From Nitrososphaeria archaeon (GTDB lineage Archaea; Thermoproteota; Nitrososphaeria; Nitrososphaerales; JAAOZN01), in NCBI GenBank assembly GCA_029775855.1, contig JARVJZ010000003.1, forward strand, positions 128,001 through 192,000: DNA of 64,000 bases. The letters are read 5' to 3'. The notes beneath the pieces are model-generated. The model was not told the origin of the DNA and did not search any database. It worked only from the letters and a program-made list of their open reading frames with translations. This document shows positions 1 through 64,000 of the stretch, piece by piece. A program made the translations under genes and the position numbers. Within the stretch, counting starts at the first letter, position 1, and every line of letters starts with the position of its first letter.

Positions 1-996
1 AAAGACGTTAGGCGTAACCCAAGAATCAGTTGTATCAGCTAAACCTTGAAGCACATTCTTAACCAAAGCTTCTTTGTCAATAGCATAGTTCACAGCTTGC
101 CTAACTCTCTCATCTTTGAACGGACCCCACTGATTGTTCATTATCACCATTACACCTCTAGTACTTGGAACATCAGCAACCACGAAATTTGGATTTTGCC
201 TTAAGTTTGGCACCTCTACGGGTGGTGGTGCTAAGACTACATCTGCATCACCAGCAAGAAGCATCGATATTCTAGTTGTAGCTTCTGGGACAATGTTTAT
301 GATAACCTTGGTTGCACCAGGTTTTTCACCCCAATAATCTTCATTGCGTTCTAAGACCACTCTCTCATTTAACTTCCACTCTACAAACTTGAATGGTCCT
401 GTGCCTATAAGTGGAACATCAGCGTTTGGTCCCCCGGCTCTTATGTATGTAGATGGAGAGAATATCGCGATTCTATATGAAGCTAGGTTGGCTAACAGTG
501 GCCCGTATGGGTACTTTAAGTTGAATTTAACGGTGTAGTCATCTACCGCTTCTACACTCTTAATGGGGTCAAATCTATTTGCGAATCCAGTGCCTTCTGG
601 GAAGGGGACGTCTTTGTTTATGTATCTTTGCATGAAAGACCAGACTACTGCAGATGCATTAAATGGTGTTCCATCGTGGAACTTTACACCTTTCCTTAGC
701 TTGAATGTGTATGTAAGCCCGTCTGGAGATACCTCATAACTTATCGCTAAAGACTTTGAAGGTATAATATTCCCTTCACTGTCTATTTTTAGAAGACTCT
801 CCTGCACAGAGTTGAATAAGCTGGTCCAAGTGGCACTATGTGATTGTAGTGTGTCAAGTGTGCCTGGATCTGAGCCGTAAACGATTGTAACAACTTTTTC
901 TGATATTGGTGTTTGTGTAAGGTATATTGCGCCAGCAGCAACAGCAGCGATAATTATTATGATTATTGTAGCTACTACTTTTATCTTCGATACCAA
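1..996 (-). CDS. ABC transporter peptide/nickel-family substrate-binding protein (3' part runs off the window)
   Basis: Manual translation from TTG at 996: MVSKIKVVATIIIIIIAAVAAGAIYL (membrane anchor)...LAISYEVSPDGLTYTFKLRKGVKFHDGTPFNASAV, the SBP family 5 signature. Not in the ORF track because it has no stop in the window. Confidence 0.9.
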   Translation of the reverse strand, partial: MVSKIKVVATIIIIIIAAVAAGAIYLTQTPISEKVVTIVYGSDPGTLDTLQSHSATWTSLFNSVQESLLKIDSEGNIIPSKSLAISYEVSPDGLTYTFKLRKGVKFHDGTPFNASAVVWSFMQRYINKDVPFPEGTGFANRFDPIKSVEAVDDYTVKFNLKYPYGPLLANLASYRIAIFSPSTYIRAGGPNADVPLIGTGPFKFVEWKLNERVVLERNEDYWGEKPGATKVIINIVPEATTRISMLLAGDADVVLAPPPVEVPNLRQNPNFVVADVPSTRGVMVIMNNQWGPFKDERVRQAVNYAIDKEALVKNVLQGLADTTDSWVTPNVF

Positions 997-1185
997 TGCG
1001 CTCCATCTTAAGTACTTAAACTCTATATTTAAGCCTTCTGCAATGCAATAATTTATACAATTTCTCTATTGTTTTTGTCTAATTTATTTTAAGCTTGGCA
1101 AATATGTTTGTTTAAATTGTTAGGTATTAAATCAAACAAATCAACTGGATAATATTTAAAACGGTTTGAGCATGGGTTGTATAGG

Positions 1186-2397
1186 ATGGATCTTAGTGAG
1201 GTTCGAGTGGTAATTCCAGTCGGTGGGCAAGCGACAAGGCTCCATCCGTTGACAGCTGAGGTTTCAAAAGCGTGCGTTCGTTTTCTTAATAGGCCGTTGA
1301 TAGAAATTGCTATCGCTGAGCTTGCTAAGCAAGGTGTTAAGCACTTTATCTTCGGCGTGAAGGGGTACATAAACTACCGAAGTCTACACGATTACTTTGA
1401 TGACGGCACATCCATATCAGCTAAATATAATATTAAGCCACGTATTCACATAAAGTATCAACCCCATATAGAGGACTTGGGCAGCGCAGATTCGTTAAGG
1501 ATAATACTTGACTACTATGAGATCCCTTCACTTATAGCTGTGGTGCAAGGAGATAACATCTTCAACCTAAATCTTGCAGACCTATTAGACTTCCACATAT
1601 CTCATGAAGCCTTTCTAACAATCTGCTTAACAAGAGTTGATGATGTTACTGGATATGGTGTAGCTGAAATAGAAGGAGATAGGATAGTTAGATTCGTTGA
1701 GAAACCAGATCCAAAGGAAGCGCCCTCAAACCTCGCTAACACAGGGATCTACATTTTAAGCCCAGAAGTTAAATCGGTTTACGCAGATCCTTTCATCAGA
1801 GACAAGATTCAGCGTAGAGAAAGGCTTGATTTCGGAAAAGACTTCATACCCTACCTAATTGAGCGTGGTTACCCTGTTTATGGCTATCTTCTTAAAGGGC
1901 AGTGGTATGACCTAGGCACGCCAGCCAACTACCTTACTACTATGACTGAGTTGCTTAGAAGTGGTTATGAACTTGAACCTAGCTGGAAGGTAGAGGGATA
2001 TAATATCTGGCTTCAGAGCAGAAGCAGCGAATCCCTTCGAAGAAGAAACGAGATTTTGAAGAAGATGCGAGAAGGTAAGATAAGGTTAGAGGGCTCTGTC
2101 TTGATAGGGAGGCACTGCCAGATAGGTGAAGGTTCTGTAATCAAGGACTCGGTCATAGATAATTTTACAATCATAGGTAGAAACGTCACTATAGAGGGCT
2201 CTGCTGTTCTTGACAGATGCATAATTTACGATAATACTACTATACGCAGAAGCATCATAGGTAGGCATGTAATAGTTAAGTCTTCACCAATAAAACCCAC
2301 GTTGATAGAGGATCTTTCGGTAATAGGTGACGACACAATCATAGAGGAAGGCTGCAAGCTAGCTTCAGCGAAAATCTACCCTCACAACAGAATATAG
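1186..2397 (+). CDS. NDP-sugar synthase / sugar-phosphate nucleotidyltransferase
   Basis: IPVGGQATRLHPLT-x-KAC motif, FVEKP, WYDLGTP, C-terminal hexapeptide repeats. ATG 1186 preferred to TTG 1177. Confidence 0.88.
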   Translation: MDLSEVRVVIPVGGQATRLHPLTAEVSKACVRFLNRPLIEIAIAELAKQGVKHFIFGVKGYINYRSLHDYFDDGTSISAKYNIKPRIHIKYQPHIEDLGSADSLRIILDYYEIPSLIAVVQGDNIFNLNLADLLDFHISHEAFLTICLTRVDDVTGYGVAEIEGDRIVRFVEKPDPKEAPSNLANTGIYILSPEVKSVYADPFIRDKIQRRERLDFGKDFIPYLIERGYPVYGYLLKGQWYDLGTPANYLTTMTELLRSGYELEPSWKVEGYNIWLQSRSSESLRRRNEILKKMREGKIRLEGSVLIGRHCQIGEGSVIKDSVIDNFTIIGRNVTIEGSAVLDRCIIYDNTTIRRSIIGRHVIVKSSPIKPTLIEDLSVIGDDTIIEEGCKLASAKIYPHNRI

Positions 2398-2402
2398 CAA
2401 TC

Positions 2403-2843
2403 TTAAGCATGATATACCCACCTTGAGGCACCGTCAGCAAAGACCTCCTTCTTGAAGAGCGCGGGTTCACGCTTATATCTTTCAACCGCCTCCTCAAGTG
2501 CTGGAAAGACATTAGTTCGGCTCCTCCCAGAAACAAGCACGAGAACTAAGGGTTCTCCGACTTTGAATCTCCCCATAAGGTGGTAGATTAGGACGCGGCT
2601 TGCTTGGTGTTTTTCTTGAACTTCTCTACAGATCTTTTGGATGGTTGGCGTTGCATGCTCAACGTAAGCCTCGACTTCAACTGCAGAGACCTCTTTACCT
2701 AATTCGCTACTATTCTTCGCCACACCTATGAAGGTAGCTACTGCTCCGTCTTCAGGAGGGAGTTTAGTCATAAATTCGTTTAAGACGTTAAAAAGGTTGA
2801 AGCTCTCTTTAGAATACACACCAGCATCGAGCATTCTAATCAA
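2403..2843 (-). CDS. moaE: Molybdopterin synthase catalytic subunit
   Basis: GAVATFIG, EAY, HLMGRFKVGE, FKKEVFADG..W motifs. Confidence 0.9.
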   Translation of the reverse strand: MIRMLDAGVYSKESFNLFNVLNEFMTKLPPEDGAVATFIGVAKNSSELGKEVSAVEVEAYVEHATPTIQKICREVQEKHQASRVLIYHLMGRFKVGEPLVLVLVSGRSRTNVFPALEEAVERYKREPALFKKEVFADGASRWVYHA

Positions 2844-2861
2844 TATAGGGTGTTATAGGAT

Positions 2862-3389
2862 TTAATAGTTTATCTCTTTACTGCTCTGAAACTTCCTCTT
2901 TAGCGTTGTACCACAAATAGGGCAGCTTCGAATATTGGTAGCATAGCTTTTGCCGCAGCCAGGACAGTATCTGATCCATTTTACCATCTTCTTTATTCCC
3001 TTACTCATAGTTGGTAAAAATGGTATATTGAGAGTTTGGGCTACATTCTGCACAGCATAGTCATCGCTAACTATCGTAGCATCACACTTTCTAGAATAAT
3101 GTAGAGCTAATGCAAGGATAGAAAGGTCGGCTTCAGATAAGTAAGGTAGGTCATTTGTCTTCAAGGCTACTTCCTTCACTTTCTGGTATACTTCTACAGG
3201 GGGCTCCTCTACCTCTAAACGCTTAGCCTCTAAAAGAGTGTTTATTATCGCTTGATATTTGATGCCGCGTGAAACTTCCTTTAGCACTTGCTTAGTGGTC
3301 TTATAGATCTCTAAACCAGCGTAAGGTAAGCCCGAGTAGAAGGCGGTTGCATCAAGGACAAGTACCTTGCTCTTAGCTTCAGTTGTCAA
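2862..3389 (-). CDS. nob1: NOB1-family endonuclease (PIN domain plus Zn ribbon)
   Basis: VLDATAF, LSEADLSILALA, SDDYAVQN, CPGC..CPICG. Confidence 0.9.
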   Translation of the reverse strand: MTTEAKSKVLVLDATAFYSGLPYAGLEIYKTTKQVLKEVSRGIKYQAIINTLLEAKRLEVEEPPVEVYQKVKEVALKTNDLPYLSEADLSILALALHYSRKCDATIVSDDYAVQNVAQTLNIPFLPTMSKGIKKMVKWIRYCPGCGKSYATNIRSCPICGTTLKRKFQSSKEINY

Positions 3390-3391
3390 AG

Positions 3392-3817
3392 TTAAACTTG
3401 TGAAGCAAGCTTATCAAACAGTGCCTTCTTCATCTTTATGGGCACATCATAATATGTTGCGAGCGCTATGGAATCAGAGGCTCTATAATTTTTGAGCACG
3501 AAGCTATTATTTCTATGCCTAAAGTAGAGGTCTGCCCTTAGGACGTTTCCTCTCTCATAAACCTCGACCTCTGTTAGAAAGATTGATTGAATATCTGCTA
3601 TTTCGGCTATCATCTTGTAAATTGATGGGACTGATATTCTATCTCCTTTTTGAAATCTTGCTATGTAATCAGCAACTTCCCCTGAGAATGCGCTCATAGG
3701 GAAGCTTCTTCCATCATCCGCTGTTAGAACTAGTATACCTTGAGCCCCTTCAGGGTCTGCGAACCCGACCTTCGTCACTTTAACATATACATACTCGTTA
3801 TTCTTATCTTCACGCAT
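3392..3817 (-). CDS. Bifunctional nuclease (DUF151) family protein
   Basis: RASDSIALA..DVPI C-terminal motif. Confidence 0.75.
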   Translation of the reverse strand: MREDKNNEYVYVKVTKVGFADPEGAQGILVLTADDGRSFPMSAFSGEVADYIARFQKGDRISVPSIYKMIAEIADIQSIFLTEVEVYERGNVLRADLYFRHRNNSFVLKNYRASDSIALATYYDVPIKMKKALFDKLASQV

Positions 3818-3847
3818 CTTTTAGACGCCCATCATAAAAGTATATCA

Positions 3848-4684
3848 TTATGCTGATAAAGGTAGCGCTGGTTGGTTGATCATTCTAAATAGCTGCTTGA
3901 AGGTAAAGCTCTTGAACCTAACTAGGTTTGCAGCACATTCATACCTGCAGATTACCACTTCCCCTTCTTCTACAGGATAAACCTCTTGCCCATCTACTAC
4001 TATATCGGTATGCTGATCAGCCTTTATAGTAATCAGCTGAGGTTTTATAACTATCGGCGGCACGTTTAGAAGAGGAGAGACTGGGACTACAAGTATAGCT
4101 TCAAGATTCTCTTGCAGCACCGGCCCTTTTAATGAGTAGGCATGTCCAGTTGAACCTGTAGGTGTTGCAACTATTACCCCATCCATCCTTATGTTTAGAT
4201 GCGCTTCCCCTATCTTTATTGTAAAGCGTGGTGTGCCTACATGTGTTCTTCTGACCACATAGATTTCGTTTGTGGCTGGTGGTAGTTTGACATTGCTTTT
4301 TGCGGCAATTCTCATTCTTCGATCTAAGATGTATTCCCCCCTCTTTAGTTTTGTTATGGCTTCGTCAAGCTCCTCCGGCTTGATTTCCGAGAGTATTCCT
4401 CTATGTCCAACATTTATTGGTAAAACTGGTGTCTCATCGTGAAGTAATCTTAAGGCGCGTAAGAGTGTGCCATCCCCACCCACAGTAATAACGATATCAG
4501 TACCCATCTTCTTTAATTCGTTTACATTTTCTACTTTTAAAGCTCCTTCAGATCCAAAGTCCTCCAAAGTATATGTTTGTATTTCAGCTTTAACTAATTT
4601 ACTAACTATGTTTGCTTTAATCTTTCTATCTAAGCCTTCTTTTAAGATAACTCCTGCAACTTGAACGGGTTTTTGATATGCCAA
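3848..4684 (-). CDS. nadK: NAD(+) kinase
   Basis: GGDGTLL, NE, DGVIVATPTGSTGH motifs. Confidence 0.93.
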   Translation of the reverse strand: MAYQKPVQVAGVILKEGLDRKIKANIVSKLVKAEIQTYTLEDFGSEGALKVENVNELKKMGTDIVITVGGDGTLLRALRLLHDETPVLPINVGHRGILSEIKPEELDEAITKLKRGEYILDRRMRIAAKSNVKLPPATNEIYVVRRTHVGTPRFTIKIGEAHLNIRMDGVIVATPTGSTGHAYSLKGPVLQENLEAILVVPVSPLLNVPPIVIKPQLITIKADQHTDIVVDGQEVYPVEEGEVVICRYECAANLVRFKSFTFKQLFRMINQPALPLSA

Positions 4685-4785
4685 GGCAGTGTTTATTTGG
4701 GCAGTTTAATATATTAATATCTCTTTACTTCTAAAGAAAGACAATTATATAACCAATTATTACCAAGTACTCAACAAGAGGATAG

Positions 4786-5190
4786 GTGCTTAGTATGAGT
4801 AAACCTGTTGATTTAGGAAGTGTTAAAGAAGGTTCGTATATAATCATAGATGGCGAACCCTCAAAGATAGTTGAATACGATAAATCTAAGCCTGGTAAAC
4901 ACGGCGCTGCTAAGGCTCGTGTAGTGGCTATAGGGTTGTTTGATGGTGTTAAGAGGAGCTTCGTTTCACCAGTCTCTGCTAATGTTGAAGTTCCTATAAT
5001 TGAAAAAAGGTCGGCGCAGGTGATTTCAATCTCTGGTTCGAATGTTCAACTGATGGATCTTGAGACCTTTGAGTATTTTGATTTACAGATGCCGGTTGAG
5101 GAGGAGATAAAATCTAAGATTCAACCCGGTGTTGAAGTTGAATATTGGCGGACTATGGGTAGAAATAAGATTATGAGAGTTAAAGGTTAA
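4786..5190 (+). CDS. eif5a: Translation factor aIF-5A
   Basis: [11 protein letters not shown] hypusination motif. Confidence 0.97.
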
Positions 5191-5231
5191 AGAGGTCAGT
5201 AAACTCTATAGGTTAATGGTGTAAATTAAAT

Positions 5232-5302
5232 TGAGGGCCTAGATGATCCTTGGAAGAGCCGTCTGAGCTGTGATGACGAATCAGAGTGGAGATGGGCCCT
5301 CA
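5232..5302 (+). ncRNA. Box C/D-like guide sRNA
   Basis: Terminal stem TGAGGGCCTA/TGGGCCCTCA, k-turn GAT-GA-TCC...GGA-GA, D' CTGA (5263-5266), C' GTGATGA (5270-5276), guide GGAAGAGCCG complementary to conserved LSU rRNA CGGCUCUUCC. Confidence 0.75.
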
Positions 5303-5318
5303 TGTTGAGCGTATAGAT

Positions 5319-6026
5319 ATGAAGGTCGCAGTAGTGTATTCAGGTGGCAAAGACAGCACAAGAGCGGTCTATGAATGTTTAAAGGCTGGGTATACTGTTA
5401 GCTGTCTACTGACCATAATACCAGAAGCTTTTGGAAGCTACCTCTTTCACTACCCTAATGCTCGGTGGACTAAGCTGCAAGCTGAAGCGATGGATCTGCC
5501 CTTGTTGAGTAAAGAGGTGAGTGGCGCTGAGGATGATGAGTTGAATGCGCTCAAGTTTCTTTTGGCTGATGCTGTTTCTAAATATTCGGTTGATTGTTTG
5601 TGTAGCGGTGCTGTGGCTAGCGTGTATCAGAGAAGTAGGTTTGATAAAGTAGCGTCAAGTTTAGGTCTAAAGTGTGTTAACCCGCTCTGGGGATTAGATG
5701 ATGAACAGATTTTAAGAGACCTCATTGGGCTAGGCTTTAAGACAATTGTTGTAGGTGTTTCCGCAGCTGGTTTAGACTCAAGGTGGTTAGGAAGGGTTAT
5801 AGATGAAGATGCCATAGAAGAGCTAAAGAAAATTAAGAAGAAATATGGAGTAAACCTCTCCTTCGAAGGCGGAGAAGCTGAAACATTTGTGTTAGATGCA
5901 CCGATGTTCAAAAAACGAATAGAAATTGTATCCTCAGAGGTATCTTGGGATGGCTACATAGGTTTTCTGCTCATAAAAGATGCGAAGCTTGTAGAGAAGG
6001 AAAGCGTTAAAGTTGGGTCAACCTAA
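5319..6026 (+). CDS. dph6: Diphthine--ammonia ligase
   Basis: YSGGKDS PP-loop, EGGEAETFVLDAP. ATG 5319 (MKVAVV) preferred because GTG 5286 lies inside the sRNA. Confidence 0.9.
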   Translation: MKVAVVYSGGKDSTRAVYECLKAGYTVSCLLTIIPEAFGSYLFHYPNARWTKLQAEAMDLPLLSKEVSGAEDDELNALKFLLADAVSKYSVDCLCSGAVASVYQRSRFDKVASSLGLKCVNPLWGLDDEQILRDLIGLGFKTIVVGVSAAGLDSRWLGRVIDEDAIEELKKIKKKYGVNLSFEGGEAETFVLDAPMFKKRIEIVSSEVSWDGYIGFLLIKDAKLVEKESVKVGST

Positions 6027-6037
6027 GGTAGCAGGCG

Positions 6038-7360
6038 ATGTTAGAGAAGTTAAAAGAAGGTTTACAAGCAGCAATAAAAAAACTGATAGGAGCAACAACG
6101 GTAGACGAAGCGGCTGTAAAAGAATTCATTAGAGACCTCCAGCGAACTCTACTACAAGCAGATGTTAATGTAAAGCAAGTCTTAGAAATCACAACAAAGA
6201 TAGAGAAGAGGGCTCTACAAGAATCTCCACCTCCAGGTCTACCACGCAAAGATCACATCGTGAAGATACTGTATGAAGAGCTGTCATCTACATTAGGCGG
6301 GGAGGCTAAGCTCGAAATCCCTATGAACAAAACCTACACGATTATTCTACTCGGGATCCAAGGTTCGGGTAAAACTACTGTAGCCGCTAAATTAGCTAGG
6401 CATCTTCAAAAGAAAGGGTATAAGGTTGGTGTGGTCTGCGCTGACACATATAGACCGGGTGCGTTGACGCAGCTTCGTATGCTCGGTAAGCAGATTGGTG
6501 TTGAGGTTTACGGTGAAGAAGATTCTACAGACGCAGCCGCCATAGCTGAGAGGGGTCTAAAGTTCTTCGAAGGTAAAGATGTTGTGATAGTAGATACTGC
6601 TGGTAGGCATAAGGAGGAGAAGGGTCTTCTGGAGGAGATGAAGGAGATCTCATCTAAGATTACCCCAGACCTTACATTACTAGTTGTAGACGGCACAATA
6701 GGGCAGGCGTGCTACTCTCAATCAAAAGCATTCCACGAAGCTGTGCCTGTAGGAGGGATAATTATAACAAAGTTAGATGGCGCAGCTAAAGGAGGAGGAG
6801 CTCTGGCAGCCGCAGCGGCTACGGGTGCAAAGATCTTCTTTATAGGCACAGGTGAAAGAGTTGATGACTTAGAGCCATTCTCGCCAACTAGATTTGTCGG
6901 TAGGCTTCTTGGATTGGGTGATATTAAGGCTCTTTTGGAGAGGGCTAAGGAGCTTGAGATAGAGGCTGACGAGAAGAAGATGCAGCGTTTCATGTCGGGT
7001 AAGATGACAATAGATGACCTCTTGTATCAGCTAGAGCAGATGAAGAAGATGGGTTCTATCCGCCGGATACTTGAACTTATACCCGGTTTTTCCCAAACTC
7101 AGATACCCGAGGCTGAACTTGAAGGCTTAGATGAGAAGTTAGAAAAGTGGCGTAGCATTATACTTTCGATGACTAAAGAGGAGCGAACTAACCCAGAGAT
7201 AATGAACGCATCCAGAATAAGGAGAGTCGCAAGAGGCTCGGGCTCGGCTGAAAAGGATGTGAAGGATCTTCTAACAAGATATAAGCAGACTAAAGATATT
7301 ATGAAGGCTAGTAAAGGTAGGGCTCTAAGGCAGCTTCTGAGAAGGTTCCAGCAGACTTGA
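6038..7360 (+). CDS. srp54: Signal recognition particle protein SRP54
   Basis: GIQGSGKTT, DTAGRH, TKLDG, M-domain SRIRRVARGSG. Confidence 0.97.
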   Translation: MLEKLKEGLQAAIKKLIGATTVDEAAVKEFIRDLQRTLLQADVNVKQVLEITTKIEKRALQESPPPGLPRKDHIVKILYEELSSTLGGEAKLEIPMNKTYTIILLGIQGSGKTTVAAKLARHLQKKGYKVGVVCADTYRPGALTQLRMLGKQIGVEVYGEEDSTDAAAIAERGLKFFEGKDVVIVDTAGRHKEEKGLLEEMKEISSKITPDLTLLVVDGTIGQACYSQSKAFHEAVPVGGIIITKLDGAAKGGGALAAAAATGAKIFFIGTGERVDDLEPFSPTRFVGRLLGLGDIKALLERAKELEIEADEKKMQRFMSGKMTIDDLLYQLEQMKKMGSIRRILELIPGFSQTQIPEAELEGLDEKLEKWRSIILSMTKEERTNPEIMNASRIRRVARGSGSAEKDVKDLLTRYKQTKDIMKASKGRALRQLLRRFQQT

Positions 7361-8478
7361 GCAGCAAAGCAAAGGCTATTTTAAAGAAGTATCCGCTTTG
7401 CTCAAGGTGCCTAGAAAGGCAAGTGCGGTTGAAAGCTAAGTATCCGACCGATACTAAAGAATGCTTCATCTGCGGAAACTTCTTTGAACATATAAACGAT
7501 GTTGTGAAGACCGTAGCCACAGCCTTAAACGAGTATGAATTTCAAACCTTCAGCATAGGTCTATCCGCACCTAATGAATGGATCGAGAAAGAGGATATGA
7601 TTAGGTCAGAATTCAAGCTGCGAGGTGTACGCAACATAAAGTCCGAAGCTTCACATGCTCTTACACTTGAATTGAGTAGGGTCTTAAATAAGAGGCTCGA
7701 CCGCTTTGACCCCGATGTTGTCGCTATAGTGGATGTGGTAAGCAGAGACGTGAAGGTGCTGGCAAAGTCAGTTTACCTATTTGGAAGATACACTAAATCA
7801 AAGCGTGGTCTACCGCAGAAGCAACCAAGATGCAAAGTCTGCAGAGGACGAGGTTGCCCAGAATGCGGATACACAGGTAAAGAGAAGCAGATGAGCGTAG
7901 AGCAGCTTCTGAGCCAAAGGCTTCTAAACATATTCAAAGGCTCTAAAGTAACATTCAGCTGGTGTGGAAGCGAAGACGAACAAAGTCTAGTTTTAGGAGA
8001 AGGTAGACCGTTCTATGTCGAGGTGCATAACCCCAAAAAAAGAAATCTACCGAGTTTGAATTTACCATTCAAACTAGGCTTTGGGGTTAAGCTTAAACAA
8101 CTAACCTTACTTGCTGCTAAACCTGAGAAGATGCCTTCCTTTCGCAGCGAAGTGTTTGCTCGGGTGCTCTTTCAAAGTAAGCCTGATAAGAAGAAGTTAA
8201 AGGAGGCTTCAGCTCTTTTAGAGCGCTCAGAAATTTATCAAGCATCTTTAAGTAAGCGTAAGACATATGTGAAGAAGATCTACTTATTTAAAATTCGAGT
8301 AGTTGGTTGTAAGGGGTTCATCAGGTTCATATGTGATGGTGGATTAAGCATAAAACGCTTTCTCACTGGTGCAGGCGAACCTATAACTCCTAATCTACCC
8401 TCGCTTCTCGGTGTGAATATAGACCTTGATGAGCATAAACCCTTTGACATATTAGATGTAATGCTGGAAGGCTTTTAG
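7357..8478 (+). CDS. pus10: tRNA pseudouridine(54/55) synthase Pus10 (divergent)
   Basis: N-terminal CSRC..CFIC, GRYTK..RGLPQ, GSED..LVLGEGRPF, CDGGLSIK. Confidence 0.85.
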   Translation: MSSKAKAILKKYPLCSRCLERQVRLKAKYPTDTKECFICGNFFEHINDVVKTVATALNEYEFQTFSIGLSAPNEWIEKEDMIRSEFKLRGVRNIKSEASHALTLELSRVLNKRLDRFDPDVVAIVDVVSRDVKVLAKSVYLFGRYTKSKRGLPQKQPRCKVCRGRGCPECGYTGKEKQMSVEQLLSQRLLNIFKGSKVTFSWCGSEDEQSLVLGEGRPFYVEVHNPKKRNLPSLNLPFKLGFGVKLKQLTLLAAKPEKMPSFRSEVFARVLFQSKPDKKKLKEASALLERSEIYQASLSKRKTYVKKIYLFKIRVVGCKGFIRFICDGGLSIKRFLTGAGEPITPNLPSLLGVNIDLDEHKPFDILDVMLEGF

Positions 8479-8513
8479 AATAGCTCTAACACACCCCATT
8501 GGGTTGACGCTAG

Positions 8514-9644
8514 TTGGCTACATATAGAGTTGCTGTAATACCTGGAGATGGTGTAGGGCCAGAAGTTATACGCGAAGGCAAGAAGGTATTAGATGCGGTG
8601 AGTGAAGTAGACTCTTTTGAAATAGAGTGGGTAGAGTACCCTTTCGGCGCAGAGTATTACTTAAAGACAGGCAAGACGCTTGACGAAGATTCACTTAAAG
8701 AACTCAAGCGGTATAAGGCGATTTATCTCGGTGCCGTAGGAGATCCGAGGGTTCCTCCAGGGGTATTAGAGCTAGGGATTCTACTCAAGCTACGCTTCTA
8801 TATGGATGAATATGTGAACCTTAGACCAGTTAAGCTTTTTGAAGGCGTGGATACCCCTCTTAGAAATAAAAGTGAAAAGGATATCTGCTTTGATGTAGTT
8901 AGAGAGAACACCGAAGACTTTTACATCGGTGTAGGGGGAAGAGTAGCGAAGGTCCCTATCAGACAACAGCATAACCTTATGCGGGAGCTCTATAACCTTA
9001 AGTTCAATCTGGATATCGAGGGAGATGCGGATGAAATAGCCTATCAATTAGGCGTCATAAGTCGAAGGGGTGCTGAGCGTGTCATAAGATACGCTTTTGA
9101 GCTTGCTGAGAGAAAGAAGAAGCGAAAGGTATCTTCAGTTGATAAAGCGAATGTCTTGACAGAAGTGTATGGTCTTTGGCGAGAAGTCTTTGCTGAAGTC
9201 TCTAAATGTTATCCACATATTGAGACAGAGTATATGTTTGTAGACGCTGCTGCCATGTGGTTCGTCAAAAACCCAGAATGGTTCCAAGTAGTCGTTACCC
9301 CAAATCTCTTTGGAGACATCTTAACAGATCTAGGTGCGATGATACAAGGAGGCCTAGGTGTTGCACCGGGAGCAAATATAAACCCTTTCGGCACTTCAAC
9401 CTTTGAACCCATACACGGCTCAGCCCCAAAGTATAAGGGGCAGAACAAGATTAACCCTATTGCGACGATTCTCGCTGGCGCTCTTCTTCTTGAAAACCTT
9501 GGGTTATACAGCTCTGCGGCTAAAGTTGAGGATGCGGTTAGAGCGGTGCTGAGGGAGGGTAAGGTTCGCACCTACGATTTAGGCGGTTCTTCAACCACAG
9601 AAGAAGTAGGTGATGCGGTTGCAGAAAAGCTTAGGAGTTCTTAG
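8514..9644 (+). CDS. leuB: 3-isopropylmalate dehydrogenase
   Basis: [37 protein letters not shown]. Lies in the BCAA gene context. Confidence 0.85.
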
Positions 9645-10023
9645 GTCTCCAACCCAAAGCCAAGCTACCCCCTATAACTCCGAGTATCAACCCTAGCAGG
9701 AAGCCGCCGCCTCCAAATATGCTCAGTATAGATAAGACGAGGATAGCTGCTCCCCAACCACTACTCCCAGCGGGTCGATAATAGAGCATCAGTGCTGCAA
9801 ATATGGTGAGAGCGCCTAACACTAAGCCGACTACGCTCAACGCGAACATCAATCTTCCGAGGGCTAAAACGATACTACCAGATAAACCGCGTGGCGTCAT
9901 AACATAATCTAAGGTGTTAGTTAAAGCTTGGGTAGATAAACCAACTACTAACCCATTCGCGAAGATCAATGCACCAGCGGCTAGGGTGAGGATGAATGCG
10001 GTGTAGGGTTTTTCACCAGACAT
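9631..10023 (-). CDS. Small membrane protein (DUF6114-like)
   Basis: Four hydrophobic segments, [21 protein letters not shown]-terminus. Confidence 0.6.
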
Positions 10024-10051
10024 ACTGTTTACCTTTCTTTATGAGATTATT

Positions 10052-11575
10052 TTAAGATATCTTAGTGTTGTTGTTCATCTTCTTTTGCTTGAGTAAAATT
10101 TTGTTCATCCCCTTTATAAGCGCTTCAACACTAGCCACAACGATGTCATCACCCATGCCTCTGGCTGAAGATATGTTGCCCATGCTGTCCCCAACTTTTA
10201 CTATAACCTCTGCCATAGCGTCTGAGCCGCCGCTTAAAGCCTCAAGCCTATACTCCTTCAAAAAGATCTTCGCAACCTTCTCAGTCACGCTTTGAATAGC
10301 CTTAACAGCTGCGTCAACAGGCCCTACTCCAGTAGCTGAAGCGACATAAATCCTACCATCAAGGTCGAGCTTAACCGAAGCAGTAGGCACTACATTAATA
10401 CCAGTCATAACAGCAAAATCGAGCAGCTTTAGAACCTTTTCATTCTCTTCAGGAACCTTAAGGACAGAACGCGCTATAGCTTCTACATCTGAGTCTGTTA
10501 GTGTTTTACCTTTATCCCCCAGCTCCTTAACTTTGCTGACTATTAACGCAAGCTGCTCATCGTTAGGTGATAACCCCATTTCTTGGAGCTGAGCCCTTAT
10601 GCCGTGGCTACCAGCGTGCTTGCCGGCTTGAAGCCACCTTGTTCTACCAACTACTTCTGGGTCTAGGGGTTCGTATGTAAAGGGTAGAGATAGTATGCCG
10701 TGTGTATGTATACCAGACTCATGTCCAAATGCGTTATCACCTACAATCGCCTTGTTAGGTTGCACAATTACCCCAGTTAGCTTAGAGACCAGTCTGCTCG
10801 TCTCGTAGATGAGTTTCGTGTTGATTTTAGTCTTCTTCATGTAAAGGTTGTGGAGAGCCATCACAACCTCCTCTAGCGAAGCGTTGCCGGCCCTTTCACC
10901 AAGTCCGTTTACAGTTACATGCACCTCTGATGCCCCAGCTTCAACAGCAGCGATGGAGTTTGCTACAGCCAGTCCAAAGTCGTTATGGCAGTGAACAGCG
11001 ATAGGTACATCAACAACGCTCTTCACCTCCCTAACTAACATAGCCATCCTAGACGGTGTTGAGACCCCAACAGTATCAGGAATATCGAGCCTATCAGCAC
11101 CAGCATCCACTACCGCCCTATAGAACTCCTTTAGAACTTGAGGCTCTGTTCTAGTAGCATCTTCAGCAGAAAACTCAACTTTAACGCCGTGCTTCTTCGC
11201 ATACTCAACACCTTGAATAGCCTTCTCAAGAGCTTGTTGTCTGCTCATCTTAAGTTTATAGTTGAGATGAATGTCTGAGGTTGCAATAAATAGATGAATG
11301 CAATTCACATCGGAGCTTAGTGCAGCATCTATATCGCTCTTCTCCACCCTAGCGAGTCCACAGACTTCAGCGGTCAACCCCTCTTTAGCAATCATTCTCA
11401 CAGCTTCAGCCTCGCCTTTTGATGCTACTGGAAAGCCTGCTTCAATGGTATCGACACCTAACTTATCTAGCTGCCTCGCAATTTCTAGTTTATCCTCTGA
11501 TGTCAATGTTACACCTGGTGTCTGTTCGCCGTCTCTGAGTGTGGTGTCAAATATCCTTATGTACTCATCTACCAA
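10052..11575 (-). CDS. leuA: 2-isopropylmalate synthase
   Basis: [28 protein letters not shown], regulatory domain GVGPVDA. Confidence 0.92.
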
Positions 11576-11589
11576 CCGCTAAACACCAT

Positions 11590-12081
11590 CTAGCCTCTTG
11601 CTATTGCTGTTATGCCCGTTCGTGAAATATCTCTGATTCCGAAGGATGTTAATATCTTTATGAAGGCATCTATCTTATCGGGGGCACCAGTAACTTCAAT
11701 CGTCATGGTTTCTTCACCTACATCAACAACTTTACCTCTAAAGATTTGGACATAATTCATTAAATCTGCACGAGCCTTCTGGTCGGATGCATTAACCTTA
11801 ATCAAAGCAAGTTCGCGCACAACCGAATTCTTAGCTTCAAGCCTCACTATCTTGATAACATCTATAAGCTTAGCCAACTGCTTCACAAGCTGCTCAACTG
11901 TCGATTCATCACCATTAACCACGATAGTCATCTTAGATAAGCCAGGCTGCTCAATCGGACCAACAGTTATACTTTCAATGTTAAAGCCTCTTCGTCTAAA
12001 CATGTTTGAAGCTTTAAAGAGTACTCCAGGCTTGTTCTCGACTATCGTTGATAATATGTAGCTTTCACTCAATTTTTTCAC
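11590..12081 (-). CDS. ilvN: Acetolactate synthase small (regulatory) subunit
   Basis: VENKPGVL..FRRRGFNIESITV ACT domain, RELALIKV. Confidence 0.95.
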   Translation of the reverse strand: MKKLSESYILSTIVENKPGVLFKASNMFRRRGFNIESITVGPIEQPGLSKMTIVVNGDESTVEQLVKQLAKLIDVIKIVRLEAKNSVVRELALIKVNASDQKARADLMNYVQIFRGKVVDVGEETMTIEVTGAPDKIDAFIKILTSFGIRDISRTGITAIARG

Positions 12082-13775
12082 CCATTCGGACCATAGAGTA
12101 TGTCCTTCAAACCTGCACCTGGTGGGACGAAGGGGTATACATCCTCTTCAGGATCTATTGGTACATCTATTACGGTTGCAACTTCGCTGAGTAGTGCATG
12201 GTTAAATGCCTTTTCGAATTCTTCAAGTGTATGCGCTCTTATACCTACTGCACCATATGATTCGGCTAATCTTACAAAGTCTGGGGTGCTTCCAAATTTC
12301 ACTGAAGAATATCTTCTGTTGTAGAAGATTCTTTGCCACTGCTCTACCATACCAAGAGACCTATTGTCCATTATCACAACTATAACAGGTATCCCCTCCT
12401 CCACACATACAGCCAGAGAGTTCTCAGTCATACAAAAGCTACCATCACCAGCCAAGTCGACCACAGGAACATCTGGTTTTGCAACTTTAGCGCCTATTGA
12501 GGCTGGGAAACCGAAGCCCATTGTGCCCAATCCTGTAGAAGTTATCCAAGTCCTAGGTCTCACTACTTTGTAATGTATCTCAGCGAACATTTGATGTTTT
12601 CCAACTTCAGTAGCAAGTATGCCTTCAGGAGGGAGCAGTTGCCTAATTTTCTTTATAATTTGAACGCTCATTAGTCTGTTTGAGCCGTCTAACTTAGCAT
12701 TCCTCCTAACCTCTTCCCTAACTTCTTCTACGCGCCTCAGCCAAGGTGAGTCGTTTCTCTGCTCGACTATCTTACTCTTAAGCCTCTCATATATCTGCTC
12801 TAGAGTTACCTTGGCATCTCCGACTATAGGAAGATGAACACGCTTATTCTTACCTATTTCAGAAGGATCAATATCTATATGTATGATCTTAGCATCTGGG
12901 CAAAAGGCGTCGAACCTGCCAGTAGAGCGGTCTGAGAAGCGAACCCCCACAGAGAGCAGACAGTCTGTCTCAAGCACAATCCTGTTAGCTTCAGCAGTTC
13001 CGTGCATACCAATCGGCCCAAGCGCAAGAGGATGATTCTCTGGAAAAGCACCCTTACCTATTAATGTTGTAACAACAGGAGCCATTAGAAGCTCAGCGAT
13101 CTTTCTGAACGGCTCGTGCGCATTCGAAAGATTTACTCCACCACCACCCCAAAGCACAGGCCTTTCAGCAGATAGAAGAAGGTCAACCGCTTTTTCCACC
13201 TGCAGGGGATGTGGTGTGACAACAGGCCTATATCCTCTTATCGTAACCTTATCTGGAAAGATCATATTTGCCTTCTCTTGCTGAACATCCTTTGGTATAT
13301 CAACGAGGACAGGGCCGGGTCTGCCGGTTGAAGCTATGTAGAATGCTTTCTTTATGTCAGAAGGTATCTCCTCTGCCCTCATTGGTTGAAATGTGTACTT
13401 TGTTATAGCTGTGGTTATCCCTATTATATCGACTTCTTGGAACGCATCTTTGCCTATCATGGCTCTTGGGACCTGACCTGTTATGGCTACTATGGGTGAA
13501 GAGTCCATGTAGGCTGTTGCTATTCCTGTCACCAAGTTGGTTGCACCTGGGCCAGAAGTTGCCATGCATACTCCGACTTTGCCGCTTGCTCTAGCGTATC
13601 CATCAGCCATATGTGCTGCTGACTGCTCGTGTCTGCATAAGATAGATCTTATGCCACTGCTGTAGAGAGCATCGTAGATAGGTAGGTTGGCTCCACCTGG
13701 TATACCAAACACAACAGAGACATTTTCTCGTTTAAGGGCTTCTATAACCGCTTCTGCACCGATCATCTCAACCAT
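12078..13775 (-). CDS. ilvB: Acetolactate synthase large subunit
   Basis: RHEQSAAHMADGYAR, TSGPGATN, GDGSF...N ThDP motif. Confidence 0.96.
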   Translation of the reverse strand: MVEMIGAEAVIEALKRENVSVVFGIPGGANLPIYDALYSSGIRSILCRHEQSAAHMADGYARASGKVGVCMATSGPGATNLVTGIATAYMDSSPIVAITGQVPRAMIGKDAFQEVDIIGITTAITKYTFQPMRAEEIPSDIKKAFYIASTGRPGPVLVDIPKDVQQEKANMIFPDKVTIRGYRPVVTPHPLQVEKAVDLLLSAERPVLWGGGGVNLSNAHEPFRKIAELLMAPVVTTLIGKGAFPENHPLALGPIGMHGTAEANRIVLETDCLLSVGVRFSDRSTGRFDAFCPDAKIIHIDIDPSEIGKNKRVHLPIVGDAKVTLEQIYERLKSKIVEQRNDSPWLRRVEEVREEVRRNAKLDGSNRLMSVQIIKKIRQLLPPEGILATEVGKHQMFAEIHYKVVRPRTWITSTGLGTMGFGFPASIGAKVAKPDVPVVDLAGDGSFCMTENSLAVCVEEGIPVIVVIMDNRSLGMVEQWQRIFYNRRYSSVKFGSTPDFVRLAESYGAVGIRAHTLEEFEKAFNHALLSEVATVIDVPIDPEEDVYPFVPPGAGLKDILYGPNG

Positions 13776-13833
13776 AATTCACACACTCCATATGCATACC
13801 AACCCACACCTTTGAATATTATAGATGTGGGCT

Positions 13834-13914
13834 CTAAGATACAATCAACAATACGAGCTGCACAGCTAATAATTTGCTACGCACTTCCTTCGAAGTTTGC
13901 AGCTCGCTTATCAA
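13834..13914 (-). CDS. Putative ilvB leader (attenuator) peptide MISELQTSKEVRSKLLAVQLVLLIVS
   Basis: TTG...TAG, 26 codons, 9 of the last 12 are Leu/Val/Ile. Starts about 27 nt after a TATA-like box and ends 58 nt before the ilvB ATG. Confidence 0.65.
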   Translation of the reverse strand: MISELQTSKEVRSKLLAVQLVLLIVS

Positions 13915-13940
13915 GCCCAGCAGTAGCTACCTTATACCTT

Positions 13941-13974
13941 GTTAATAAGTTTTCTCAAAAGCAAATATATTAAA
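13941..13974. promoter_or_regulatory. Back-to-back TATA-like boxes for the ilvB leader (-) and ilvD (+)
   Basis: Minus strand ACTTATTAAC (13941-13950) preceded by a purine-rich BRE-like run; plus strand AAATATATTAAA (about 13963-13974), about 27 nt before ilvD TTG. Confidence 0.55.
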
Positions 13975-14001
13975 GGTTGTGGAATATAGGTTAGGGTCTA
14001 T

Positions 14002-15669
14002 TTGAGAAGCAGTAAAATTAAGGATGGTGTTGATAGAGCGCCTCATAGAAGTCTTCTAAAGGCTGTGGGTGTCAAGGATGAAGACATGCAGAAGCCCTTC
14101 ATAGGAATAGCAAACTCGTATACGGACATTGTGCCTGGGCATATTCATTTAAACGAGTTAGCTAAAGTCGTTAAGCAAGCTGTAAGGGAGGCTGGCGGCG
14201 TTCCATTCGAATTTAACACCATAGCTGTGGATGACGGGATAGCTATGGGTCATCTTGGTATGAGATATTCTCTACCATCAAGAGAGTTGATAGCAGACTC
14301 TGTGGAGACGATGGTTCAAGCACACTGCTTTGACGCACTAATCTGCATAGCGAGCTGCGACAAAATAGTTCCAGGTATGCTCTTAGCCGCAGTCAGACTC
14401 AACATTCCCACAATCTTTCTTAGTGGCGGCCCTATGCCAGCAGGTAGGTTAAAAGATGGTAGGGCAATAGACTTCTCAACCGTCTACGAATCAGTAGGCG
14501 CATACTACAAAGGTCAAATCACACTAGAAGCGCTTAAGGAGATCGAGGGACTCGCGTGCCCAACTTGCGGCTCCTGCGCTGGACTATTCACAGCCAACTC
14601 AATGAACTGCGTCTGCGAAGCGTTAGGAATAGCACTACCGGGCAACGGCACCGCGCTAGCAACATCTCCAGAGCGGTTAGATCTAGCACGCAAAGTTGGG
14701 AGAAGCATCTTGAAGCTTTGGGAGTTAGATCTTAAGCCTCTTGATATAATAACTGATAAGTCGATTGATAACGCATTCGCCTTAGATCTAGCTATAGGCG
14801 GCTCGACAAATACTGTTTTGCATCTTCTTGCTTTAGCTAAAGAGGCTGGCATCGACTACTCCTTAAAAAGAGTTGATGAGCTTTCAAGTAAGGTTCCTCA
14901 TCTATGTAAGCTGAGCCCAGCATCAAACTTTCATCTTGAAGACTTTGCGGCTGCTGGAGGTGTGGGTGCGGTGCTTAAGGAGTTGAGTAAGCTCGATGAT
15001 GTAGTTGATCTGAAGCAGATTACAGTTACCACAAAGACTCTTGGAGAAAATATCCGTGACTCTATCATTCGTGATGCTCAAGTCATAAGAACTGTTGAGC
15101 AACCATACAGCAGAATTGGTGGAATAGCCGTCTTATTCGGAAATTTAGCGCCCGAAGGTTCTGTAGTTAAAGTTGGTGCGGTAGACCCAGCAATTAAACA
15201 GCATAGGGGTGAAGCGGTTGTGTTTAACTCAGAAGATGAAGCCCTTGAAGGTATCAAAGAAGGTAAAGTCGATAAAGGCGATGTGGTCGTGATTAGATAT
15301 GAGGGGCCTAAAGGTGGACCTGGTATGCCTGAAATGCTCGCACCTACATCTATGATTGTTGGCATGGGGTTAGGCAAGGATGTTGCCTTAATCACTGATG
15401 GGCGCTTCTCAGGAGCTACTAGAGGAATATGTGTGGGACATGTCTCACCAGAGGCTGCTGCTGGAGGACCAATAGCACTAATAGAAGACGGCGACACCAT
15501 AAAGATAGATTTAGAGAAGAAGTCTATCACAGTAGAGCTTTCAAATGAGGAAATGGACGAGCGTAGAGCAAATTGGAAACCTATTGAACCACGCTTTAAG
15601 TCAGGCTACTTAAGAAGATACTCTATGCTGGTAGGCTCAGCGAGTAGAGGCGCAACGCTTACCTCCTAA
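14002..15669 (+). CDS. ilvD: Dihydroxy-acid dehydratase
   Basis: [39 protein letters not shown]. Confidence 0.97.
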
Positions 15670-15717
15670 TTCAGAGAAAACCATAAGAAGACCAAGATTG
15701 AACAATATAGAAGAAAG

Positions 15718-16365
15718 ATGGATGCTGCAAGCTTCATTATCAAAGTGCGTAAAGAACTTAGCGAAGAGAACAAAAAGATACTAGAGCACCCTTTCATAAA
15801 AGATGCAGAAGCGGGGAAGCTTTGTGAAGACAAGATTAAGTGCTTCATTACACAACAAGACTATATCATATCCCACGACCTACGCTCTCTAGCATTAATG
15901 CTTACAAGAAGCAAACACCAAGATGAAACCGATTTCTTCCATCCTCTAATCCAAGGAGATATAGAGGCGTTAAAAAAGCTACATATTTTTGCCGAGGAGC
16001 TGGGTTTAAAGATAGAAGATTTTACCACACAACAACTAATACCTGAAGCAGTATCATACACACACTACCTTGCTTGGCTTGCCCTCTACGCTAATGCAGG
16101 TGAACAAGCCGCTGCCCTAATAGTCAACCTTCCAGTCTGGGGAGAAGCGTGCAGAAGATTTGGCTCAGCCTTAAAAGAGAAGTATGGATACAAGAAGCTT
16201 GACTTCTTTGAACTCTTCTTACAACCTTTTGACGCGGTAGAGGCTGCAGCATTCAAGGTCATAAATAGGTATATTGAAAGATTTAGTATAACGATGGAGC
16301 GGTGCGTGAAGATGATTCAACGCTACGAGCTGATGTTCTGGGATAGCATCTACAGACTTGTGTAA
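15718..16365 (+). CDS. TenA family protein (TenA_E-like, no catalytic Cys motif)
   Basis: ILEHPF, SYTHYLAWLA, VNLPVWG, YELMFWD. Confidence 0.82.
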   Translation: MDAASFIIKVRKELSEENKKILEHPFIKDAEAGKLCEDKIKCFITQQDYIISHDLRSLALMLTRSKHQDETDFFHPLIQGDIEALKKLHIFAEELGLKIEDFTTQQLIPEAVSYTHYLAWLALYANAGEQAAALIVNLPVWGEACRRFGSALKEKYGYKKLDFFELFLQPFDAVEAAAFKVINRYIERFSITMERCVKMIQRYELMFWDSIYRLV

Positions 16366-16367
16366 AA

Positions 16368-17039
16368 TTGATGCACAGAGCCTTTACCAATTACCTTTGG
16401 TCTTCAATAAAAAACATCTTCGACGCGATACTTAGACACCCCTTCATAAAAGGCCTTGTCAACGGCAACCTAGAGGAAGCACGATTCAAGTTCTATGTTA
16501 TACAAGACAGCCTATATTTAAGTGAATACGCCAGAGTCTTAAGCTTAGCTGCAGCTAAAGCGCCTTCAGACGATTGGTTTCTCGCCTTCAACGAGCACGC
16601 TAAATTAGCGCTTGTTGCTGAAAGATCTCTTCACGAAAGTTTCTTTAAAGAATGGGGTTTAAGCGAAGAGCAGATTAACGCTATACCAATGATGCCAACA
16701 AACCTAGCCTACACCTCATATCTTAGAGCCGTAGCCCTCTCAGCACCCTTCCACGATACATTAGCGGCGCTACTGCCATGCTACTGGATATACTGGGAAG
16801 TAGGTAAAGAATTGGAGAAGCAAGGCTCTAAGAACCCCATTTATCAGAGGTGGATAGAAACATATTCTTCAAAAGAGTTTGGCGGCATATGTGAAGTCGT
16901 TATAGAGATCGTTGAGCAAGCGTCAAAAAGCCTAACAGTAGAGCAGAAGGAAAACATGAAAAAGCACTTCACCACCACGAGTAGATACGAATACCTATTC
17001 TGGGATGCAAGCTACAATATGGAGCATTGGCCCCTCTAA
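16368..17039 (+). CDS. tenA: Thiaminase II / aminopyrimidine aminohydrolase
   Basis: HPFI, YVIQDSLYL, LLPCYWIY catalytic Cys, YEYLFWD. Confidence 0.92.
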   Translation: MMHRAFTNYLWSSIKNIFDAILRHPFIKGLVNGNLEEARFKFYVIQDSLYLSEYARVLSLAAAKAPSDDWFLAFNEHAKLALVAERSLHESFFKEWGLSEEQINAIPMMPTNLAYTSYLRAVALSAPFHDTLAALLPCYWIYWEVGKELEKQGSKNPIYQRWIETYSSKEFGGICEVVIEIVEQASKSLTVEQKENMKKHFTTTSRYEYLFWDASYNMEHWPL

Positions 17040-17115
17040 AACTCTATACATCAAATATAGCGTTAAACTTATATTAGAAGTGTAGAGAGAGTAAGGCTCA
17101 ACAGAGGTAAACCAA

Positions 17116-18711
17116 ATCGATTCAAAGATCGATGTGCTCGACACAACGCTAAGGGACGGCGCTCAAACCTACGGTATATCATTCACCCTCCAAGATAAAC
17201 TAAGTATAACACAAAGGCTCGACGAGCTAGGTATAAAGTATATTGAAGGAGGCTGGCCTGCATCAAACCCAAAAGACTCAGAATTCTTCAACATAGCAAA
17301 GACACTCAAACTAAAACACTCGGAGATAGTCGCCTTCACCAGCACAAAAAAGAAGAACACACAACCAGACAAAGACTTAAACCTCAAGGCAGTCATATCC
17401 TCAGGCGTAAAGAGCGTTGTAGTCTTTGGAAAAGCTTGGAACCTACATGTTAACCACGTGCTGAAGATAAGCCTAGAAGATAACCTCGACATAATAAAAG
17501 AATCGATTCTCTTTCTTAAAAGTAAGGGGTTAAATGTTATCTTCGACGCTGAACACTACTTTGACGGATACAAAGCAGACCAAACTTATGCGCTTAAAGT
17601 CCTACAAGTAGCTGAAGAAGCTGGAGCAGACACGCTCGTTTTATGCGACACTAACGGAGGAACCCTACCACACGAAGTCCATACAATAGTGCTCAGAACG
17701 AAGGAGAAGGTAAGGAGCAAGCTAGGAATACACGCGCACAACGACGCAGGGTTGGCTGTAGCTAACACAATTATAGCTGTATCTGCTGGTGTAAGGCACA
17801 TACAAGGCACAATAAACGGATTAGGGGAAAGATGTGGTAATGCTGACCTATGCCAAATACTACCCACACTACATTTTAAAATGGGCTTCACCATCCTAGA
17901 ATCACATAAACCACGAGACCAGCAGCTAAAAGGGTTAACCGCCCTATCAGAATATGTATATGAACTACTCAACCTCCAAGGAGTAGCTAATCAACCCTAT
18001 GTAGGCAAAAACGCCTTCAAGCATAAAGCCGGTGTGCATATCGACGCCATAAAAAAAGTGTATAAAGCATACGAACATATCGACCCATCACTAATAGGCA
18101 ATGAAAGAGGAATCTCTATTTCCGAGCTCTCCGGCAGAGCAAGCATCGTAAGCTTGGCTTCTGAGCTCAACCTTGACCTAAGCAAAGACCATAGCTTAGT
18201 TAACGAAGTTCTAAAAGAAATTAAGGAGCTTGAAGCAAAAGGATACCACTTCGAAAACGCTAAGGCAAGTGCACACCTCATCCTACTTAAAAAAGCTGGG
18301 CTACTAGAAACCCCATTCAAATTGGTCTCTTGGAAAGCATCGTCTAAAATGGATGGTAAAAATCGATGCTCAGCCGAAGTAACAGTTGAATTTTCTGGTG
18401 AAATCCATAAAGAAAAGGCAACGGGCGTAGGTCCAGTCCACGCACTTGATGTAGCTTTTAGGCAAGCGATCCTACGCAAATATCCACAGCTTTCAAACAC
18501 TAAGCTCATCAACTACAAAGTTACGGTAGTCGACAGCATAAAAGCTACAGCATCTGTAGTAAGAGTCTTCATAGAGTTTGAAGACAATGGTAAAAGATGG
18601 GCAACAACTTCAGTCTCGTCAAATATAATCGAGGCGAGCATAAAAGCCTTAGCTGAAGGATACACCTACAAACTGCTACTAGACAAATCGCATAAGAAAC
18701 TAAACACATAG
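17116..18711 (+). CDS. cimA: Citramalate synthase
   Basis: DTTLRDGAQ, EGGWPASNPKD, FDAEHYFDG, HKAGVH, SELSGR (Geobacter-type CimA). Start is uncertain: ATC 17116 or GTG 17134. Confidence 0.88.
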   Translation: MDSKIDVLDTTLRDGAQTYGISFTLQDKLSITQRLDELGIKYIEGGWPASNPKDSEFFNIAKTLKLKHSEIVAFTSTKKKNTQPDKDLNLKAVISSGVKSVVVFGKAWNLHVNHVLKISLEDNLDIIKESILFLKSKGLNVIFDAEHYFDGYKADQTYALKVLQVAEEAGADTLVLCDTNGGTLPHEVHTIVLRTKEKVRSKLGIHAHNDAGLAVANTIIAVSAGVRHIQGTINGLGERCGNADLCQILPTLHFKMGFTILESHKPRDQQLKGLTALSEYVYELLNLQGVANQPYVGKNAFKHKAGVHIDAIKKVYKAYEHIDPSLIGNERGISISELSGRASIVSLASELNLDLSKDHSLVNEVLKEIKELEAKGYHFENAKASAHLILLKKAGLLETPFKLVSWKASSKMDGKNRCSAEVTVEFSGEIHKEKATGVGPVHALDVAFRQAILRKYPQLSNTKLINYKVTVVDSIKATASVVRVFIEFEDNGKRWATTSVSSNIIEASIKALAEGYTYKLLLDKSHKKLNT

Positions 18712-18778
18712 ATTAACATATGACAGAAGGCTTTTAACCAATCAACTAGTAGGCTATAGGCAACAAGGAGGTAGACAA

Positions 18779-19780
18779 TTGGCGAAAATATGGTATGATA
18801 AAGACACCACTCTAGACGCTCTAAAGCAAGAGGTAATAGCTGTAATCGGATACGGAAGCCAAGGCTCAGCACAAGCCTCCAACTTAAAAGATTCAGGATT
18901 AAATGTGATAGTGGGGCTAAGAGAAGAAGGCGCAAGCTGGAACAAAGCGATTAGAGACGGGCATAAAGTATCCAAAATCAAAAAAGCTGTAGAGGAAGCA
19001 GACATAATCCACATACTAGTCCCAGACATGATCCAACAAACACTCTACGAAAAGGAAATAGCACCAACCTTAAGAAAAGGACAAGCCCTAAGCTTCTCAC
19101 ACGGCGCAGCCATACATTGGGGCTGGATCAAACCACCAAACTGGGTAGATGTAATAATGCTAGCGCCGAAATCACCAGGGCAAAGAGTCAGAGAGCTCTA
19201 CCTCGAAGGATTCGGTACACCAGCACTAGTAGCTGTGCACCAAGACTACTCTAAAAAAGCTTGGCCTAGAATCCTAGGGTTAGCGAAGGGTGTTGGCTGC
19301 ACACGAGCCGGTGTAATTGAGACCACATTTAAAGAGGAGGTTGAAACCGATTGGTTCGGTGAGCAAGTGGATCTATGTGGAGGTGTTGATAGGCTTATCC
19401 GAACTGCCTTTGAGGTTTTGGTGGAGAACGGCTATCAGCCTGAAGTAGCCTACTTTGAATGCTTGCACGAGTTAAAGCTGATTGTAGATCTTATCCAAAG
19501 ATATGGGATAAGTGGTATGTATAAGAGGGTGAGTGAGACAGCACGCTACGGCGGATTGACTAGAGGCGGCTTAGTGATAGATCAGCAGACCAAACGCAAG
19601 ATGCAAACTATACTCGACGAAATACGCTCAGGCAAATTCGCAGAAGAGTGGTATAGAGTCTACGCGAAAGAAGGACCAGCATCATTCAACAAATATCTCG
19701 ATGAGCTTCAAAAGCATCCCATAGAGCAGGTTGGGCTTAAACTAAGACGAATGATGTGGGCAGAAGGCGAAGTCAGCTGA
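18779..19780 (+). CDS. ilvC: Ketol-acid reductoisomerase
   Basis: IGYGSQG, APKSPG, ETDWFGEQ..LCGG, AYFECLHE; AGGAGGT SD upstream. Confidence 0.96.
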   Translation: MAKIWYDKDTTLDALKQEVIAVIGYGSQGSAQASNLKDSGLNVIVGLREEGASWNKAIRDGHKVSKIKKAVEEADIIHILVPDMIQQTLYEKEIAPTLRKGQALSFSHGAAIHWGWIKPPNWVDVIMLAPKSPGQRVRELYLEGFGTPALVAVHQDYSKKAWPRILGLAKGVGCTRAGVIETTFKEEVETDWFGEQVDLCGGVDRLIRTAFEVLVENGYQPEVAYFECLHELKLIVDLIQRYGISGMYKRVSETARYGGLTRGGLVIDQQTKRKMQTILDEIRSGKFAEEWYRVYAKEGPASFNKYLDELQKHPIEQVGLKLRRMMWAEGEVS

Positions 19781-19827
19781 CCCATAATCGTTAAATTTGA
19801 GCAAAAATCTGCTAGAGGTAGACTAAG

Positions 19828-20121
19828 TTGCCCAGATCACACGGATACAGAAGAAAGACAAGACGGCTCCTAAGAGTAGACGGCTCAAAGAATAGAGGCT
19901 TAACCCCTTTGTTGAGAGAATACAAAGTCTCCGAAAAGGTAGTTATAGACATAAACCCCTCACAGGTAAAAGGGATGCCCCATAGAAGGTTTCAAGGTAA
20001 GGTAGGAGTAGTGGAAGAAGTGGGGCGTAGAACCTTGACAATAAGAGTTCCAATAGGTGATAAGGTGAAGAAGGTTATTGCTCGTTTAGAGCACGTAAAA
20101 CCCCTTAAAGAGGTTGCTTAA
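19828..20121 (+). CDS. rpl21e: 50S ribosomal protein L21e
   Basis: SHGYRRKTR, KGMPHRRFQGKVG, LEHVKP. Confidence 0.96.
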   Translation: MPRSHGYRRKTRRLLRVDGSKNRGLTPLLREYKVSEKVVIDINPSQVKGMPHRRFQGKVGVVEEVGRRTLTIRVPIGDKVKKVIARLEHVKPLKEVA

Positions 20122-20123
20122 AG

Positions 20124-20447
20124 TTGTCTGAACAGAAGATAAAGAAGCAGCCCATAACTATACCTGAAGCAAAAAAGCTGTTAGAAAATCTCGACCTCGA
20201 CCAAGCGGACCAAATACAGAAAAGAACCCTAGACTACCTCACAAAGTTCTCGAAGACCACACCCGAAAAAGCCAGTAAGCTTGTTAAAACGCTTATTGAA
20301 AAAGGTTTAACGGAGGAAGAGGCGGTAGAATTGGTTAACAACATGCCTAGGAGCATCGAAGAGGTAAGGGTATTCACTTCAGGTTGGAAGAAATTCCTAC
20401 CAACAGCAACTCTCCAAGAAATACTTAGTATACTACAGCAAGAATAG
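20124..20447 (+). CDS. rpo4: RNA polymerase subunit Rpo4 (F)
   Basis: QKRTLDYLTKFSK, LVNNMPRSIEEVR; canonical position after rpl21e. Confidence 0.92.
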   Translation: MSEQKIKKQPITIPEAKKLLENLDLDQADQIQKRTLDYLTKFSKTTPEKASKLVKTLIEKGLTEEEAVELVNNMPRSIEEVRVFTSGWKKFLPTATLQEILSILQQE

Positions 20448-20985
20448 GACATTTATAGATCTTTTTTACCTTAATTACCGCTTTTTAATATTCATCTCAT
20501 ACTTATCTGTGCTATTTCAGACACACTTAGGCATCACTTACACTCCTATAGGTCTCTTTGCAGTAGGGCTCTGTGCTTTTGTTGCAAGTTCTTTATAAAA
20601 GGTCTAATTTTTATACGATTAAGTTAGGTTGCAGGTCGACAAATACATTACCTTTGATGTTGTTTATAATAAGATTTAGTTTAGCTCTGCAATGTTTATT
20701 TCTAGGTTTAATATTTACATACTTTATATTATTTACGTTATCAATTTATACTTAAAGATAGAAAGTAAAAGTAGCGGTATGTGAATTGAGGTAGTTAGAA
20801 GATGTATAATTTGATCCCGTTTGCTCCCAGATTACATGGATGGTTGTGTTTGAATAAAAGCTTAAGTTTCCTTATCACAATCTCCGCAAATCTGCTATTA
20901 TTTTTCATCAAATTATTGAAAGATACAGCAGTACAGGCTTCGGGCTTTGTCAAGATTCTTGTTAACCAGCTGAGAGTAAAGGTGA

Positions 20986-23370
20986 GTGAGCATGGTGAGT
21001 AGTGAAGAGCCTCGTATAGGGGTGTTTATCTGCCACTGTGGTGGCAACATATCTGATGTTGTAGATGTTGAGAAGGTTCGCGAAGCGGCTTCTAAGATGC
21101 CTGGTGTAGTAGTGGCTGAAACCAATAGATATATGTGCAGCAAGACTGGTTTAGACCTCATAAAAGATTCTATAAAAAAGTACGGTCTCAATAGGGTTGT
21201 TGAAGCCTCTTGCACACCTAGAATGCACCTTAACACCTTCAGAAGAGCTTTGGTCGATACTGGGTTGAATCCCTATTTACTTGACATGGTTAACATAAGA
21301 GAGCATTGTAGCTGGGTTCACACAGATAAAGATACTGCTACAGAGAAGGCCATAGCAATAGTCAGAGGCTCTGTGATGAGGGCTCATCATCTGGAGCCTC
21401 TTCAGCCAGAGTATCGGCCAGTTGAGCGTTCTGTTATGGTGGTTGGCGGTGGAGTGAGTGGCATCTTCGCATCCTTAGAGCTTGCGAACAAAGGCTACCA
21501 AGTCTACCTTGTTGATAGGAAGCCCAGTATAGGCGGGAGGATGATGCAGCTCAGCAAAACTTTCCCAACTCTAGACTGCTCAACTTGTATACTTGCTCCT
21601 AGGATGGTTGAAGTAGGGCAGCATCCGAATGTTAAGATAATAACGCTTGCTGAACCTGTGAAAGTAAGCGGCTCTCCAGGGAACTATGATGTAACTTTAA
21701 GGATCAAGCCAAGGTATGTTGATGTGTCTAACTGTGCGTCTTGTGGTGATTGCGCTAAAAAGTGTCCGATGAAGAGAGTGCCGAACGAGCATGAAGCGGG
21801 TTTAGCTTATAGGACGGCTATCTATCTACCATTCCCCCAAGCCATACCTCAAGCCTATGTTATAGATCCGGAGCACTGCCTATACTTCCAGAAGGGAACC
21901 TGCAAGGTCTGCGCCAAGGCTTGCACAAGGGGTGCGATAAACTTTGATGATAAAGAGCGGCTTGAAACCATACGCGTAGGCGCAATAGTATTGGCTACAG
22001 GCATAGACGTTATGGATCCCTCGCCGCTTAAAGAATACAGCTACGGTCAGCATCCTGATATAGTCACTAACTTACAGTTCGAAAGGCTGCTCTTACAAGG
22101 AATGCTAAGACCATCGGACAAGAATGTGCCGAAGAAGGTAGCTTTCATACTCTGCGTAGGGAGCAGAAGCCCAGAGCGAGCCCAAGCCTACTGCAGTAAA
22201 GTGTGCTGCATGATAGCTCTTAAACAAGCTTTCCTCCTAAAGGAGTTTCACGCAGAGTCTGAGCCGTGGGTCTTCTACACAGATATGAGGGCTGCGGGTA
22301 AATGGTATGAAGAATTCTATACTAGATGTAGAGAGCATGGTGTTAAGTTTGTTAGAGGTAGGGTGGCTGAAGTAAAACCTAATGGCAGCTCAATCACCCT
22401 AAGGGCTGAAGACACACTCTTAGGCGCACAAATCGAAGAAAACTTCGACCTAGTTGTGTTAAGCACCGCCCTACTACCAAGCATAGGAACAAAGGAGGTT
22501 GGTCAGCTCGTCGGGATGGATACTGGTCCAGACGGCTTCCTATTGGAAAAGCACTACAAGCTTGAGCCCGTAGATGGGGCTTGGACTGGCGTGTATGCTG
22601 CTGGCTGCGCCTTAGGACCTAAGGATGTTAGGGAGAGTGTTGTTGAAGCTATGAGCGCTGCGTCTAGAGCGTCAACCTTCTTAGGTGGAGGAAAGATAGA
22701 AGTAAGCCCTGAGAAGGCGTTCGTAATAGAAGATCTGTGCGATGGCTGCGGCGTGTGTCTACAGTATTGTCCAAAGAATGCTTTATCGATAAGCAATGGT
22801 AAGGCTACTATAAATCCAGTGAGCTGTATTGGTTGTGGTATATGTGTCCCAGTTTGCCCAAAGCAGGCTATAGATCTTAAGCATAATACAGAGAAGCAGC
22901 TTCTCGCATCTATCTACGGTGTCTCTCAAGGAAACCTCAAACCTCTTATTGTAGCGTTTACAGAGAAGGTTGTAGGTTATAGGGCTGCTGACATGTATGG
23001 GCTTGATAGAAGAAAATATCCTCCGAACATTGTGATAATTGAAGTCCCCACAACAAGGAGAGTTGGGTTAAAGCACGTGCTACATGCGTTTAATGCTGGT
23101 GCAGATGGCGTTGTGTTTGTAGAAGCTGAAGATAACTGGTATGGTCTAAGTAAAGAAGACGGCTTAAAGCAGTTCAGAGGACACGTAAGCCAGATACAGA
23201 GAGAGCTCAGAAAATTTGGTGTAGACGCAGCCAGAGTTATGGCTGTTGCAGTAACATTACCCCAATACTATAAGCTCGAAATATTCGATACTGTAGTAAA
23301 TAGGGTTAAAGGCGCCAAGCCGTTAACTGATGATGCAAAAGCAAAGATCAAGGGGGTGCTATCATCTTGA
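20986..23370 (+). CDS. hdrA: Heterodisulfide reductase subunit A fused to a C-terminal MvhD-like domain
   Basis: RIGVFICHCGGNI, ASCTP, NIREHCSWVH, GGGVSG, KTFPTLDC..C, CVGSR..YCSKVCC, two ferredoxin-like inserts; C-terminal AAD..G..R..YPPN...AFNAGADGV. Confidence 0.93.
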   Translation: MSMVSSEEPRIGVFICHCGGNISDVVDVEKVREAASKMPGVVVAETNRYMCSKTGLDLIKDSIKKYGLNRVVEASCTPRMHLNTFRRALVDTGLNPYLLDMVNIREHCSWVHTDKDTATEKAIAIVRGSVMRAHHLEPLQPEYRPVERSVMVVGGGVSGIFASLELANKGYQVYLVDRKPSIGGRMMQLSKTFPTLDCSTCILAPRMVEVGQHPNVKIITLAEPVKVSGSPGNYDVTLRIKPRYVDVSNCASCGDCAKKCPMKRVPNEHEAGLAYRTAIYLPFPQAIPQAYVIDPEHCLYFQKGTCKVCAKACTRGAINFDDKERLETIRVGAIVLATGIDVMDPSPLKEYSYGQHPDIVTNLQFERLLLQGMLRPSDKNVPKKVAFILCVGSRSPERAQAYCSKVCCMIALKQAFLLKEFHAESEPWVFYTDMRAAGKWYEEFYTRCREHGVKFVRGRVAEVKPNGSSITLRAEDTLLGAQIEENFDLVVLSTALLPSIGTKEVGQLVGMDTGPDGFLLEKHYKLEPVDGAWTGVYAAGCALGPKDVRESVVEAMSAASRASTFLGGGKIEVSPEKAFVIEDLCDGCGVCLQYCPKNALSISNGKATINPVSCIGCGICVPVCPKQAIDLKHNTEKQLLASIYGVSQGNLKPLIVAFTEKVVGYRAADMYGLDRRKYPPNIVIIEVPTTRRVGLKHVLHAFNAGADGVVFVEAEDNWYGLSKEDGLKQFRGHVSQIQRELRKFGVDAARVMAVAVTLPQYYKLEIFDTVVNRVKGAKPLTDDAKAKIKGVLSS

Positions 23371-23945
23371 ACACATGGTCTAGAAAGATAACACCAGATA
23401 TGATGGACCCTAACTTCGAGACCACACTCAGAAAGAAGCTCGGTGAGAAAGGTGAGAAGATACCGCTCTGCTTCCAATGCGGCGTGTGCAGCGGCTCCTG
23501 CCCAGTAGCTTTCGCAATGGACTTCACACCAAGGCAGATAATGGAGCTGATAAAACTTGGCGTTAAAGACCTTGTGTTGAACAGCTCAACAATATGGCTT
23601 TGCGCAGCTTGCTACAGCTGCTCTGTGCGCTGCCCACAAGGCGTGGACTTAAAGCAGGTGATGGATACCTTAAAGGAGATGGCGCTCGAGGATCCAAAGT
23701 ATAGCGTTGCTGAGAAAGCCTTCTACGAAAAGTTCATTGAAGTTGTAAGGAAGAATGGGAGAATGGATGAAGTAGCGCTCTACGTTAAACTAATGCCAAA
23801 ATCAACAATAATGAGAAACTTAGGATTCGGCCTTAAACTGTATCAGAAGGGAAAGATTCACCTCAGCCCAACAAAGTCAAACAGCGCAGACCAAGTCGCT
23901 AAGATATTTGAAAAGGTTCTGGCAAAGGAGGTGCAGCAGCAATGA
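23367..23945 (+). CDS. hdrC: Heterodisulfide reductase subunit C
   Basis: CFQCGVCSGSCP and CAACYSCSVRCP. Confidence 0.92.
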   Translation: MNTWSRKITPDMMDPNFETTLRKKLGEKGEKIPLCFQCGVCSGSCPVAFAMDFTPRQIMELIKLGVKDLVLNSSTIWLCAACYSCSVRCPQGVDLKQVMDTLKEMALEDPKYSVAEKAFYEKFIEVVRKNGRMDEVALYVKLMPKSTIMRNLGFGLKLYQKGKIHLSPTKSNSADQVAKIFEKVLAKEVQQQ

Positions 23946-24826
23946 AGTACGCCTATTACCCAGGCTGCTCAGCAGACACCTCAGGTAAAGAATACGATAA
24001 ATCATTTAGGCTTGTAGCTGAAGCTTTAGGCGTGAAGCTGGTTGATGTTCCAGAGTGGAACTGTTGTGGTTCACACGTAACTTATGTCTTTAACCCAACA
24101 TTGGCTGCAGCCCTCTCAGCTAGAAACTTGGGTTTAGTAGAGAAGATAGGTGAAGAGATCGTCGTCACTACTTGCAGCGGCTGCTACCAGACGCTTAAGA
24201 GGTCAAATCAACTCTTAAAGCATGATGGTGAAGCACAGAATAGGGTTAAGAATGCGCTTGAGGCTGTGAATCTGAGTTATAGTGGTAATGTTAAGGTTAG
24301 GCATGCTTTAGAAGTCCTAACTACTGATGAGTCTTTAGCAACCCTATCTCAGAAGGTTTCTAAACCGTTAAAGGGTTTGAAGGTGGCACCATACTATGGC
24401 TGCGCATTAGTTAGACCCAAGTTTGAGGATAGCTTCGATGACCCAGAGAATCCTCAGTCTCTAGATCGGCTGATCAAGGTTTTGGGTGCTGAACCCGTGC
24501 CCTATAGTGATAAGGTTAGGTGCTGCGGCGGCGTGTTGATTATGAAGCGCGAAGATGTTGGCTTAGAGATGATTCGCAGGCTTCTTGTAGACGCTAAGCA
24601 AGCTGGCGCAGACTGCATAGTTACACCTTGCGCTCTCTGTCATCTTAACCTTGACATTATGCAGCCTAAAGTGGAGCAGAGCTTTAAGTTAAAGATAAAT
24701 ATGCCCATCTTCTTCTTTACGCAGCTCATAGGTCTAGCCTTAAGCTTAAAACCTTCTCAACTCGGGCTTGATAATCACATGGTGCCTCCAGTAACTCTAC
24801 TACAGAGTAAGGGCATTTTGATTTGA
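23942..24826 (+). CDS. hdrB: Heterodisulfide reductase subunit B
   Basis: Two CCG domains: YYPGC..WNCCG..CSGC and YYGC..CCGG..CALC. Confidence 0.93.
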   Translation: MKYAYYPGCSADTSGKEYDKSFRLVAEALGVKLVDVPEWNCCGSHVTYVFNPTLAAALSARNLGLVEKIGEEIVVTTCSGCYQTLKRSNQLLKHDGEAQNRVKNALEAVNLSYSGNVKVRHALEVLTTDESLATLSQKVSKPLKGLKVAPYYGCALVRPKFEDSFDDPENPQSLDRLIKVLGAEPVPYSDKVRCCGGVLIMKREDVGLEMIRRLLVDAKQAGADCIVTPCALCHLNLDIMQPKVEQSFKLKINMPIFFFTQLIGLALSLKPSQLGLDNHMVPPVTLLQSKGILI

Positions 24827-24874
24827 TGGTAAATGTTAAATGCCAAATCCGTAGTTGATGGTGTGTGAGGGAAT

Positions 24875-25288
24875 ATGGTTAAAGTAGGTGAATACGAGGT
24901 TCGCGAAGGTCTGTACTATTCAAAAGACTTCTTTTGGGTCAAGGTTGAAGGCAACAAGGCTAGATGCGGGTTAACAGACTACGCCCAGAAGATGCTTAAA
25001 TCAATCGTCTACATAGATGCGCCTAAAGCTGGCACTGATGTGTCTCAAGGTGAAGTGTGTGGCTCAATCGAATCTATCAAGACTGTCTCAGACCTAATCA
25101 GCCCGCTCAACGGTAAAGTCGTTGATTATAATGTGGCCTTAGATAAGAACCCTGGGTTGATAAATTCAGACCCGTATGGGCAAGGATGGATATTCATAAT
25201 CGAATCGCCTTCTCTCCAATCAGATCTATCAAACCTAATGGATCTAAATAAAGCAGTTGAATGGCATAAGGAGCTTCTTAATAAGTAA
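24875..25288 (+). CDS. gcvH: Lipoyl-carrier protein (GcvH/LbpA family)
   Basis: GLTDYAQ, IESIKTVSDLISP (lipoyl-Lys), INSDPYGQGWI. Confidence 0.9.
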   Translation: MVKVGEYEVREGLYYSKDFFWVKVEGNKARCGLTDYAQKMLKSIVYIDAPKAGTDVSQGEVCGSIESIKTVSDLISPLNGKVVDYNVALDKNPGLINSDPYGQGWIFIIESPSLQSDLSNLMDLNKAVEWHKELLNK

Positions 25289-25303
25289 GCCCCTTTTTCT
25301 TAA

Positions 25304-25777
25304 TCAGCTTCGACAGAAGCGCCCCAGCTTTTTTACAGCTTCCTCAGCTTCTCTTGTTAATTCCTCTTTGAAGTCTATACATTTAGGTTGAATGCCAAGC
25401 AGCGCTATTTTCGCTGAGACGCTTTGACTTAAATATCTAGCCAAGGTATCTAAGCTGATTGAGTGTGTAGAAAGAGGGAGATCATCGATTTCATCCATAG
25501 AAATAAGCCTTGTGTAGCCTGGTTTCCTGTTGAGTTGAGCTGCATCTACAAAGAGTATATGTGTTGGCTTGAAACTTGATATTACATCCGTGTAGCTCTC
25601 AGGGGTTGTTTCGGCTTCTATTAGAAATATGTTATCTCCTACTCTTCCTTTGAGCGTGTCGATGAGTTCAAGTCCTATAGCGTCGTCTCCACGCAACCTA
25701 TTGCCTAAACCAACTATAACCAGTTTCTTCATTCCATAAAGCCAGTTGCTGAGATCTTTCTCTAACTTCAGAGCCAC
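25304..25777 (-). CDS. hycI: Hydrogenase maturation endopeptidase (HycI-like)
   Basis: VGLGNRLRGDDAIG, ETTPE, FVDAA, STHSISL, LGIQP. Confidence 0.85.
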   Translation of the reverse strand: MALKLEKDLSNWLYGMKKLVIVGLGNRLRGDDAIGLELIDTLKGRVGDNIFLIEAETTPESYTDVISSFKPTHILFVDAAQLNRKPGYTRLISMDEIDDLPLSTHSISLDTLARYLSQSVSAKIALLGIQPKCIDFKEELTREAEEAVKKLGRFCRS

Positions 25778-26014
25778 ATTAGTAAAATGCTCTATATGTG
25801 TCTTAAATGTCTATTGTTGAGTCCTCTTATGTTAGGGTAGCTACCTATTTGCTCAACAACAGGTTTGTATTGCAAAAGCTTTAAATGTAGTTCAGCATGT
25901 ATCTACTTTAACTGTAGATTGGTGATGAGCACTCTGACCATAAAGCCCTACAACCATAGTCTTGCTCGAATTTACTGTTGTAGTTGGTAGTGTAGAAACG
26001 CTGGGTGTTGCCAT

Positions 26015-26581
26015 TTGAGTTATTTGCCAACTGTGGGTAAGAAGTATGAAGAGTATGCTTATGTGCTTGATTTTCTGCGTAGAGGTCGTTCCTCAGTAAT
26101 AAAGGGTAGGGAAGGTCCGCTTGTGCAGGCTTTGGGTGAAGAGCGGCTTACTCTTCTGGAGATACTTGCTGTGGAAGGTGCTTCTTTTGAGGTAGGTGAG
26201 CGAATCTACATAGGGAAAGAAGGTAGGACGAAGGTGTTGAGCGTTTTAGGGCGCTTAAGCTATGATGATCTGACCTCAGACGCTAAAGCTGAGTTGCCTA
26301 GAGTTGTTGAGCAGCTCGTTTTAAATAATGAGAAGAGGTTTGTGGCTCTTTTTAATGAGCTTCAACCCGTAACTCCTAGATTGCACGCGCTTGAGCTTAT
26401 ACCCGGCATAGGTAAGACCTTTATGTTTCAGATACTTGAGCAGAGAAGCAAGAAACCTTTTGTCTCGTTTGAAGATGTTCAGAAGAGGGTTGGTTTAAGA
26501 GACCCAGCTAAGCTCATAGCGAAGCGGGTCATTGAGGAGCTTACTGGGAACTGTAGGATAAACTTGATTGTAAGGAAATGA
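26015..26581 (+). CDS. DUF655 family RNA-binding protein
   Basis: EEYAYVLDF, TLLE, RLHALELIPGIGK, PF.SFED. Confidence 0.9.
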   Translation: MSYLPTVGKKYEEYAYVLDFLRRGRSSVIKGREGPLVQALGEERLTLLEILAVEGASFEVGERIYIGKEGRTKVLSVLGRLSYDDLTSDAKAELPRVVEQLVLNNEKRFVALFNELQPVTPRLHALELIPGIGKTFMFQILEQRSKKPFVSFEDVQKRVGLRDPAKLIAKRVIEELTGNCRINLIVRK

Positions 26582-27336
26582 GAAGGCGGAGGCTCTTAGG
26601 GCAGCATACACTTGTGGATTCAAATGTAGTTGAAGCTATGGTTGAAGCTGCTGAACTAGAGGGTTGTGAGGTTGTGTATGAGATAGGAACTGGAAGCGGC
26701 GTGTTGACGCGAAGGCTTTGTAGCCTCGCTGGTAAAGTGGTATCTTGTGAGGTTGATGAAGCGTTATATCGTGTAGCGCTAAGTAAGTTAGATGCAAAGA
26801 ATCTAAAGCTGATTAGAGGAGATGGTTTTGACGCTGATGTTAAGTTTGATGTCTTTATCTCAAGCCTACCCTACTACTGCTCATCAAGGTTCGTAAAGTG
26901 GCTTATCGGTAAGAAGTTTAATAGGGCTGTGGTGCTCCTTCAGAAAGAATTTGTTCAGAAGCTGCTAGCTGAAGTTGGGGGAAAGTATTATAGGGCTATA
27001 TCAGTGTTAGCTCAATACGCCTTTAACATCACACCTATTAGAGATGTGCCTCCTGATGCCTTCACACCTAAACCAAAGGTTCAATCTACGCTCGTGTTGA
27101 TAACGCCGAAGCCGAATAGAAGCCTTAGCAAAGAGATTACACAAACCATATACAAACTATTTGCTTTGAGAAAGAAAAAGGTCTCGACAGCCTTCAAGAT
27201 GTTGGTAAAGAATTCTAAGATATGTGCTTTACCAATACATCCAACTCTTTTAGCTAAGCGTGTAGCATCTTTAACACCTGAAGAAGCCGTTGAGTTGGCT
27301 AAGCTGTTGGTCGACTGCTTTGACGGAAGCTTATAG
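26578..27336 (+). CDS. ksgA: 16S rRNA adenine dimethyltransferase
   Basis: GQH, EIGTGSG.LT, SSLPY, F.PKPKV.S. Confidence 0.9.
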   Translation: MRRRRLLGQHTLVDSNVVEAMVEAAELEGCEVVYEIGTGSGVLTRRLCSLAGKVVSCEVDEALYRVALSKLDAKNLKLIRGDGFDADVKFDVFISSLPYYCSSRFVKWLIGKKFNRAVVLLQKEFVQKLLAEVGGKYYRAISVLAQYAFNITPIRDVPPDAFTPKPKVQSTLVLITPKPNRSLSKEITQTIYKLFALRKKKVSTAFKMLVKNSKICALPIHPTLLAKRVASLTPEEAVELAKLLVDCFDGSL

Positions 27337-27862
27337 ACCTAGAGAAGATAGTCTACTTCTTGCAAATGTTGTAGAATCTATATCAGCCAATTTAGCCTTG
27401 GAGATAGGGTGTGGAGTTGGGTTTGTGTTAGAGTCGCTGGCTCAGCGCTGTGTCTTTGTGGTTGGTATTGATTTGGATAAAGATTCTTTGAGCCAAGCAA
27501 AGATTCGCTTGAAAGAAAAGGGGTTGACTAACTTTGAAGTGATCTGCGGTTCATCAGCAGAACCATTTATAGGTGAAGTCTTTGACTTGATTGTGTTTAA
27601 TCCACCCTACTTACCCTCGTTAACTATCGAAGATAGGGCTGTGGATGGAGGATATAGAGGTGTAGAGGTATCATTAGAGTGGCTTAAAGAATGTAAAAGA
27701 GTTGTTAAGGCTGGTGGTAAAGTGCTCCTTATCTCCTCAAGCCTAGCCTCACAGAACGACTTGATTCAAGGTGCACAAGCCTTAGGTTTCAAGATGAAAC
27801 TCCTCGCCTCGAAGCATCTCTTCTACGAAGATCTTTATGCTTATGAGTTCACCTTCGGCTAA
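27320..27862 (+). CDS. HemK2/MtQ2-family protein glutamine methyltransferase
   Basis: YRPREDS.LL, LEIGCGVG, FNPPYL, DGG..G. Start taken at TTG 27320. Confidence 0.85.
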   Translation: MTEAYRPREDSLLLANVVESISANLALEIGCGVGFVLESLAQRCVFVVGIDLDKDSLSQAKIRLKEKGLTNFEVICGSSAEPFIGEVFDLIVFNPPYLPSLTIEDRAVDGGYRGVEVSLEWLKECKRVVKAGGKVLLISSSLASQNDLIQGAQALGFKMKLLASKHLFYEDLYAYEFTFG

Positions 27863-28956
27863 GATGTGTGAAGCTCAACGACATCCCCATCCTTTAACTT
27901 GAAGTTTCTACCCACCTTCACGCCCTCTGGTAAACCTCTACGCCAAACCCTAGCGTAGCTGAAGAACTTCAGAAAATCCTTATGTATCTCAGCAGCCAAA
28001 TCTAAGACTGTAGCTCCTTCATTAAGAAGAATCGGCTTATCCGCTGGCTGAGAATTTGGCGCCTTCGTATAGACCCTAATCTTGCTCAACTTGGCTAGGA
28101 TCTGGTTTACAAGTTCATCTTGCTTGAGTGTTGTGAGAGGTATGATGTTGCTTAACCCAATTCTATCAAGCATATCTGTAGCCTCTGGCGTTAGTGGTAT
28201 GAACTGTAGGTTTCTAGCCTCTCTGCCGAAGACCGCTGCCTCAAGGTCGTCTAAAGTGGCTGTCTTTGAGACCTCCACTATAGCGTTTCTAATCGTGTAT
28301 GATCTTAGAAAGTTAACAACTTCTCTTTCACTCAGATGGTTTGAGCTGCCTACTACTCTTATGCCGCCTGAGGGGGTATGTTTTATTTCTACATCTAGGT
28401 TAGGTTTTTTAACCTCAATATTATGTTCTTCAAACCACTTTATTAGAGCGTTAAGATATTCTTCACCTTCATATCTTATTGGTGTTAGGATGATGTCGCT
28501 GTTTCTGGCTATGCCAAGGAACCGCTCTAGCTTCTCATCCCCTATCTGCCTATCAAACGGCGTTAAAATCAATTGTATAGTTAAGCCCAAGCCTTTAAGC
28601 GCACCAACTATAGGTGAAGCCAGCGCCTCATGCGCTGCGACATCTTTTGAGGCCATTGTGTTAAAGAATATAAGCGATGTCTCTACGCTGCTCATTACCG
28701 CTGCTTGAAGTGCCCCCTCCTTCTTAACGACCCACTCGCTTCTTACTGATGCTTTGCGGCGAAGCTTCGCTCTCTCAATCTCTTCTTCGAGGGATGCTAT
28801 CTGCCTCTTTATCGACATCTCAAGTTTTTCTGTCCCCTTATGCTTAGGGAAGCTTGAGTAGAACTCTTTGAGCAGCCGTAGTTTCTGCACTGGATCTTTA
28901 GCGGCTATGGCTTCAGCCCACTTTGCTTTTGCTTGCTCAGGTAGGTTGGTCGGCAT
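27859..28956 (-). CDS. DRG/OBG-family TGS-domain protein with degenerate GTPase motifs
   Basis: MPTNLP..PKHKGTEKL N-terminus, IRVYTK..TVLDLA.EIHKDF..ARVW..DGDVVELH TGS domain; no GxxxxGKS. Confidence 0.8.
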   Translation of the reverse strand: MPTNLPEQAKAKWAEAIAAKDPVQKLRLLKEFYSSFPKHKGTEKLEMSIKRQIASLEEEIERAKLRRKASVRSEWVVKKEGALQAAVMSSVETSLIFFNTMASKDVAAHEALASPIVGALKGLGLTIQLILTPFDRQIGDEKLERFLGIARNSDIILTPIRYEGEEYLNALIKWFEEHNIEVKKPNLDVEIKHTPSGGIRVVGSSNHLSEREVVNFLRSYTIRNAIVEVSKTATLDDLEAAVFGREARNLQFIPLTPEATDMLDRIGLSNIIPLTTLKQDELVNQILAKLSKIRVYTKAPNSQPADKPILLNEGATVLDLAAEIHKDFLKFFSYARVWRRGLPEGVKVGRNFKLKDGDVVELHTS

Positions 28957-29027
28957 CTACCATCTTACGCACCATAAAAGTAGATAGTAAGGTTAGATAA
29001 GATCTTTGAGGGAAGGTTCCATCGGGC

Positions 29028-29729
29028 ATGTTGAGGAAACTTTCACTCGCCGTTGTTGAACCTACCTACCCAGTTAACATAGGTCACCTCGCTAGGTTGG
29101 CCAAGAACTTTGGGCTTCACTCATTAATCCTTATAGAGCCTTCATTTAAAATAGAGGAAGCCTTACCCTACGCTTCACACGGCGCCGATATTTTAAGAAA
29201 CGCAAAAGCTATGTCTCTAAAAGAGGTCTTCGAGCGTTTTGAATTAGTTATAGGCACAACATCTATACCAGGTGGTTCAAGAAACATCAAGCGCGATGTG
29301 ATATCGCCGGAAGATGCTGGAAAACGCATCTCAGAAACTAGTGGAAGCGTATGCATTCTATTAGGTAGAGAAACAACAGGTTTAACAAATAAGGAGCTCG
29401 AGCTATGTGACTTAGTAATCTCAATACCAACTGGCACGACATATAGAACTCTGAATATATCACACGCAGCAGCTATAATATTATACATAATCTATAAGTC
29501 AAGCAGCAGAAAGGTGAAAAAAGCAGAGGTGCCAAGAACTATGAAGGCACTGTTATTAGATTCTGCGGTTGAATTGGCGGAGCTATCTGGTTTTCCTAAA
29601 TATAAGGTAGGGATGCTGCGCGACTCCTTAAAGATGCTTGTAGGCAGAGGCAACCCCACGCATAGAGAACTCTCCTTAATCTTAGGATTGTTAAGAAAAG
29701 CTATCTTAGCTTTGAAGAGGCGGGGTTAG
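29028..29729 (+). CDS. trmJ: TrmJ-family SPOUT tRNA methyltransferase
   Basis: VEPTYPVNIG..AR..KNFG, GRETTGLTN.EL, LNISHA. Confidence 0.88.
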   Translation: MLRKLSLAVVEPTYPVNIGHLARLAKNFGLHSLILIEPSFKIEEALPYASHGADILRNAKAMSLKEVFERFELVIGTTSIPGGSRNIKRDVISPEDAGKRISETSGSVCILLGRETTGLTNKELELCDLVISIPTGTTYRTLNISHAAAIILYIIYKSSSRKVKKAEVPRTMKALLLDSAVELAELSGFPKYKVGMLRDSLKMLVGRGNPTHRELSLILGLLRKAILALKRRG

Positions 29730-30934
29730 CCTCCTACTTTCTCGAATATGTAAACACCTCTCATTACCATTTGACTTGGGTCTCCAACTAACAGTGGATA
29801 CTTTTTGACTGAATCCATTGAGTATAACCTCAAGCCCGCCTTACTTGCTTCTCTGCTTATGTCGAATGAGAGTATGCGTCTGCTTTTAGTCTTAACGCAA
29901 GGTAAAACAATAGCTAATCTACCCTTAGGTTTTAGGTGCTTGCTTATTGAAGGTAAGCTCCTACAGTAGATTCTGCTTGAACGCTCCAGCATTCTTTTGG
30001 CTTCTTCGTCTGTTGGCGGATGCTTTAGTGGCGGTAGAAGAATAGGCTCTGTAGCTACACCGTCAACCAACCTCCCCTTCAATATTCTACTTAGATTCTC
30101 AGCGTATCCTTGGAACAACTCAACCTTACTTCGAATACCGTATTTCTTCAAGAGCCAAGTTAGGTTTTTACGCGCCCCTTCTACTCTGCTAGATTTAGCG
30201 TCAACACCAACAATATCTAACCCTCTAATAATCGCCTCACCAAGAATGGTGCCTAAGCCACAAAAAGGATCAAGAAGTGTCTCCCCTTTACTGCAAGCGG
30301 TAAGGTTAACCAAGATCCGAGCCAACTTAGGTGGCATAGTTATCGTAGGGTCTTGCACCGGCCTACCTAGGTCTCGCTCCCTGTAGCCTATGTGATCTAC
30401 AACCGCTATGCTCTTACCTATCAACCAATCCTTTAGTTTTACTGCTACAGCTTCAAACCCTTCCTCTACAACGCGCTCCCCTTGAATCAGCTGTGAAGAT
30501 ACTTCATACTCCCAGCCAGAATCAACCTTATGTATCTTTCCTCTAAGCAACTTGGTCTTGACTACACCCTTACTCTTAAGAGCTTCTTTAATACATCCTT
30601 GTAAATCTTCGGAAAACTTTAGCGCTGAGGCTTCGCTCTCCGAGTATGTGCTTACAGCCCACTTCATTTTATCTTTCGCTGACGCTATTAATTCATCTAG
30701 ATTTAGTTTATGCACTTCATCCTCCTTTACCTCAGCGAATACTTCAGCAACCTTATGTAGCCCACCTAAACCTAACCAGAAATCTGAACTCAGATTCTCC
30801 CCTTTAAGAATGCAGCACCTACCTACCTTACCTACCACCTTAAAATTCAAGTTGGAAAGCGTAAAATATGATTCTAACTCCGCCTCTGAAAGAGCGCCGT
30901 ACGCTAGCGTAACGATATATTTTCTCTCAACCAT
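29726..30934 (-). CDS. Trm11-like SAM-dependent RNA methyltransferase
   Basis: RP..DPTITMPPKLARILVN, LLDPFCGLGTI, ATEP. Confidence 0.75.
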   Translation of the reverse strand: MVERKYIVTLAYGALSEAELESYFTLSNLNFKVVGKVGRCCILKGENLSSDFWLGLGGLHKVAEVFAEVKEDEVHKLNLDELIASAKDKMKWAVSTYSESEASALKFSEDLQGCIKEALKSKGVVKTKLLRGKIHKVDSGWEYEVSSQLIQGERVVEEGFEAVAVKLKDWLIGKSIAVVDHIGYRERDLGRPVQDPTITMPPKLARILVNLTACSKGETLLDPFCGLGTILGEAIIRGLDIVGVDAKSSRVEGARKNLTWLLKKYGIRSKVELFQGYAENLSRILKGRLVDGVATEPILLPPLKHPPTDEEAKRMLERSSRIYCRSLPSISKHLKPKGRLAIVLPCVKTKSRRILSFDISREASKAGLRLYSMDSVKKYPLLVGDPSQMVMRGVYIFEKVGG

Positions 30935-30936
30935 AC

Positions 30937-33264
30937 CTACTGAATAATGTTATGCATCAAGATGAGATCTGAAGAGAAGAGGGTAAGAGATGAAGGTATC
31001 TCAACCTTAATCGGATCCTTAAGCGACTTCCCCAAGCTCTTTTTCATATTCCAGACCCGCGAGTTAAACTCTATTATCTCATTAGTCTTCGATGTCAAGG
31101 CTCTATCCCAAACCGCCTCAGGAAACCTCTGCTTATGTATACTCTCTTCACCATACAATCTACACCAAAAGTAGTCTGTTATGAAAGGCGTTATCGGCGC
31201 TTGAAGAAGGAGAATGCTCTTCATACAAGTATGTAAAGTCGACCAAGCAGCCCTCTGCCCAGCTGGGTCATCAGCCTTATATGCCCTAGGCTTAACCATC
31301 TCAACATAATGTGATGCAAAGATGTTCCAAACGAACTCACGAAGCCGATTAGCGGGTATAAAGAAGTTAAAATCTCGATAACCCTCCATGCAAGCATCCA
31401 CCAGATTCGACAGCTCAGCCAAGATCCACATATCCGTAGGTTTAAGCTCGCATTCCTCCACAACAGGGAAACTCGAAATAAATCTAAATAAATTCCAAAG
31501 CTTCGTCATATACTTCTGCATAGAAGCTATCTTTGCCTCAGAGCATCTGAAATCAGATCCTAAGCTCGCCTCTGAAGCAGACCACATCCTAAACGAATCA
31601 GCACCATACTTTTTAAGAATAGGGATAGGATCTAAGACATTTCCTTTGCTCTTACTCATCCTCTCCCCCTTCTCATCAACCCCATACCCCATTATCCAAG
31701 CGTGTTTAAACGGCGCTTTGCCAGTTAGCTGATAACACCTAAGTACAGTGTAGTGAAGCCAAGTTCTAATGATATCTTTACCCTGAGGCCTTAGTGTTGC
31801 TGGGTAAGCCTTCTTGAAGAGTTCATTATTATACCTGTAGCCTGAGATGAAGAGCGGTGAGATGCTGGAATCCATCCAAGTGTCAAATGTTCGAGTATCA
31901 CCTATAAACTCCTTTCCGCCACAACGCTTACATGAGTCAAATGGGCTCTTATCGCACCAAGGACGATAGTAGTTCCCCACTTCAGGCACATGAGGCTCAC
32001 CGCACACTTTACAGTACCAAACTGGGATTTCCGTAGCATAAACTCTTCTTCTTGAAATCGGCCAATCTATGTTAAGCGAAGCAAGCCAGTTTAGGTATAG
32101 CTGCCTATGCTCCTCTGGATGGAAGATGAGCTGCTCAGCTATCTTTTTTAACTCTGGAACATATTCAAGCTGCTTCAAGTAGAACTCCATCATAGGTATT
32201 ATCTCAATTGGTGTTTTACTACGCTCACATATAGGTGTTCTATGCATTATCAACTCTTCCCTCACAAGTAGCCCTCTTGAAGAAAGGTCTTCAGTGATCT
32301 TTGATCTTGCCTCACTTACGGTAAGACCGGCATAGGCTCCAGCGCTACTTGTCATCTTACCGCTCTCATCTATAGCTATAATCTCCTTCAACCCAAGTTC
32401 CCTAAAGATGAGCACATCCGTATAATCACCGTAGCTGCAGACCATCACCACACCTGTGCCGAACTCAGGCTTAACGGAAGGATGAGGCCTAATCTCAACT
32501 TCACGCCCAAAGATCGGTACTATCGCGTGTTTCCACCACAACTTCTTATATCTCTCATCAAGCGGATGCACCACCACCAATCCGCATGAGCAGAGAAGTT
32601 CTGGGCGTGTAGTAGCTATTATTAGGTCTTCTCCGCTCTCCTTGACTTTGAATTTAATGTAAAGGAGCTTAGTTGGGCGCTCCTCGTAAACCACTTCAGC
32701 ATCGGCTATCGTCGTTTTACAGTCTACACAATAGTTGTTGGGTCTGGTAGCCATATAGATGAGCCCCCGCTTCCAGAGTTCTATGAATGTCTCTTGAGTC
32801 AACCTCCTGTATTCAATAGAGTCTGTCCTATAGTAATGTTCAAAGTCTCCACTCATGCCCATACTCTTCATAACCTCAAGCATCTCAGCTTCCAGATCAT
32901 CAAGCGCGTGCCTACAGAGCTCTATGAATTTCTCGCGAGGTAGATCATGCATCTTAACCTTATACTTCCGCTCAGTATAGATCTCCACGGGCAAGCCATT
33001 ACGGTCTATTCCTATCGGGAAGTATGTCTCATAGCCCATCATACGAGCCGTTCTAGCTATCATATCTATCTGAGCATAGTGAGATGCTGCACCTATGTGC
33101 CAAGGTCTACCAGAGGGGTAGGGTGGAGGTGTATCTATAACAAAGATCTCCTTCCCGCTATTAGGGTTGAAAGTATAAACTCTCTTAGCTACCCAGCTTT
33201 CAGCGACCTCCTTCTCTAGTGCATGGTCCCAGCGCTTCTCCTCAATCTTCGGCTTTAGCTCCAT
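30937..33264 (-). CDS. valS: Valine--tRNA ligase
   Basis: DTPPPYPSG..HIG, DTWMDSS, RPQGKDIIRTW, RMSKSKGN. ATG 33264 follows a GGAGGG SD. Confidence 0.96.
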   Translation of the reverse strand: MELKPKIEEKRWDHALEKEVAESWVAKRVYTFNPNSGKEIFVIDTPPPYPSGRPWHIGAASHYAQIDMIARTARMMGYETYFPIGIDRNGLPVEIYTERKYKVKMHDLPREKFIELCRHALDDLEAEMLEVMKSMGMSGDFEHYYRTDSIEYRRLTQETFIELWKRGLIYMATRPNNYCVDCKTTIADAEVVYEERPTKLLYIKFKVKESGEDLIIATTRPELLCSCGLVVVHPLDERYKKLWWKHAIVPIFGREVEIRPHPSVKPEFGTGVVMVCSYGDYTDVLIFRELGLKEIIAIDESGKMTSSAGAYAGLTVSEARSKITEDLSSRGLLVREELIMHRTPICERSKTPIEIIPMMEFYLKQLEYVPELKKIAEQLIFHPEEHRQLYLNWLASLNIDWPISRRRVYATEIPVWYCKVCGEPHVPEVGNYYRPWCDKSPFDSCKRCGGKEFIGDTRTFDTWMDSSISPLFISGYRYNNELFKKAYPATLRPQGKDIIRTWLHYTVLRCYQLTGKAPFKHAWIMGYGVDEKGERMSKSKGNVLDPIPILKKYGADSFRMWSASEASLGSDFRCSEAKIASMQKYMTKLWNLFRFISSFPVVEECELKPTDMWILAELSNLVDACMEGYRDFNFFIPANRLREFVWNIFASHYVEMVKPRAYKADDPAGQRAAWSTLHTCMKSILLLQAPITPFITDYFWCRLYGEESIHKQRFPEAVWDRALTSKTNEIIEFNSRVWNMKKSLGKSLKDPIKVEIPSSLTLFSSDLILMHNIIQ

Positions 33265-33401
33265 CGCCCTCCACCGCACTGCGCAATGCAGAGTTAAATA
33301 AACTCTTTTCAAACCAAGATAATAGTACATAAATACACTTCAAAAGAAGAGAAAACAGTTATCTTTACATACAGCGCATTATAGGGTGCAGATGAACCAC
33401 C

Positions 33402-34655
33402 TTGGGCAAAACAATAGCTGAAAAGATAATAAGCGAACACGCAGAAAGAAATGTCTCCGCTGGTGAAACAGCTATAGTGAAAGTTGACTACACCTTCACA
33501 CACGACGCCAGCGGCCCCCTATTTATAAAGCAGCTAAAGGAACTAGGTACAACAAAGCTGCATAATCCTAAACACACAATAATCTTTATAGACCATGCTG
33601 TCCCCAGCCCAAGAAAAGAAATCTCAAACGAACAAAACCTCTTAAGAAAGTTTGCAGCCGAAGCAGGATGCATATTCCACGAAGCAGGTTCAGGCATATG
33701 CCACCAACTTATAGCAGAATACTATGCTTCACCAGGACAAATTATAGTTGGCACAGATTCGCACACAGTTACAGCGGGTGCGCTAACAGCTTTCGCTACA
33801 GGAATGGGTGCAACAGATGTTGCCGTTGCTGCTGCGTTAGGTAAAACTTGGTTCCGTGTTCCAGAAACCTTCGCTATTCAAGTAGATGGTAAGCTTCAAA
33901 AGGGGGTATATGGGAAGGATATTATACTTCACCTTATCGGCGTGTTAGGTGCTGACGGCGCAACATACAAAGCTCTTGAGTTCATTGGTAGCACCATAGA
34001 TACACTACCTATGTCTGAAAGGCTAGTGTTATGCAACATGGTCGTTGAAGCTGGTGCTAAAGCGGGTTTTATTCCATCTGATGAAGTTACTAGAAGATAC
34101 TTGGCGGAGCGAGGTAGAGCCAAAGAGTTTAGAGAGATTAGGAGTGATAGCGATGCAAATTACGAGCGCGTGATAAAGATAGATGCCTCAATCCTTGAAC
34201 CGCAAGTAGCGTGCCCTCACTCTGTTGATAACGTTAAGCCGATAAGCAAAGTTGAGCCAGTCAAAGTTGACATAGTATTCATAGGAAGCTGCACAAACGC
34301 TAGACTAGAAGACCTACATATCGCAGCAGCCATATTGAATGGTAAAAAGATACACCCAGAAACTAGGTTGATAGTCACACCAGCCTCAAAAGAAATTTAC
34401 AGTAAAGCCATGGCTGATGGCACATTAAACACATTGATGGATGCAGGCGCGTTGATAACACCTCCTGGCTGTGGTCTGTGCTTCGGTGCACTAGGAGGCA
34501 TTCCAGCAGACGCCGAAGTTGTATTTACAACAACGAACCGCAACTTCGTAGGTAGAACCGGTAATCCTAATGCATTTACCTATCTAGGCTCACCGGCTAC
34601 AGCAGCAGCAACCGCTTTAAAAGGCAGAATAACAGACCCCAGAGAAGTGATGTAG
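33402..34655 (+). CDS. leuC: 3-isopropylmalate dehydratase large subunit
   Basis: DH, GICHQ, DSHT, GSCTN, PGCGLC, TNRNF.GR. Confidence 0.92.
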   Translation: MGKTIAEKIISEHAERNVSAGETAIVKVDYTFTHDASGPLFIKQLKELGTTKLHNPKHTIIFIDHAVPSPRKEISNEQNLLRKFAAEAGCIFHEAGSGICHQLIAEYYASPGQIIVGTDSHTVTAGALTAFATGMGATDVAVAAALGKTWFRVPETFAIQVDGKLQKGVYGKDIILHLIGVLGADGATYKALEFIGSTIDTLPMSERLVLCNMVVEAGAKAGFIPSDEVTRRYLAERGRAKEFREIRSDSDANYERVIKIDASILEPQVACPHSVDNVKPISKVEPVKVDIVFIGSCTNARLEDLHIAAAILNGKKIHPETRLIVTPASKEIYSKAMADGTLNTLMDAGALITPPGCGLCFGALGGIPADAEVVFTTTNRNFVGRTGNPNAFTYLGSPATAAATALKGRITDPREVM

Positions 34656-35147
34656 TTGGCTGGTAGAGCGTGGAAGTTTGGGGATAACATAAGCACAGAT
34701 CACATAGCCCCAGGAAGGTACTTTCATTTAAGATCTAATCTCGATGAGTTGGCTAGGCACGTGCTTGAAGATGCTAGACCGGATTTCCCTACGAATGTTA
34801 AGAAGGGGGATTTTGTAGTTGCTGGTGTTAACTTCGGGTTGGGTTCTAGTAGAGAGCACGCGCCGACTATAATAAAGTTGGTTGGGGTTGAGGCGGTTTT
34901 AGCTAAATCGTTCGCAAGAATCTTTTACAGAAACGCTGTAAACATAGGTCTACCTGTCGTGATCTGTGATACCTCTCTGATAGATGACGGCGACCTACTT
35001 ACCATCGACCTATCCTCTGGTGTAGTGTTTAACCACACGAAGAACTTGAAGATACGCTTCCCACCCTTACCAGCTGCTATGAAGAAAATACTCGATGAAG
35101 GCGGGCTTATACCGTATGTCAAACGCTTTGGAGACCTTCCGCTCTAA
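34656..35147 (+). CDS. leuD: 3-isopropylmalate dehydratase small subunit
   Basis: GDNISTD.I.P, NFGLGSSREHA, SFARIFYRN. Confidence 0.93.
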   Translation: MAGRAWKFGDNISTDHIAPGRYFHLRSNLDELARHVLEDARPDFPTNVKKGDFVVAGVNFGLGSSREHAPTIIKLVGVEAVLAKSFARIFYRNAVNIGLPVVICDTSLIDDGDLLTIDLSSGVVFNHTKNLKIRFPPLPAAMKKILDEGGLIPYVKRFGDLPL

Positions 35148-35488
35148 GCGTAGAGCCTCCACGTATATTCACATTTAGTGCAGCGGTAAAACTGTGTAGT
35201 AGGCTCATCCCCACCTCTAGTCTGGAGGAACCACCAGTAAGCTTCATTATTATGACACTTTGGGCATTCTATATTAGTTGTAGGCATAGGCTTTATTTCG
35301 AGCTCCTTATCTCCAACCACTTTAATCGGCGTACTTTGTTCGGTTTCCTTAACTATGGCTTTTGTAGCGCTTTTAGCTACTGGCTCCCAGTAGCCGCACT
35401 TATCGCAGGCTAAAGCTAGTTCACTTTTAGCCTCCATCTTCACATGTCTATATCGGAGCTTTGTTCCACATTTAGGGCAGAACTTCAT
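35144..35488 (-). CDS. tfs: Transcription elongation factor TFS (RpoM family)
   Basis: FCPKCG, CPKC..QTRGGDEPTT.FYRC..C. Confidence 0.93.
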   Translation of the reverse strand: MKFCPKCGTKLRYRHVKMEAKSELALACDKCGYWEPVAKSATKAIVKETEQSTPIKVVGDKELEIKPMPTTNIECPKCHNNEAYWWFLQTRGGDEPTTQFYRCTKCEYTWRLYA

Positions 35489-35772
35489 TGTAATCCGCCT
35501 TTCTTTAATGTATCTTCTGTCTTATTAAGCAGCTCTTTTATCGTCTCAGAGGCTTTCTTTACAGTCTTTGCTAAAATTTTAGTAGGCTCGGTTTTACTTC
35601 GTATAGTTAGTGTGGTTTCAGCCAACAGAGGGTGGGTTGGGGCTACTGCTGCGAAGACTATGCCGCTTTCTTTAAGAAGTTCATGGTGAAGTATGTCAGC
35701 TAACGCTACATCTTCGTCTACGAACCTTACTTCCAAAATGTTGTCTTTCTTAGAGAGGTGAGTAGGCATCAT
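35485..35772 (-). CDS. rpo11: RNA polymerase subunit Rpo11 (L)
   Basis: ED..LADIL..ELL...V.FA...HPL; adjacent to TFS. Confidence 0.82.
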   Translation of the reverse strand: MMPTHLSKKDNILEVRFVDEDVALADILHHELLKESGIVFAAVAPTHPLLAETTLTIRSKTEPTKILAKTVKKASETIKELLNKTEDTLKKGGLQ

Positions 35773-35857
35773 GAGTGCCTCTGCTCTGCCTTAGATAAAA
35801 CCCTTTCTACTCTCCGTATAAGCTTTAAATATGGTATGATAAGAGCATTTGAGGGGT

Positions 35858-36217
35858 ATGGGCTCAGACCTACTACTTATTTTATTTACCGCCGCATTTG
35901 CTGCCGCAGCTTCTGTGCCTATGATTATTATACCACTAATAATTTCACCTAAAAAACCTACAAAACCAAAGGAAATGCAATATGAATGTGGGCAGATCCC
36001 AAGCGGCGCTGGCAAGATGTCGTTGATGATGCAGTACTACGCATATCTTCTTATGTTCGTCGCTTTCGACGTTATGTCTATGTTCCTTTTCGCCTGGGGT
36101 CTATCTATTCAAACAGTTGGCTTAAACGGCTTCTTTGTCGTGGTCTTGTTTATCGGCTTGTTGCTGGTTCCGTTAGGTTTTACGCTTTATCATGCTGGGA
36201 GGCGTGAAATATGGTGA
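35858..36217 (+). CDS. nuoA: Complex I subunit A
   Basis: K.MQYECG, QYYAYLLMFVAFDV, three TM helices. Confidence 0.92.
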   Translation: MGSDLLLILFTAAFAAAASVPMIIIPLIISPKKPTKPKEMQYECGQIPSGAGKMSLMMQYYAYLLMFVAFDVMSMFLFAWGLSIQTVGLNGFFVVVLFIGLLLVPLGFTLYHAGRREIW

Positions 36218-36283
36218 ATACACTATTCGTATTCAACGCTCATTTTACCCTCTTGCCTTTAGATTAAAGAGGACGATGACACT

Positions 36284-37432
36284 ATGGCTTTAATTAGAAA
36301 TCTCCTAGAATTCTTAATTAGGATAGCAATTTTGGTCGTGATTATAATCATTTTAATACCTATTCTTCTTTTGGCAGCGTATCATCTGCTTGGACCCACT
36401 TTCCCTATAGAGCCCTCGATGCTACTTGATCCTTCCGAGACTTTAGCGTTCACCTTAAAACTTATGGATACAGACCTCTTTAGGATTACCGTCTTCCCAG
36501 GCTTTACGTTTGTTGCGTTGTATGCAGCTATTGCTGGGTTATGGGAGCGGAAGCTTCTTGCTAAGATGCAGCTTCGTGTGGGTCCTCTGTATGCGGGTAG
36601 ATTTGAAGGGATTCTTCAACCGATTGCTGATGTTTTAAAGCTGCTCTCTAAGGAGTTGGTTATTCCAAAAGTCGTTGATAGGTTCTTCTATATTCTTGCT
36701 CCTCTCCTTACGGTAATCATAGCTACTGCTGCTGTTGCTGTTATACCAGTCACTGATAAGTGGGTCATCGCAAGGTCTGATGTTGGTGTGCTAGTCATAT
36801 TTGCTGTGCTCGGATTCTTTCCAATAACTGCTTTGATGGCTGCTTGGTCTTCTAACAGCAGATACCCTTTGCTCGGCGGTCTTAGGGCACTGCATCAGAT
36901 GGTGTCTTACGAGATTCCACTCATACTTTCGGCGCTTGCACCTGTTGTTTACGCCGGCTCGTTGAACCTAATAGATATTGTGAGGGTGCAGTCAAGCGTC
37001 TGGTTTATACTGTTGGCTCCGGTCTCAGCTATCGTCTTCTTAGTCTGCGCCTTAGCGGAGCTTGAGAGGATCCCCTTTGATCTCCCTGAAGCTGAGCCCG
37101 AGTTGGTTTCAGGTTGGTTGACTGAATATGGTGGGATGAACTTTGGCTTGATCTTGGGTATCGCTGTTTACATCAAGTTGTATGTGCTTTCAGCCCTCTT
37201 TACGCTTCTTTTCTTAGGTGGTTGGCTTGGGCCTGCGTTTCTACCACCAGAGTTCTGGTTCATATTGAAGAGCTTTATCGTAACAACGCTTCTACTAATT
37301 CCTCGAGGAGTTTTCCCACGGCTTAGGATAGATCTGCTTCTTAAGCAGAGTTGGGCACGCTACCTTATACTCGCGCTCTTGAATCTTTTAGTGGCTGCTT
37401 TGGTGGTCTTAAGTGGGTTTAGCTTAAGATAG
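36284..37432 (+). CDS. nuoH: Complex I subunit H (N-terminally extended)
   Basis: ERKLLAKMQLRVGP, QPIADVLKLLSKE, RIPFDLPEAEPELV.G..TEY. Confidence 0.95.
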   Translation: MALIRNLLEFLIRIAILVVIIIILIPILLLAAYHLLGPTFPIEPSMLLDPSETLAFTLKLMDTDLFRITVFPGFTFVALYAAIAGLWERKLLAKMQLRVGPLYAGRFEGILQPIADVLKLLSKELVIPKVVDRFFYILAPLLTVIIATAAVAVIPVTDKWVIARSDVGVLVIFAVLGFFPITALMAAWSSNSRYPLLGGLRALHQMVSYEIPLILSALAPVVYAGSLNLIDIVRVQSSVWFILLAPVSAIVFLVCALAELERIPFDLPEAEPELVSGWLTEYGGMNFGLILGIAVYIKLYVLSALFTLLFLGGWLGPAFLPPEFWFILKSFIVTTLLLIPRGVFPRLRIDLLLKQSWARYLILALLNLLVAALVVLSGFSLR

Positions 37433-37434
37433 AG

Positions 37435-37932
37435 GTGTTCCAGTTGGTTGATTTTGTGTTTGCTGCTCTTGCTATAATAACTATTGTTTCGGCTATTTTG
37501 GCTTTGGAGGCTAAGGAGGTTGTTTACGGCGCTGTAGCGTTGGCTCTATCATTTGTTGGAATAGCTGGCTTCTTTGCGTTGTTAGATGCGGTCTTCCTCG
37601 CGATGTTTCAACTTACCGTATATGTGGGTGCAATAGCTGTACTCATACTCTTCACTGTTATGCTTGTAAGGAGAGAGCAGTGGTTGAAGATAAAGGAGGG
37701 TGTCTATAGGACTGCTGGTGTAGTAGCGGCCGTAATAATAGCGTTAGGTTTAGGATACCTAGTTTACGCATCCGCATTTACTCACGCTACGCCTACGCTT
37801 GAGCAAGCGCCTTTTACTTTGCTCGGTCCTTTGATTCTTTCAGATTATTGGGCTGCTTTGGTTGCTTTATCGCTCGTGCTGGCTTCAGCTGTTATCGGCG
37901 CTGTGGTTTTGGCTAAGTTGGAGAGGGATTGA
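37435..37932 (+). CDS. nuoJ: Complex I subunit J
   Basis: LDAVFLAMFQLTVYVGAIAVLILFTVML. Confidence 0.93.
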   Translation: MFQLVDFVFAALAIITIVSAILALEAKEVVYGAVALALSFVGIAGFFALLDAVFLAMFQLTVYVGAIAVLILFTVMLVRREQWLKIKEGVYRTAGVVAAVIIALGLGYLVYASAFTHATPTLEQAPFTLLGPLILSDYWAALVALSLVLASAVIGAVVLAKLERD

Positions 37933-38243
37933 TCTTGGAGCCGCTTGTAAACTACTTGTTCGTCTCTGTTGTTCTCTTCGCTATAGGTGTTTATGGCTTG
38001 GTAACTAAGAAGAATGCCCTTAGAATGCTCTTTGCTGTTGAAATATTGATTAACTCCGCGAACTTGAATTTTGTGGCTTTTACCCGTTATCTACATCCAA
38101 CATCGGTAACTGGGCAAGCGCTGGCTATGTTCTCCATATCCTTGGCTGCGGCTGAAGCCGCTGTTGGGTTGGCTATCATCTTGGCTGTGTTTAGGTTGAG
38201 GAAGGATGTTGATGTTTCTGAGATCAAGGGGTTGAGAGGTTAG
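37929..38243 (+). CDS. nuoK: Complex I subunit K
   Basis: AVEILINSANL, AAAEAAVGLAI. Confidence 0.95.
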   Translation: MILEPLVNYLFVSVVLFAIGVYGLVTKKNALRMLFAVEILINSANLNFVAFTRYLHPTSVTGQALAMFSISLAAAEAAVGLAIILAVFRLRKDVDVSEIKGLRG

Positions 38244-38248
38244 GGTCT

Positions 38249-39796
38249 ATGATGATCAATCCCTTACTCCAAGCAGTCTTCTTACCTATAATCCTTTCAC
38301 CTATTGTGTATCTAATTGGTAGGCGAATAGGCAGTAAAGTTGGATGGCTCTCGTTTATTGTATTGGCGTATTCAACTCTGCTCATAATCTACGCAGCGTC
38401 AACAAAACCAGATTACTTTGAATTCTACTCTTGGCAACCCTTTGGAGTCTTTGGGTTGAGGCTTGATGGTCTTAGCCTACCCTTCGCAATAACGATATAC
38501 CTTCTTTCAACAGTTTTAGCTGTCTACTCTATACCCTACATGACGCATCGAATCGAAGAGGAGTTTGAAGAGCAACACTTAGTCTACTCAAAACACGGTT
38601 TATACCAAGCACTATACCTCACTTATGCATCAGGCATGTTAGGCACAGTTTTGGCTACTAACCTAATACAGTTCTACATATTCTTCGAGATTATGTTAAT
38701 TCCATCTTACTTTCTTATCGCTGAATTCGGCTATGGTGATAGGGCTAGAATATCACTTATGTACTTTTTATGGACGCATATTGGCGCCCTACTGCTTTTA
38801 GCCGGGATATTGACTACCGTGTTTCTTTCTACACTGTATGGTGGTGTTGTTCTCACCTTCGATATGGTTCACCTCCAACCTTCAGGAGAATTGGTCAAGA
38901 GTTTTGACACTTCTTCTATTCCCATAACCTATATTCAAGCTATAGCGGTTCTCATAACGGTTGGGCTTTTTGTCAAACTTGCCTCATTCGGTTTGCATAT
39001 ATGGCTTCCTTATGCGCACGCTGAAGCGCCTACACCTATAAGCGCTCTGCTTTCACCAGCCATGATCGGTATAGGTGGTTATGCTTATCTTAGGATTCTA
39101 CTCTATCTTCTACCTTTAGCGTATGAATATGTTTTATTCGCTATAAGCATCTGGGGCCTAGTAACCATAATCTACGGCGGGCTTATGGCTTTTATGCAAG
39201 ATGATGTAAAGCGCCTTTTAGCGTACTCGAGTGTAAGCCAGATGGGCTACATAATCTTCGGAATCGCATCAACCTTTTACATAGGTATATCAGGCTCTGT
39301 GCTGCATTATGTGAGCCACGGCACAGGCAAAGCAATCCTCTTTATGGTAGCAGGCGCGATAATTCTTCAAGCACATGGTTTAAGGAGCATAAGCAAGATG
39401 GGTGGTTTAGCTAAGAAGCTTCCTATAACCGCAACAGCCGCCTTAATTGGCTTCCTAACGATAATGGGAATACCACCTACCAACGGCTTTCAATCTGAAT
39501 GGATGATCTTCTACGGCTCATTTGCTGGTGCAATAGAGCGTGGTGACTTCGCTAAAACTATCGTAAGCGGGATAGCGCTTTTCGCTACTCCTCTAACCGC
39601 AGGCTACTCATTATGGTTAATGAAGCGTGTCTTTTTCGGCAAACTTCCAGAGAGTCTCAAAGATGTTAAAGAGGCGCCTCTAACGGTCACTGTTCCGCTA
39701 CTAGTTTTAGCTGTAACTGGGCTGCTTATAGGTGTGTATCCGACTATTTTTACTGAAAGGCTTTTCCCAGCTGTGCAGATGCTTCTAGGAGGTTGA
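38249..39796 (+). CDS. nuoM: Complex I antiporter-like subunit M (copy 1)
   Basis: FYIFFE, HIWLPYAHAEAPTPISALL, AYSSVSQMGY. Confidence 0.88.
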   Translation: MMINPLLQAVFLPIILSPIVYLIGRRIGSKVGWLSFIVLAYSTLLIIYAASTKPDYFEFYSWQPFGVFGLRLDGLSLPFAITIYLLSTVLAVYSIPYMTHRIEEEFEEQHLVYSKHGLYQALYLTYASGMLGTVLATNLIQFYIFFEIMLIPSYFLIAEFGYGDRARISLMYFLWTHIGALLLLAGILTTVFLSTLYGGVVLTFDMVHLQPSGELVKSFDTSSIPITYIQAIAVLITVGLFVKLASFGLHIWLPYAHAEAPTPISALLSPAMIGIGGYAYLRILLYLLPLAYEYVLFAISIWGLVTIIYGGLMAFMQDDVKRLLAYSSVSQMGYIIFGIASTFYIGISGSVLHYVSHGTGKAILFMVAGAIILQAHGLRSISKMGGLAKKLPITATAALIGFLTIMGIPPTNGFQSEWMIFYGSFAGAIERGDFAKTIVSGIALFATPLTAGYSLWLMKRVFFGKLPESLKDVKEAPLTVTVPLLVLAVTGLLIGVYPTIFTERLFPAVQMLLGG

Positions 39797-41935
39797 TTGT
39801 TCTTGAATGAAGCGCTACCTTGGCTCGTCTGGCTTCTACCCATAATAGGCGCATTACTCACACCAATCTTCGCAAAGATAGGGGACAAAGTAAGAGACTA
39901 CCTTGCGGTATTATTCTCACTGGCTTCAGCGGTTTCAGCAGCCCTTCTGCTACTATCAAACGAAGTTATACATAGCACCGTAGAATGGATACCCTCAATA
40001 GGTCTTCAAGCCGGTGTATTAGCAGATCAACTCAGCATAATAATGGCTAACATAGTCGCTTGGATCAGTTTCCTAATCATGGTATACAGCCTAGGATACA
40101 TGAAAGGTGAACCGAACCTAACAAGATACTGGTTCTTCATGAACTTCTTCATAGGTAACATGCAGCTCATCGTATTATCAGACAACCTACTTCAACTATT
40201 CTTCGGCTGGGAAGGTGTCGGTCTATGCTCCTATGCTCTAATAGGTTTCTGGCATACCGATGAAAAGAAGTATTGGGTTGGAACACCAGTCGAAGAAGGA
40301 GGAAGAAGGGCTTGGGGGCGTGAACAAGCCTATTCACCTAGCCACGCTGGAATGAAGGCCTTCATAACAACTAGAGTTGGAGACTCAGCATTCCTCATAG
40401 GGCTACTAATACTCTACACCCACTCAAAGACCTTCAGCTTCACACAACTAGCTGAACACACAGAGTGGGCAAGCAGCCTCGCATCAGCCGGACTACTAAT
40501 CCCAGTAACAATATTGATCTTCGGCGGAGCCATCGGTAAATCAGCACAGTTTCCGCTGCAAGAATGGCTTCCAGACGCCATGGCTGGCCCAACAGCGGTT
40601 TCAGCACTAATACACGCAGCTACTATGGTGAAGGCTGGCGTCTTTCTAGTGGCGAGAATTGGCCCCATCTTTTACACAGCGGCTCAAGCGGTTAATGCGG
40701 CGCCGTTGTTCTTTGAGGCTGTCGCTTGGGTTGGTGCGTTCACCGCCTTTTTAGCTGCTACGCAAGCTGTTGTTGGCAGAGAGATAAAGAAGGTGTTAGC
40801 GTACTCGACTGTCTCACAGATAGGGTATATGATGCTCGCGTTAGGAGCAGCTGGCTTAGTTGCTGAGGAGACCGCGTTTGCTAGCGGTTTCACAGCAGGT
40901 TTCTTCCATCTGATGAGCCACGCTGTGTTTAAGGCTTCTCTATTCATGGCTGCTGGTGCGCTTATACACGCTTGTGGAAGCAAGTACCTTTCTGACATGG
41001 GTGGGTTAAGAAAGGTTATGCCTATAACCTTCTTCTCTATGCTCTTGGCTTCGGCTTCTCTCGCTGGTGTGCCTCCATTAAGCGGCTTTTGGAGTAAAGA
41101 CGCGGTTTTGGCTTCGGTGCTTGAAGCCCATACCCCATATGCTCCTATCTTGTTCGCTTTGTCTGTTGCTACAGCTATGCTCACAGTCTTCTACACCTTT
41201 AGGATGCTTGGCTTGGTCTTCTTTGGGGAGAAGGGTAAGCTTGGATTAGAGCATAAGCACGGTTTACACGAGGAAGCTGAGCATCACCTTGGAGAAGCCC
41301 CGAAGGTTATGTGGCTGCCCTACACCATTCTAGCCGTTGCCTCCTTGGTCATCGGTTTAGCGGGTCCTTTTGTTGAAACATCCCTCCATAACTCACTTGA
41401 GCACTACTTGCACGAATATGGATTTGAAGCTGCCCATAAAGGTTTTGAGCTTAACCTCGCAGCAGTAGGCGGATCCTTAGCAGCGTTGGCTGTAGGTCTT
41501 CCCTTAAGCTACTCCATCTACATAGCTAGGCGTTTAGACGCTGCTAAGATTGTAAATTCAAGTAAACTTCTTAGAGCAATATACATCTTCTTGGAGAATA
41601 GATGGTATCTTAACACACTATACTATGCGATCTTCGTGGATGGTTTGCTTAGCTTCGCACGGATTATATGGCGGGGATTAGAGGTATCTGTGATAGACCG
41701 ATTGGGTGATGCGACTGCCTCAGCATCAATCATCTTCTCAAAGGCTGGAAACTGGTTTGACAGATACATTGTAGACGGCTTCATAAACGGCTTAGCCTAC
41801 ATTAATGTGCGCTTCTCTAGACTCGCTAGAATTCTCCAGACAGGCGTATCACAAAATTATCTCCTCGTTTTTGCGGTAGGTGTCATTGTGGTGCTGATAA
41901 TCTTGGTTCTAAACCCTTCACTACTTTTGAGGTGA
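39797..41935 (+). CDS. nuoL: Complex I antiporter-like subunit L
   Basis: WEGVGLCSYALIGFW, GKSAQFPL..WLPDAMAGPT.VSALIHAATMV, long C-terminal amphipathic helix ending LQTG. Confidence 0.95.
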   Translation: MFLNEALPWLVWLLPIIGALLTPIFAKIGDKVRDYLAVLFSLASAVSAALLLLSNEVIHSTVEWIPSIGLQAGVLADQLSIIMANIVAWISFLIMVYSLGYMKGEPNLTRYWFFMNFFIGNMQLIVLSDNLLQLFFGWEGVGLCSYALIGFWHTDEKKYWVGTPVEEGGRRAWGREQAYSPSHAGMKAFITTRVGDSAFLIGLLILYTHSKTFSFTQLAEHTEWASSLASAGLLIPVTILIFGGAIGKSAQFPLQEWLPDAMAGPTAVSALIHAATMVKAGVFLVARIGPIFYTAAQAVNAAPLFFEAVAWVGAFTAFLAATQAVVGREIKKVLAYSTVSQIGYMMLALGAAGLVAEETAFASGFTAGFFHLMSHAVFKASLFMAAGALIHACGSKYLSDMGGLRKVMPITFFSMLLASASLAGVPPLSGFWSKDAVLASVLEAHTPYAPILFALSVATAMLTVFYTFRMLGLVFFGEKGKLGLEHKHGLHEEAEHHLGEAPKVMWLPYTILAVASLVIGLAGPFVETSLHNSLEHYLHEYGFEAAHKGFELNLAAVGGSLAALAVGLPLSYSIYIARRLDAAKIVNSSKLLRAIYIFLENRWYLNTLYYAIFVDGLLSFARIIWRGLEVSVIDRLGDATASASIIFSKAGNWFDRYIVDGFINGLAYINVRFSRLARILQTGVSQNYLLVFAVGVIVVLIILVLNPSLLLR

Positions 41936-41941
41936 ACAAAG

Positions 41942-43438
41942 TTGGATACACCAATACTCAGCTTGCTTATCTTCATACCAATCGTGGGAGCCGTAGTTGT
42001 ATATCTCTTAGGGAGGCTTAGAGAAAGACTCTGTGAAGTAGCTTCACTTACGCTTACGGTTGTGGTTCTTGCACTATCACTCTACTTATACAGCTCCATC
42101 TTTACCTCAAACCAAGGCGCCTCATTCACCTTCATTGAAGGCCCATATCATTGGTTAGGCGGCTTCGGGGTGGACTACTACCTCGGTGTGGACGGTTTAA
42201 GTGCCTCTCTCATACTGATCTCAGCCTTCCTATCGGTCCTTGTAGTCCTAGGCTCATGGGACCTTATTACAGAGAAGAAGCCGATCTACTACTTCCTCAT
42301 ACTCTTATTCGAAGGCAGTATTATTGGTGTGTTCTGCTCACTTAACCTCATACTCTTCTATGTCTTCTGGGAGATCGTCTTGATCCCCATGTTCTTCTTC
42401 ATCGGAGTCTGGGGTGGACCTAGACGCAAATACGCTGCAATGAAGTTCTTAATCTTCACATATGTTGGTAGTGTTATTATGCTCCTAGGCTTTATCCTCA
42501 TATACCTATTTACCGCGCCAAACACATTCAACATACCTGAGCTGGTTGGTAAGATCCCCTTCTGGGTTCAACTCTTAGCAACAGTCGCCACATTTGTAGG
42601 CTTTGGGGTTAAGCTGCCTGTTGTGCCTTTCCACACTTGGCTTCCAGATGCGCACGTCGAAGCACCAGCGCCGATAAGCGTTTTCTTAGCCGGTCTTCTT
42701 CTGAAGATGGGTGGGTATGGTTTCATAAGGGTAAACTTAGGTCTATTGGCAGACGCTTCACGCCAGTATGCTTGGGTCTTCATAATATTCGGTATCCTAA
42801 CTATGTTCTACGGTGCGCTCGTAGCCATGATTCAAAGAGATCTAAAGAGGATGATAGCTTTAACGAGCATAAACCATATGGGTTTCGTCCTCTTAGGTAG
42901 CTTCGCGGGGATATCAGCTTCAACAGCGCAAGGTGCTATCTACGGGATCTCTGGGGCGATATTCCAGATGTTCAACCACGCAGCCGCTATAGGAATCCTC
43001 TTTATGCTCTCAGGATACATACACGAGCAAGCGGGGACAAGAAACATCGATGAGTTAAAGGGTCTGCGGAGCGGTATGCCTAAGACAGCTCTAACCTTAA
43101 TCTTAGGCTCTCTGGCTGGTATGAGTGTGCCGATGTATAGCAGTTTCCTCAGCGAGTGGATGGTGATTCTAAGCGCCATTTCGGTCAACACTTGGTACGC
43201 TTTGGCGGTCTTAATACCTCTGCTTACTGTAGCATACTTTCTATGGATGATAAAGAGGACGGTTCTTAGCCCTCTTCCTCAGCATACACATTATCACGAT
43301 CTACCTAATAGAGCAATGTTCGCGCTCCTACTCTACTTGGTCCCATTATTCCTACTTTTGGTCTTTCCATCTCTCATACTTGGGGTTGTAGACCCGCTTT
43401 CATCAGCGCTCTTTCAAGCCGTAGGTGGTGGTGGATGA
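41942..43438 (+). CDS. nuoM: Complex I antiporter-like subunit M (copy 2)
   Basis: FYVFWE.VLIPM, KLPVVPFHTWLPDAHVEAP, LLKMGGYG. Confidence 0.92.
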   Translation: MDTPILSLLIFIPIVGAVVVYLLGRLRERLCEVASLTLTVVVLALSLYLYSSIFTSNQGASFTFIEGPYHWLGGFGVDYYLGVDGLSASLILISAFLSVLVVLGSWDLITEKKPIYYFLILLFEGSIIGVFCSLNLILFYVFWEIVLIPMFFFIGVWGGPRRKYAAMKFLIFTYVGSVIMLLGFILIYLFTAPNTFNIPELVGKIPFWVQLLATVATFVGFGVKLPVVPFHTWLPDAHVEAPAPISVFLAGLLLKMGGYGFIRVNLGLLADASRQYAWVFIIFGILTMFYGALVAMIQRDLKRMIALTSINHMGFVLLGSFAGISASTAQGAIYGISGAIFQMFNHAAAIGILFMLSGYIHEQAGTRNIDELKGLRSGMPKTALTLILGSLAGMSVPMYSSFLSEWMVILSAISVNTWYALAVLIPLLTVAYFLWMIKRTVLSPLPQHTHYHDLPNRAMFALLLYLVPLFLLLVFPSLILGVVDPLSSALFQAVGGGG

Positions 43439-44892
43439 GCACAGTCTTCTACTACGCAGCCATCTTTACAGTAAGCAGCATGCTTGTCTCAATGTTAAGC
43501 CTATCTAGGAGTTCTTCGGTGCGGCAGAGCATCCCCTTCTTTGTCTCTTTGGCGGCTCTGCTACTTTCACTTACTTTAACTCTATTCAAGATGTTAAACT
43601 ACTTGTCTGCACCCTCACCGATCTACACAAATCTTTTCCACGAAGACTTCTTGGCATACTTCTTCGCCTTAACTGTGCTGCTAGTCTCTCTGTTTGTCGT
43701 TCTTTCGTCGAGAAACTATATGTGGGGTGAAAGAAATCTTGCTGTCTACTTCTCTCTCCTCCTCTTTTCTACTCTCGGTATGGTTCTCCTCTCGTTCGCA
43801 GCTGATCTGCTTATGATAGTGGTTGCTTGGGAGCTTATGAGTATACCAACCTATGTGCTCGCTGGGCTAAGGAAGAGTGACCCATTCTCAAACGAAGCGT
43901 CTGTAAAATACTTCCTGCTTGGCGCCTTCTCTTCCGGCATACTCCTCTACGCAATCTCACTCACCTACGGTTTAACGGGCACAACCAACCTAAACGCTGT
44001 ACTACAAAACCTACAACAATTACCTAACCCGCTAGATCCAATAGCCATACTTATGTTAGCGCTCTACATTGCTGGATTCGGATTAAAGATGTCAGTAGTT
44101 CCATTTCATATGTGGATACCAGATGCATATGAAGGCGCACCGACAACGATTAGCGCCTTCCTTTCAGCTGGAACAAAGAAAGCGGGTTTCGTCGTAGCCA
44201 TAAGGGTCTTTGTAGTAGCACTCCCCTTCTTAAGCGTAAACTGGACAACAGCCTTCGCCATACTTGCATTAGCCACTATGACTTTAGGAAATATAGCAGC
44301 CCTCACACAAAGATCAGTAAGCAGAATGCTCGCATACTCAAGCATAGCCCAAGCAGGCTACCTCCTGATAGGATTCGCTGTAGCATCAGGCCCCGCTAAG
44401 ACGCTAGGTCTTATCGGCGTCTTGTTCCATGTGTTTAATCATGCGGTTATGCAGTCAGCAGCCTTTTTGGCTGTTGCTGCGGTAGATCGGGCTATTGGTA
44501 AGGTTGGTTTAGACTCTTTTGCTTCGCTTTGGCGTCGGATGCCTATAACGGCTCTCTCACTGGCTGTTGCTCTGCTAGCGTTGGCTGGAATACCGCCTTT
44601 GAATGGGTTCTGGAGTAAACTTGTGCTCTTTACAGCAGCTATCCAAGGCGATATGGCTTGGCTAGCTGTTGCGGCTGTGCTGAACAGTGCGCTTTCACTT
44701 GGCTACTATGCTTGGGTCATTAAGCGGATGTATATCGATGAGCCTACTGGTCTTGGAGCGCAAAGTAAGATTAGAGAACCTACATTAATATCTGCTGTTC
44801 TTCTAATCGCCACTGCTATAACAATAGTTGTAGGTATTTACCCTTCGTTGATCTATGATCTTGCCAAAGCTGCTGTGTTAGCATATCAGTGA
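43435..44892 (+). CDS. nuoN: Complex I antiporter-like subunit N
   Basis: EASVKYFLLG, PFHMWIPDAYEGAP, RMLAYSSIAQAGY. Confidence 0.94.
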   Translation: MSTVFYYAAIFTVSSMLVSMLSLSRSSSVRQSIPFFVSLAALLLSLTLTLFKMLNYLSAPSPIYTNLFHEDFLAYFFALTVLLVSLFVVLSSRNYMWGERNLAVYFSLLLFSTLGMVLLSFAADLLMIVVAWELMSIPTYVLAGLRKSDPFSNEASVKYFLLGAFSSGILLYAISLTYGLTGTTNLNAVLQNLQQLPNPLDPIAILMLALYIAGFGLKMSVVPFHMWIPDAYEGAPTTISAFLSAGTKKAGFVVAIRVFVVALPFLSVNWTTAFAILALATMTLGNIAALTQRSVSRMLAYSSIAQAGYLLIGFAVASGPAKTLGLIGVLFHVFNHAVMQSAAFLAVAAVDRAIGKVGLDSFASLWRRMPITALSLAVALLALAGIPPLNGFWSKLVLFTAAIQGDMAWLAVAAVLNSALSLGYYAWVIKRMYIDEPTGLGAQSKIREPTLISAVLLIATAITIVVGIYPSLIYDLAKAAVLAYQ

Positions 44893-44895
44893 ATC

Positions 44896-45741
44896 TTAAC
44901 TTAATCGGTTAACCGCGAACTCAGCTATCTCGCATAAGATCTGCTTCGCTTCTGAATCAGGCAGATCACTGAGACTCATTTTGGCTTCTAAAGCATATTT
45001 TACAGCGATTTCCGCTAGCTTCTTCTTTGGGTCACCTTCTTTAAACTTTATTCGTCTTGCTATTTTAGAGCCATCGTTCCAGTCTAAGATGTCATCTTGA
45101 ATCTGGTAGGCTATTCCTATGTTATATCCGTATTTCGATAACGCTTCAACTGTCTTCTCATGCGCTGTAGCGAGTTTTGCTCCTATGGTTGATGCTGTTT
45201 GGAAGAGGCTTGCGGTCTTCTTCTCTATTATTAGAATGTATTTGTCAAGGGGTACTTCGCGGTCCTCAGCTTCGGCTTTCATTTCGATTATTTCGCCTTC
45301 ACACATTTGCAGCGCTGCTTTAGAGAGGTCTTCACCCACTACCTTTTTTGACTTCGACATTATATCTAATATTATTCCAAATACGAAGTCTGCTGTAAGT
45401 AGGGCTGCGTTAAAACCATACTCTAGGTGGAAAACTGGTCTGTTTCTCCTTACAGTTTCGTCATCGATGATGTCGTCGTGTATTATTGACTCTGTATGTA
45501 AGAGTTCTACTGCCACAGCTTCTCTTAGCGCGTCTTCCTCTCTCCCCCCAGCAGCCTTAGTGGATAGAAGTAGTATTATGGGTCTTATTCGCTTCCCGCC
45601 TTCTAACGCATACTTCAAAGGCTTATAGAAGTTTGAATCTGAGTATCTTAGAAGCTCAGCATCGATAGCCTCATCGATCATCTTAGCATAAACAGATATC
45701 TTGTTTAGTAAGTCTACTGCTGTTTTGTTGACGCTTTGCAT
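44896..45741 (-). CDS. Polyprenyl diphosphate synthase (trans-IPPS)
   Basis: GGKRIRP, HDDIID..RR, KTASLF, YQIQDDILD. Confidence 0.92.
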   Translation of the reverse strand: MQSVNKTAVDLLNKISVYAKMIDEAIDAELLRYSDSNFYKPLKYALEGGKRIRPIILLLSTKAAGGREEDALREAVAVELLHTESIIHDDIIDDETVRRNRPVFHLEYGFNAALLTADFVFGIILDIMSKSKKVVGEDLSKAALQMCEGEIIEMKAEAEDREVPLDKYILIIEKKTASLFQTASTIGAKLATAHEKTVEALSKYGYNIGIAYQIQDDILDWNDGSKIARRIKFKEGDPKKKLAEIAVKYALEAKMSLSDLPDSEAKQILCEIAEFAVNRLS

Positions 45742-45749
45742 TTTTCGCC

Positions 45750-46082
45750 TTACCTACCATCAGAAGATATCCTTTTTATTCTTGCTTCTCTTAAGAGCCA
45801 TCGCGGTTTAAGCCACCGCTCTTCAACACCATCCTTTGTTTCCACAACTATCTCGTCTTCGTCCTCCATCAGCACCTTTTTAATAGGGTGCTTAAGTCTA
45901 TGAGCGAAGTATTCTTTGTCAGTTATAGCTCTAGATACACTCTTCTTCTTTTCTATCTTCCCGAACCACTGTATATTTCCGCTGTCAAATGAGAGGTAGA
46001 GCCTAGCATACCCCATTTCAGCATAAACCCTAAGATAGCTTAACTTATGGGGAAGCGCGTGATCCAAGACTATCTTGAACAT
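45750..46082 (-). CDS. Hypothetical protein
   Basis: 110-aa ORF filling the gap, co-oriented with the prenyltransferase gene. Confidence 0.6.
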   Translation of the reverse strand: MFKIVLDHALPHKLSYLRVYAEMGYARLYLSFDSGNIQWFGKIEKKKSVSRAITDKEYFAHRLKHPIKKVLMEDEDEIVVETKDGVEERWLKPRWLLREARIKRISSDGR

Positions 46083-46145
46083 TTCTCCTAATACAACAAG
46101 CGCGACATATTGATATATAGATTTTGCAGATATAGGAGAGCTACA

Positions 46146-46706
46146 ATGGGCAGAAAAAAATTGGTTAGAGCTGCTGGGTTATGCGGCATACTCGGTGTAG
46201 CTATAGTATACCCTCTTATACTGCTAGCAATATTCTACTACCCTAGCTTTAGCTGGTTCAATAATGCGCTCAGCGACCTAGGTGTAGGTGTCTCAGCACC
46301 CATCTTTAACACAGCACTACTTATAGGCGGCGCATTGCTTCTCATCTTCTCACTCGGATTACTAAACTACACCTCAGGATATATAGCAAAACTAGGTTCC
46401 CTTCTCCTAATCGCTGCATCTATATTTCTCGCAGCTATAGGGTTGTTCCCCGAAAACTATGGTAAACTACACTTTTACGTTTCAGTTGCTTTCTTTGTGT
46501 TAATCGTGTTTTCTTTGCTGACTCTAGGTTTGTCTCTCATACTACAATCATCAAGAGCATCAGGCTTCCTAACGGTAGTTGGCGCTATCATCGCAGCCTT
46601 GATATGGATATTCCCTTGGACTGGTGTTGCTATCCCTGAAACCATCGCTTCAATAATACTTTCGGCGCGTGTGGTATCCTTTGCCTATAAGATGCTGGTT
46701 AAATGA
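46146..46706 (+). CDS. DUF998 family membrane protein
   Basis: FSWFNNALSDLG, IFN, GLFPE...LH, AIPE. Start taken at MGRKK. Confidence 0.75.
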   Translation: MGRKKLVRAAGLCGILGVAIVYPLILLAIFYYPSFSWFNNALSDLGVGVSAPIFNTALLIGGALLLIFSLGLLNYTSGYIAKLGSLLLIAASIFLAAIGLFPENYGKLHFYVSVAFFVLIVFSLLTLGLSLILQSSRASGFLTVVGAIIAALIWIFPWTGVAIPETIASIILSARVVSFAYKMLVK

Positions 46707-46714
46707 TAGATTTG

Positions 46715-47014
46715 CTACACTATGTCGCCTTCTAGCTTCCTAGCAAGCTTACCCTTCAACTTTATATTGAGGTTAAAGTCTTCAGGCTTCACCACGTCAG
46801 ATGTTATTCTTTTTATCACCAGACCGCATCTGTTATCTGGCAGAAGCTTGTTCCTTACGCACTGAGCATATGAGCAAGAAGGGCCTACACATACATCATT
46901 CAACCAGCTGCACCAAATCGTATGCCCACGTATTAACATAGCTCTCTTAGCGCATTTGAAGGATATGCATCTTGGCCAGCATCTACCATTGCTGTCGGGT
47001 CCCTCATGGGGCAA
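46715..47014 (-). CDS. Cys-rich hypothetical protein (putative metal-binding)
   Basis: Eight Cys: CWPRC..FKC..WC..C..C.YAQC..C. Confidence 0.7.
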   Translation of the reverse strand: MPHEGPDSNGRCWPRCISFKCAKRAMLIRGHTIWCSWLNDVCVGPSCSYAQCVRNKLLPDNRCGLVIKRITSDVVKPEDFNLNIKLKGKLARKLEGDIV

Positions 47015-47079
47015 TCCTTAACAACCCTTCGTCACATAACCTTTTGAAGCTCAACAATATATTTTTTATTAGTCTGTGC

Positions 47080-48330
47080 TTAGGGCCATATTCCGAGCGT
47101 TTTGATGGCTTCGGCCACTCGTCCCACTCCAACCATTAAGGCTGCTGCCCTCATGTCGATGTTGTATTTAACCGAAGTCTCATAGACAGATTTGAAGGCT
47201 GATATCATCTTTTCTTCTAGCTTCCTTTTAACTTCAGCGAGATTCCAGTGATCTCGATTAAGATTCTGAACCCACTCAAAATAACTTACAGTAACGCCGC
47301 CTGCGTTTGCAAGTATATCAGGCACTACAAAGACCTTGTTGCTATAAAGTATTTTATCTGCTTCTGGTGTTGTGGGTCCATTAGCCCCTTCGACTACGAT
47401 TCGAGCTTTGACTCTACTAGCGTTTTCTTGTGTGATAACATTTTCTAACGCTGCGGGTAGTAGGATATCACACTCAAGCTCTAAAAGTTCCTCGTTAGTG
47501 ATTTCATCGCATCCAGCCATACCGACAACACTTCCGGTCTTCTCTTTATATCTTAGAGCAGCGAGTGGGTTAATTCCTTTAGGTGAAAATATGCCGCCCC
47601 GTGAGTCACTTAATGCAATTATCTTGCAACCCATTTCAGCCAAAAAGAGTGCAGCATTAGAGCCAACATTACCAAACCCTTGAATCGCTACCGTAGCATC
47701 TTTAAGATTTAAGCCTATAGCATTTGCCGCTTCACTTGCACATATGGCAGCACCTAAACCTGTAGCCTCAGCCCTACCTTCTGAACCACCTAAGCTGACG
47801 GGTTTTCCAGTTACGCATTCTGGCACTCTGTAGCCTGTAAGTTGGCTGTATGTGTCCATTATCCAAGCCATAGTTTGAGCGTCTGTGTAGACATCTGGTG
47901 CAGGTATGTCTATGTATGGCCCCATGAGTGGTGCGATCATGCTGGTGTATCTTCTTGTTAACCGTTCTTTTTCGCTTCGAGACATTTCCTTAGGGTTGCA
48001 GATTACACCGCCTTTTGCGCCGCCAAACGGTATGTCTACTACACCACATTTCCATGTCATCCAGAAGGCTAAAGCTTTTACTTCATCTAAAGAAACATCT
48101 GGGTGATATCTGATACCGCCTTTATAAGGTCCTCTAGCGTCATTATGTTGTATTCTGTAGCCTAAGTATGTAATAACTTCGCCGCTATCCATTCTGACAG
48201 GGACCGCTACTGTAACAACTCTTTTAGGTTCTTTAAGCATCTGGTATATGTCTGGGTCCATCTTTAAGAGCTCAGCGGCTATGTCTAGCTGTTTTAATGC
48301 GTTCTGAAAAGGGTTAGGTTTTGTCGTCAT
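47080..48330 (-). CDS. gdhA: Glutamate dehydrogenase
   Basis: GPYKGGIRYHP, PFGGAKGG, PAPDV, QGFGNVG, EGANGP. Confidence 0.96.
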   Translation of the reverse strand: MTTKPNPFQNALKQLDIAAELLKMDPDIYQMLKEPKRVVTVAVPVRMDSGEVITYLGYRIQHNDARGPYKGGIRYHPDVSLDEVKALAFWMTWKCGVVDIPFGGAKGGVICNPKEMSRSEKERLTRRYTSMIAPLMGPYIDIPAPDVYTDAQTMAWIMDTYSQLTGYRVPECVTGKPVSLGGSEGRAEATGLGAAICASEAANAIGLNLKDATVAIQGFGNVGSNAALFLAEMGCKIIALSDSRGGIFSPKGINPLAALRYKEKTGSVVGMAGCDEITNEELLELECDILLPAALENVITQENASRVKARIVVEGANGPTTPEADKILYSNKVFVVPDILANAGGVTVSYFEWVQNLNRDHWNLAEVKRKLEEKMISAFKSVYETSVKYNIDMRAAALMVGVGRVAEAIKTLGIWP

Positions 48331-48455
48331 CTTCTCGCTTGTAAATGTTGTTTAATGGGTTATATAAATTTTGCAGTAATATGCACATATTTCTTTATTT
48401 TTCTTGGTATTACTTATTGATATTATAAGTAAAATATGGTGTAGTTTAATGATTA

Positions 48456-49136
48456 TTACTGAAGCGCTTTACTCATTTCCAAGATCTTGCTCCTCCAGTC
48501 AGCAGCTTTGACTATTCCGCTAGCAACTAGCACGCCACATACACCTAAATTAAGAGCTGCTTCTACATCACTACCATCCACTATACCAGCGCCACAGATG
48601 ACACCAACATCTGGATTTGATATGGCTGCTGCTTTAACAGACTCGGTTATAACCTCTGGCTTAGCTTTCGACACAGCCACACCAGAGCCTATAAGCTCAG
48701 GAGGCTCTATAGCAATGTAGTCTGGTGAAAATTCAGCATACACTGATACCTCAGACGGTTCTCTTGCACATACCACTGAAACCAAGTCAGATTCATGCAG
48801 TCTCTTTATTGTAGCCTTGATCTTATCCTGCTCTATCCTTCTTTCGCTGTGATTCAAGATAGAGCCTTTGGCGCCGGCTACCTTAATCACTTCTGCGACG
48901 ATAGCTCCTGTGCTACTTCCCACCTTTTCTGGATCTGTGTGTTGTGCGAAGACTGGGATCTTTGTGGCGCTACATATCTGCGACAAGTAGGGTAAAGGTG
49001 GGCATACCACTATAGATGTGTTGGTTTGTTGCGAGACTTCTTCAGCCACCTTTGCGAGTCTGAGGGCGCCTTCACCAGATGCTTCAAGATAGTTTTTGAA
49101 GTTTATTATTAGCATAGGTGTTCTGATTTTAGGCAT
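48456..49136 (-). CDS. tpiA: Triosephosphate isomerase (archaeal type)
   Basis: INFKNY, LNHSE, IEPPELIGSG, VLVASG. Confidence 0.96.
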   Translation of the reverse strand: MPKIRTPMLIINFKNYLEASGEGALRLAKVAEEVSQQTNTSIVVCPPLPYLSQICSATKIPVFAQHTDPEKVGSSTGAIVAEVIKVAGAKGSILNHSERRIEQDKIKATIKRLHESDLVSVVCAREPSEVSVYAEFSPDYIAIEPPELIGSGVAVSKAKPEVITESVKAAAISNPDVGVICGAGIVDGSDVEAALNLGVCGVLVASGIVKAADWRSKILEMSKALQ

Positions 49137-49168
49137 ATTATGACGCTATTCTAGTGGTGGATTAAAAG

Positions 49169-49753
49169 TTAGCTGCTCCAGAGGATTTTGTCCTCAAGTT
49201 CCTCTATTAAACGGATGTATTTTTCGTGCACTCCTTCGCCCATCTCCTCTCTCTCAACTTTTTCAAATCTCCTCACAAGATCCTCTTTCTCTTCTTTAGA
49301 TAACAGTCTACCACCCATAGGGTAGAGTATGTTATCCTCTTTGTATATGTGCTGAGTTAAAAGTTGTGAATACCCTTTTGCGTTGCTTGAGAATAGATGT
49401 GTTTGTCTCCAGTCTCCTTCTTTTATCTTCAAAGCTGCTTCAGCCATAGCTTTAACCGCTTTTCTACCTTCTTCATGCTCAAAGAGCATAACCCCAATTG
49501 GCCCACCTTCAACAGGTATGCCGTGTTCACTGAAGGTTTGAAAGAGGATCTTTTCTTCTTTACCGTGGTGGCATCTGTCAGCGAAGTTGCGGATAAAGTC
49601 AAGTAGGTTGATAAGTATTGTAGGTTCAACTTGTTTTCCTGCGTCAAGTCTTGCGGCTACTTCCTCTAATAGCCTTATGGCTCTTTCTATTACTCTATGC
49701 TCTTCCATTAGTATAGTGATTGGGTCTTGTTCGTGGTGATGTATATGTGTCAT
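49169..49753 (-). CDS. Hemerythrin (HHE) domain protein
   Basis: EHRVI, HHGKEE.ILF, EHEEGR, HIYKEDNILYP. Confidence 0.9.
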   Translation of the reverse strand: MTHIHHHEQDPITILMEEHRVIERAIRLLEEVAARLDAGKQVEPTILINLLDFIRNFADRCHHGKEEKILFQTFSEHGIPVEGGPIGVMLFEHEEGRKAVKAMAEAALKIKEGDWRQTHLFSSNAKGYSQLLTQHIYKEDNILYPMGGRLLSKEEKEDLVRRFEKVEREEMGEGVHEKYIRLIEELEDKILWSS

Positions 49754-49800
49754 TTTTTCATCGATTGTTTTTAGGGTTTTATCTTTTAGTAAAGTGTTTT

Positions 49801-49864
49801 ACCTAAATCTTTAGGTGTGGCTCGTAAACACAAATATATTACCGTGTATCCTAATATAGTAGGT
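49801..49864. promoter_or_regulatory. Two CCTA-N6-TAGG palindromes (candidate operators)
   Basis: ACCTAAATCTTTAGGT at 49801-49816 and CCTAATATAGTAGG at 49850-49863, in the divergent intergenic region. Confidence 0.55.
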
Positions 49865-49868
49865 ATTA

Positions 49869-50504
49869 ATGCTCGAAGTCGAGGTTTCTATAACGCCTAA
49901 TAGGACTTGGATACATAACATATCTTCGAACCATAGCGCCGTAGTTAAGATCTTAGATTGTAAGCCCGTTAAGAGTAGTGGCGCGGTTCAAGAACTCTTC
50001 GAAATACTTGTAGGTGAAGAGTGTGTTGCTGATGTTTTGAAGGTGTTGAAGTCTGATCCTAACATCTCTAGGCTTGAGGTTATTAGTGTAAAGGGTGGGC
50101 GTATCAAAGGCTCGCTTATATCGCATACTTGCTCAGCATGTAGAATCTTAGCCTCATCCCAGTGTTTTATGGTTTCATCGACGCTTAACCAAGATGGCAC
50201 GATAAGCTGGGTGATGCTTGGGAATAAATTTGCTATTAGAAGCCTTTTGGATAATTTGGAAAAAGAGGGTGTAAAATTCGATTTAAAAAGAATAGAGCGA
50301 GCTAAAAAGCTTGATGTATTAACTAAGAGACAGGAAGAGGTTCTGAGGTTGGCGTTTGACTTAGGCTACTTCGACTACCCGCGGAGGATAGATCTGCGTT
50401 CATTAGCTAACATACTGGACCTCTCCCCGCCTACTCTCTCTGAGATGCTTAGGCGTGCCCAGAAGAAAGTGATAACCGAATATCTTAGAAGCAAGGCGAG
50501 CTGA
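49869..50504 (+). CDS. Bat-type (HTH_10) transcriptional regulator
   Basis: LTKRQEEVLRLAFDLGYFDYPRRI.L..LA..L..S..TLSE.LRRA. Confidence 0.9.
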   Translation: MLEVEVSITPNRTWIHNISSNHSAVVKILDCKPVKSSGAVQELFEILVGEECVADVLKVLKSDPNISRLEVISVKGGRIKGSLISHTCSACRILASSQCFMVSSTLNQDGTISWVMLGNKFAIRSLLDNLEKEGVKFDLKRIERAKKLDVLTKRQEEVLRLAFDLGYFDYPRRIDLRSLANILDLSPPTLSEMLRRAQKKVITEYLRSKAS

Positions 50505-50554
50505 CACTAATTTAATTAAAAATTTATATGCAAACCTAAGCATATATTGAAATA

Positions 50555-51133
50555 GTGGTTTCCTTGGATGTGTTAGAGGCTATAAAGACGAGGCGAAGTA
50601 TAAGTAAGTTCAAGCCAGATGAGCCGCCTAAAGAGTTAATTGAAAAGATACTTGACGCTGGAACTTGGGCTCCCACCCACCACCTAACCGAGCCTTGGAA
50701 ATTCTTCGTGTTAACCGGCAAGGCAAGAGAGAAGCTAGGTGAGGCTATGGCGCAAGCGTTAGCTGAAGAGCTTACAGACCTAGATTCGCAAGAGAGTAAA
50801 GTAAAGCTCGACTCAGAGAGGCAGCGTCCACTGAGAGCACCCGTAATAATCGCAGTCGCAGCCTCCCCAAAGCAAGACCCGAATGTAGTTGAGTTAGAGG
50901 AGATAGTAGCAACCGCCTCAGCTATGCAGAATATGCTTCTAGCAGCACATGCTCTAGGGTTAGGCGCTATTTTGAGGACTGGAAAAGCCGCGTATAGAAA
51001 GAAGGTTAAAGAATTCTTCGGCTTAAGTGATAAAGAGTATCTTCTTGGATTTATCTACTTAGGTTACCCAGATATGCAGCCTCAGAAGGCTACACGCACA
51101 CCTTTCTCAAGCAAAACTGTGTGGCTCAACTAA
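50555..51133 (+). CDS. Nitroreductase family protein
   Basis: IKTRRSI, WAPTHHLTEPWKF, QNMLLAAHALGLG, LGYP. Confidence 0.9.
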   Translation: MVSLDVLEAIKTRRSISKFKPDEPPKELIEKILDAGTWAPTHHLTEPWKFFVLTGKAREKLGEAMAQALAEELTDLDSQESKVKLDSERQRPLRAPVIIAVAASPKQDPNVVELEEIVATASAMQNMLLAAHALGLGAILRTGKAAYRKKVKEFFGLSDKEYLLGFIYLGYPDMQPQKATRTPFSSKTVWLN

Positions 51134-51164
51134 ATAAACTAAAAATAAGAGATGGGGCGTGCTT

Positions 51165-52802
51165 TTAGAACTCGCCGCCTCCCTCTTCTTCACCTGGCTT
51201 AGGTGGCTTTGTCTCCTTCATCTTGCCAGCAGCGATAACATCGTCGATGCGTAGTATCATGCTCGCAGCGTCGGTAGCAGACTTGATGATCTGCTCCTTG
51301 ACCTTTACTGGCTCAAATATCCCTTTTTCATAGATGTCTGCTACACCACCGTCCATAACGCTGATTCCATACCAGATCTTACCTTCGCCGTGCTTAGCCC
51401 TTAGCTCTACTTGTGTATCTATCGTATCCATTCCCGCGTTCTCAGCTAATGTTAAGGGTATGCTCTCTAATGCTTCGGCGAACTTCTGCGCAGCGAGCTG
51501 CTCTCTACCAGAGAGCTTATTCGCCCACTCTCTGATCTCGTAGGCTAATTGTGCTTCAGGTGCTCCGCCTCCAGCAACCAGCGCTGGCTTTTCTATGACA
51601 TCTTTGGTTACCATTAGCGCGTCGTGTATAGATCTCTCAGCTTCGTCAACGACCCTCTGAGAGCCTCCCCGTATCAATATGCTCACCGCCTTAGGGTTCT
51701 TACAGCCCTCAACGAAGACCCACTTATCCTCCTCAACCTTCCTCTCCTCAACAAGCTCAGCAAACCCTAGATCCTTATCAGTCAAGTCGTCAAAGTTCGT
51801 TACTACTCTGCCCCCTGTGGCTTTGGCGAGCTTCGTCATATCACTCTCCTTCACACGCCGCACCGCAAGCACACCAGCCTTAGCAAGGAAGTGCTGAGCA
51901 ACATCATCAATACCCTTCTGACAGATAACCACATTAGCACCAGTAGCCCTGATCTTATCGACCATCCCCTTCAGAATCGCTGTCTCCTCATCCAAGAACT
52001 TCTTGATCTGCGCTGGGTCATTTATCCTGATTTCTGCACTAAACTCAGGCTTCTCGATTTCAAGGGGTGCGTTTATTAGGGCTATCTTAGCGTTTTCGAC
52101 ACGCTTAGGCATCCCCGCGTGAACAACCTCCTTATCCAACACAACACCCTTGATCAAGCGAGTGTCGCTGAGAGTACCGCCAGGCTTCTTTTCAACTTTG
52201 ATGTTGTCAATATCAACCTTGTAGCCTGTTGGAGTCTTTTCAACTACTGTAAGTATGGCGTCTACTACAAGGTTCGCCAAGTATTTGCTCTCCTCTGAAA
52301 CCAGCTTTGTAAGCATGCTCGTCACAGCGATCTTTTCAAGCCACTCTTTGTCTGTCGGCTCAACCTTAATTGCGAGCTTATCAAGTATCTCTAACGCCTT
52401 CTCTGCAGCCGCTTTATATCCGTCTACGATGAGTGTTGGGTGGACATCTTTGGCTATCAGCTCCTCAGCCTTCTCGAGCAGCGCTCCGGCTAAAACAACC
52501 GCCGAGGTTGTGCCGTCTCCAACCTCGTTATCAGTAGCCTTAGCAACCTCAACCAACATCTTAGCAGCAGGATGCTGAACATCGATCTCCTTCAGTATAG
52601 TTGCTCCGTCGTTGGTTATCGTGACATCTCCAAGAGAGTCAACGAGCATCTTATCCATACCACGAGGACCAAGAGAGCTCCTAACGATCTCAGCTATCAA
52701 CTTAGCAGCCAAAATGTTATTACGCTGCGCTTCTCTGCCCTTGGCTTCGCTGCTTCCCTCTTTTAATATTAGTATGGGTTGACCAGCTGCCGCCATATAC
52801 AT
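51165..52802 (-). CDS. Thermosome (group II chaperonin) subunit
   Basis: [23 protein letters not shown]. Confidence 0.97.
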
Positions 52803-52813
52803 TTCACCTCCTA

Positions 52814-54469
52814 TTATTCCTCGCCGCCTCCTTCTTCTCCACCTGGCTTAGGTGGCTTTGTCTCCTTCATCTTGCCAGCAGCGATAACATCGTCAACCCT
52901 CAGTATCATGCTCGCAGCGTCGGTAGCAGACTTGATGATCTGCTCCTTGACTACAAGTGGGTCAAATATCTCCTTGCTGTAAATATCGGCTACTTTACCT
53001 TCCCTAACATCAACACCGAACCACTTCTGCCCCTCAGCGTGCTTAGCCCTTAATTCGACTTGCACATCTATAGGATCTAATCCAGCATTTTCCGCTAAGG
53101 TTATCGCTATACCCTCTAATGCTTCGGCGAACTTCTGCGCAGCGAGCTGCTCTCTACCAGAGAGCTTCTCAGCCCACTTCAACACTTGGTGTGCAGCTTC
53201 AGCCTCACTCGCTCCTCCACCAACAACTACTGCTGGCTTTTCTATGACATCTTTGGTTACCATTAGCGCGTCGTGTATAGATCTCTCAGCTTCGTCAACG
53301 ACCCTCTGAGAGCCTCCCCGTATCAATATGCTCACAGCCTTAGGGTTCTTACAGCCCTCAACGAAGACCCACTTATCCTCCTCAACCTTCCTCTCCTCAA
53401 CAAGCTCAGCAAACCCTAAGTCGTTTGGTGTAAGGTCATCGAAGTTCGTCACTACTCTGCCCCCTGTGGCTTTGGCGAGCTTCGTCATATCACTCTCCTT
53501 CACACGCCGCACCGCAAGCACACCAGCCTTAGCAAGGAAGTGCTGAGCAACATCATCAATACCCTTCTGACAGATAACCACATTAGCGCCAGTCGCGACA
53601 ACCTTGTCAACCATGCTCTTAAGCAGCGCGTTCTCCTCATCCAAGAACTTCTTCATCATAGTTGGATCTGTTATGTTCAGCTTTGCGTCGAACTCCGTCT
53701 TCTCGATCTCGAAAGGTGCGTTTATTAGGGCTATCTTAGCGTTTTCGACACGCTTAGGCATCCCCGCGTGAACAACCTCCTTATCCAACACAACACCCTT
53801 GATCAAGCGAGTGTCTTTAAGCGAGCCGCCAGCCTTTTTATCCACCTTGATGTTGTCAATATCGACCTTGTACCCAGAATCCTTCTTCTCAGCGACAGCT
53901 AGAACAGCGTCTACCACCAGATTAGCCAAGTCAACCGCTTCTTTAGAGACAAGTTTGCTTTGCATGCTCGTCTTCGCAACTTTGATTAACCAGCTCCTAT
54001 CCTCAGGTGATATCTTTATGCTGATGTTCTGAAGCGCTTCTAACGCCTTCGCAGCAGCCTTCCTGTAGCCATCTACGATGAGTGTTGGGTGGACATCTTT
54101 GGCTATCAGCTCCTCAGCCTTCTCGAGCAGCGCTCCGGCTAAAACAACCGCCGAGGTTGTGCCGTCTCCAACCTCGTTATCAGTAGCCTTAGCAACCTCA
54201 ACCAACATCTTAGCAGCAGGATGCTGAACATCTATTTCTTTGAGCATCGTTGCTCCGTCGTTGGTTATCGTGACATCTCCAAGAGAGTCAACGAGCATCT
54301 TATCCATACCACGAGGACCAAGAGAGCTCCTAACGATCTCAGCGATCAACTTAGCAGCCAAAATGTTATTACGCTGCGCCGCCTTTCCTCTTGTTTCGGT
54401 GCTTCCCTCTTTTAGTATGAGTACTGGTTGACCTGTTTGTGTTACAGCTGGTATAGCTGTTGCAGCCAT
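52814..54469 (-). CDS. Thermosome (group II chaperonin) subunit, tandem paralog
   Basis: [23 protein letters not shown]. Confidence 0.97.
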
Positions 54470-54535
54470 ATAATCACCTAGTATACAACCTTAGGTAGTA
54501 AACTATTTAAATATTGCTGTCATATATCATGCACG

Positions 54536-55207
54536 ATGACCCAACCAGTGTTAGATCAAGTCCTTAATGTGGTTGAGAATCCTATCAGGAGGAAGATAAT
54601 AAGAAGACTTGCTCATGAACCTAGCTACCCCCTAGAGATTTCAAGTGACTTGGGTGTAAACCAGCAGCTTGTCACAAAGCATCTTAAGGTTATGGAGGCT
54701 GCTGAGATCGTGGAGGCAACAAGGGCGTCGAGCCCTTATGGTCCTGATAGAAGAATATATGAGTTAGCCAAGAGCGTCTCCCTCACTATAGAATTCTCTC
54801 CAGACCTTTATGCAGAGCAGATTACAACATTCCAGAACATCCAGTATCCTAGAAAGAATGAGCAGCTTGAAGAATTTGAGCAGCGCTTCGACACACTCCT
54901 AAGCAAGAGAAGCTATAGAAGCGAGCTTAACGACTACGCTAAACTAATCGCAGATATAGACCGAAGGTTAAATGAGTTAGACAAAGAGAAGGCAGCGCTT
55001 CTGCAGCTAAGGTGTAGCGTTATAAGAGTGGCAAAAGAGATTATACAAGGTACCCCACTCTCTCTTAAAGAAAGGATAGTCGCATACCACATTCTTAACA
55101 GCAACATCTGGGCCGCAAAGGTTTTGTCGGAGCGGTTGAACCTACGCGAAGAAACTGTGCAACAGATACTTCAACGCCTTAAAGAAATCAATCTGATAAA
55201 GATGTGA
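54536..55207 (+). CDS. ArsR-type wHTH regulator with coiled coil (heat-shock regulator-like)
   Basis: ENPIRRKII..L..EPSYPLEIS..LGV.QQLV.KHL; divergent from the thermosome genes. Confidence 0.8.
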   Translation: MTQPVLDQVLNVVENPIRRKIIRRLAHEPSYPLEISSDLGVNQQLVTKHLKVMEAAEIVEATRASSPYGPDRRIYELAKSVSLTIEFSPDLYAEQITTFQNIQYPRKNEQLEEFEQRFDTLLSKRSYRSELNDYAKLIADIDRRLNELDKEKAALLQLRCSVIRVAKEIIQGTPLSLKERIVAYHILNSNIWAAKVLSERLNLREETVQQILQRLKEINLIKM

Positions 55208-55236
55208 ATGTAGAGGTAAACAACTAAGACAGAAGC

Positions 55237-56415
55237 CTAACTCTTCCTAAACATAAGATAGATGAACAGCGATGTTGTTAGGCTTATTCCAGCAATAGGG
55301 TAAAACACATACCCTAAAGGGATATAATCTATCAGTATGCCTGAAAACATCGGTCCAATTATAAGCCCTATGTCAGAGAAGATCCTATAGATCCCCATCG
55401 ATAGCCCTCTATGCTTAGGGTCAGAAGATTCTACTGCTAAGCTCACTTGAGCCGGCATAGTAAGGCTGGTAGAGACGCCGAATGCCAATGCTACACTAAC
55501 TAGAATCGCTATGTTAAATGAGAGCGCATATAGGGCTGTTGTTAAACCAGTAAGTGTAAAGCCATATATCATCGCTACTGTGGCTCCAAGTCTGTCCGTA
55601 AGCGCACCAGCCCACCTCATCATAAAGAAGTTTACTAATGCTATTAGACTTAAAACCAACCCTACTTCAGACTCGCTTAAGTTAAGAACCTTTTCGCAGT
55701 ATATGGGTAAGACTGTGAACCTAACGCCAGTGGTTAAAATGAAGGTTGAAGCAGCAGCAACGCAAGATACTATCATAGGTTTACTTCGAAGTTTTTCAGC
55801 TATCATCGACTTAATATAAACCCTCTCAGATACAATCTTCTTCTCATCTCTAGACCTTGAAAAACCCATGTATGTAGCTAAAGCGCTTACTAAAGAGAGG
55901 AGTGATAAAGTAAGAAAAGGGAGTCTAAGCCCACCTAAACCCGTCAAAAACCCTCCAATCGATGGCCCGAAAGCTGAACCTAAAAAGAAACTGCTTTGAT
56001 AGTATCCTAGATACCTCCCTTTTTTGGCTTCGGGTAAGATGTCTGCTATATATGCTAAGGCTGAAGTTGTAAAGACAGCAGCCCCTACCCCTTGAATAAA
56101 CCTTGCTACTATAAGCTGCAGTATGTTTGTCGAATATGCTGCAAGTATACCTGTGCCGACAAACAAAAGTGTGCCCAACAGTATGCTCTTCCTTCTACCT
56201 ACTTTATCGGAGAGCCTGCCTGAAGGTATATCTGTAATTATCCTTGCTATACCAAAAGCTGAAATCGTAAAACCAACATAAGTATACGATGCGCCAAAGC
56301 TCTCAGCATATTTTGGTAAGATGGGAACTACTATACCGGCGCCGAGCATAATAATGAATGTGGCTGATGATATCATTACTAGTTTCTTTTCTACTGACCT
56401 CTCTCCGGCGACCAT
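55237..56415 (-). CDS. MFS transporter (DHA1-like)
   Basis: About 12 TM helices, GRLSDKVGRR motif A, ARFIQGVG. Confidence 0.9.
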   Translation of the reverse strand: MVAGERSVEKKLVMISSATFIIMLGAGIVVPILPKYAESFGASYTYVGFTISAFGIARIITDIPSGRLSDKVGRRKSILLGTLLFVGTGILAAYSTNILQLIVARFIQGVGAAVFTTSALAYIADILPEAKKGRYLGYYQSSFFLGSAFGPSIGGFLTGLGGLRLPFLTLSLLSLVSALATYMGFSRSRDEKKIVSERVYIKSMIAEKLRSKPMIVSCVAAASTFILTTGVRFTVLPIYCEKVLNLSESEVGLVLSLIALVNFFMMRWAGALTDRLGATVAMIYGFTLTGLTTALYALSFNIAILVSVALAFGVSTSLTMPAQVSLAVESSDPKHRGLSMGIYRIFSDIGLIIGPMFSGILIDYIPLGYVFYPIAGISLTTSLFIYLMFRKS

Positions 56416-56443
56416 TTTTTGGTCTCTTACTATGCAACGAAGC

Positions 56444-56653
56444 TTACTTCTTTTTCGACAACCACCATTCTAAATATTCATTCCTTTCTTGCTTCTTCTT
56501 CCTCTTCTCATCAAGCTCTGCCCGCCGCTTATCCTTCAAATCCAAAAGTTCATCCTTCGTTAGGTAGAGCCCACAGCTTGTGCAGATATACCGCTTGGTG
56601 GATGTCTCATATGTCATAGCTCCGCCGCATTCGGGACAGAAGTTTTGTGACAT
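56444..56653 (-). CDS. Small Zn-ribbon protein
   Basis: CPECGG..YICTSCG, C-terminal EYLEWWLS. Confidence 0.75.
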   Translation of the reverse strand: MSQNFCPECGGAMTYETSTKRYICTSCGLYLTKDELLDLKDKRRAELDEKRKKKQERNEYLEWWLSKKK

Positions 56654-56853
56654 TTAACAACTGTTGCCAAAGCATAAGATTAAAACCTTACTCTGAGAAT
56701 TATTACAGAAAGAAGTGTTCAATTTGCAGCTAAACTTGTCTAAAAAAGTTTGCTTCCTAAAATTAGCAACTACTACTTAATCAAATATTAACTTTATTAA
56801 TCGTCTAGGGTTTTGAAACGCGTATCCTAAAAGTATATCTACACCTGATTAGA

Positions 56854-57048
56854 ATGGTGAACGAAATAGCTATGTCCCAAATACAACTACCTACATGCAC
56901 ATCCTGCAACAAACCTATAACACCTGGAGAAGAGGCGGTAAAGTTCTACTGCCCAGAGTGCGGCGCTGTCTTAATCTGGCGATGTGAAAAATGTAGAATC
57001 TTCTTTAGACCATATAAATGTGTGAACTGCGGCTTCGAAGGACCTTAG
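56854..57048 (+). CDS. Zinc-finger protein (DUF1610 / HVO_2753-like)
   Basis: CTSC..FYCPECG..IWRCEKCR..YKCVNCGFEGP; sits upstream of EF-1beta as usual. Confidence 0.88.
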   Translation: MVNEIAMSQIQLPTCTSCNKPITPGEEAVKFYCPECGAVLIWRCEKCRIFFRPYKCVNCGFEGP

Positions 57049-57063
57049 CGGGGTGTGAATTAG

Positions 57064-57342
57064 TTGGGTGATGTGCTCGTCAGAGTAAAAGTGCTTCCAG
57101 ATGATATCACAGTATCTTTGGATGAATTAACTGAGAAGATAATAAATAAACTTCCAGCCGGCTCCTCACTCTTAAAGAAGGTTCAAGAACCTATAGCATT
57201 TGGGCTATCAGCGCTCATCTTAGATATTAAAATAAAAGAATCTGAAGGAGTTCTGGATACACTTGAGGCTTCAATTAAAGATGTGGAGCACGTAAGTCAA
57301 GTAGATGTTGTGGGTGTGAGCCGTTTATCTACTTCACTTTAA
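57064..57342 (+). CDS. ef1b: Elongation factor 1-beta
   Basis: KVLPDD, EPIAFGL.AL. Confidence 0.92.
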   Translation: MGDVLVRVKVLPDDITVSLDELTEKIINKLPAGSSLLKKVQEPIAFGLSALILDIKIKESEGVLDTLEASIKDVEHVSQVDVVGVSRLSTSL

Positions 57343-57397
57343 CCCAATAAACTTTATTTTAGGTAATGCGTGCTAGCAGTTCAGAAAGGTATCTAAG

Positions 57398-59590
57398 TTG
57401 GGTAAGGTAAGCCGCCTAGCTGCTGTTAGGCTTAAGGTTAGAGAAGCTAAACATAGAGATGTAGCAAAATATCGAGCTAGAATCCCACCCAAAGTTATGA
57501 AACGGCTTAACATAAGAGATGGCGACATAGTGGAGATAGTAGGCAAGCAGAGCACAGCAGCAATCGCATGGCCTCTTGACGAAGATGAGCAGAATAGCCA
57601 AATAATTAGGCTCGACTGGTTGACAAGAAAAAACGCAGGACTCGCATTAAACGATTATGCTGTAGTAAGAAAGGCGCAGACTAAGGTAGCTAGAACTATT
57701 AGGATTATGCCTACTGGGGCCAAACTTATGGTTGATGAAGCGTTCTCTGAATTTGTAAAGAATAGGCTTAACGGCATACCCGTGCTGGAAGGGCAGAGTT
57801 TAACCGTTATGATATTAGGAAATTCGGTTAACTTCAAGGTTGTAGAAACTAATCCAAAGGGGTTTGTAGTAATTGATGAAACATCTGAACTTATGATTAG
57901 CCCAGATGCAGAGAAGACGACAAGTGGATTATCTATTGTAACATTTGATGATGTGGGTGGGTTAAGTATGGAGATCAAACGATTAAGGGAAATGATAGAG
58001 ATTCCGCTTAAACATCCAGAAGTCTTTCGGCGTTTAGGCATCGAACCCCCTTCAGGTGTGCTGCTTTATGGTCCACCTGGCTGTGGTAAGACGCTATTAG
58101 CTAGAGCCTTGGCTAATGAATGTGATGCTTGCTTTTTCAGTATAAGTGGGCCGGAGATCATGAATAAATATTATGGTGAGAGTGAAGCTAAGCTTCGCGA
58201 GATCTTTAAAGAGGCTTCTGAAAATGCGCCGAGCATAATCTTCATAGACGAAATAGATGCCATAGCACCCAAAAGAGAAGAGGTTATAGGTGATGTTGAG
58301 AAGCGTGTAGTTGCACAGCTCTTAGCCCTCATGGACGGCATCTCAGAGAGGCGTTCAGTTATCGTAGTAGGTGCAACTAATAGGCCAGAATCACTAGATC
58401 CAGCGCTCCGTAGACCAGGTAGATTTGACAGAGAGATTGAAATCGGGGTACCAAATCAAAGATCTAGGCTAGAAATACTACAGATACACACTCGAGGTAT
58501 GCCTTTAGACGAAGATGTAGACTTAGAATCTTTAGCTTCTTCTCTACACGGGTATACTGGCGCAGATATCCGCGCGTTATGTCAAGAAGCTGCGCTTATT
58601 GCGTTGCGTAGGTATATTCCAGATATTGATCTTGAGGACAGTAGGGTTCCTCCGGAGATTCTTGAAAAGATGGTTGTGCGGCTATCAGATTTTCAGGAAG
58701 CTATGAAGCAGATCGTTCCAACCGCTATGAGGGAGTTCTATGTTGAATCACCTAAGGTAAGGTGGAGCGACATAGGCGGTTTAGCTAAGGTGAAAGAGAC
58801 TTTGATAGAGAATGTAATATGGGCTTTGAAGTATCCCGAAAGGTTTAGACGATTAGGGATATCCGCGGCTTCAGGTGTTCTACTCTATGGGCCATCTGGC
58901 TGTGGGAAGACGATGCTCGCGCACGCATTAGCGTGTGAGAGTGGTGCAAACCTCATTAAAGTGCATGGTCCTGAGATTCTATCAAAATGGGTTGGTGAAT
59001 CTGAAAAAGCTATTCGCGATATTTTTCGAAAAGCCAAGTTTTCCTCGCCTTGCATCCTCTTCTTCGATGAAATCGACTCAATAGCAAGGTCTCGTTCATC
59101 TCTAGATGAATACCAAGCCTCAGAAAAGATCTTAAGCCAGCTTCTAACAGAGATCGACAATATAAAAAATACTTCAGGCACCTTTGTAGTAGCCGCAACT
59201 AATAGACCAGATCTAATAGATCCAGCGCTTCTAAGACCTGGTAGGCTTGACCTCTTGGTATATGTTCCTCCGCCTGATGAAGCCGGTAGGCTAGAGGTGC
59301 TGCGAATACTTACATCAAGGATGCCTTTGTCGCAAGATGTTAAGTTAGAGGATCTTGCTAAACAGACCCAAGGATATTCAGGTGCGGATCTGCAGGCGCT
59401 TGTTAGGGAGGCTGGTTTATCCGCTTTACGCGCTTTTGGTGATTCTCCTGTTGTTAAGTTAGCTGATTTTCAAAGTGCTTTAAATAGGGTTAGACCATCT
59501 ATAACTAAGGATGTTGAGTCTTGGTATAATTTGTGGAGTCAGCAGCTCAGCAGTAGGGTTGGTGGTGCTCAGAAGACCTTTTACACTTAA
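57398..59590 (+). CDS. cdc48: CDC48/VCP AAA ATPase
   Basis: N-domain and two AAA modules ([28 protein letters not shown]); ends in FYT (HbYX-like). Confidence 0.95.
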
Positions 59591-59640
59591 ATAGGATCTA
59601 GATATCAATTATTTTAATGTATGTTTAGAGGAGTCGGTGT

Positions 59641-59871
59641 TTGAGGTTTCTGCTTAAGAACTATGTCTATGAGAAAATCAAGCAAGCTAGAAGTATTACT
59701 GATGTTGATCTGCTGAATGAGTTAGTGAAGAACGGTTTTGATGTGAATATGTCGATGCTTAACAAGGTTCTGCTTAAGCTTGAAATCCTTGGTTTAATAA
59801 GCGTAAGTTGGGTTGGAAAAGATAAGAGAAGGATAGAGTTTATCGAGCCGCCTCAACAGCAGCCAACCTAA
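59641..59871 (+). CDS. Small wHTH-like hypothetical protein
   Basis: LNKVLLKLEILGLI.V; directly after cdc48. Confidence 0.65.
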   Translation: MRFLLKNYVYEKIKQARSITDVDLLNELVKNGFDVNMSMLNKVLLKLEILGLISVSWVGKDKRRIEFIEPPQQQPT

Positions 59872-60311
59872 CCTTCCGCTGCTTTTATGAGTTCGCGTAG
59901 CTTAGTAGTGCTTACGCCGAGCAGCTGCCTTATCTTTGAATTTTTTTCAACTACTACTACTGCGCCTCCGAGAACTGCTAGGGCTGATTCGTATTCTTTG
60001 ACCATCCTTAGGTATCTTGAGGCTTCCTCCTTTGTCAAGTAGTCTTTTAATTCTCCTCTATTTTCGTCTTCGAGAAGCACGTGTATGCCTTGCTCTCTTA
60101 GTTTCTTCCGTTCTTCTTCTCCTTCGCTTGCTTCTAAGGTCTTTAGTCTTGATAGTCTTTTTATGTATTCGCTTAGGTTTGGGTGTGTTGGTTCATCGTT
60201 GACCATTTTTAGCCTTCTTGAGCCGCAGACAGGGCATCTGCTTGGTATGCGTTCGTATAAGTTGCTGGGTATATGTAGATAGTTGCAGTTATCGCATCGC
60301 CAGCCAGCCAA
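59868..60311 (-). CDS. Hypothetical protein with N-terminal Zn ribbon
   Basis: WRCDNC...RCPVCGS followed by a helical region. Confidence 0.65.
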   Translation of the reverse strand: MAGWRCDNCNYLHIPSNLYERIPSRCPVCGSRRLKMVNDEPTHPNLSEYIKRLSRLKTLEASEGEEERKKLREQGIHVLLEDENRGELKDYLTKEEASRYLRMVKEYESALAVLGGAVVVVEKNSKIRQLLGVSTTKLRELIKAAEG

Positions 60312-60356
60312 CTAAGGTTAGTTTAGTGGGGAGCCAAAGATAAATTTATCCAAATA

Positions 60357-61400
60357 GTGTCTATCTTGGATATGGGTGTAGATTTAGGCGAGATAGTCTC
60401 AAAGAGGAAGTTGAAGCTAGAGGAGCTACGTGGATGCACTATCGCGGTGGATGCGTATAACGCGCTATATCAGTTTTTGGCGGTTATAAGGGGTGAGCAA
60501 GGCGAGCCGCTTAGAGATCGAAGTGGTAGGGTAACCAGCCACCTTAGTGGTCTCTTCTACAGGAATGTGAACCTCCTTTCTTTAGGTATAAAACCGATTT
60601 ACATTTTGGATGGTCAGCCTCCTAGTCTTAAAGCTGCTGAGATAGCTCGTAGGAGGAAGGTGAAGGAGGAGGCTGTGGTAAAATATGCTGAGGCTCTGTC
60701 TAGAGGAGACTATGAGGCTGCTAGAAAATATGCTCAATTTACCTCCATAATCAAAGACTACATGGTTGAAGACACTAAGACGCTGCTTAACCTTCTTGGG
60801 ATACCTTGGATTGAAGCGCCTTCTGAAGGCGAAGCCACAGCAGCTTATCTTACCAAGATAGGTGTTGCAACACATACCGCAAGCCAAGACTATGACTCGC
60901 TTCTATTTGGTGCACCTCGTCTAGTAAGAAATGTAGCCATATCTGGAAGAAGGAAGCTTCCGAATAAGCCTGTGTATGTAGAGGTTGAGCCGGAGGAGAT
61001 CAGCCTTCAAACTGTTTTAAGGGAACTGGGGTTAACAAGGGAGCAGCTCATAGATGTTGGTATACTTGTTGGTACAGACTTTAACCCCGATGGCTTTAAG
61101 GGTATTGGTCCGGTTAAGGCGTTGAAGTATATTAAGCAGTATGGTAGGCTTGAGGATGTGCCTGAGATTAAGGATGCTTTGGCTGAAATAGATTATGAAT
61201 CTATAAGGTCGATCTTTCTGAATCCGAAGGTTTCCACGCAAGTCGAGGTTAAATGGGGTGAGGTTGATGAGGAGGGTGTTGTAGATTTTCTATGCGGAGA
61301 GCGTAGTTTCTCAGAGGAGCGTGTAAGGTCTGCTCTCAGTAAGTTGAAGGATGCCCAAAAGAAGTCGTCTGAGACGCTTGAACGCTGGTTTGGTGTGTAG
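60357..61400 (+). CDS. fen1: Flap endonuclease 1
   Basis: DAYNALYQFL, EAPSEGEA, SQDYDSLLFG, GTDFN, C-terminal PIP box (TLERWF). Confidence 0.97.
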   Translation: MSILDMGVDLGEIVSKRKLKLEELRGCTIAVDAYNALYQFLAVIRGEQGEPLRDRSGRVTSHLSGLFYRNVNLLSLGIKPIYILDGQPPSLKAAEIARRRKVKEEAVVKYAEALSRGDYEAARKYAQFTSIIKDYMVEDTKTLLNLLGIPWIEAPSEGEATAAYLTKIGVATHTASQDYDSLLFGAPRLVRNVAISGRRKLPNKPVYVEVEPEEISLQTVLRELGLTREQLIDVGILVGTDFNPDGFKGIGPVKALKYIKQYGRLEDVPEIKDALAEIDYESIRSIFLNPKVSTQVEVKWGEVDEEGVVDFLCGERSFSEERVRSALSKLKDAQKKSSETLERWFGV

Positions 61401-61405
61401 TCGAG

Positions 61406-62092
61406 GTGCAGAGTATGAGTGTGCATATGACTTTTGAGGAGCAGAGACTTAACCTAGTTAAGAACCTAAAGGAGGAAGGTCTGATCAAGTCAAAGGCCGT
61501 TGAATCAGCCTTCTTGAAGGTGCCGAGGGAGAAGTTTGTTTGGCCAGATGAGGTGGAGAACGCTTATCTTGATATTCCACTCCCCTTAGGGAAGACAAGG
61601 CAGACTATTTCGGCGCCACATATGGTTGCTATCATGCTGGAAGCTCTAGAGCTTAGAAGGGGCCTTAAGGTTCTAGAGGTAGGGTGTGGAAGTGGATACT
61701 CTGCCGCCCTTATGGCTGAGATTGTCGGATCAAATGGGCGTGTGGTTTCGATAGAGCGTATCCCAGAGCTTGTTGAGTTTGCCAAACGCAACCTAGCTAA
61801 TGTCGGTTATAGTGATGTTGTAGAGGTTATTTTGGGCGATGGGTGCCTTGGATACCCTCCTAGGTCTGAGGAGGAGATTTATGATAGAGTTGTGGTTACA
61901 GCAGCGGCTTCCACTATACCCAAATACCTTAAGAAGCAGACCAAGCAAGGTGGGATTCTTCTGATACCAGTAGGGGGTTCGTGGTCTCAGACGCTTAAAA
62001 AGCTTGTTAAGATCTCCGTTGATAAATTTGATGTTAAGGATGTTACTGAGTGTGTGTTTGTGCCTTTGGTTGAGTCTGATGAAGCCTTGTAG
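61406..62092 (+). CDS. pcm: Protein-L-isoaspartate O-methyltransferase
   Basis: VPREKF, QTISAPHM, LEVGCGSGY, FVPLV. Confidence 0.95.
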   Translation: MQSMSVHMTFEEQRLNLVKNLKEEGLIKSKAVESAFLKVPREKFVWPDEVENAYLDIPLPLGKTRQTISAPHMVAIMLEALELRRGLKVLEVGCGSGYSAALMAEIVGSNGRVVSIERIPELVEFAKRNLANVGYSDVVEVILGDGCLGYPPRSEEEIYDRVVVTAAASTIPKYLKKQTKQGGILLIPVGGSWSQTLKKLVKISVDKFDVKDVTECVFVPLVESDEAL

Positions 62093-62137
62093 CGTAGTGC
62101 TTAAGAATATTGGGTGCGATGGTTAAAGTAGATAGAG

Positions 62138-62911
62138 TTGACTTGTCGTGTCTGTGGAAAGTCGGAGGCTCTGCCTTTTAAATGCGCTTACTGTGGCGGC
62201 TTCTTCTGCGCTGAACATAGGCTTCCTGAGAATCATAGCTGCCCAGAGCTCTGGTTAGCTAAACCGCCTGTGGAGCGTTGGCGTGGTGTAGAGCGGATAG
62301 ATTATGTTCCCCTGAGGCGAAGATATGTTGGTGTGAATCGTTTGGGTTCAACTGAGGCAAAGCACCTAACCTTGGCTTCGATACTAGTTCTTTTAGTCGG
62401 GCTTTCACTCGGTTGGAAGAGTGATCTAACAGTTTTAGCTGGAACCGCGCTTATCTTTTTAGCTTCGTTTATGTTGCATGAGTTAGCTCACCGTTTTTCG
62501 GCAAAGAGGCGTGGTCTTTGGGCTGAGTTTAGGCTTGAGCCATACGGCGCTCTTCTCACTGCGATAAGCATCGTTTCGCCGTTTAAGATAATCGCTCCTG
62601 GTGCGGTTTTTGTTGTTGGCGCAGCTGGCTTTGATGTTATAGGTAAGGTTGCTTTAAGCGGACCTTTAACCAACCTTATTCTTATGGTGGTGCTGTATGT
62701 GGCTCGTCTGTTTGTTCCTAGTGATATTTTTTGGGTTAATATAGTTCTTGGATATGGTATCTATGTGAACGCTATTATAGCCTTCTTTAATCTTCTACCC
62801 TTTGCATCGTTAGATGGAAGGAAGGTTTTGATGTGGAGTAGGAATGTCTGGCTCTTGTTCTTTGCTTTAAGCCTCGCTATGCTTTTGGCTTCGGTTAGCG
62901 GTTTTCTTTAG
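62138..62911 (+). CDS. AN1-type zinc finger fused to an M50 (site-2) metalloprotease
   Basis: C..C..LPFKC.YCGG.FC.EHRLPENH.C; HELAH; NLLPFASLDG. Confidence 0.85.
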   Translation: MTCRVCGKSEALPFKCAYCGGFFCAEHRLPENHSCPELWLAKPPVERWRGVERIDYVPLRRRYVGVNRLGSTEAKHLTLASILVLLVGLSLGWKSDLTVLAGTALIFLASFMLHELAHRFSAKRRGLWAEFRLEPYGALLTAISIVSPFKIIAPGAVFVVGAAGFDVIGKVALSGPLTNLILMVVLYVARLFVPSDIFWVNIVLGYGIYVNAIIAFFNLLPFASLDGRKVLMWSRNVWLLFFALSLAMLLASVSGFL

Positions 62912-62960
62912 AGGCAAGAAGTATAGATATAAGGTAGGATGTCGCATAAGTTAGAGGGTA

Positions 62961-63710
62961 GTGATGACGATTCAAGTTAAGGTTCTGGATAGCCCAAAAC
63001 TTAGAGAGCCTGTGCTGATCTGCGGTTTGCCTGGCAGTGGTTATGTTGCTAAGATAGCGGTAGATTTTCTCGTCAGCGAGCTTAAGGCAAGCCCGCTTGC
63101 GACGATATATTCATACTCCTTTCCACCTCAGGTCTTGATTAGATCTGATGGGTCTGCTGAGCTAACTAAACATGAGATGGCTTATGTTCTTGGGCAGAGT
63201 CAAGACCTAATACTTTACACGGGTGATGCGCAACCCGTAAATCCAGAGGCTGAGTATGAGCTTTCAAATAAGGTCTTGGATCTTGCAGAGGGATTCGGCG
63301 TTAGAAGAGTATTCACTTTGGCGGCATACATAACAGGTCAATTTGTAAAAACTCCTAGGGTGTTTGGGACTGCGACTAACCACGAGTTTCTCAAAATGTT
63401 GATACAGAGCGGCGCGAATGTAATGAGCGAAGGCACTATCACTGGGATGAATGGGTTGATAATAGGTCTTGCTGCTCTAAGGGGTATGGTTGGCGCTTGC
63501 TTGCTAGGTGAAACCTCTGGATATGTAATGGATCCAAAGGCTTCCCATGCTGTCCTCTCTATTCTTAAGAAGGTGTTAGGTTTAGAGGTGAATCTGGCAC
63601 CACTCGAAGAGCGTGCTAGGCAAGGTGAAGTGCTTAGGAGCATACTTGAGTCGATGAGAAAGTCTACACCAGAACCGCAGCCAGAGAAGGATCTAGGCTA
63701 TATTAGTTAA
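62961..63710 (+). CDS. Proteasome assembly chaperone (PAC2 family)
   Basis: ICGLPGSG.V.K, FPPQV, GDAQP, CLLGETSGY..DP. Confidence 0.88.
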   Translation: MMTIQVKVLDSPKLREPVLICGLPGSGYVAKIAVDFLVSELKASPLATIYSYSFPPQVLIRSDGSAELTKHEMAYVLGQSQDLILYTGDAQPVNPEAEYELSNKVLDLAEGFGVRRVFTLAAYITGQFVKTPRVFGTATNHEFLKMLIQSGANVMSEGTITGMNGLIIGLAALRGMVGACLLGETSGYVMDPKASHAVLSILKKVLGLEVNLAPLEERARQGEVLRSILESMRKSTPEPQPEKDLGYIS

Positions 63711-63733
63711 TCTACCTAAGATGTGATGAGTGG

Positions 63734-64000
63734 TTGGAAGGTATCCTAAGTATTCTGAGAGCAGCTGGCAGACTTAAACAGATACAGCGAACCGGTTGGA
63801 AGACCAAGGTTCATGTAGTTGATGCTGAATCGGTAGCAGACCATAGCTTCAGAGTCAGTTTAGCTTCTATGCTTCTTAGTGACTTGATCGGTCTGGATAC
63901 GCTGAAAGTGGTGAGGATGGCTCTAATACACGATCTTGCAGAATCAATTATAGGTGACCTAACACCAGAACAAGCGAATAAAGAGGGTAAAGAAGCGCTC
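63734..64000 (+). CDS. HD-domain hydrolase (YfbR/HDDC2-like), runs off the window
   Basis: Manual translation from TTG: LKQIQRTGW...ESVADHSF...ALIHDLAESIIGDLTP. Confidence 0.88.
   Translation, partial: MEGILSILRAAGRLKQIQRTGWKTKVHVVDAESVADHSFRVSLASMLLSDLIGLDTLKVVRMALIHDLAESIIGDLTPEQANKEGKEAL

Follow-up and report, generated by a model that had tools for sequence, protein, structure and literature searches.

Leader-peptide attenuation is a textbook bacterial mechanism. In the enterobacterial attenuators (ivbL-ilvBN, ilvL-ilvGMEDA, leuL and trpL) a short upstream open reading frame (uORF) carrying codons for the pathway product lies immediately 5′ of the operon, and in E. coli tnaC-tnaA the position of the ribosome at the end of the leader ORF gates termination-factor access beside the stop codon. 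Archaea, to our knowledge, couple transcription and translation and possess neither hairpin terminators nor Rho. In Corynebacterium glutamicum the ilvBNC transcript starts 1 nt before the start codon of IlvL, a leaderless leader peptide with Ile, Val and Leu codons; the accessible text of PMC11857589 describes a leader of 292 nt containing a terminator hairpin (H3), a competing hairpin (H2) and a further hairpin (H1) that shields the IlvL start and acts as an anti-antiterminator. The polycysteine sORFs of mycobacteria (the Cys ‘ribulon’) are, according to the accessible portion of 10.1101/834739, leaderless first cistrons on which stalled ribosomes alter downstream expression. A full-text literature search, with most subscription journals outside its range, returned no description of leader-peptide attenuation in an archaeon, only bacterial leader peptides and unrelated work.

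The leader described here is a real feature and a candidate archaeal leader-peptide sensor, and both its anatomy and the conservation of that anatomy are demonstrated by the comparisons below. It sits inside the 226-nt spacer between the divergent ilvD and ilvB genes of a Nitrososphaeria archaeon (Table 1), within a window of 64,000 nt, the whole stretch of DNA analysed. The source genome measures 1.5 Mb with 43% G+C, and the closest named matches of its IlvB, at 59–63% identity, come from Nitrososphaeraceae, Nitrososphaeria and Bathyarchaeia genomes. From its spacing, the leuA-type gene is presumed to belong to an ilvB-ilvN-leuA operon. The surroundings form a branched-chain amino-acid cluster (8514–9644, 15718–17039 and 17134–18711, all on the + strand) whose genes include a leuB-type dehydrogenase, a tandem pair of TENA/THI-4 paralogues and a second synthase of the LeuA/CimA type. 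On the opposite side of the spacer, ilvD starts with UUG at 14002, a start that is needed because of the conserved RAPHRSLL N-terminus, and a TATA-like TATATTAAA (13966–13974, +) lies 27 nt before it; by this spacing ilvD, too, looks leaderless, and it stands back to back with the putative promoter of the ilvB leader.

Table 1. Features of the ilvB leader and its surroundings, in window coordinates.
Feature	Position	Strand	Remarks
leuA-type 2-isopropylmalate synthase	10052..11575	-	Pfam HMGL-like, HCS_D2, LeuA_dimer; third gene
ilvN (small subunit)	11590..12081	-	Pfam ALS_ss_C and ACT_AHAS_ss; overlaps ilvB end by 4 nt
ilvB (acetolactate synthase large subunit)	12078..13775	-	Pfam TPP_enzyme_N, M, C
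Shine-Dalgarno GGAG(UG) of ilvB	13784..13789	-	complementary to 16S 3′ end GGAUCACCUCCU
Hairpin b	13801..13833	-	arms 13833-13823 and 13811-13801, 11-nt loop; begins at first base after UAG
uORF (leader peptide)	13834..13914	-	TTG start; 26 codons LISELQTSKEVRSKLLAVQLVLLIVS plus UAG
Control codons L L A V Q L V L L I V	13840..13872	-	9/11 Leu/Val/Ile
P2 3′ arm	13847..13862	-	on control codons V-Q-L-V-L-L
Inner hairpin ACUUC-GAAG-GAAGU	13883..13896	-	inside P2; sequence not conserved in L002/L003
P2 5′ arm	13898..13912	-	last start-codon base and next codons; RNAalifold
TATA-like box TTATTAA	13942..13948	-	27 nt 5′ of uORF start codon
ilvD	14002..15669	+	Pfam; opposite side of divergent spacer

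For comparison, 190 ilvB loci were collected, yielding 78 distinct upstream regions with an IlvB at least 55% identical to that of the window. IlvB searches of metagenome and genome contigs recovered no relative closer than 75% identity, so for the exact leader covariation could be judged from three members of the genus, namely the window, L002 and L003. Two of the IlvB matches (L009 and L010, in G028 and G014) contain one TGA each within the matched stretch. The DNA of the window recurs in hot-spring metagenome runs, 12 of which, one of them RNA, contain part of it. The RNA run and three DNA runs were compared over positions 13500–14150: contigs of the RNA run fell only on the conserved parts of ilvB and ilvD, came from other organisms or strains, and in no case covered the leader, and the sole run with a contig across the whole interval, DNA run X3, represents a near-identical strain whose leader has no listed variant. 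No curated Rfam family was found at the leader when positions 9000–19000 were scanned with cmscan at E ≤ 10. The sole matches, sR4 (E = 1.1) and U7 (E = 9.4), lay outside the leader and below the gathering score; that to sR4, a C/D-box RNA, at 13277–13330 (+) and antisense within ilvB, reached 19 bits against a gathering score of 50 and is probably due to chance.

A short uORF with clustered codons for the end products lies immediately 5′ of this biosynthetic operon, as the sequence-only reading of the window had noted in describing a leader-peptide-like frame with Leu/Val/Ile control codons ahead of ilvB. Its stop is 58 nt from the ilvB start, with a hairpin between the two. In L002 and L003 the frame, with a 3-nt in-frame indel, and its stop are kept, and the middle of the peptide diverges. 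The TTATTAA box is the putative promoter of the leader; its 27-nt distance to the uORF start equals the spacing found at ilvD. In L002 and L003 TTTATTAA occurs 29 nt 5′ of the same TTG, or 20 nt 5′ of the in-frame GTG chosen by the pattern search. Among 45 relatives, a strict pattern (regex) search placed a TATA-like box 18–31 nt (median 25) 5′ of an in-frame uORF start in 26, and five further leaders, that of the window among them, have CTTATTAA at the same distance by eye. From this spacing, the uORF is probably leaderless. Abutting the TATA-like box upstream (13951–13960, -) is TTTGAGAA(A/G)(A/G), kept in all three genus members and a possible BRE or regulator-binding sequence.

Enrichment of the uORF tail for Leu, Val and Ile codons was scored as the number of these residues among the last 10 codons of a frame ending ≤200 nt from ilvB. 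The window scored 7/10, matched by 2/100 shuffles, and elsewhere in the source genome Leu/Val/Ile-rich frame ends also precede unrelated genes: none of 20 candidate leader ORFs picked genome-wide (15 with Leu/Val/Ile-rich and five with His- or Thr-rich tails, downstream genes assigned by Pfam) preceded an amino-acid biosynthesis gene. In the same genome, a frame ending FVLVILTLLG stops 160 nt 5′ of the crude start of a Peripla_BP_6 gene (Leu/Ile/Val-binding family; G000:C2:252414-254107, L198), which could be chance or a mis-called start. The tail signal of a single genome is weak, and the case therefore rests on conservation among kin. Tails of at least 7/10 were present in 39/78 relatives, compared with 3.5% of 7,800 dinucleotide shuffles and 7/78 reverse complements; within the same order (L001–L030) they occurred at 20/30 loci, in 11/17 families. 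The 39 relatives scoring below 7/10 included all four scored loci with Bathyarchaeia or Bathyarchaeota titles. Across 44 distinct tails, pre-selected at ≥6/10 Leu/Val/Ile, these residues made up a share of 0.73–0.98 from codon −2 to codon −7, where it peaked, and of 0.59 at codon −1; the same pre-selected tails held 361 Leu/Val/Ile residues against 45 of Phe, Met, Ala, Gly, Trp, Cys and Tyr together, with Phe, Ala and Gly rare, no Met or Trp at all, and polar residues making up the remainder. Judged by this composition, the tails are not membrane-like.

The one pairing clearly beyond chance is a hairpin starting directly behind the uORF stop. The sequence-only reading had paired AGCCCACAUCUAUA (13833–13820) with AGGUGUGGGU (13811–13802) in a 10-bp helix, pairing b; both sequences are present at these positions and the hairpin is strong and beyond chance, with 11 bp instead of 10. 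It folds at −15.7 kcal/mol (z = −4.81; duplex energy −18.2 kcal/mol), 0/200 shuffles were as stable, and hairpins of equal stability occurred at 2/1375 crude gene stops and in 5/3000 random 39-mers of the source genome. In the partition function its helix has a probability of 0.87–0.98, with the ribosome absent or stalled, at 37, 65 and 80°C. A hairpin beginning 0–8 nt past the first stop base was predicted in 40/45 relatives and surpassed 95% of shuffles in 27 of these 40; among the 27 significant hairpins the start was offset by ≥3 nt in 18, and the distance from hairpin end to start codon clustered at 21–33 nt in 17. When 10 relatives were aligned, 86.1% of the cells of hairpin b were paired, compared with 76.3% after shuffling, and slid controls paired at 28–53% (maximum 52.5%). 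Six of the 11 pairs change on both sides, and 0/500 shuffles attained the covariation score. A covariance model built from the 10 sequences matched, among 90 sources, only its training set and L010, so the hairpins of other families are not alignable by sequence, and when 21 diverse post-stop regions were submitted to MAFFT/RNAalifold, no more than a core of 4 bp could be aligned.

Several further features of this region were noted. Hairpin b includes an SD-like AGGUG in its 3′ arm (13811–13807, -; GAGGUG in L002), and 9 nt beyond it an AUG at 13797 opens a 9-codon mini-ORF (MHMECVNYG) spanning the ilvB GGAG, its UGA (13770–13768) overlapping ilvB codons 2–3; the frame is open in L002 and L003, where the stretch is nearly invariant, and was not seen in more distant relatives such as L005 and L019. 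In the window only, the hairpin loop AUAAUAUUC shows partial complementarity to GAAUUAUGG, which lies at the start of ilvB (13772–13822, -). With a ribosome modelled on the stop, the unpaired probability of the ilvB AUG in the window fell from 0.88 to 0.28 at 37°C. L002 and L003 have other loop sequences, and in these two leaders the accessibility of the ribosome-binding site (RBS) did not fall with the ribosome at the stop.

The second conserved element is P2, a long stem within the uORF. Its arms CGAGCUGCA (13906–13898) and UGCAGCUCG (13862–13854) had been read correctly as a 9-bp stem, as had the ACUUC-GAAG-GAAGU hairpin inside it and the position of the 3′ arm on the control codons, the 3′ part of the uORF being paired. 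With RNAalifold over the three genus leaders the stem grows to 14 pairs (13912–13899 with 13861–13847; duplex energy −19.2 kcal/mol). Changes within the genus are only one-sided and preserve pairing (U-G to C-G, G-U to A-U), and the enclosed 40 nt diverge, with the 3-nt in-frame indel among them. The P2 region alone is not exceptional (z = −1.41; 19/200 shuffles), and in the partition function P2 forms with a probability of 0.27 at 37°C, rising to 0.92 at 65°C and standing at 0.80 at 80°C. In 13/45 relatives, where about two were expected, the pairing of the control codons with a uORF segment further upstream surpassed 95% of shuffles, a comparison among kin and hence not a clean test; the value for the window itself was p = 0.11.

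In the sequence-only reading, the segment after the stop was proposed to have, besides its partner in hairpin b, two mutually exclusive others: UGGGCU at the 5′ end (13919–13914; pairing a) and UAUGGAGUGUG (13792–13782; pairing c), the latter containing the Shine-Dalgarno (SD) sequence of ilvB. Both are present where they had been placed, as is GGAGUG 8 nt 5′ of the ilvB AUG (13775); the archaeal 16S rRNA of the source genome, located with RF01959, ends in the complementary sequence of Table 1. Pairing a comprises 6–7 bp (duplex energy −11.6 kcal/mol) and pairing c 10 bp with one bulge (−8.8 kcal/mol). When the 19-nt post-stop segment was held fixed and the partner regions were shuffled 1000 times, neither exceeded chance (a, −11.9 compared with an average of −10.5 for the shuffles, p = 0.25; c, −8.8 compared with −9.4, p = 0.56). 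Pairing probabilities were then computed for the free leader and with a ribosome footprint on the control codons (stalled) or on the stop. Even with b blocked, and at 37, 65 and 80°C, helix a had a probability of ≤0.02 and helix c of ≤0.003 in all three states. Among relatives, a-type complementarity reached p ≤ 0.05 in 3/40 and c-type in 2/28, the rate expected by chance. Pairings a and c are thus chance complementarities, and the three-way exclusive pairing is not supported; in the proposed check by covariation and shuffling, hairpin b covaries and P2 is kept in the genus, and a and c stay at chance.

Accessibility of the SD gave a similar picture. In the window, GGAG was unpaired at 37°C with a probability of 0.78 in the free state, 0.67 with the ribosome stalled and 0.74 with it at the stop (0.72–0.78 at 65 and 80°C), and the RBS with 0.52, 0.49 and 0.45, respectively; the mean RBS accessibility of 45 relatives was 0.44, 0.46 and 0.45. 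On stalling, RBS accessibility rose by more than 0.05 in 10 of these 45 and fell in two, and on the move to the stop it rose in nine and fell in eight. Footprint-constrained folding, set beforehand as the check on an SD-hiding state, therefore went against that state in silico: SD accessibility is independent of ribosome position, in the window and as the mean of 45 relatives. Nor did in-silico thermodynamics predict an RBS-masking duplex that a stalled ribosome would open. For neither arm of hairpin b was there another partner that surpassed shuffles or was kept in L002 and L003, and when a 3:4-type partner was sought for the 3′ arm freed by a ribosome at the stop, with 150 nt of ilvB added, the partners differed among L001, L002 and L003.

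That the post-stop segment switches among three partners, one of them masking the SD, with ilvB controlled by SD sequestration, is very improbable: complementarities a and c do exist, and a leaderless Cys-rich sORF of mycobacteria shows translational attenuation in the accessible portion of 10.1101/834739, but a and c are at chance, nearly absent from the ensemble and not enriched in relatives, and the switch is not supported because SD accessibility does not depend on ribosome position. Moreover, with transcription starting about 25 nt past the TATA-like box, part of UGGGCU may escape transcription. Classical transcription attenuation of the bacterial type, with hairpin b as an intrinsic terminator or part of one, is extremely improbable. 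The order of uORF, control codons and strong hairpin is correct for it, and a few relatives have U-runs past the hairpin, as L018 with GGGUUUUU. Yet the longest T-run in the window leader is 2, and without a U-tract terminator the bacterial terminator model does not apply, as had already been recognised from the sequence; the terminator hairpin H3 of the ilvB-II motif is likewise absent from the window leader. TTTT follows within 10 nt of the hairpin in 3/27 relatives, and runs of four T are no commoner in the spacer (22/45) than in an equal length of uORF (20/45). Given that hairpins after gene stops are also rare in this genome (2/1375) and so do not look like its terminators, an intrinsic terminator is not part of the conserved design. 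Such a role for b would also have the wrong logic, stalling then favouring termination. Among the hallmarks of an attenuator, mutually exclusive helices and an intrinsic terminator before the first structural gene are thus both missing.

Two other explanations leave the anatomy intact and dispense with sensing. The uORF might be translated for ribosome delivery or coupling, or to yield a small hydrophobic peptide that has its own function, and the tails of some relatives (for example L005, L006 and L136) are long enough for membrane helices; this is distinctly unlikely, since the tails are composed almost only of Leu/Val/Ile and polar residues, Met and Trp being absent and Phe, Ala and Gly scarce, the remainder of the peptide diverges even among members of the genus, and the stop, separated from the ilvB start by 58 nt and a hairpin, is far for coupling. 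Alternatively, the uORF might be incidental and P2 and hairpin b a protein-binding or stability element, the codons following from composition. Leu, Val and Ile codons all have U at the second position and can be mimicked by U/G-rich arms, Leu/Val/Ile-rich frame ends precede unrelated genes in the source genome, and the stretch after the hairpin is indeed G/U-rich, only one C occurring from 13811 to 13770. Against this account, which we regard as quite unlikely, dinucleotide shuffles that keep composition produce the tail in 3.5% of cases compared with 50% observed, the stop falls 0–8 nt before the hairpin and the TATA-to-start distance is as expected in most relatives, and the indel within the genus is in frame.

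On balance, the evidence tips slightly towards the leader of ilvB-ilvN-leuA being a ribosome-stalling sensor of Leu/Val/Ile supply. We infer its transcription start, the translation of its uORF and its regulation of ilvB from sequence, and the scheme would run as follows. Transcription would start about 25 nt past the TATA-like box, at the UUG or a few bases before it, and the uORF would be translated as a leaderless message. Once the leader had been made, P2 would close the leaderless start. When charged tRNAs were scarce, the first ribosome would stall on the Leu/Val/Ile codons. Unwinding by the ribosome was taken to reach about 8–9 nt past the first A-site base, a figure from bacterial work. 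A ribosome stalled at least two codons before the stop would then leave hairpin b folded, and one on the control codons would open P2, as suggested by the placing of the control codons at −2 to −7 and by the hairpin offset of ≥3 nt in 18/27 relatives; once the stop codon occupied its A site, the ribosome would have to melt most of the 5′ arm of b. Folded b may be read as the ON state, because its placement is that of a 2:3 anti-terminator and it has no 3:4, U-tract or SD-masking partner. The OFF event would hit the transiently unpaired, G/U-rich RNA behind the terminating ribosome. Several points speak against the sensor reading or its OFF step: the uORF start is UUG; P2 alone is no more stable than shuffles, and the pairing of the control codons in the window is not significant; and b is melted only briefly by a terminating ribosome, so that a kinetic window is needed.

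How the OFF state might be produced is a guess, and a doubtful one: FttA (aCPSF1)-dependent termination, or nuclease attack and mRNA decay. The source genome encodes FttA (TIGR03675, 801 bits, over the cut-off); one TGA lies inside the matched stretch (G000:C6:9296-11176, L212). A second, shorter beta-CASP match (303 bits, under the cut-off, profile positions 170–630) we take to be aCPSF2-like. According to the accessible text of PMC11616081, FttA binds and prefers U-rich RNA, which counts against the guess, the exposed stretch being G/U-rich without U-runs. That FttA monitors coupling by steric exclusion is proposed, without test, in the accessible text of PMC11616081 and PMC13681488. It appears unlikely, if conceivable, that on stalling the hairpin shields nascent RNA from FttA or from 5′–3′ decay, in a terminator-less archaeal amino-acid attenuation that would be conserved through much of this Nitrososphaeria-like order and would be an archaeal counterpart of Rho-dependent leader control.

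What is conserved in the leader is its uORF together with P2 and the hairpin behind the stop, and the three-way switch is not part of this. If the leader does sense Leu/Val/Ile through a stalled ribosome, it shows such control wired onto archaeal machinery. The relation of FttA-dependent termination to translation coupling is named as unresolved by the authors of PMC11616081 and PMC13681488, in the accessible text of both, and the leader, at about 140 nt, is a compact, mutable test object for FttA termination versus translation coupling.

Compared with the enterobacterial attenuators, the archaeal leader likewise has a uORF of product codons and, relative to the stop and control codons, a hairpin placed as the 2:3 anti-terminator, but it has no 1:2/2:3/3:4 alternatives, no hairpin followed by a U-tract and no SD for the uORF, and would operate on archaeal transcription machinery. 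The Rho control of tnaC-tnaA serves as an analogy only, for the FttA guess, the factor here being FttA/aCPSF1. It would resemble the mycobacterial Cys sORFs, as far as the accessible portion of 10.1101/834739 describes them, in having a leaderless, amino-acid-sensing sORF as its first cistron; in mycobacteria an RBS-sequestering duplex is blocked by the stalled ribosome, and here no such duplex is predicted. Unlike the leader of C. glutamicum as given in the accessible text of PMC11857589, with its 292 nt and hairpins H3 and H2, that of the archaeon is about 140 nt long, and neither a terminator nor a competing helix was found in it; like C. glutamicum H1, P2 covers both the uORF start and the control codons, a likeness of design rather than of homology.

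Follow-up and report, generated by a model that had tools for sequence, protein, structure and literature searches.

The ilvB-ilvN-leuA operon of this Nitrososphaeria archaeon is preceded by a short open reading frame (ORF) that, on computational evidence, is probably a leader-peptide gene acting in cis as a sensor of the supply of charged Leu-, Val- and Ile-tRNA. The window, by which we mean the whole stretch of 64,000 nucleotides that was analysed, belongs to a genome of 1.5 Mb in 6 contigs with 43% G+C and also encodes Pus10. A first-pass annotation had described a TTG-initiated minus-strand ORF of 26 codons between a TATA-like box and ilvB, with 9 of its 12 terminal codons specifying end products of the branched-chain amino acid (BCAA) pathway. 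Re-reading the sequence confirmed the ORF, and a recount of the final 12 codons (13872-13837) again yielded five Leu, three Val and one Ile (LIV) codons, including a TTA-TTA and a TTG-TTG pair. The features of the region are listed in the table.

Features of the ilvB leader region and of the downstream operon, in window coordinates
Feature	Position	Strand	Basis or remark
Leader ORF	13834..13914	-	TTG start, 26 codons, TAG stop (13836-13834); reads MISELQTSKEVRSKLLAVQLVLLIVS
Leu/Val/Ile codon run, proposed sensing segment	13837..13872	-	9 of 12 codons
ilvB, acetolactate synthase large subunit	12078..13775	-	TIGR00118, 772 bits
ilvN, acetolactate synthase small subunit	11590..12081	-	NF008864, 205 bits
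leuA, 2-isopropylmalate synthase	10052..11575	-	NF002085, 694 bits
TATA-like box of the leader/ilvB promoter, CTTATTAA	13942..13949	-	Read in the sequence; invariant (C/T)TTATTAA in three same-genus genomes
Purine-rich GAGAAAA just upstream of the TATA-like box, at the BRE position; putative BRE	13950..13956	-	GAGAAGG in two same-genus genomes
GGAG, likely Shine-Dalgarno (SD) element of ilvB, 11-14 nt before the ATG	13786..13789	-	Read in the sequence
Hairpin A, 5' arm, spanning the TTG start and first codons	13898..13914	-	Whole-leader minimum free energy (MFE) fold; GCGAGCTGC invariant in three genomes
Hairpin A, 3' arm, inside the Leu/Val/Ile run, TGCAGCTCGTATTGTTGA	13845..13862	-	Folding and same-genus comparison
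Hairpin B, 11-bp stem AGCCCACATCT / AGGTGTGGGTT, 11-nt loop	13801..13833	-	Begins at the first base after the stop codon

The leader ORF before ilvB exceeds chance expectation. When the 200 nt upstream of ilvB were subjected to 300 dinucleotide shuffles, the mean best LIV score of a 12-codon tail was 4.3, compared with 9 for the actual sequence (p=0.003) and 4 for its opposite strand. Within the genome itself, a tail with 9 of 12 LIV codons was found in 2 of the 349 upstream regions with a gap of at least 120 nt, one of them that of ilvB, and 8 of 12 in one more, so that the ilvB leader ORF is among the top 2. The other two high-scoring tails, located before an ORF without a family match and before sdhA, look like chance occurrences. 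A scan of 901 upstream ORFs (uORFs) in the same genome for leaders dedicated to other amino acids found none. Its top matches were a Thr-rich ORF before an ACR3 arsenite transporter gene, an Ala-rich stretch that is part of carB itself, within its true 5' end, and an ORF with Trp codons upstream of a gene without a family match; all three were rejected. Neither the leader peptide nor its 30-residue congener had a match in a collection of about 15 billion proteins.

The leaders of three same-genus genomes differ by a 3-nt indel that preserves the frame, by a change of the stop codon from TAG to TAA, and by changes in the tail that are either synonymous or replace one LIV residue by another. A fusion of the uORF to ilvB by read-through or frameshifting was rejected because the relative frame of the two differs among these genomes, the stop codons ending at -58, -57 and -56. 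About 30 nt around the GGAG motif are nearly invariant in the genus, and the sequence between the TATA-like box and the leader ORF is variable. A 9-codon ORF, MHMECVNYG (window 13768-13797, minus strand), begins 4 nt past hairpin B and extends across the start of ilvB (ATGGTTGA); it occurs in all three genomes with non-synonymous differences, in a region that doubles as the ribosome-binding site (RBS) of ilvB.

To estimate how widely such ORFs are distributed, we took 89 genomes of the same order (30 + 60 loci, one dropped as too short) and scored the 200 nt that precede ilvB, with the ilvB starts of relatives placed by alignment. Of 41 relatives, 34 had the gene itself, and a wider search of the order located it in 337 of 401 genomes, a tally that includes five flagged as unpublished; these five contributed to no other result. 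A locus was taken as positive if it contained an ORF of at least 12 codons with at least 8 LIV codons among the last 12, and was tallied if the ORF ended 25-80 nt before ilvB. BCAA-rich uORFs before ilvB in relatives, despite sequence divergence, had been suggested as a check on the first-pass annotation, and the outcome was clearly positive: 54 of the 89 genomes carried such an ORF, as compared to 2 of 89 on the opposite strand and a mean of 3.7 in shuffled sequences. Lowering the threshold to 7 LIV codons gave 64 versus 4 of 89. Positives were present in 16 of 18 families, the two negative ones (f2 and f11) being represented by one genome each; since related genomes are not independent, these counts show the spread of the ORF rather than a probability and overstate its statistical weight. 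The 35 genomes without a strong LIV tail include 8 of 10 in family f9 and 17 of 24 in f15. This conservation of BCAA-rich uORFs provides good support for a functional leader peptide of Leu, Val and Ile codons.

Outside the order the pattern is patchy. Only 2 of 40 genomes from 24 other families of the phylum reached the threshold (opposite strand 0/40). Two Archaeoglobaceae loci have the same layout, and in the class of Archaeoglobus 15 of 31 genomes were positive versus 0 of 31 in the control. Named carriers include Nitrosarchaeum, Nitrosotenuis, Nitrososphaeraceae and Archaeoglobus, and the closest ilvB loci with a name belong to Nitrososphaeraceae, Nitrosopumilaceae and Bathyarchaeia. No LIV-tail ORF was found in the single representatives of Methanobacterium, Methanolobus, Methanoregula, Hadarchaeota and DHVE2, nor in most of the bacteria among the named ilvB loci compared.

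Some of the loci upstream of ilvB showed other patterns. In f9, four loci (L012, L203, L204 and L205) have runs of Met codons (MMRMMMV, MMMMV) followed by Ile, Gly and Leu, with no Leu/Val/Ile tail. Loci from f35, f30 and f39 as well as a named Bathyarchaeota locus (L261-L263, L267-L269, L273 and L051) have in common an ORF-like motif, MRD[IST]RVRRN.. / MRDR[YH]LNSWD.RV. This motif, 100-135 nt upstream of ilvB, possibly marks another kind of conserved regulatory element, and L261, L262, L263, L268, L269 and L273 gave no match to Rfam. Short ORFs of 13-15 codons (MIELLHRIVLVKISF, MIEPLRPTALVRI and MVKLLHLEVLVKI) were located 54-74 nt upstream of ilvB in L258, L259 (identical to L039) and L270, from families f33 and f49 (Bathyarchaeia, going by the name of L039), and may be a shorter form of the BCAA leader. 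Several ilvB matches in f12 (L009, L010 and others) contain one in-frame stop codon, TGA or TAA, which may lie within the aligned part just 5' of the true ilvB start.

The gene ilvD is located on the plus strand from 14002, divergently from ilvB, and the 226-bp spacer is therefore a divergent promoter region with two back-to-back promoters. An apparent TTG start of ilvD at 14002 is preceded, about 30-40 nt upstream, by a TATA-like AT-rich box of its own (window 13955-14004, plus strand), a layout that suggests a leaderless ilvD mRNA without a leader ORF. At the other end of the operon, a 130-codon ORF directly 3' of leuA (window 9631-10023, minus strand) had no NCBIfam match. Archaeal TATA boxes begin about 30 nt before the transcription start, and by this rule transcription toward ilvB is predicted to start at around 13916-13920. 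The window's ORF would thus be a near-leaderless first cistron, as in the leaderless short ORF (sORF) type, with a 5' untranslated region (UTR) of about 5 nt. A TTG start on a 5-nt leader may initiate poorly, which counts against a sensing leader peptide in the case of the window's ORF. Contigs from three metatranscriptome runs over 11500-15500 were short and matched parts of ilvB and ilvD, the segment 13543-14021 being outside their coverage.

The predicted arrangement recurs in the relatives. Of 53 positive leaders, 49 have a TATA-like 8-mer; in 41 of them the first ATG past the predicted start (beginning of the TATA motif + 30) is in frame with the LIV ORF, with no stop codon in between. 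The corresponding 5' UTRs are 1-10 nt long, as calculated from the TATA spacing rather than from mapped starts. In six Nitrosopumilaceae genomes the leader stop codon is 28-33 nt from ilvB, a gap into which no promoter fits, and the leader ORF must therefore be on the same mRNA as ilvB.

Could the ORF be a chance occurrence upstream of the real ilvB promoter? The candidate for such a promoter is the TATA-like motif TCTATAATATTC at about 13814-13825, downstream of the ORF, and an AT-rich motif some 40 nt before the ilvB ATG would suit this role. The motif is the loop of hairpin B, however, and of the two TATA-like sequences only the upstream one is kept in the two other genomes of the genus. 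We therefore rejected it as the promoter of ilvB. The ORF, for its part, is conserved across two phyla, and we regard its origin by chance as extremely improbable. Another alternative is that the ORF is translated constitutively and, without sensing BCAAs, opens the leader, loads ribosomes or couples translation to that of ilvB. Its place as the first ORF on a near-leaderless transcript agrees with such a role, which nevertheless leaves unexplained both the specificity of the tail for Leu, Val and Ile and the restriction of the ORF, within this genome, to ilvB; we consider it quite unlikely.

We also examined the amino acid composition of the peptides, which bears directly on the preferred reading of a BCAA-sensing leader. 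The peptides are conserved within families and cannot be aligned between families, where composition alone is in common. For this analysis, tails were chosen blindly with respect to residue by requiring at least 9 NUN codons among 12, such that Phe, Leu, Ile, Met and Val all counted, and 29 of the 89 regions passed. Among the 269 NUN codons in these tails there were only 3 for Phe and 3 for Met (2.2%), as compared to expectations of 17.3% from the own proteome and 21.5% from NTN triplets on the opposite strand. With a single tail per family the number was 1 of 112 NUN codons (P=1.4e-8). When the tails were compared to 12-mers of matched hydrophobicity from the proteome, Phe, Ala, Gly and Met were found to be depleted (Phe 0.5% versus 7.6%) and charged residues to be more common. 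Both results speak against a peptide of the membrane and likewise against a DNA element that is simply U-periodic.

A small hydrophobic peptide that acts in trans, for example in the membrane, and is merely co-transcribed with ilvB would account for the hydrophobic C-terminus, which has a mean Kyte-Doolittle value of 2.5. At about 12 residues, however, the hydrophobic stretch is short, the four residues named above are depleted, and charged residues interrupt or end the tails. Nor is there any sequence conservation between families or any counterpart in the protein collection searched, and a function in trans is accordingly very unlikely.

The leader RNA was predicted to fold into two hairpins, as computed for the whole leader. 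In hairpin A the 5' end of the ORF pairs with the first part of the LIV run, and in the window's lineage (f1) the probability that the LIV tract pairs with the upstream part of the leader is 0.52-0.68. Hairpin B follows the stop codon directly and forms with a probability of 0.97. The 45 nt past the leader stop codon have a folding energy of -15.2 kcal/mol, and a value of -15 was reached by only 0.5% of 632 regions before gene starts and 1.5% of 329 regions after stop codons in the genome. The arms of hairpin B are kept within the genus, with one change from A-U to G-U, and the loop varies in both sequence and length. For the 53 positive leaders, the segment after the stop codon had a median MFE of -14.0 and a median z-score of -2.48; 33 of the 53 scored -2 or below, as compared to 1 of 53 control windows. 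Stem sequences vary from family to family, and compensatory changes were observed within f4 and f12. In the alignments of these two families 92.6% and 92.7% of the cells are paired, as compared to 32-54% with the partners slid, and f12 has 9 cells with double changes versus 3.9±1.3 in shuffles. A stem sequence similar to CCCACA/TGTGGG recurs in several families. Within the own genome CCCACA..TGTGGG occurs at 2 loci, which is about the chance level, and hairpin B was rejected as a genome-wide motif.

These structures bring up the alternative that the functional element is a structured RNA, made up of the two hairpins and recognised by either a regulatory protein or a metabolite, in which case the ORF would be incidental and its U-rich NUN periodicity would simply follow from the structure. 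Hairpin B is second only to the ORF in regularity, its stem sequence recurs as described, and the folding revealed no ribosome-dependent switch, all of which would fit. Such an RNA does not, however, explain why the reading frame, the start position and the stop codon at the base of hairpin B are kept across families of wholly different sequence, why the indel in the genus maintains the frame, or why Phe and Met are avoided among the NUN codons, for which there is no structural reason. Nor did it match a known RNA family: searches of Rfam yielded no relevant match in the window segment 13000-14800 (E up to 10) and none in 9 related loci (E up to 1). We consider a structured RNA with an incidental ORF unlikely.

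To examine how translation of the leader might be read out, we slid a ribosome mask along 23 leaders, covering from -15 to +13 nt around the A-site as the assumed footprint. No alternative structure of the antiterminator type, mutually exclusive with another, was found in these leaders. Hairpin B stayed formed under the mask unless the A-site was located on about the last two codons or on the stop codon, in which case it was physically covered. The hairpin after the stop codon is stable in the whole-leader ensemble of 28 of the 53 leaders, and in these the zone in which the ribosome abolishes it averages 1.9 sense codons. At least one LIV codon falls within this zone in 23 of the 28 leaders, and a mean of 7.8 LIV codons are located farther upstream. 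A starved ribosome would therefore mostly leave hairpin B in place, and a ribosome completing the ORF would melt it.

An oligo-T run is the archaeal signal for intrinsic termination. In the window's lineage hairpin B is not followed by a U-run, and a scan for sigma-70 and terminator consensus sequences, which is not designed for archaea, revealed no terminator-like site. Neither hairpins nor T-runs are enriched at the 3' ends of genes in the own genome. Of the 53 spacers, 17 had a T-run of at least four residues, most of them from f4 and f12, and the combination of a hairpin with a T-run was seen in f4, f12 and Archaeoglobi. In the Archaeoglobi the leader stop codon is followed by a GC hairpin and a T-run, or by a T-run alone, and then by the SD and ilvB. 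Were hairpin B a plain terminator, starvation would favour termination and a ribosome keeping up with the polymerase would favour read-through, a response opposite to that expected of a biosynthetic operon. The first-pass annotation had inferred that ribosome stalling on BCAA codons controls AHAS and IPMS. Conservation and composition uphold the leader peptide on which that inference was built; of the features that define transcription attenuation of the bacterial type, the U-run and the antiterminator were not found in the window's leader.

Two mechanisms acting on the ilvB RBS were rejected as general explanations. The first was sequestration of the SD by the LIV tract: the mask opened the RBS in 5 of 53 leaders versus 6 of 53 in the control. 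The second was sequestration of the RBS by the freed 3' arm of hairpin B, for which accessibility with a ribosome at the stop codon was compared to that with a ribosome eight codons upstream; the mean change was 0.01, and the RBS was opened in 6 of 53 leaders versus 1 of 53 controls. The probability of pairing between the LIV run and the ilvB SD was 0.00 in f1 and averaged 0.44 in f12, where an anti-SD:SD helix is predicted. Beyond f12, such pairing was observed only in individual leaders from f19 and f5. Taken together, the expression platform appears to differ between lineages; the sensing half is well supported and the read-out is possibly lineage-specific. Read-out at the level of the transcript, by termination, pausing or processing at or after hairpin B, is a serious though tentative candidate, read-out at the initiation of ilvB translation is somewhat less probable but possible, and the remaining probability falls to other steps.

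From the ORF and its position at the front of the transcript, its conserved and BCAA-specific composition, hairpins A and B and the geometry of occlusion, all of them computed, we infer as follows how the leader is translated and holds the ribosome, in which direction expression responds and how the signal is read out. Transcription would start about 5 nt before the TTG codon, and the leader ORF would be the first to be translated on a nearly leaderless mRNA. The time that the ribosome takes to pass the terminal run of Leu, Val and Ile codons would report on the availability of BCAAs. In the free RNA the run would be paired with the 5' end of the ORF in hairpin A, and the stop codon would adjoin hairpin B. 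A ribosome held on the run would open hairpin A and let hairpin B stand, whereas a ribosome that finishes the ORF would cover the 5' arm of hairpin B and melt it. The difference between a held and a finished ribosome would then set the expression of ilvB-ilvN-leuA, presumably to a higher level with the ribosome held, as suggested by the logic of the pathway.

The enterobacterial leaders ilvBL, ilvL and leuL are transcription attenuators based on leader peptides, and the first-pass annotation had likened the region to their layout. The comparison holds for a short leader ORF in a BCAA operon, a run of Leu, Val and Ile codons near its end and a strong hairpin before the first gene; it does not extend to the U-run in the window's lineage or to the antiterminator. 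Other differences are the archaeal TATA promoter, the nearly leaderless ORF, the stop codon that adjoins the hairpin, and the regulatory codons, which form the 3' and not the 5' arm of the first hairpin. The enrichment in codons for end products that marks classical attenuators was observed both in the window (9 of 12) and, with specificity for BCAAs, across lineages, and the ORF also has the expected position in the 5' leader of an amino acid biosynthetic operon, with translation being predicted. In the E. coli pyrBI attenuator the leader ORF extends across the terminator, and what is sensed is the speed of the polymerase, as set by UTP. The archaeal leader resembles pyrBI in the lack of an antiterminator and in that a ribosome close behind the polymerase would physically block the hairpin. 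It differs in that the ORF ends before the hairpin, and the pyrBI logic would here result in the wrong sign for a BCAA operon.

Among bacterial systems described more recently, the ilvBNC leader peptide of Corynebacterium glutamicum, or ilvB-II motif, is likewise a uORF before ilvB and is reported to regulate the ilv operon by a three-hairpin model (PMC11857589, PMC10272879). Translation of a leader without a classical ribosome-binding site has been reported for the same species, according to a title cited in PMC13158618. The Corynebacterium leader differs from ours in being bacterial and of the three-hairpin type, with no sequence in common. The mycobacterial polycysteine leaderless sORFs, or Cys ribulon, are reported to contain a run of cognate codons on which a stalled ribosome remodels the mRNA (bioRxiv 10.1101/834739). 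They are similar to the archaeal leaders in being leaderless first-cistron sORFs with a cognate-codon run, and f12 follows the same logic of pairing between tract and SD. They concern another amino acid and another domain of life, and pairing of the codon run with the RBS was not found in the window's lineage. Lacking the U-run, the antiterminator and the pairing between run and RBS, the leader in the window was assigned neither to the classical attenuators nor to the mycobacterial type, although at the sensing step it would work like both.

The first-pass annotation had held amino acid-sensing leader peptides to be barely documented in archaea. In agreement with this, our search of the full-text literature, with most subscription journals and supplements outside its coverage, retrieved no report of an archaeal example. 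Two papers on archaeal ribosome profiling mention uORFs, in the portions accessible, in general terms only.

Control by leader-peptide attenuation through coupled transcription and translation is textbook knowledge and counts as an invention of bacteria; such coupling also exists in archaea. The leaders described here might represent a ribosome-sensed, amino acid-dependent control of a biosynthetic operon in archaea, either old or repeatedly invented, that is present in Nitrososphaerales including ammonia oxidisers and in Archaeoglobi. Its wiring, undescribed in bacteria, would consist of a near-leaderless ORF with a stop codon abutting a hairpin and no antiterminator. Because the hairpin stands when the ribosome starves and melts when the ORF is completed, with no antiterminator, it would here be a permissive element and not a terminator. 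We consider this broader interpretation doubtful at present. With a conserved, BCAA-specific leader ORF before ilvB in Archaeoglobi as well as in ammonia-oxidising archaea and their relatives, the question of archaeal attenuation could be tested directly in cultured strains. Such an ORF would also offer a first way into amino acid regulation in Nitrososphaeria, and would flag a class of unannotated genes of 14-35 codons that are missed by gene callers.
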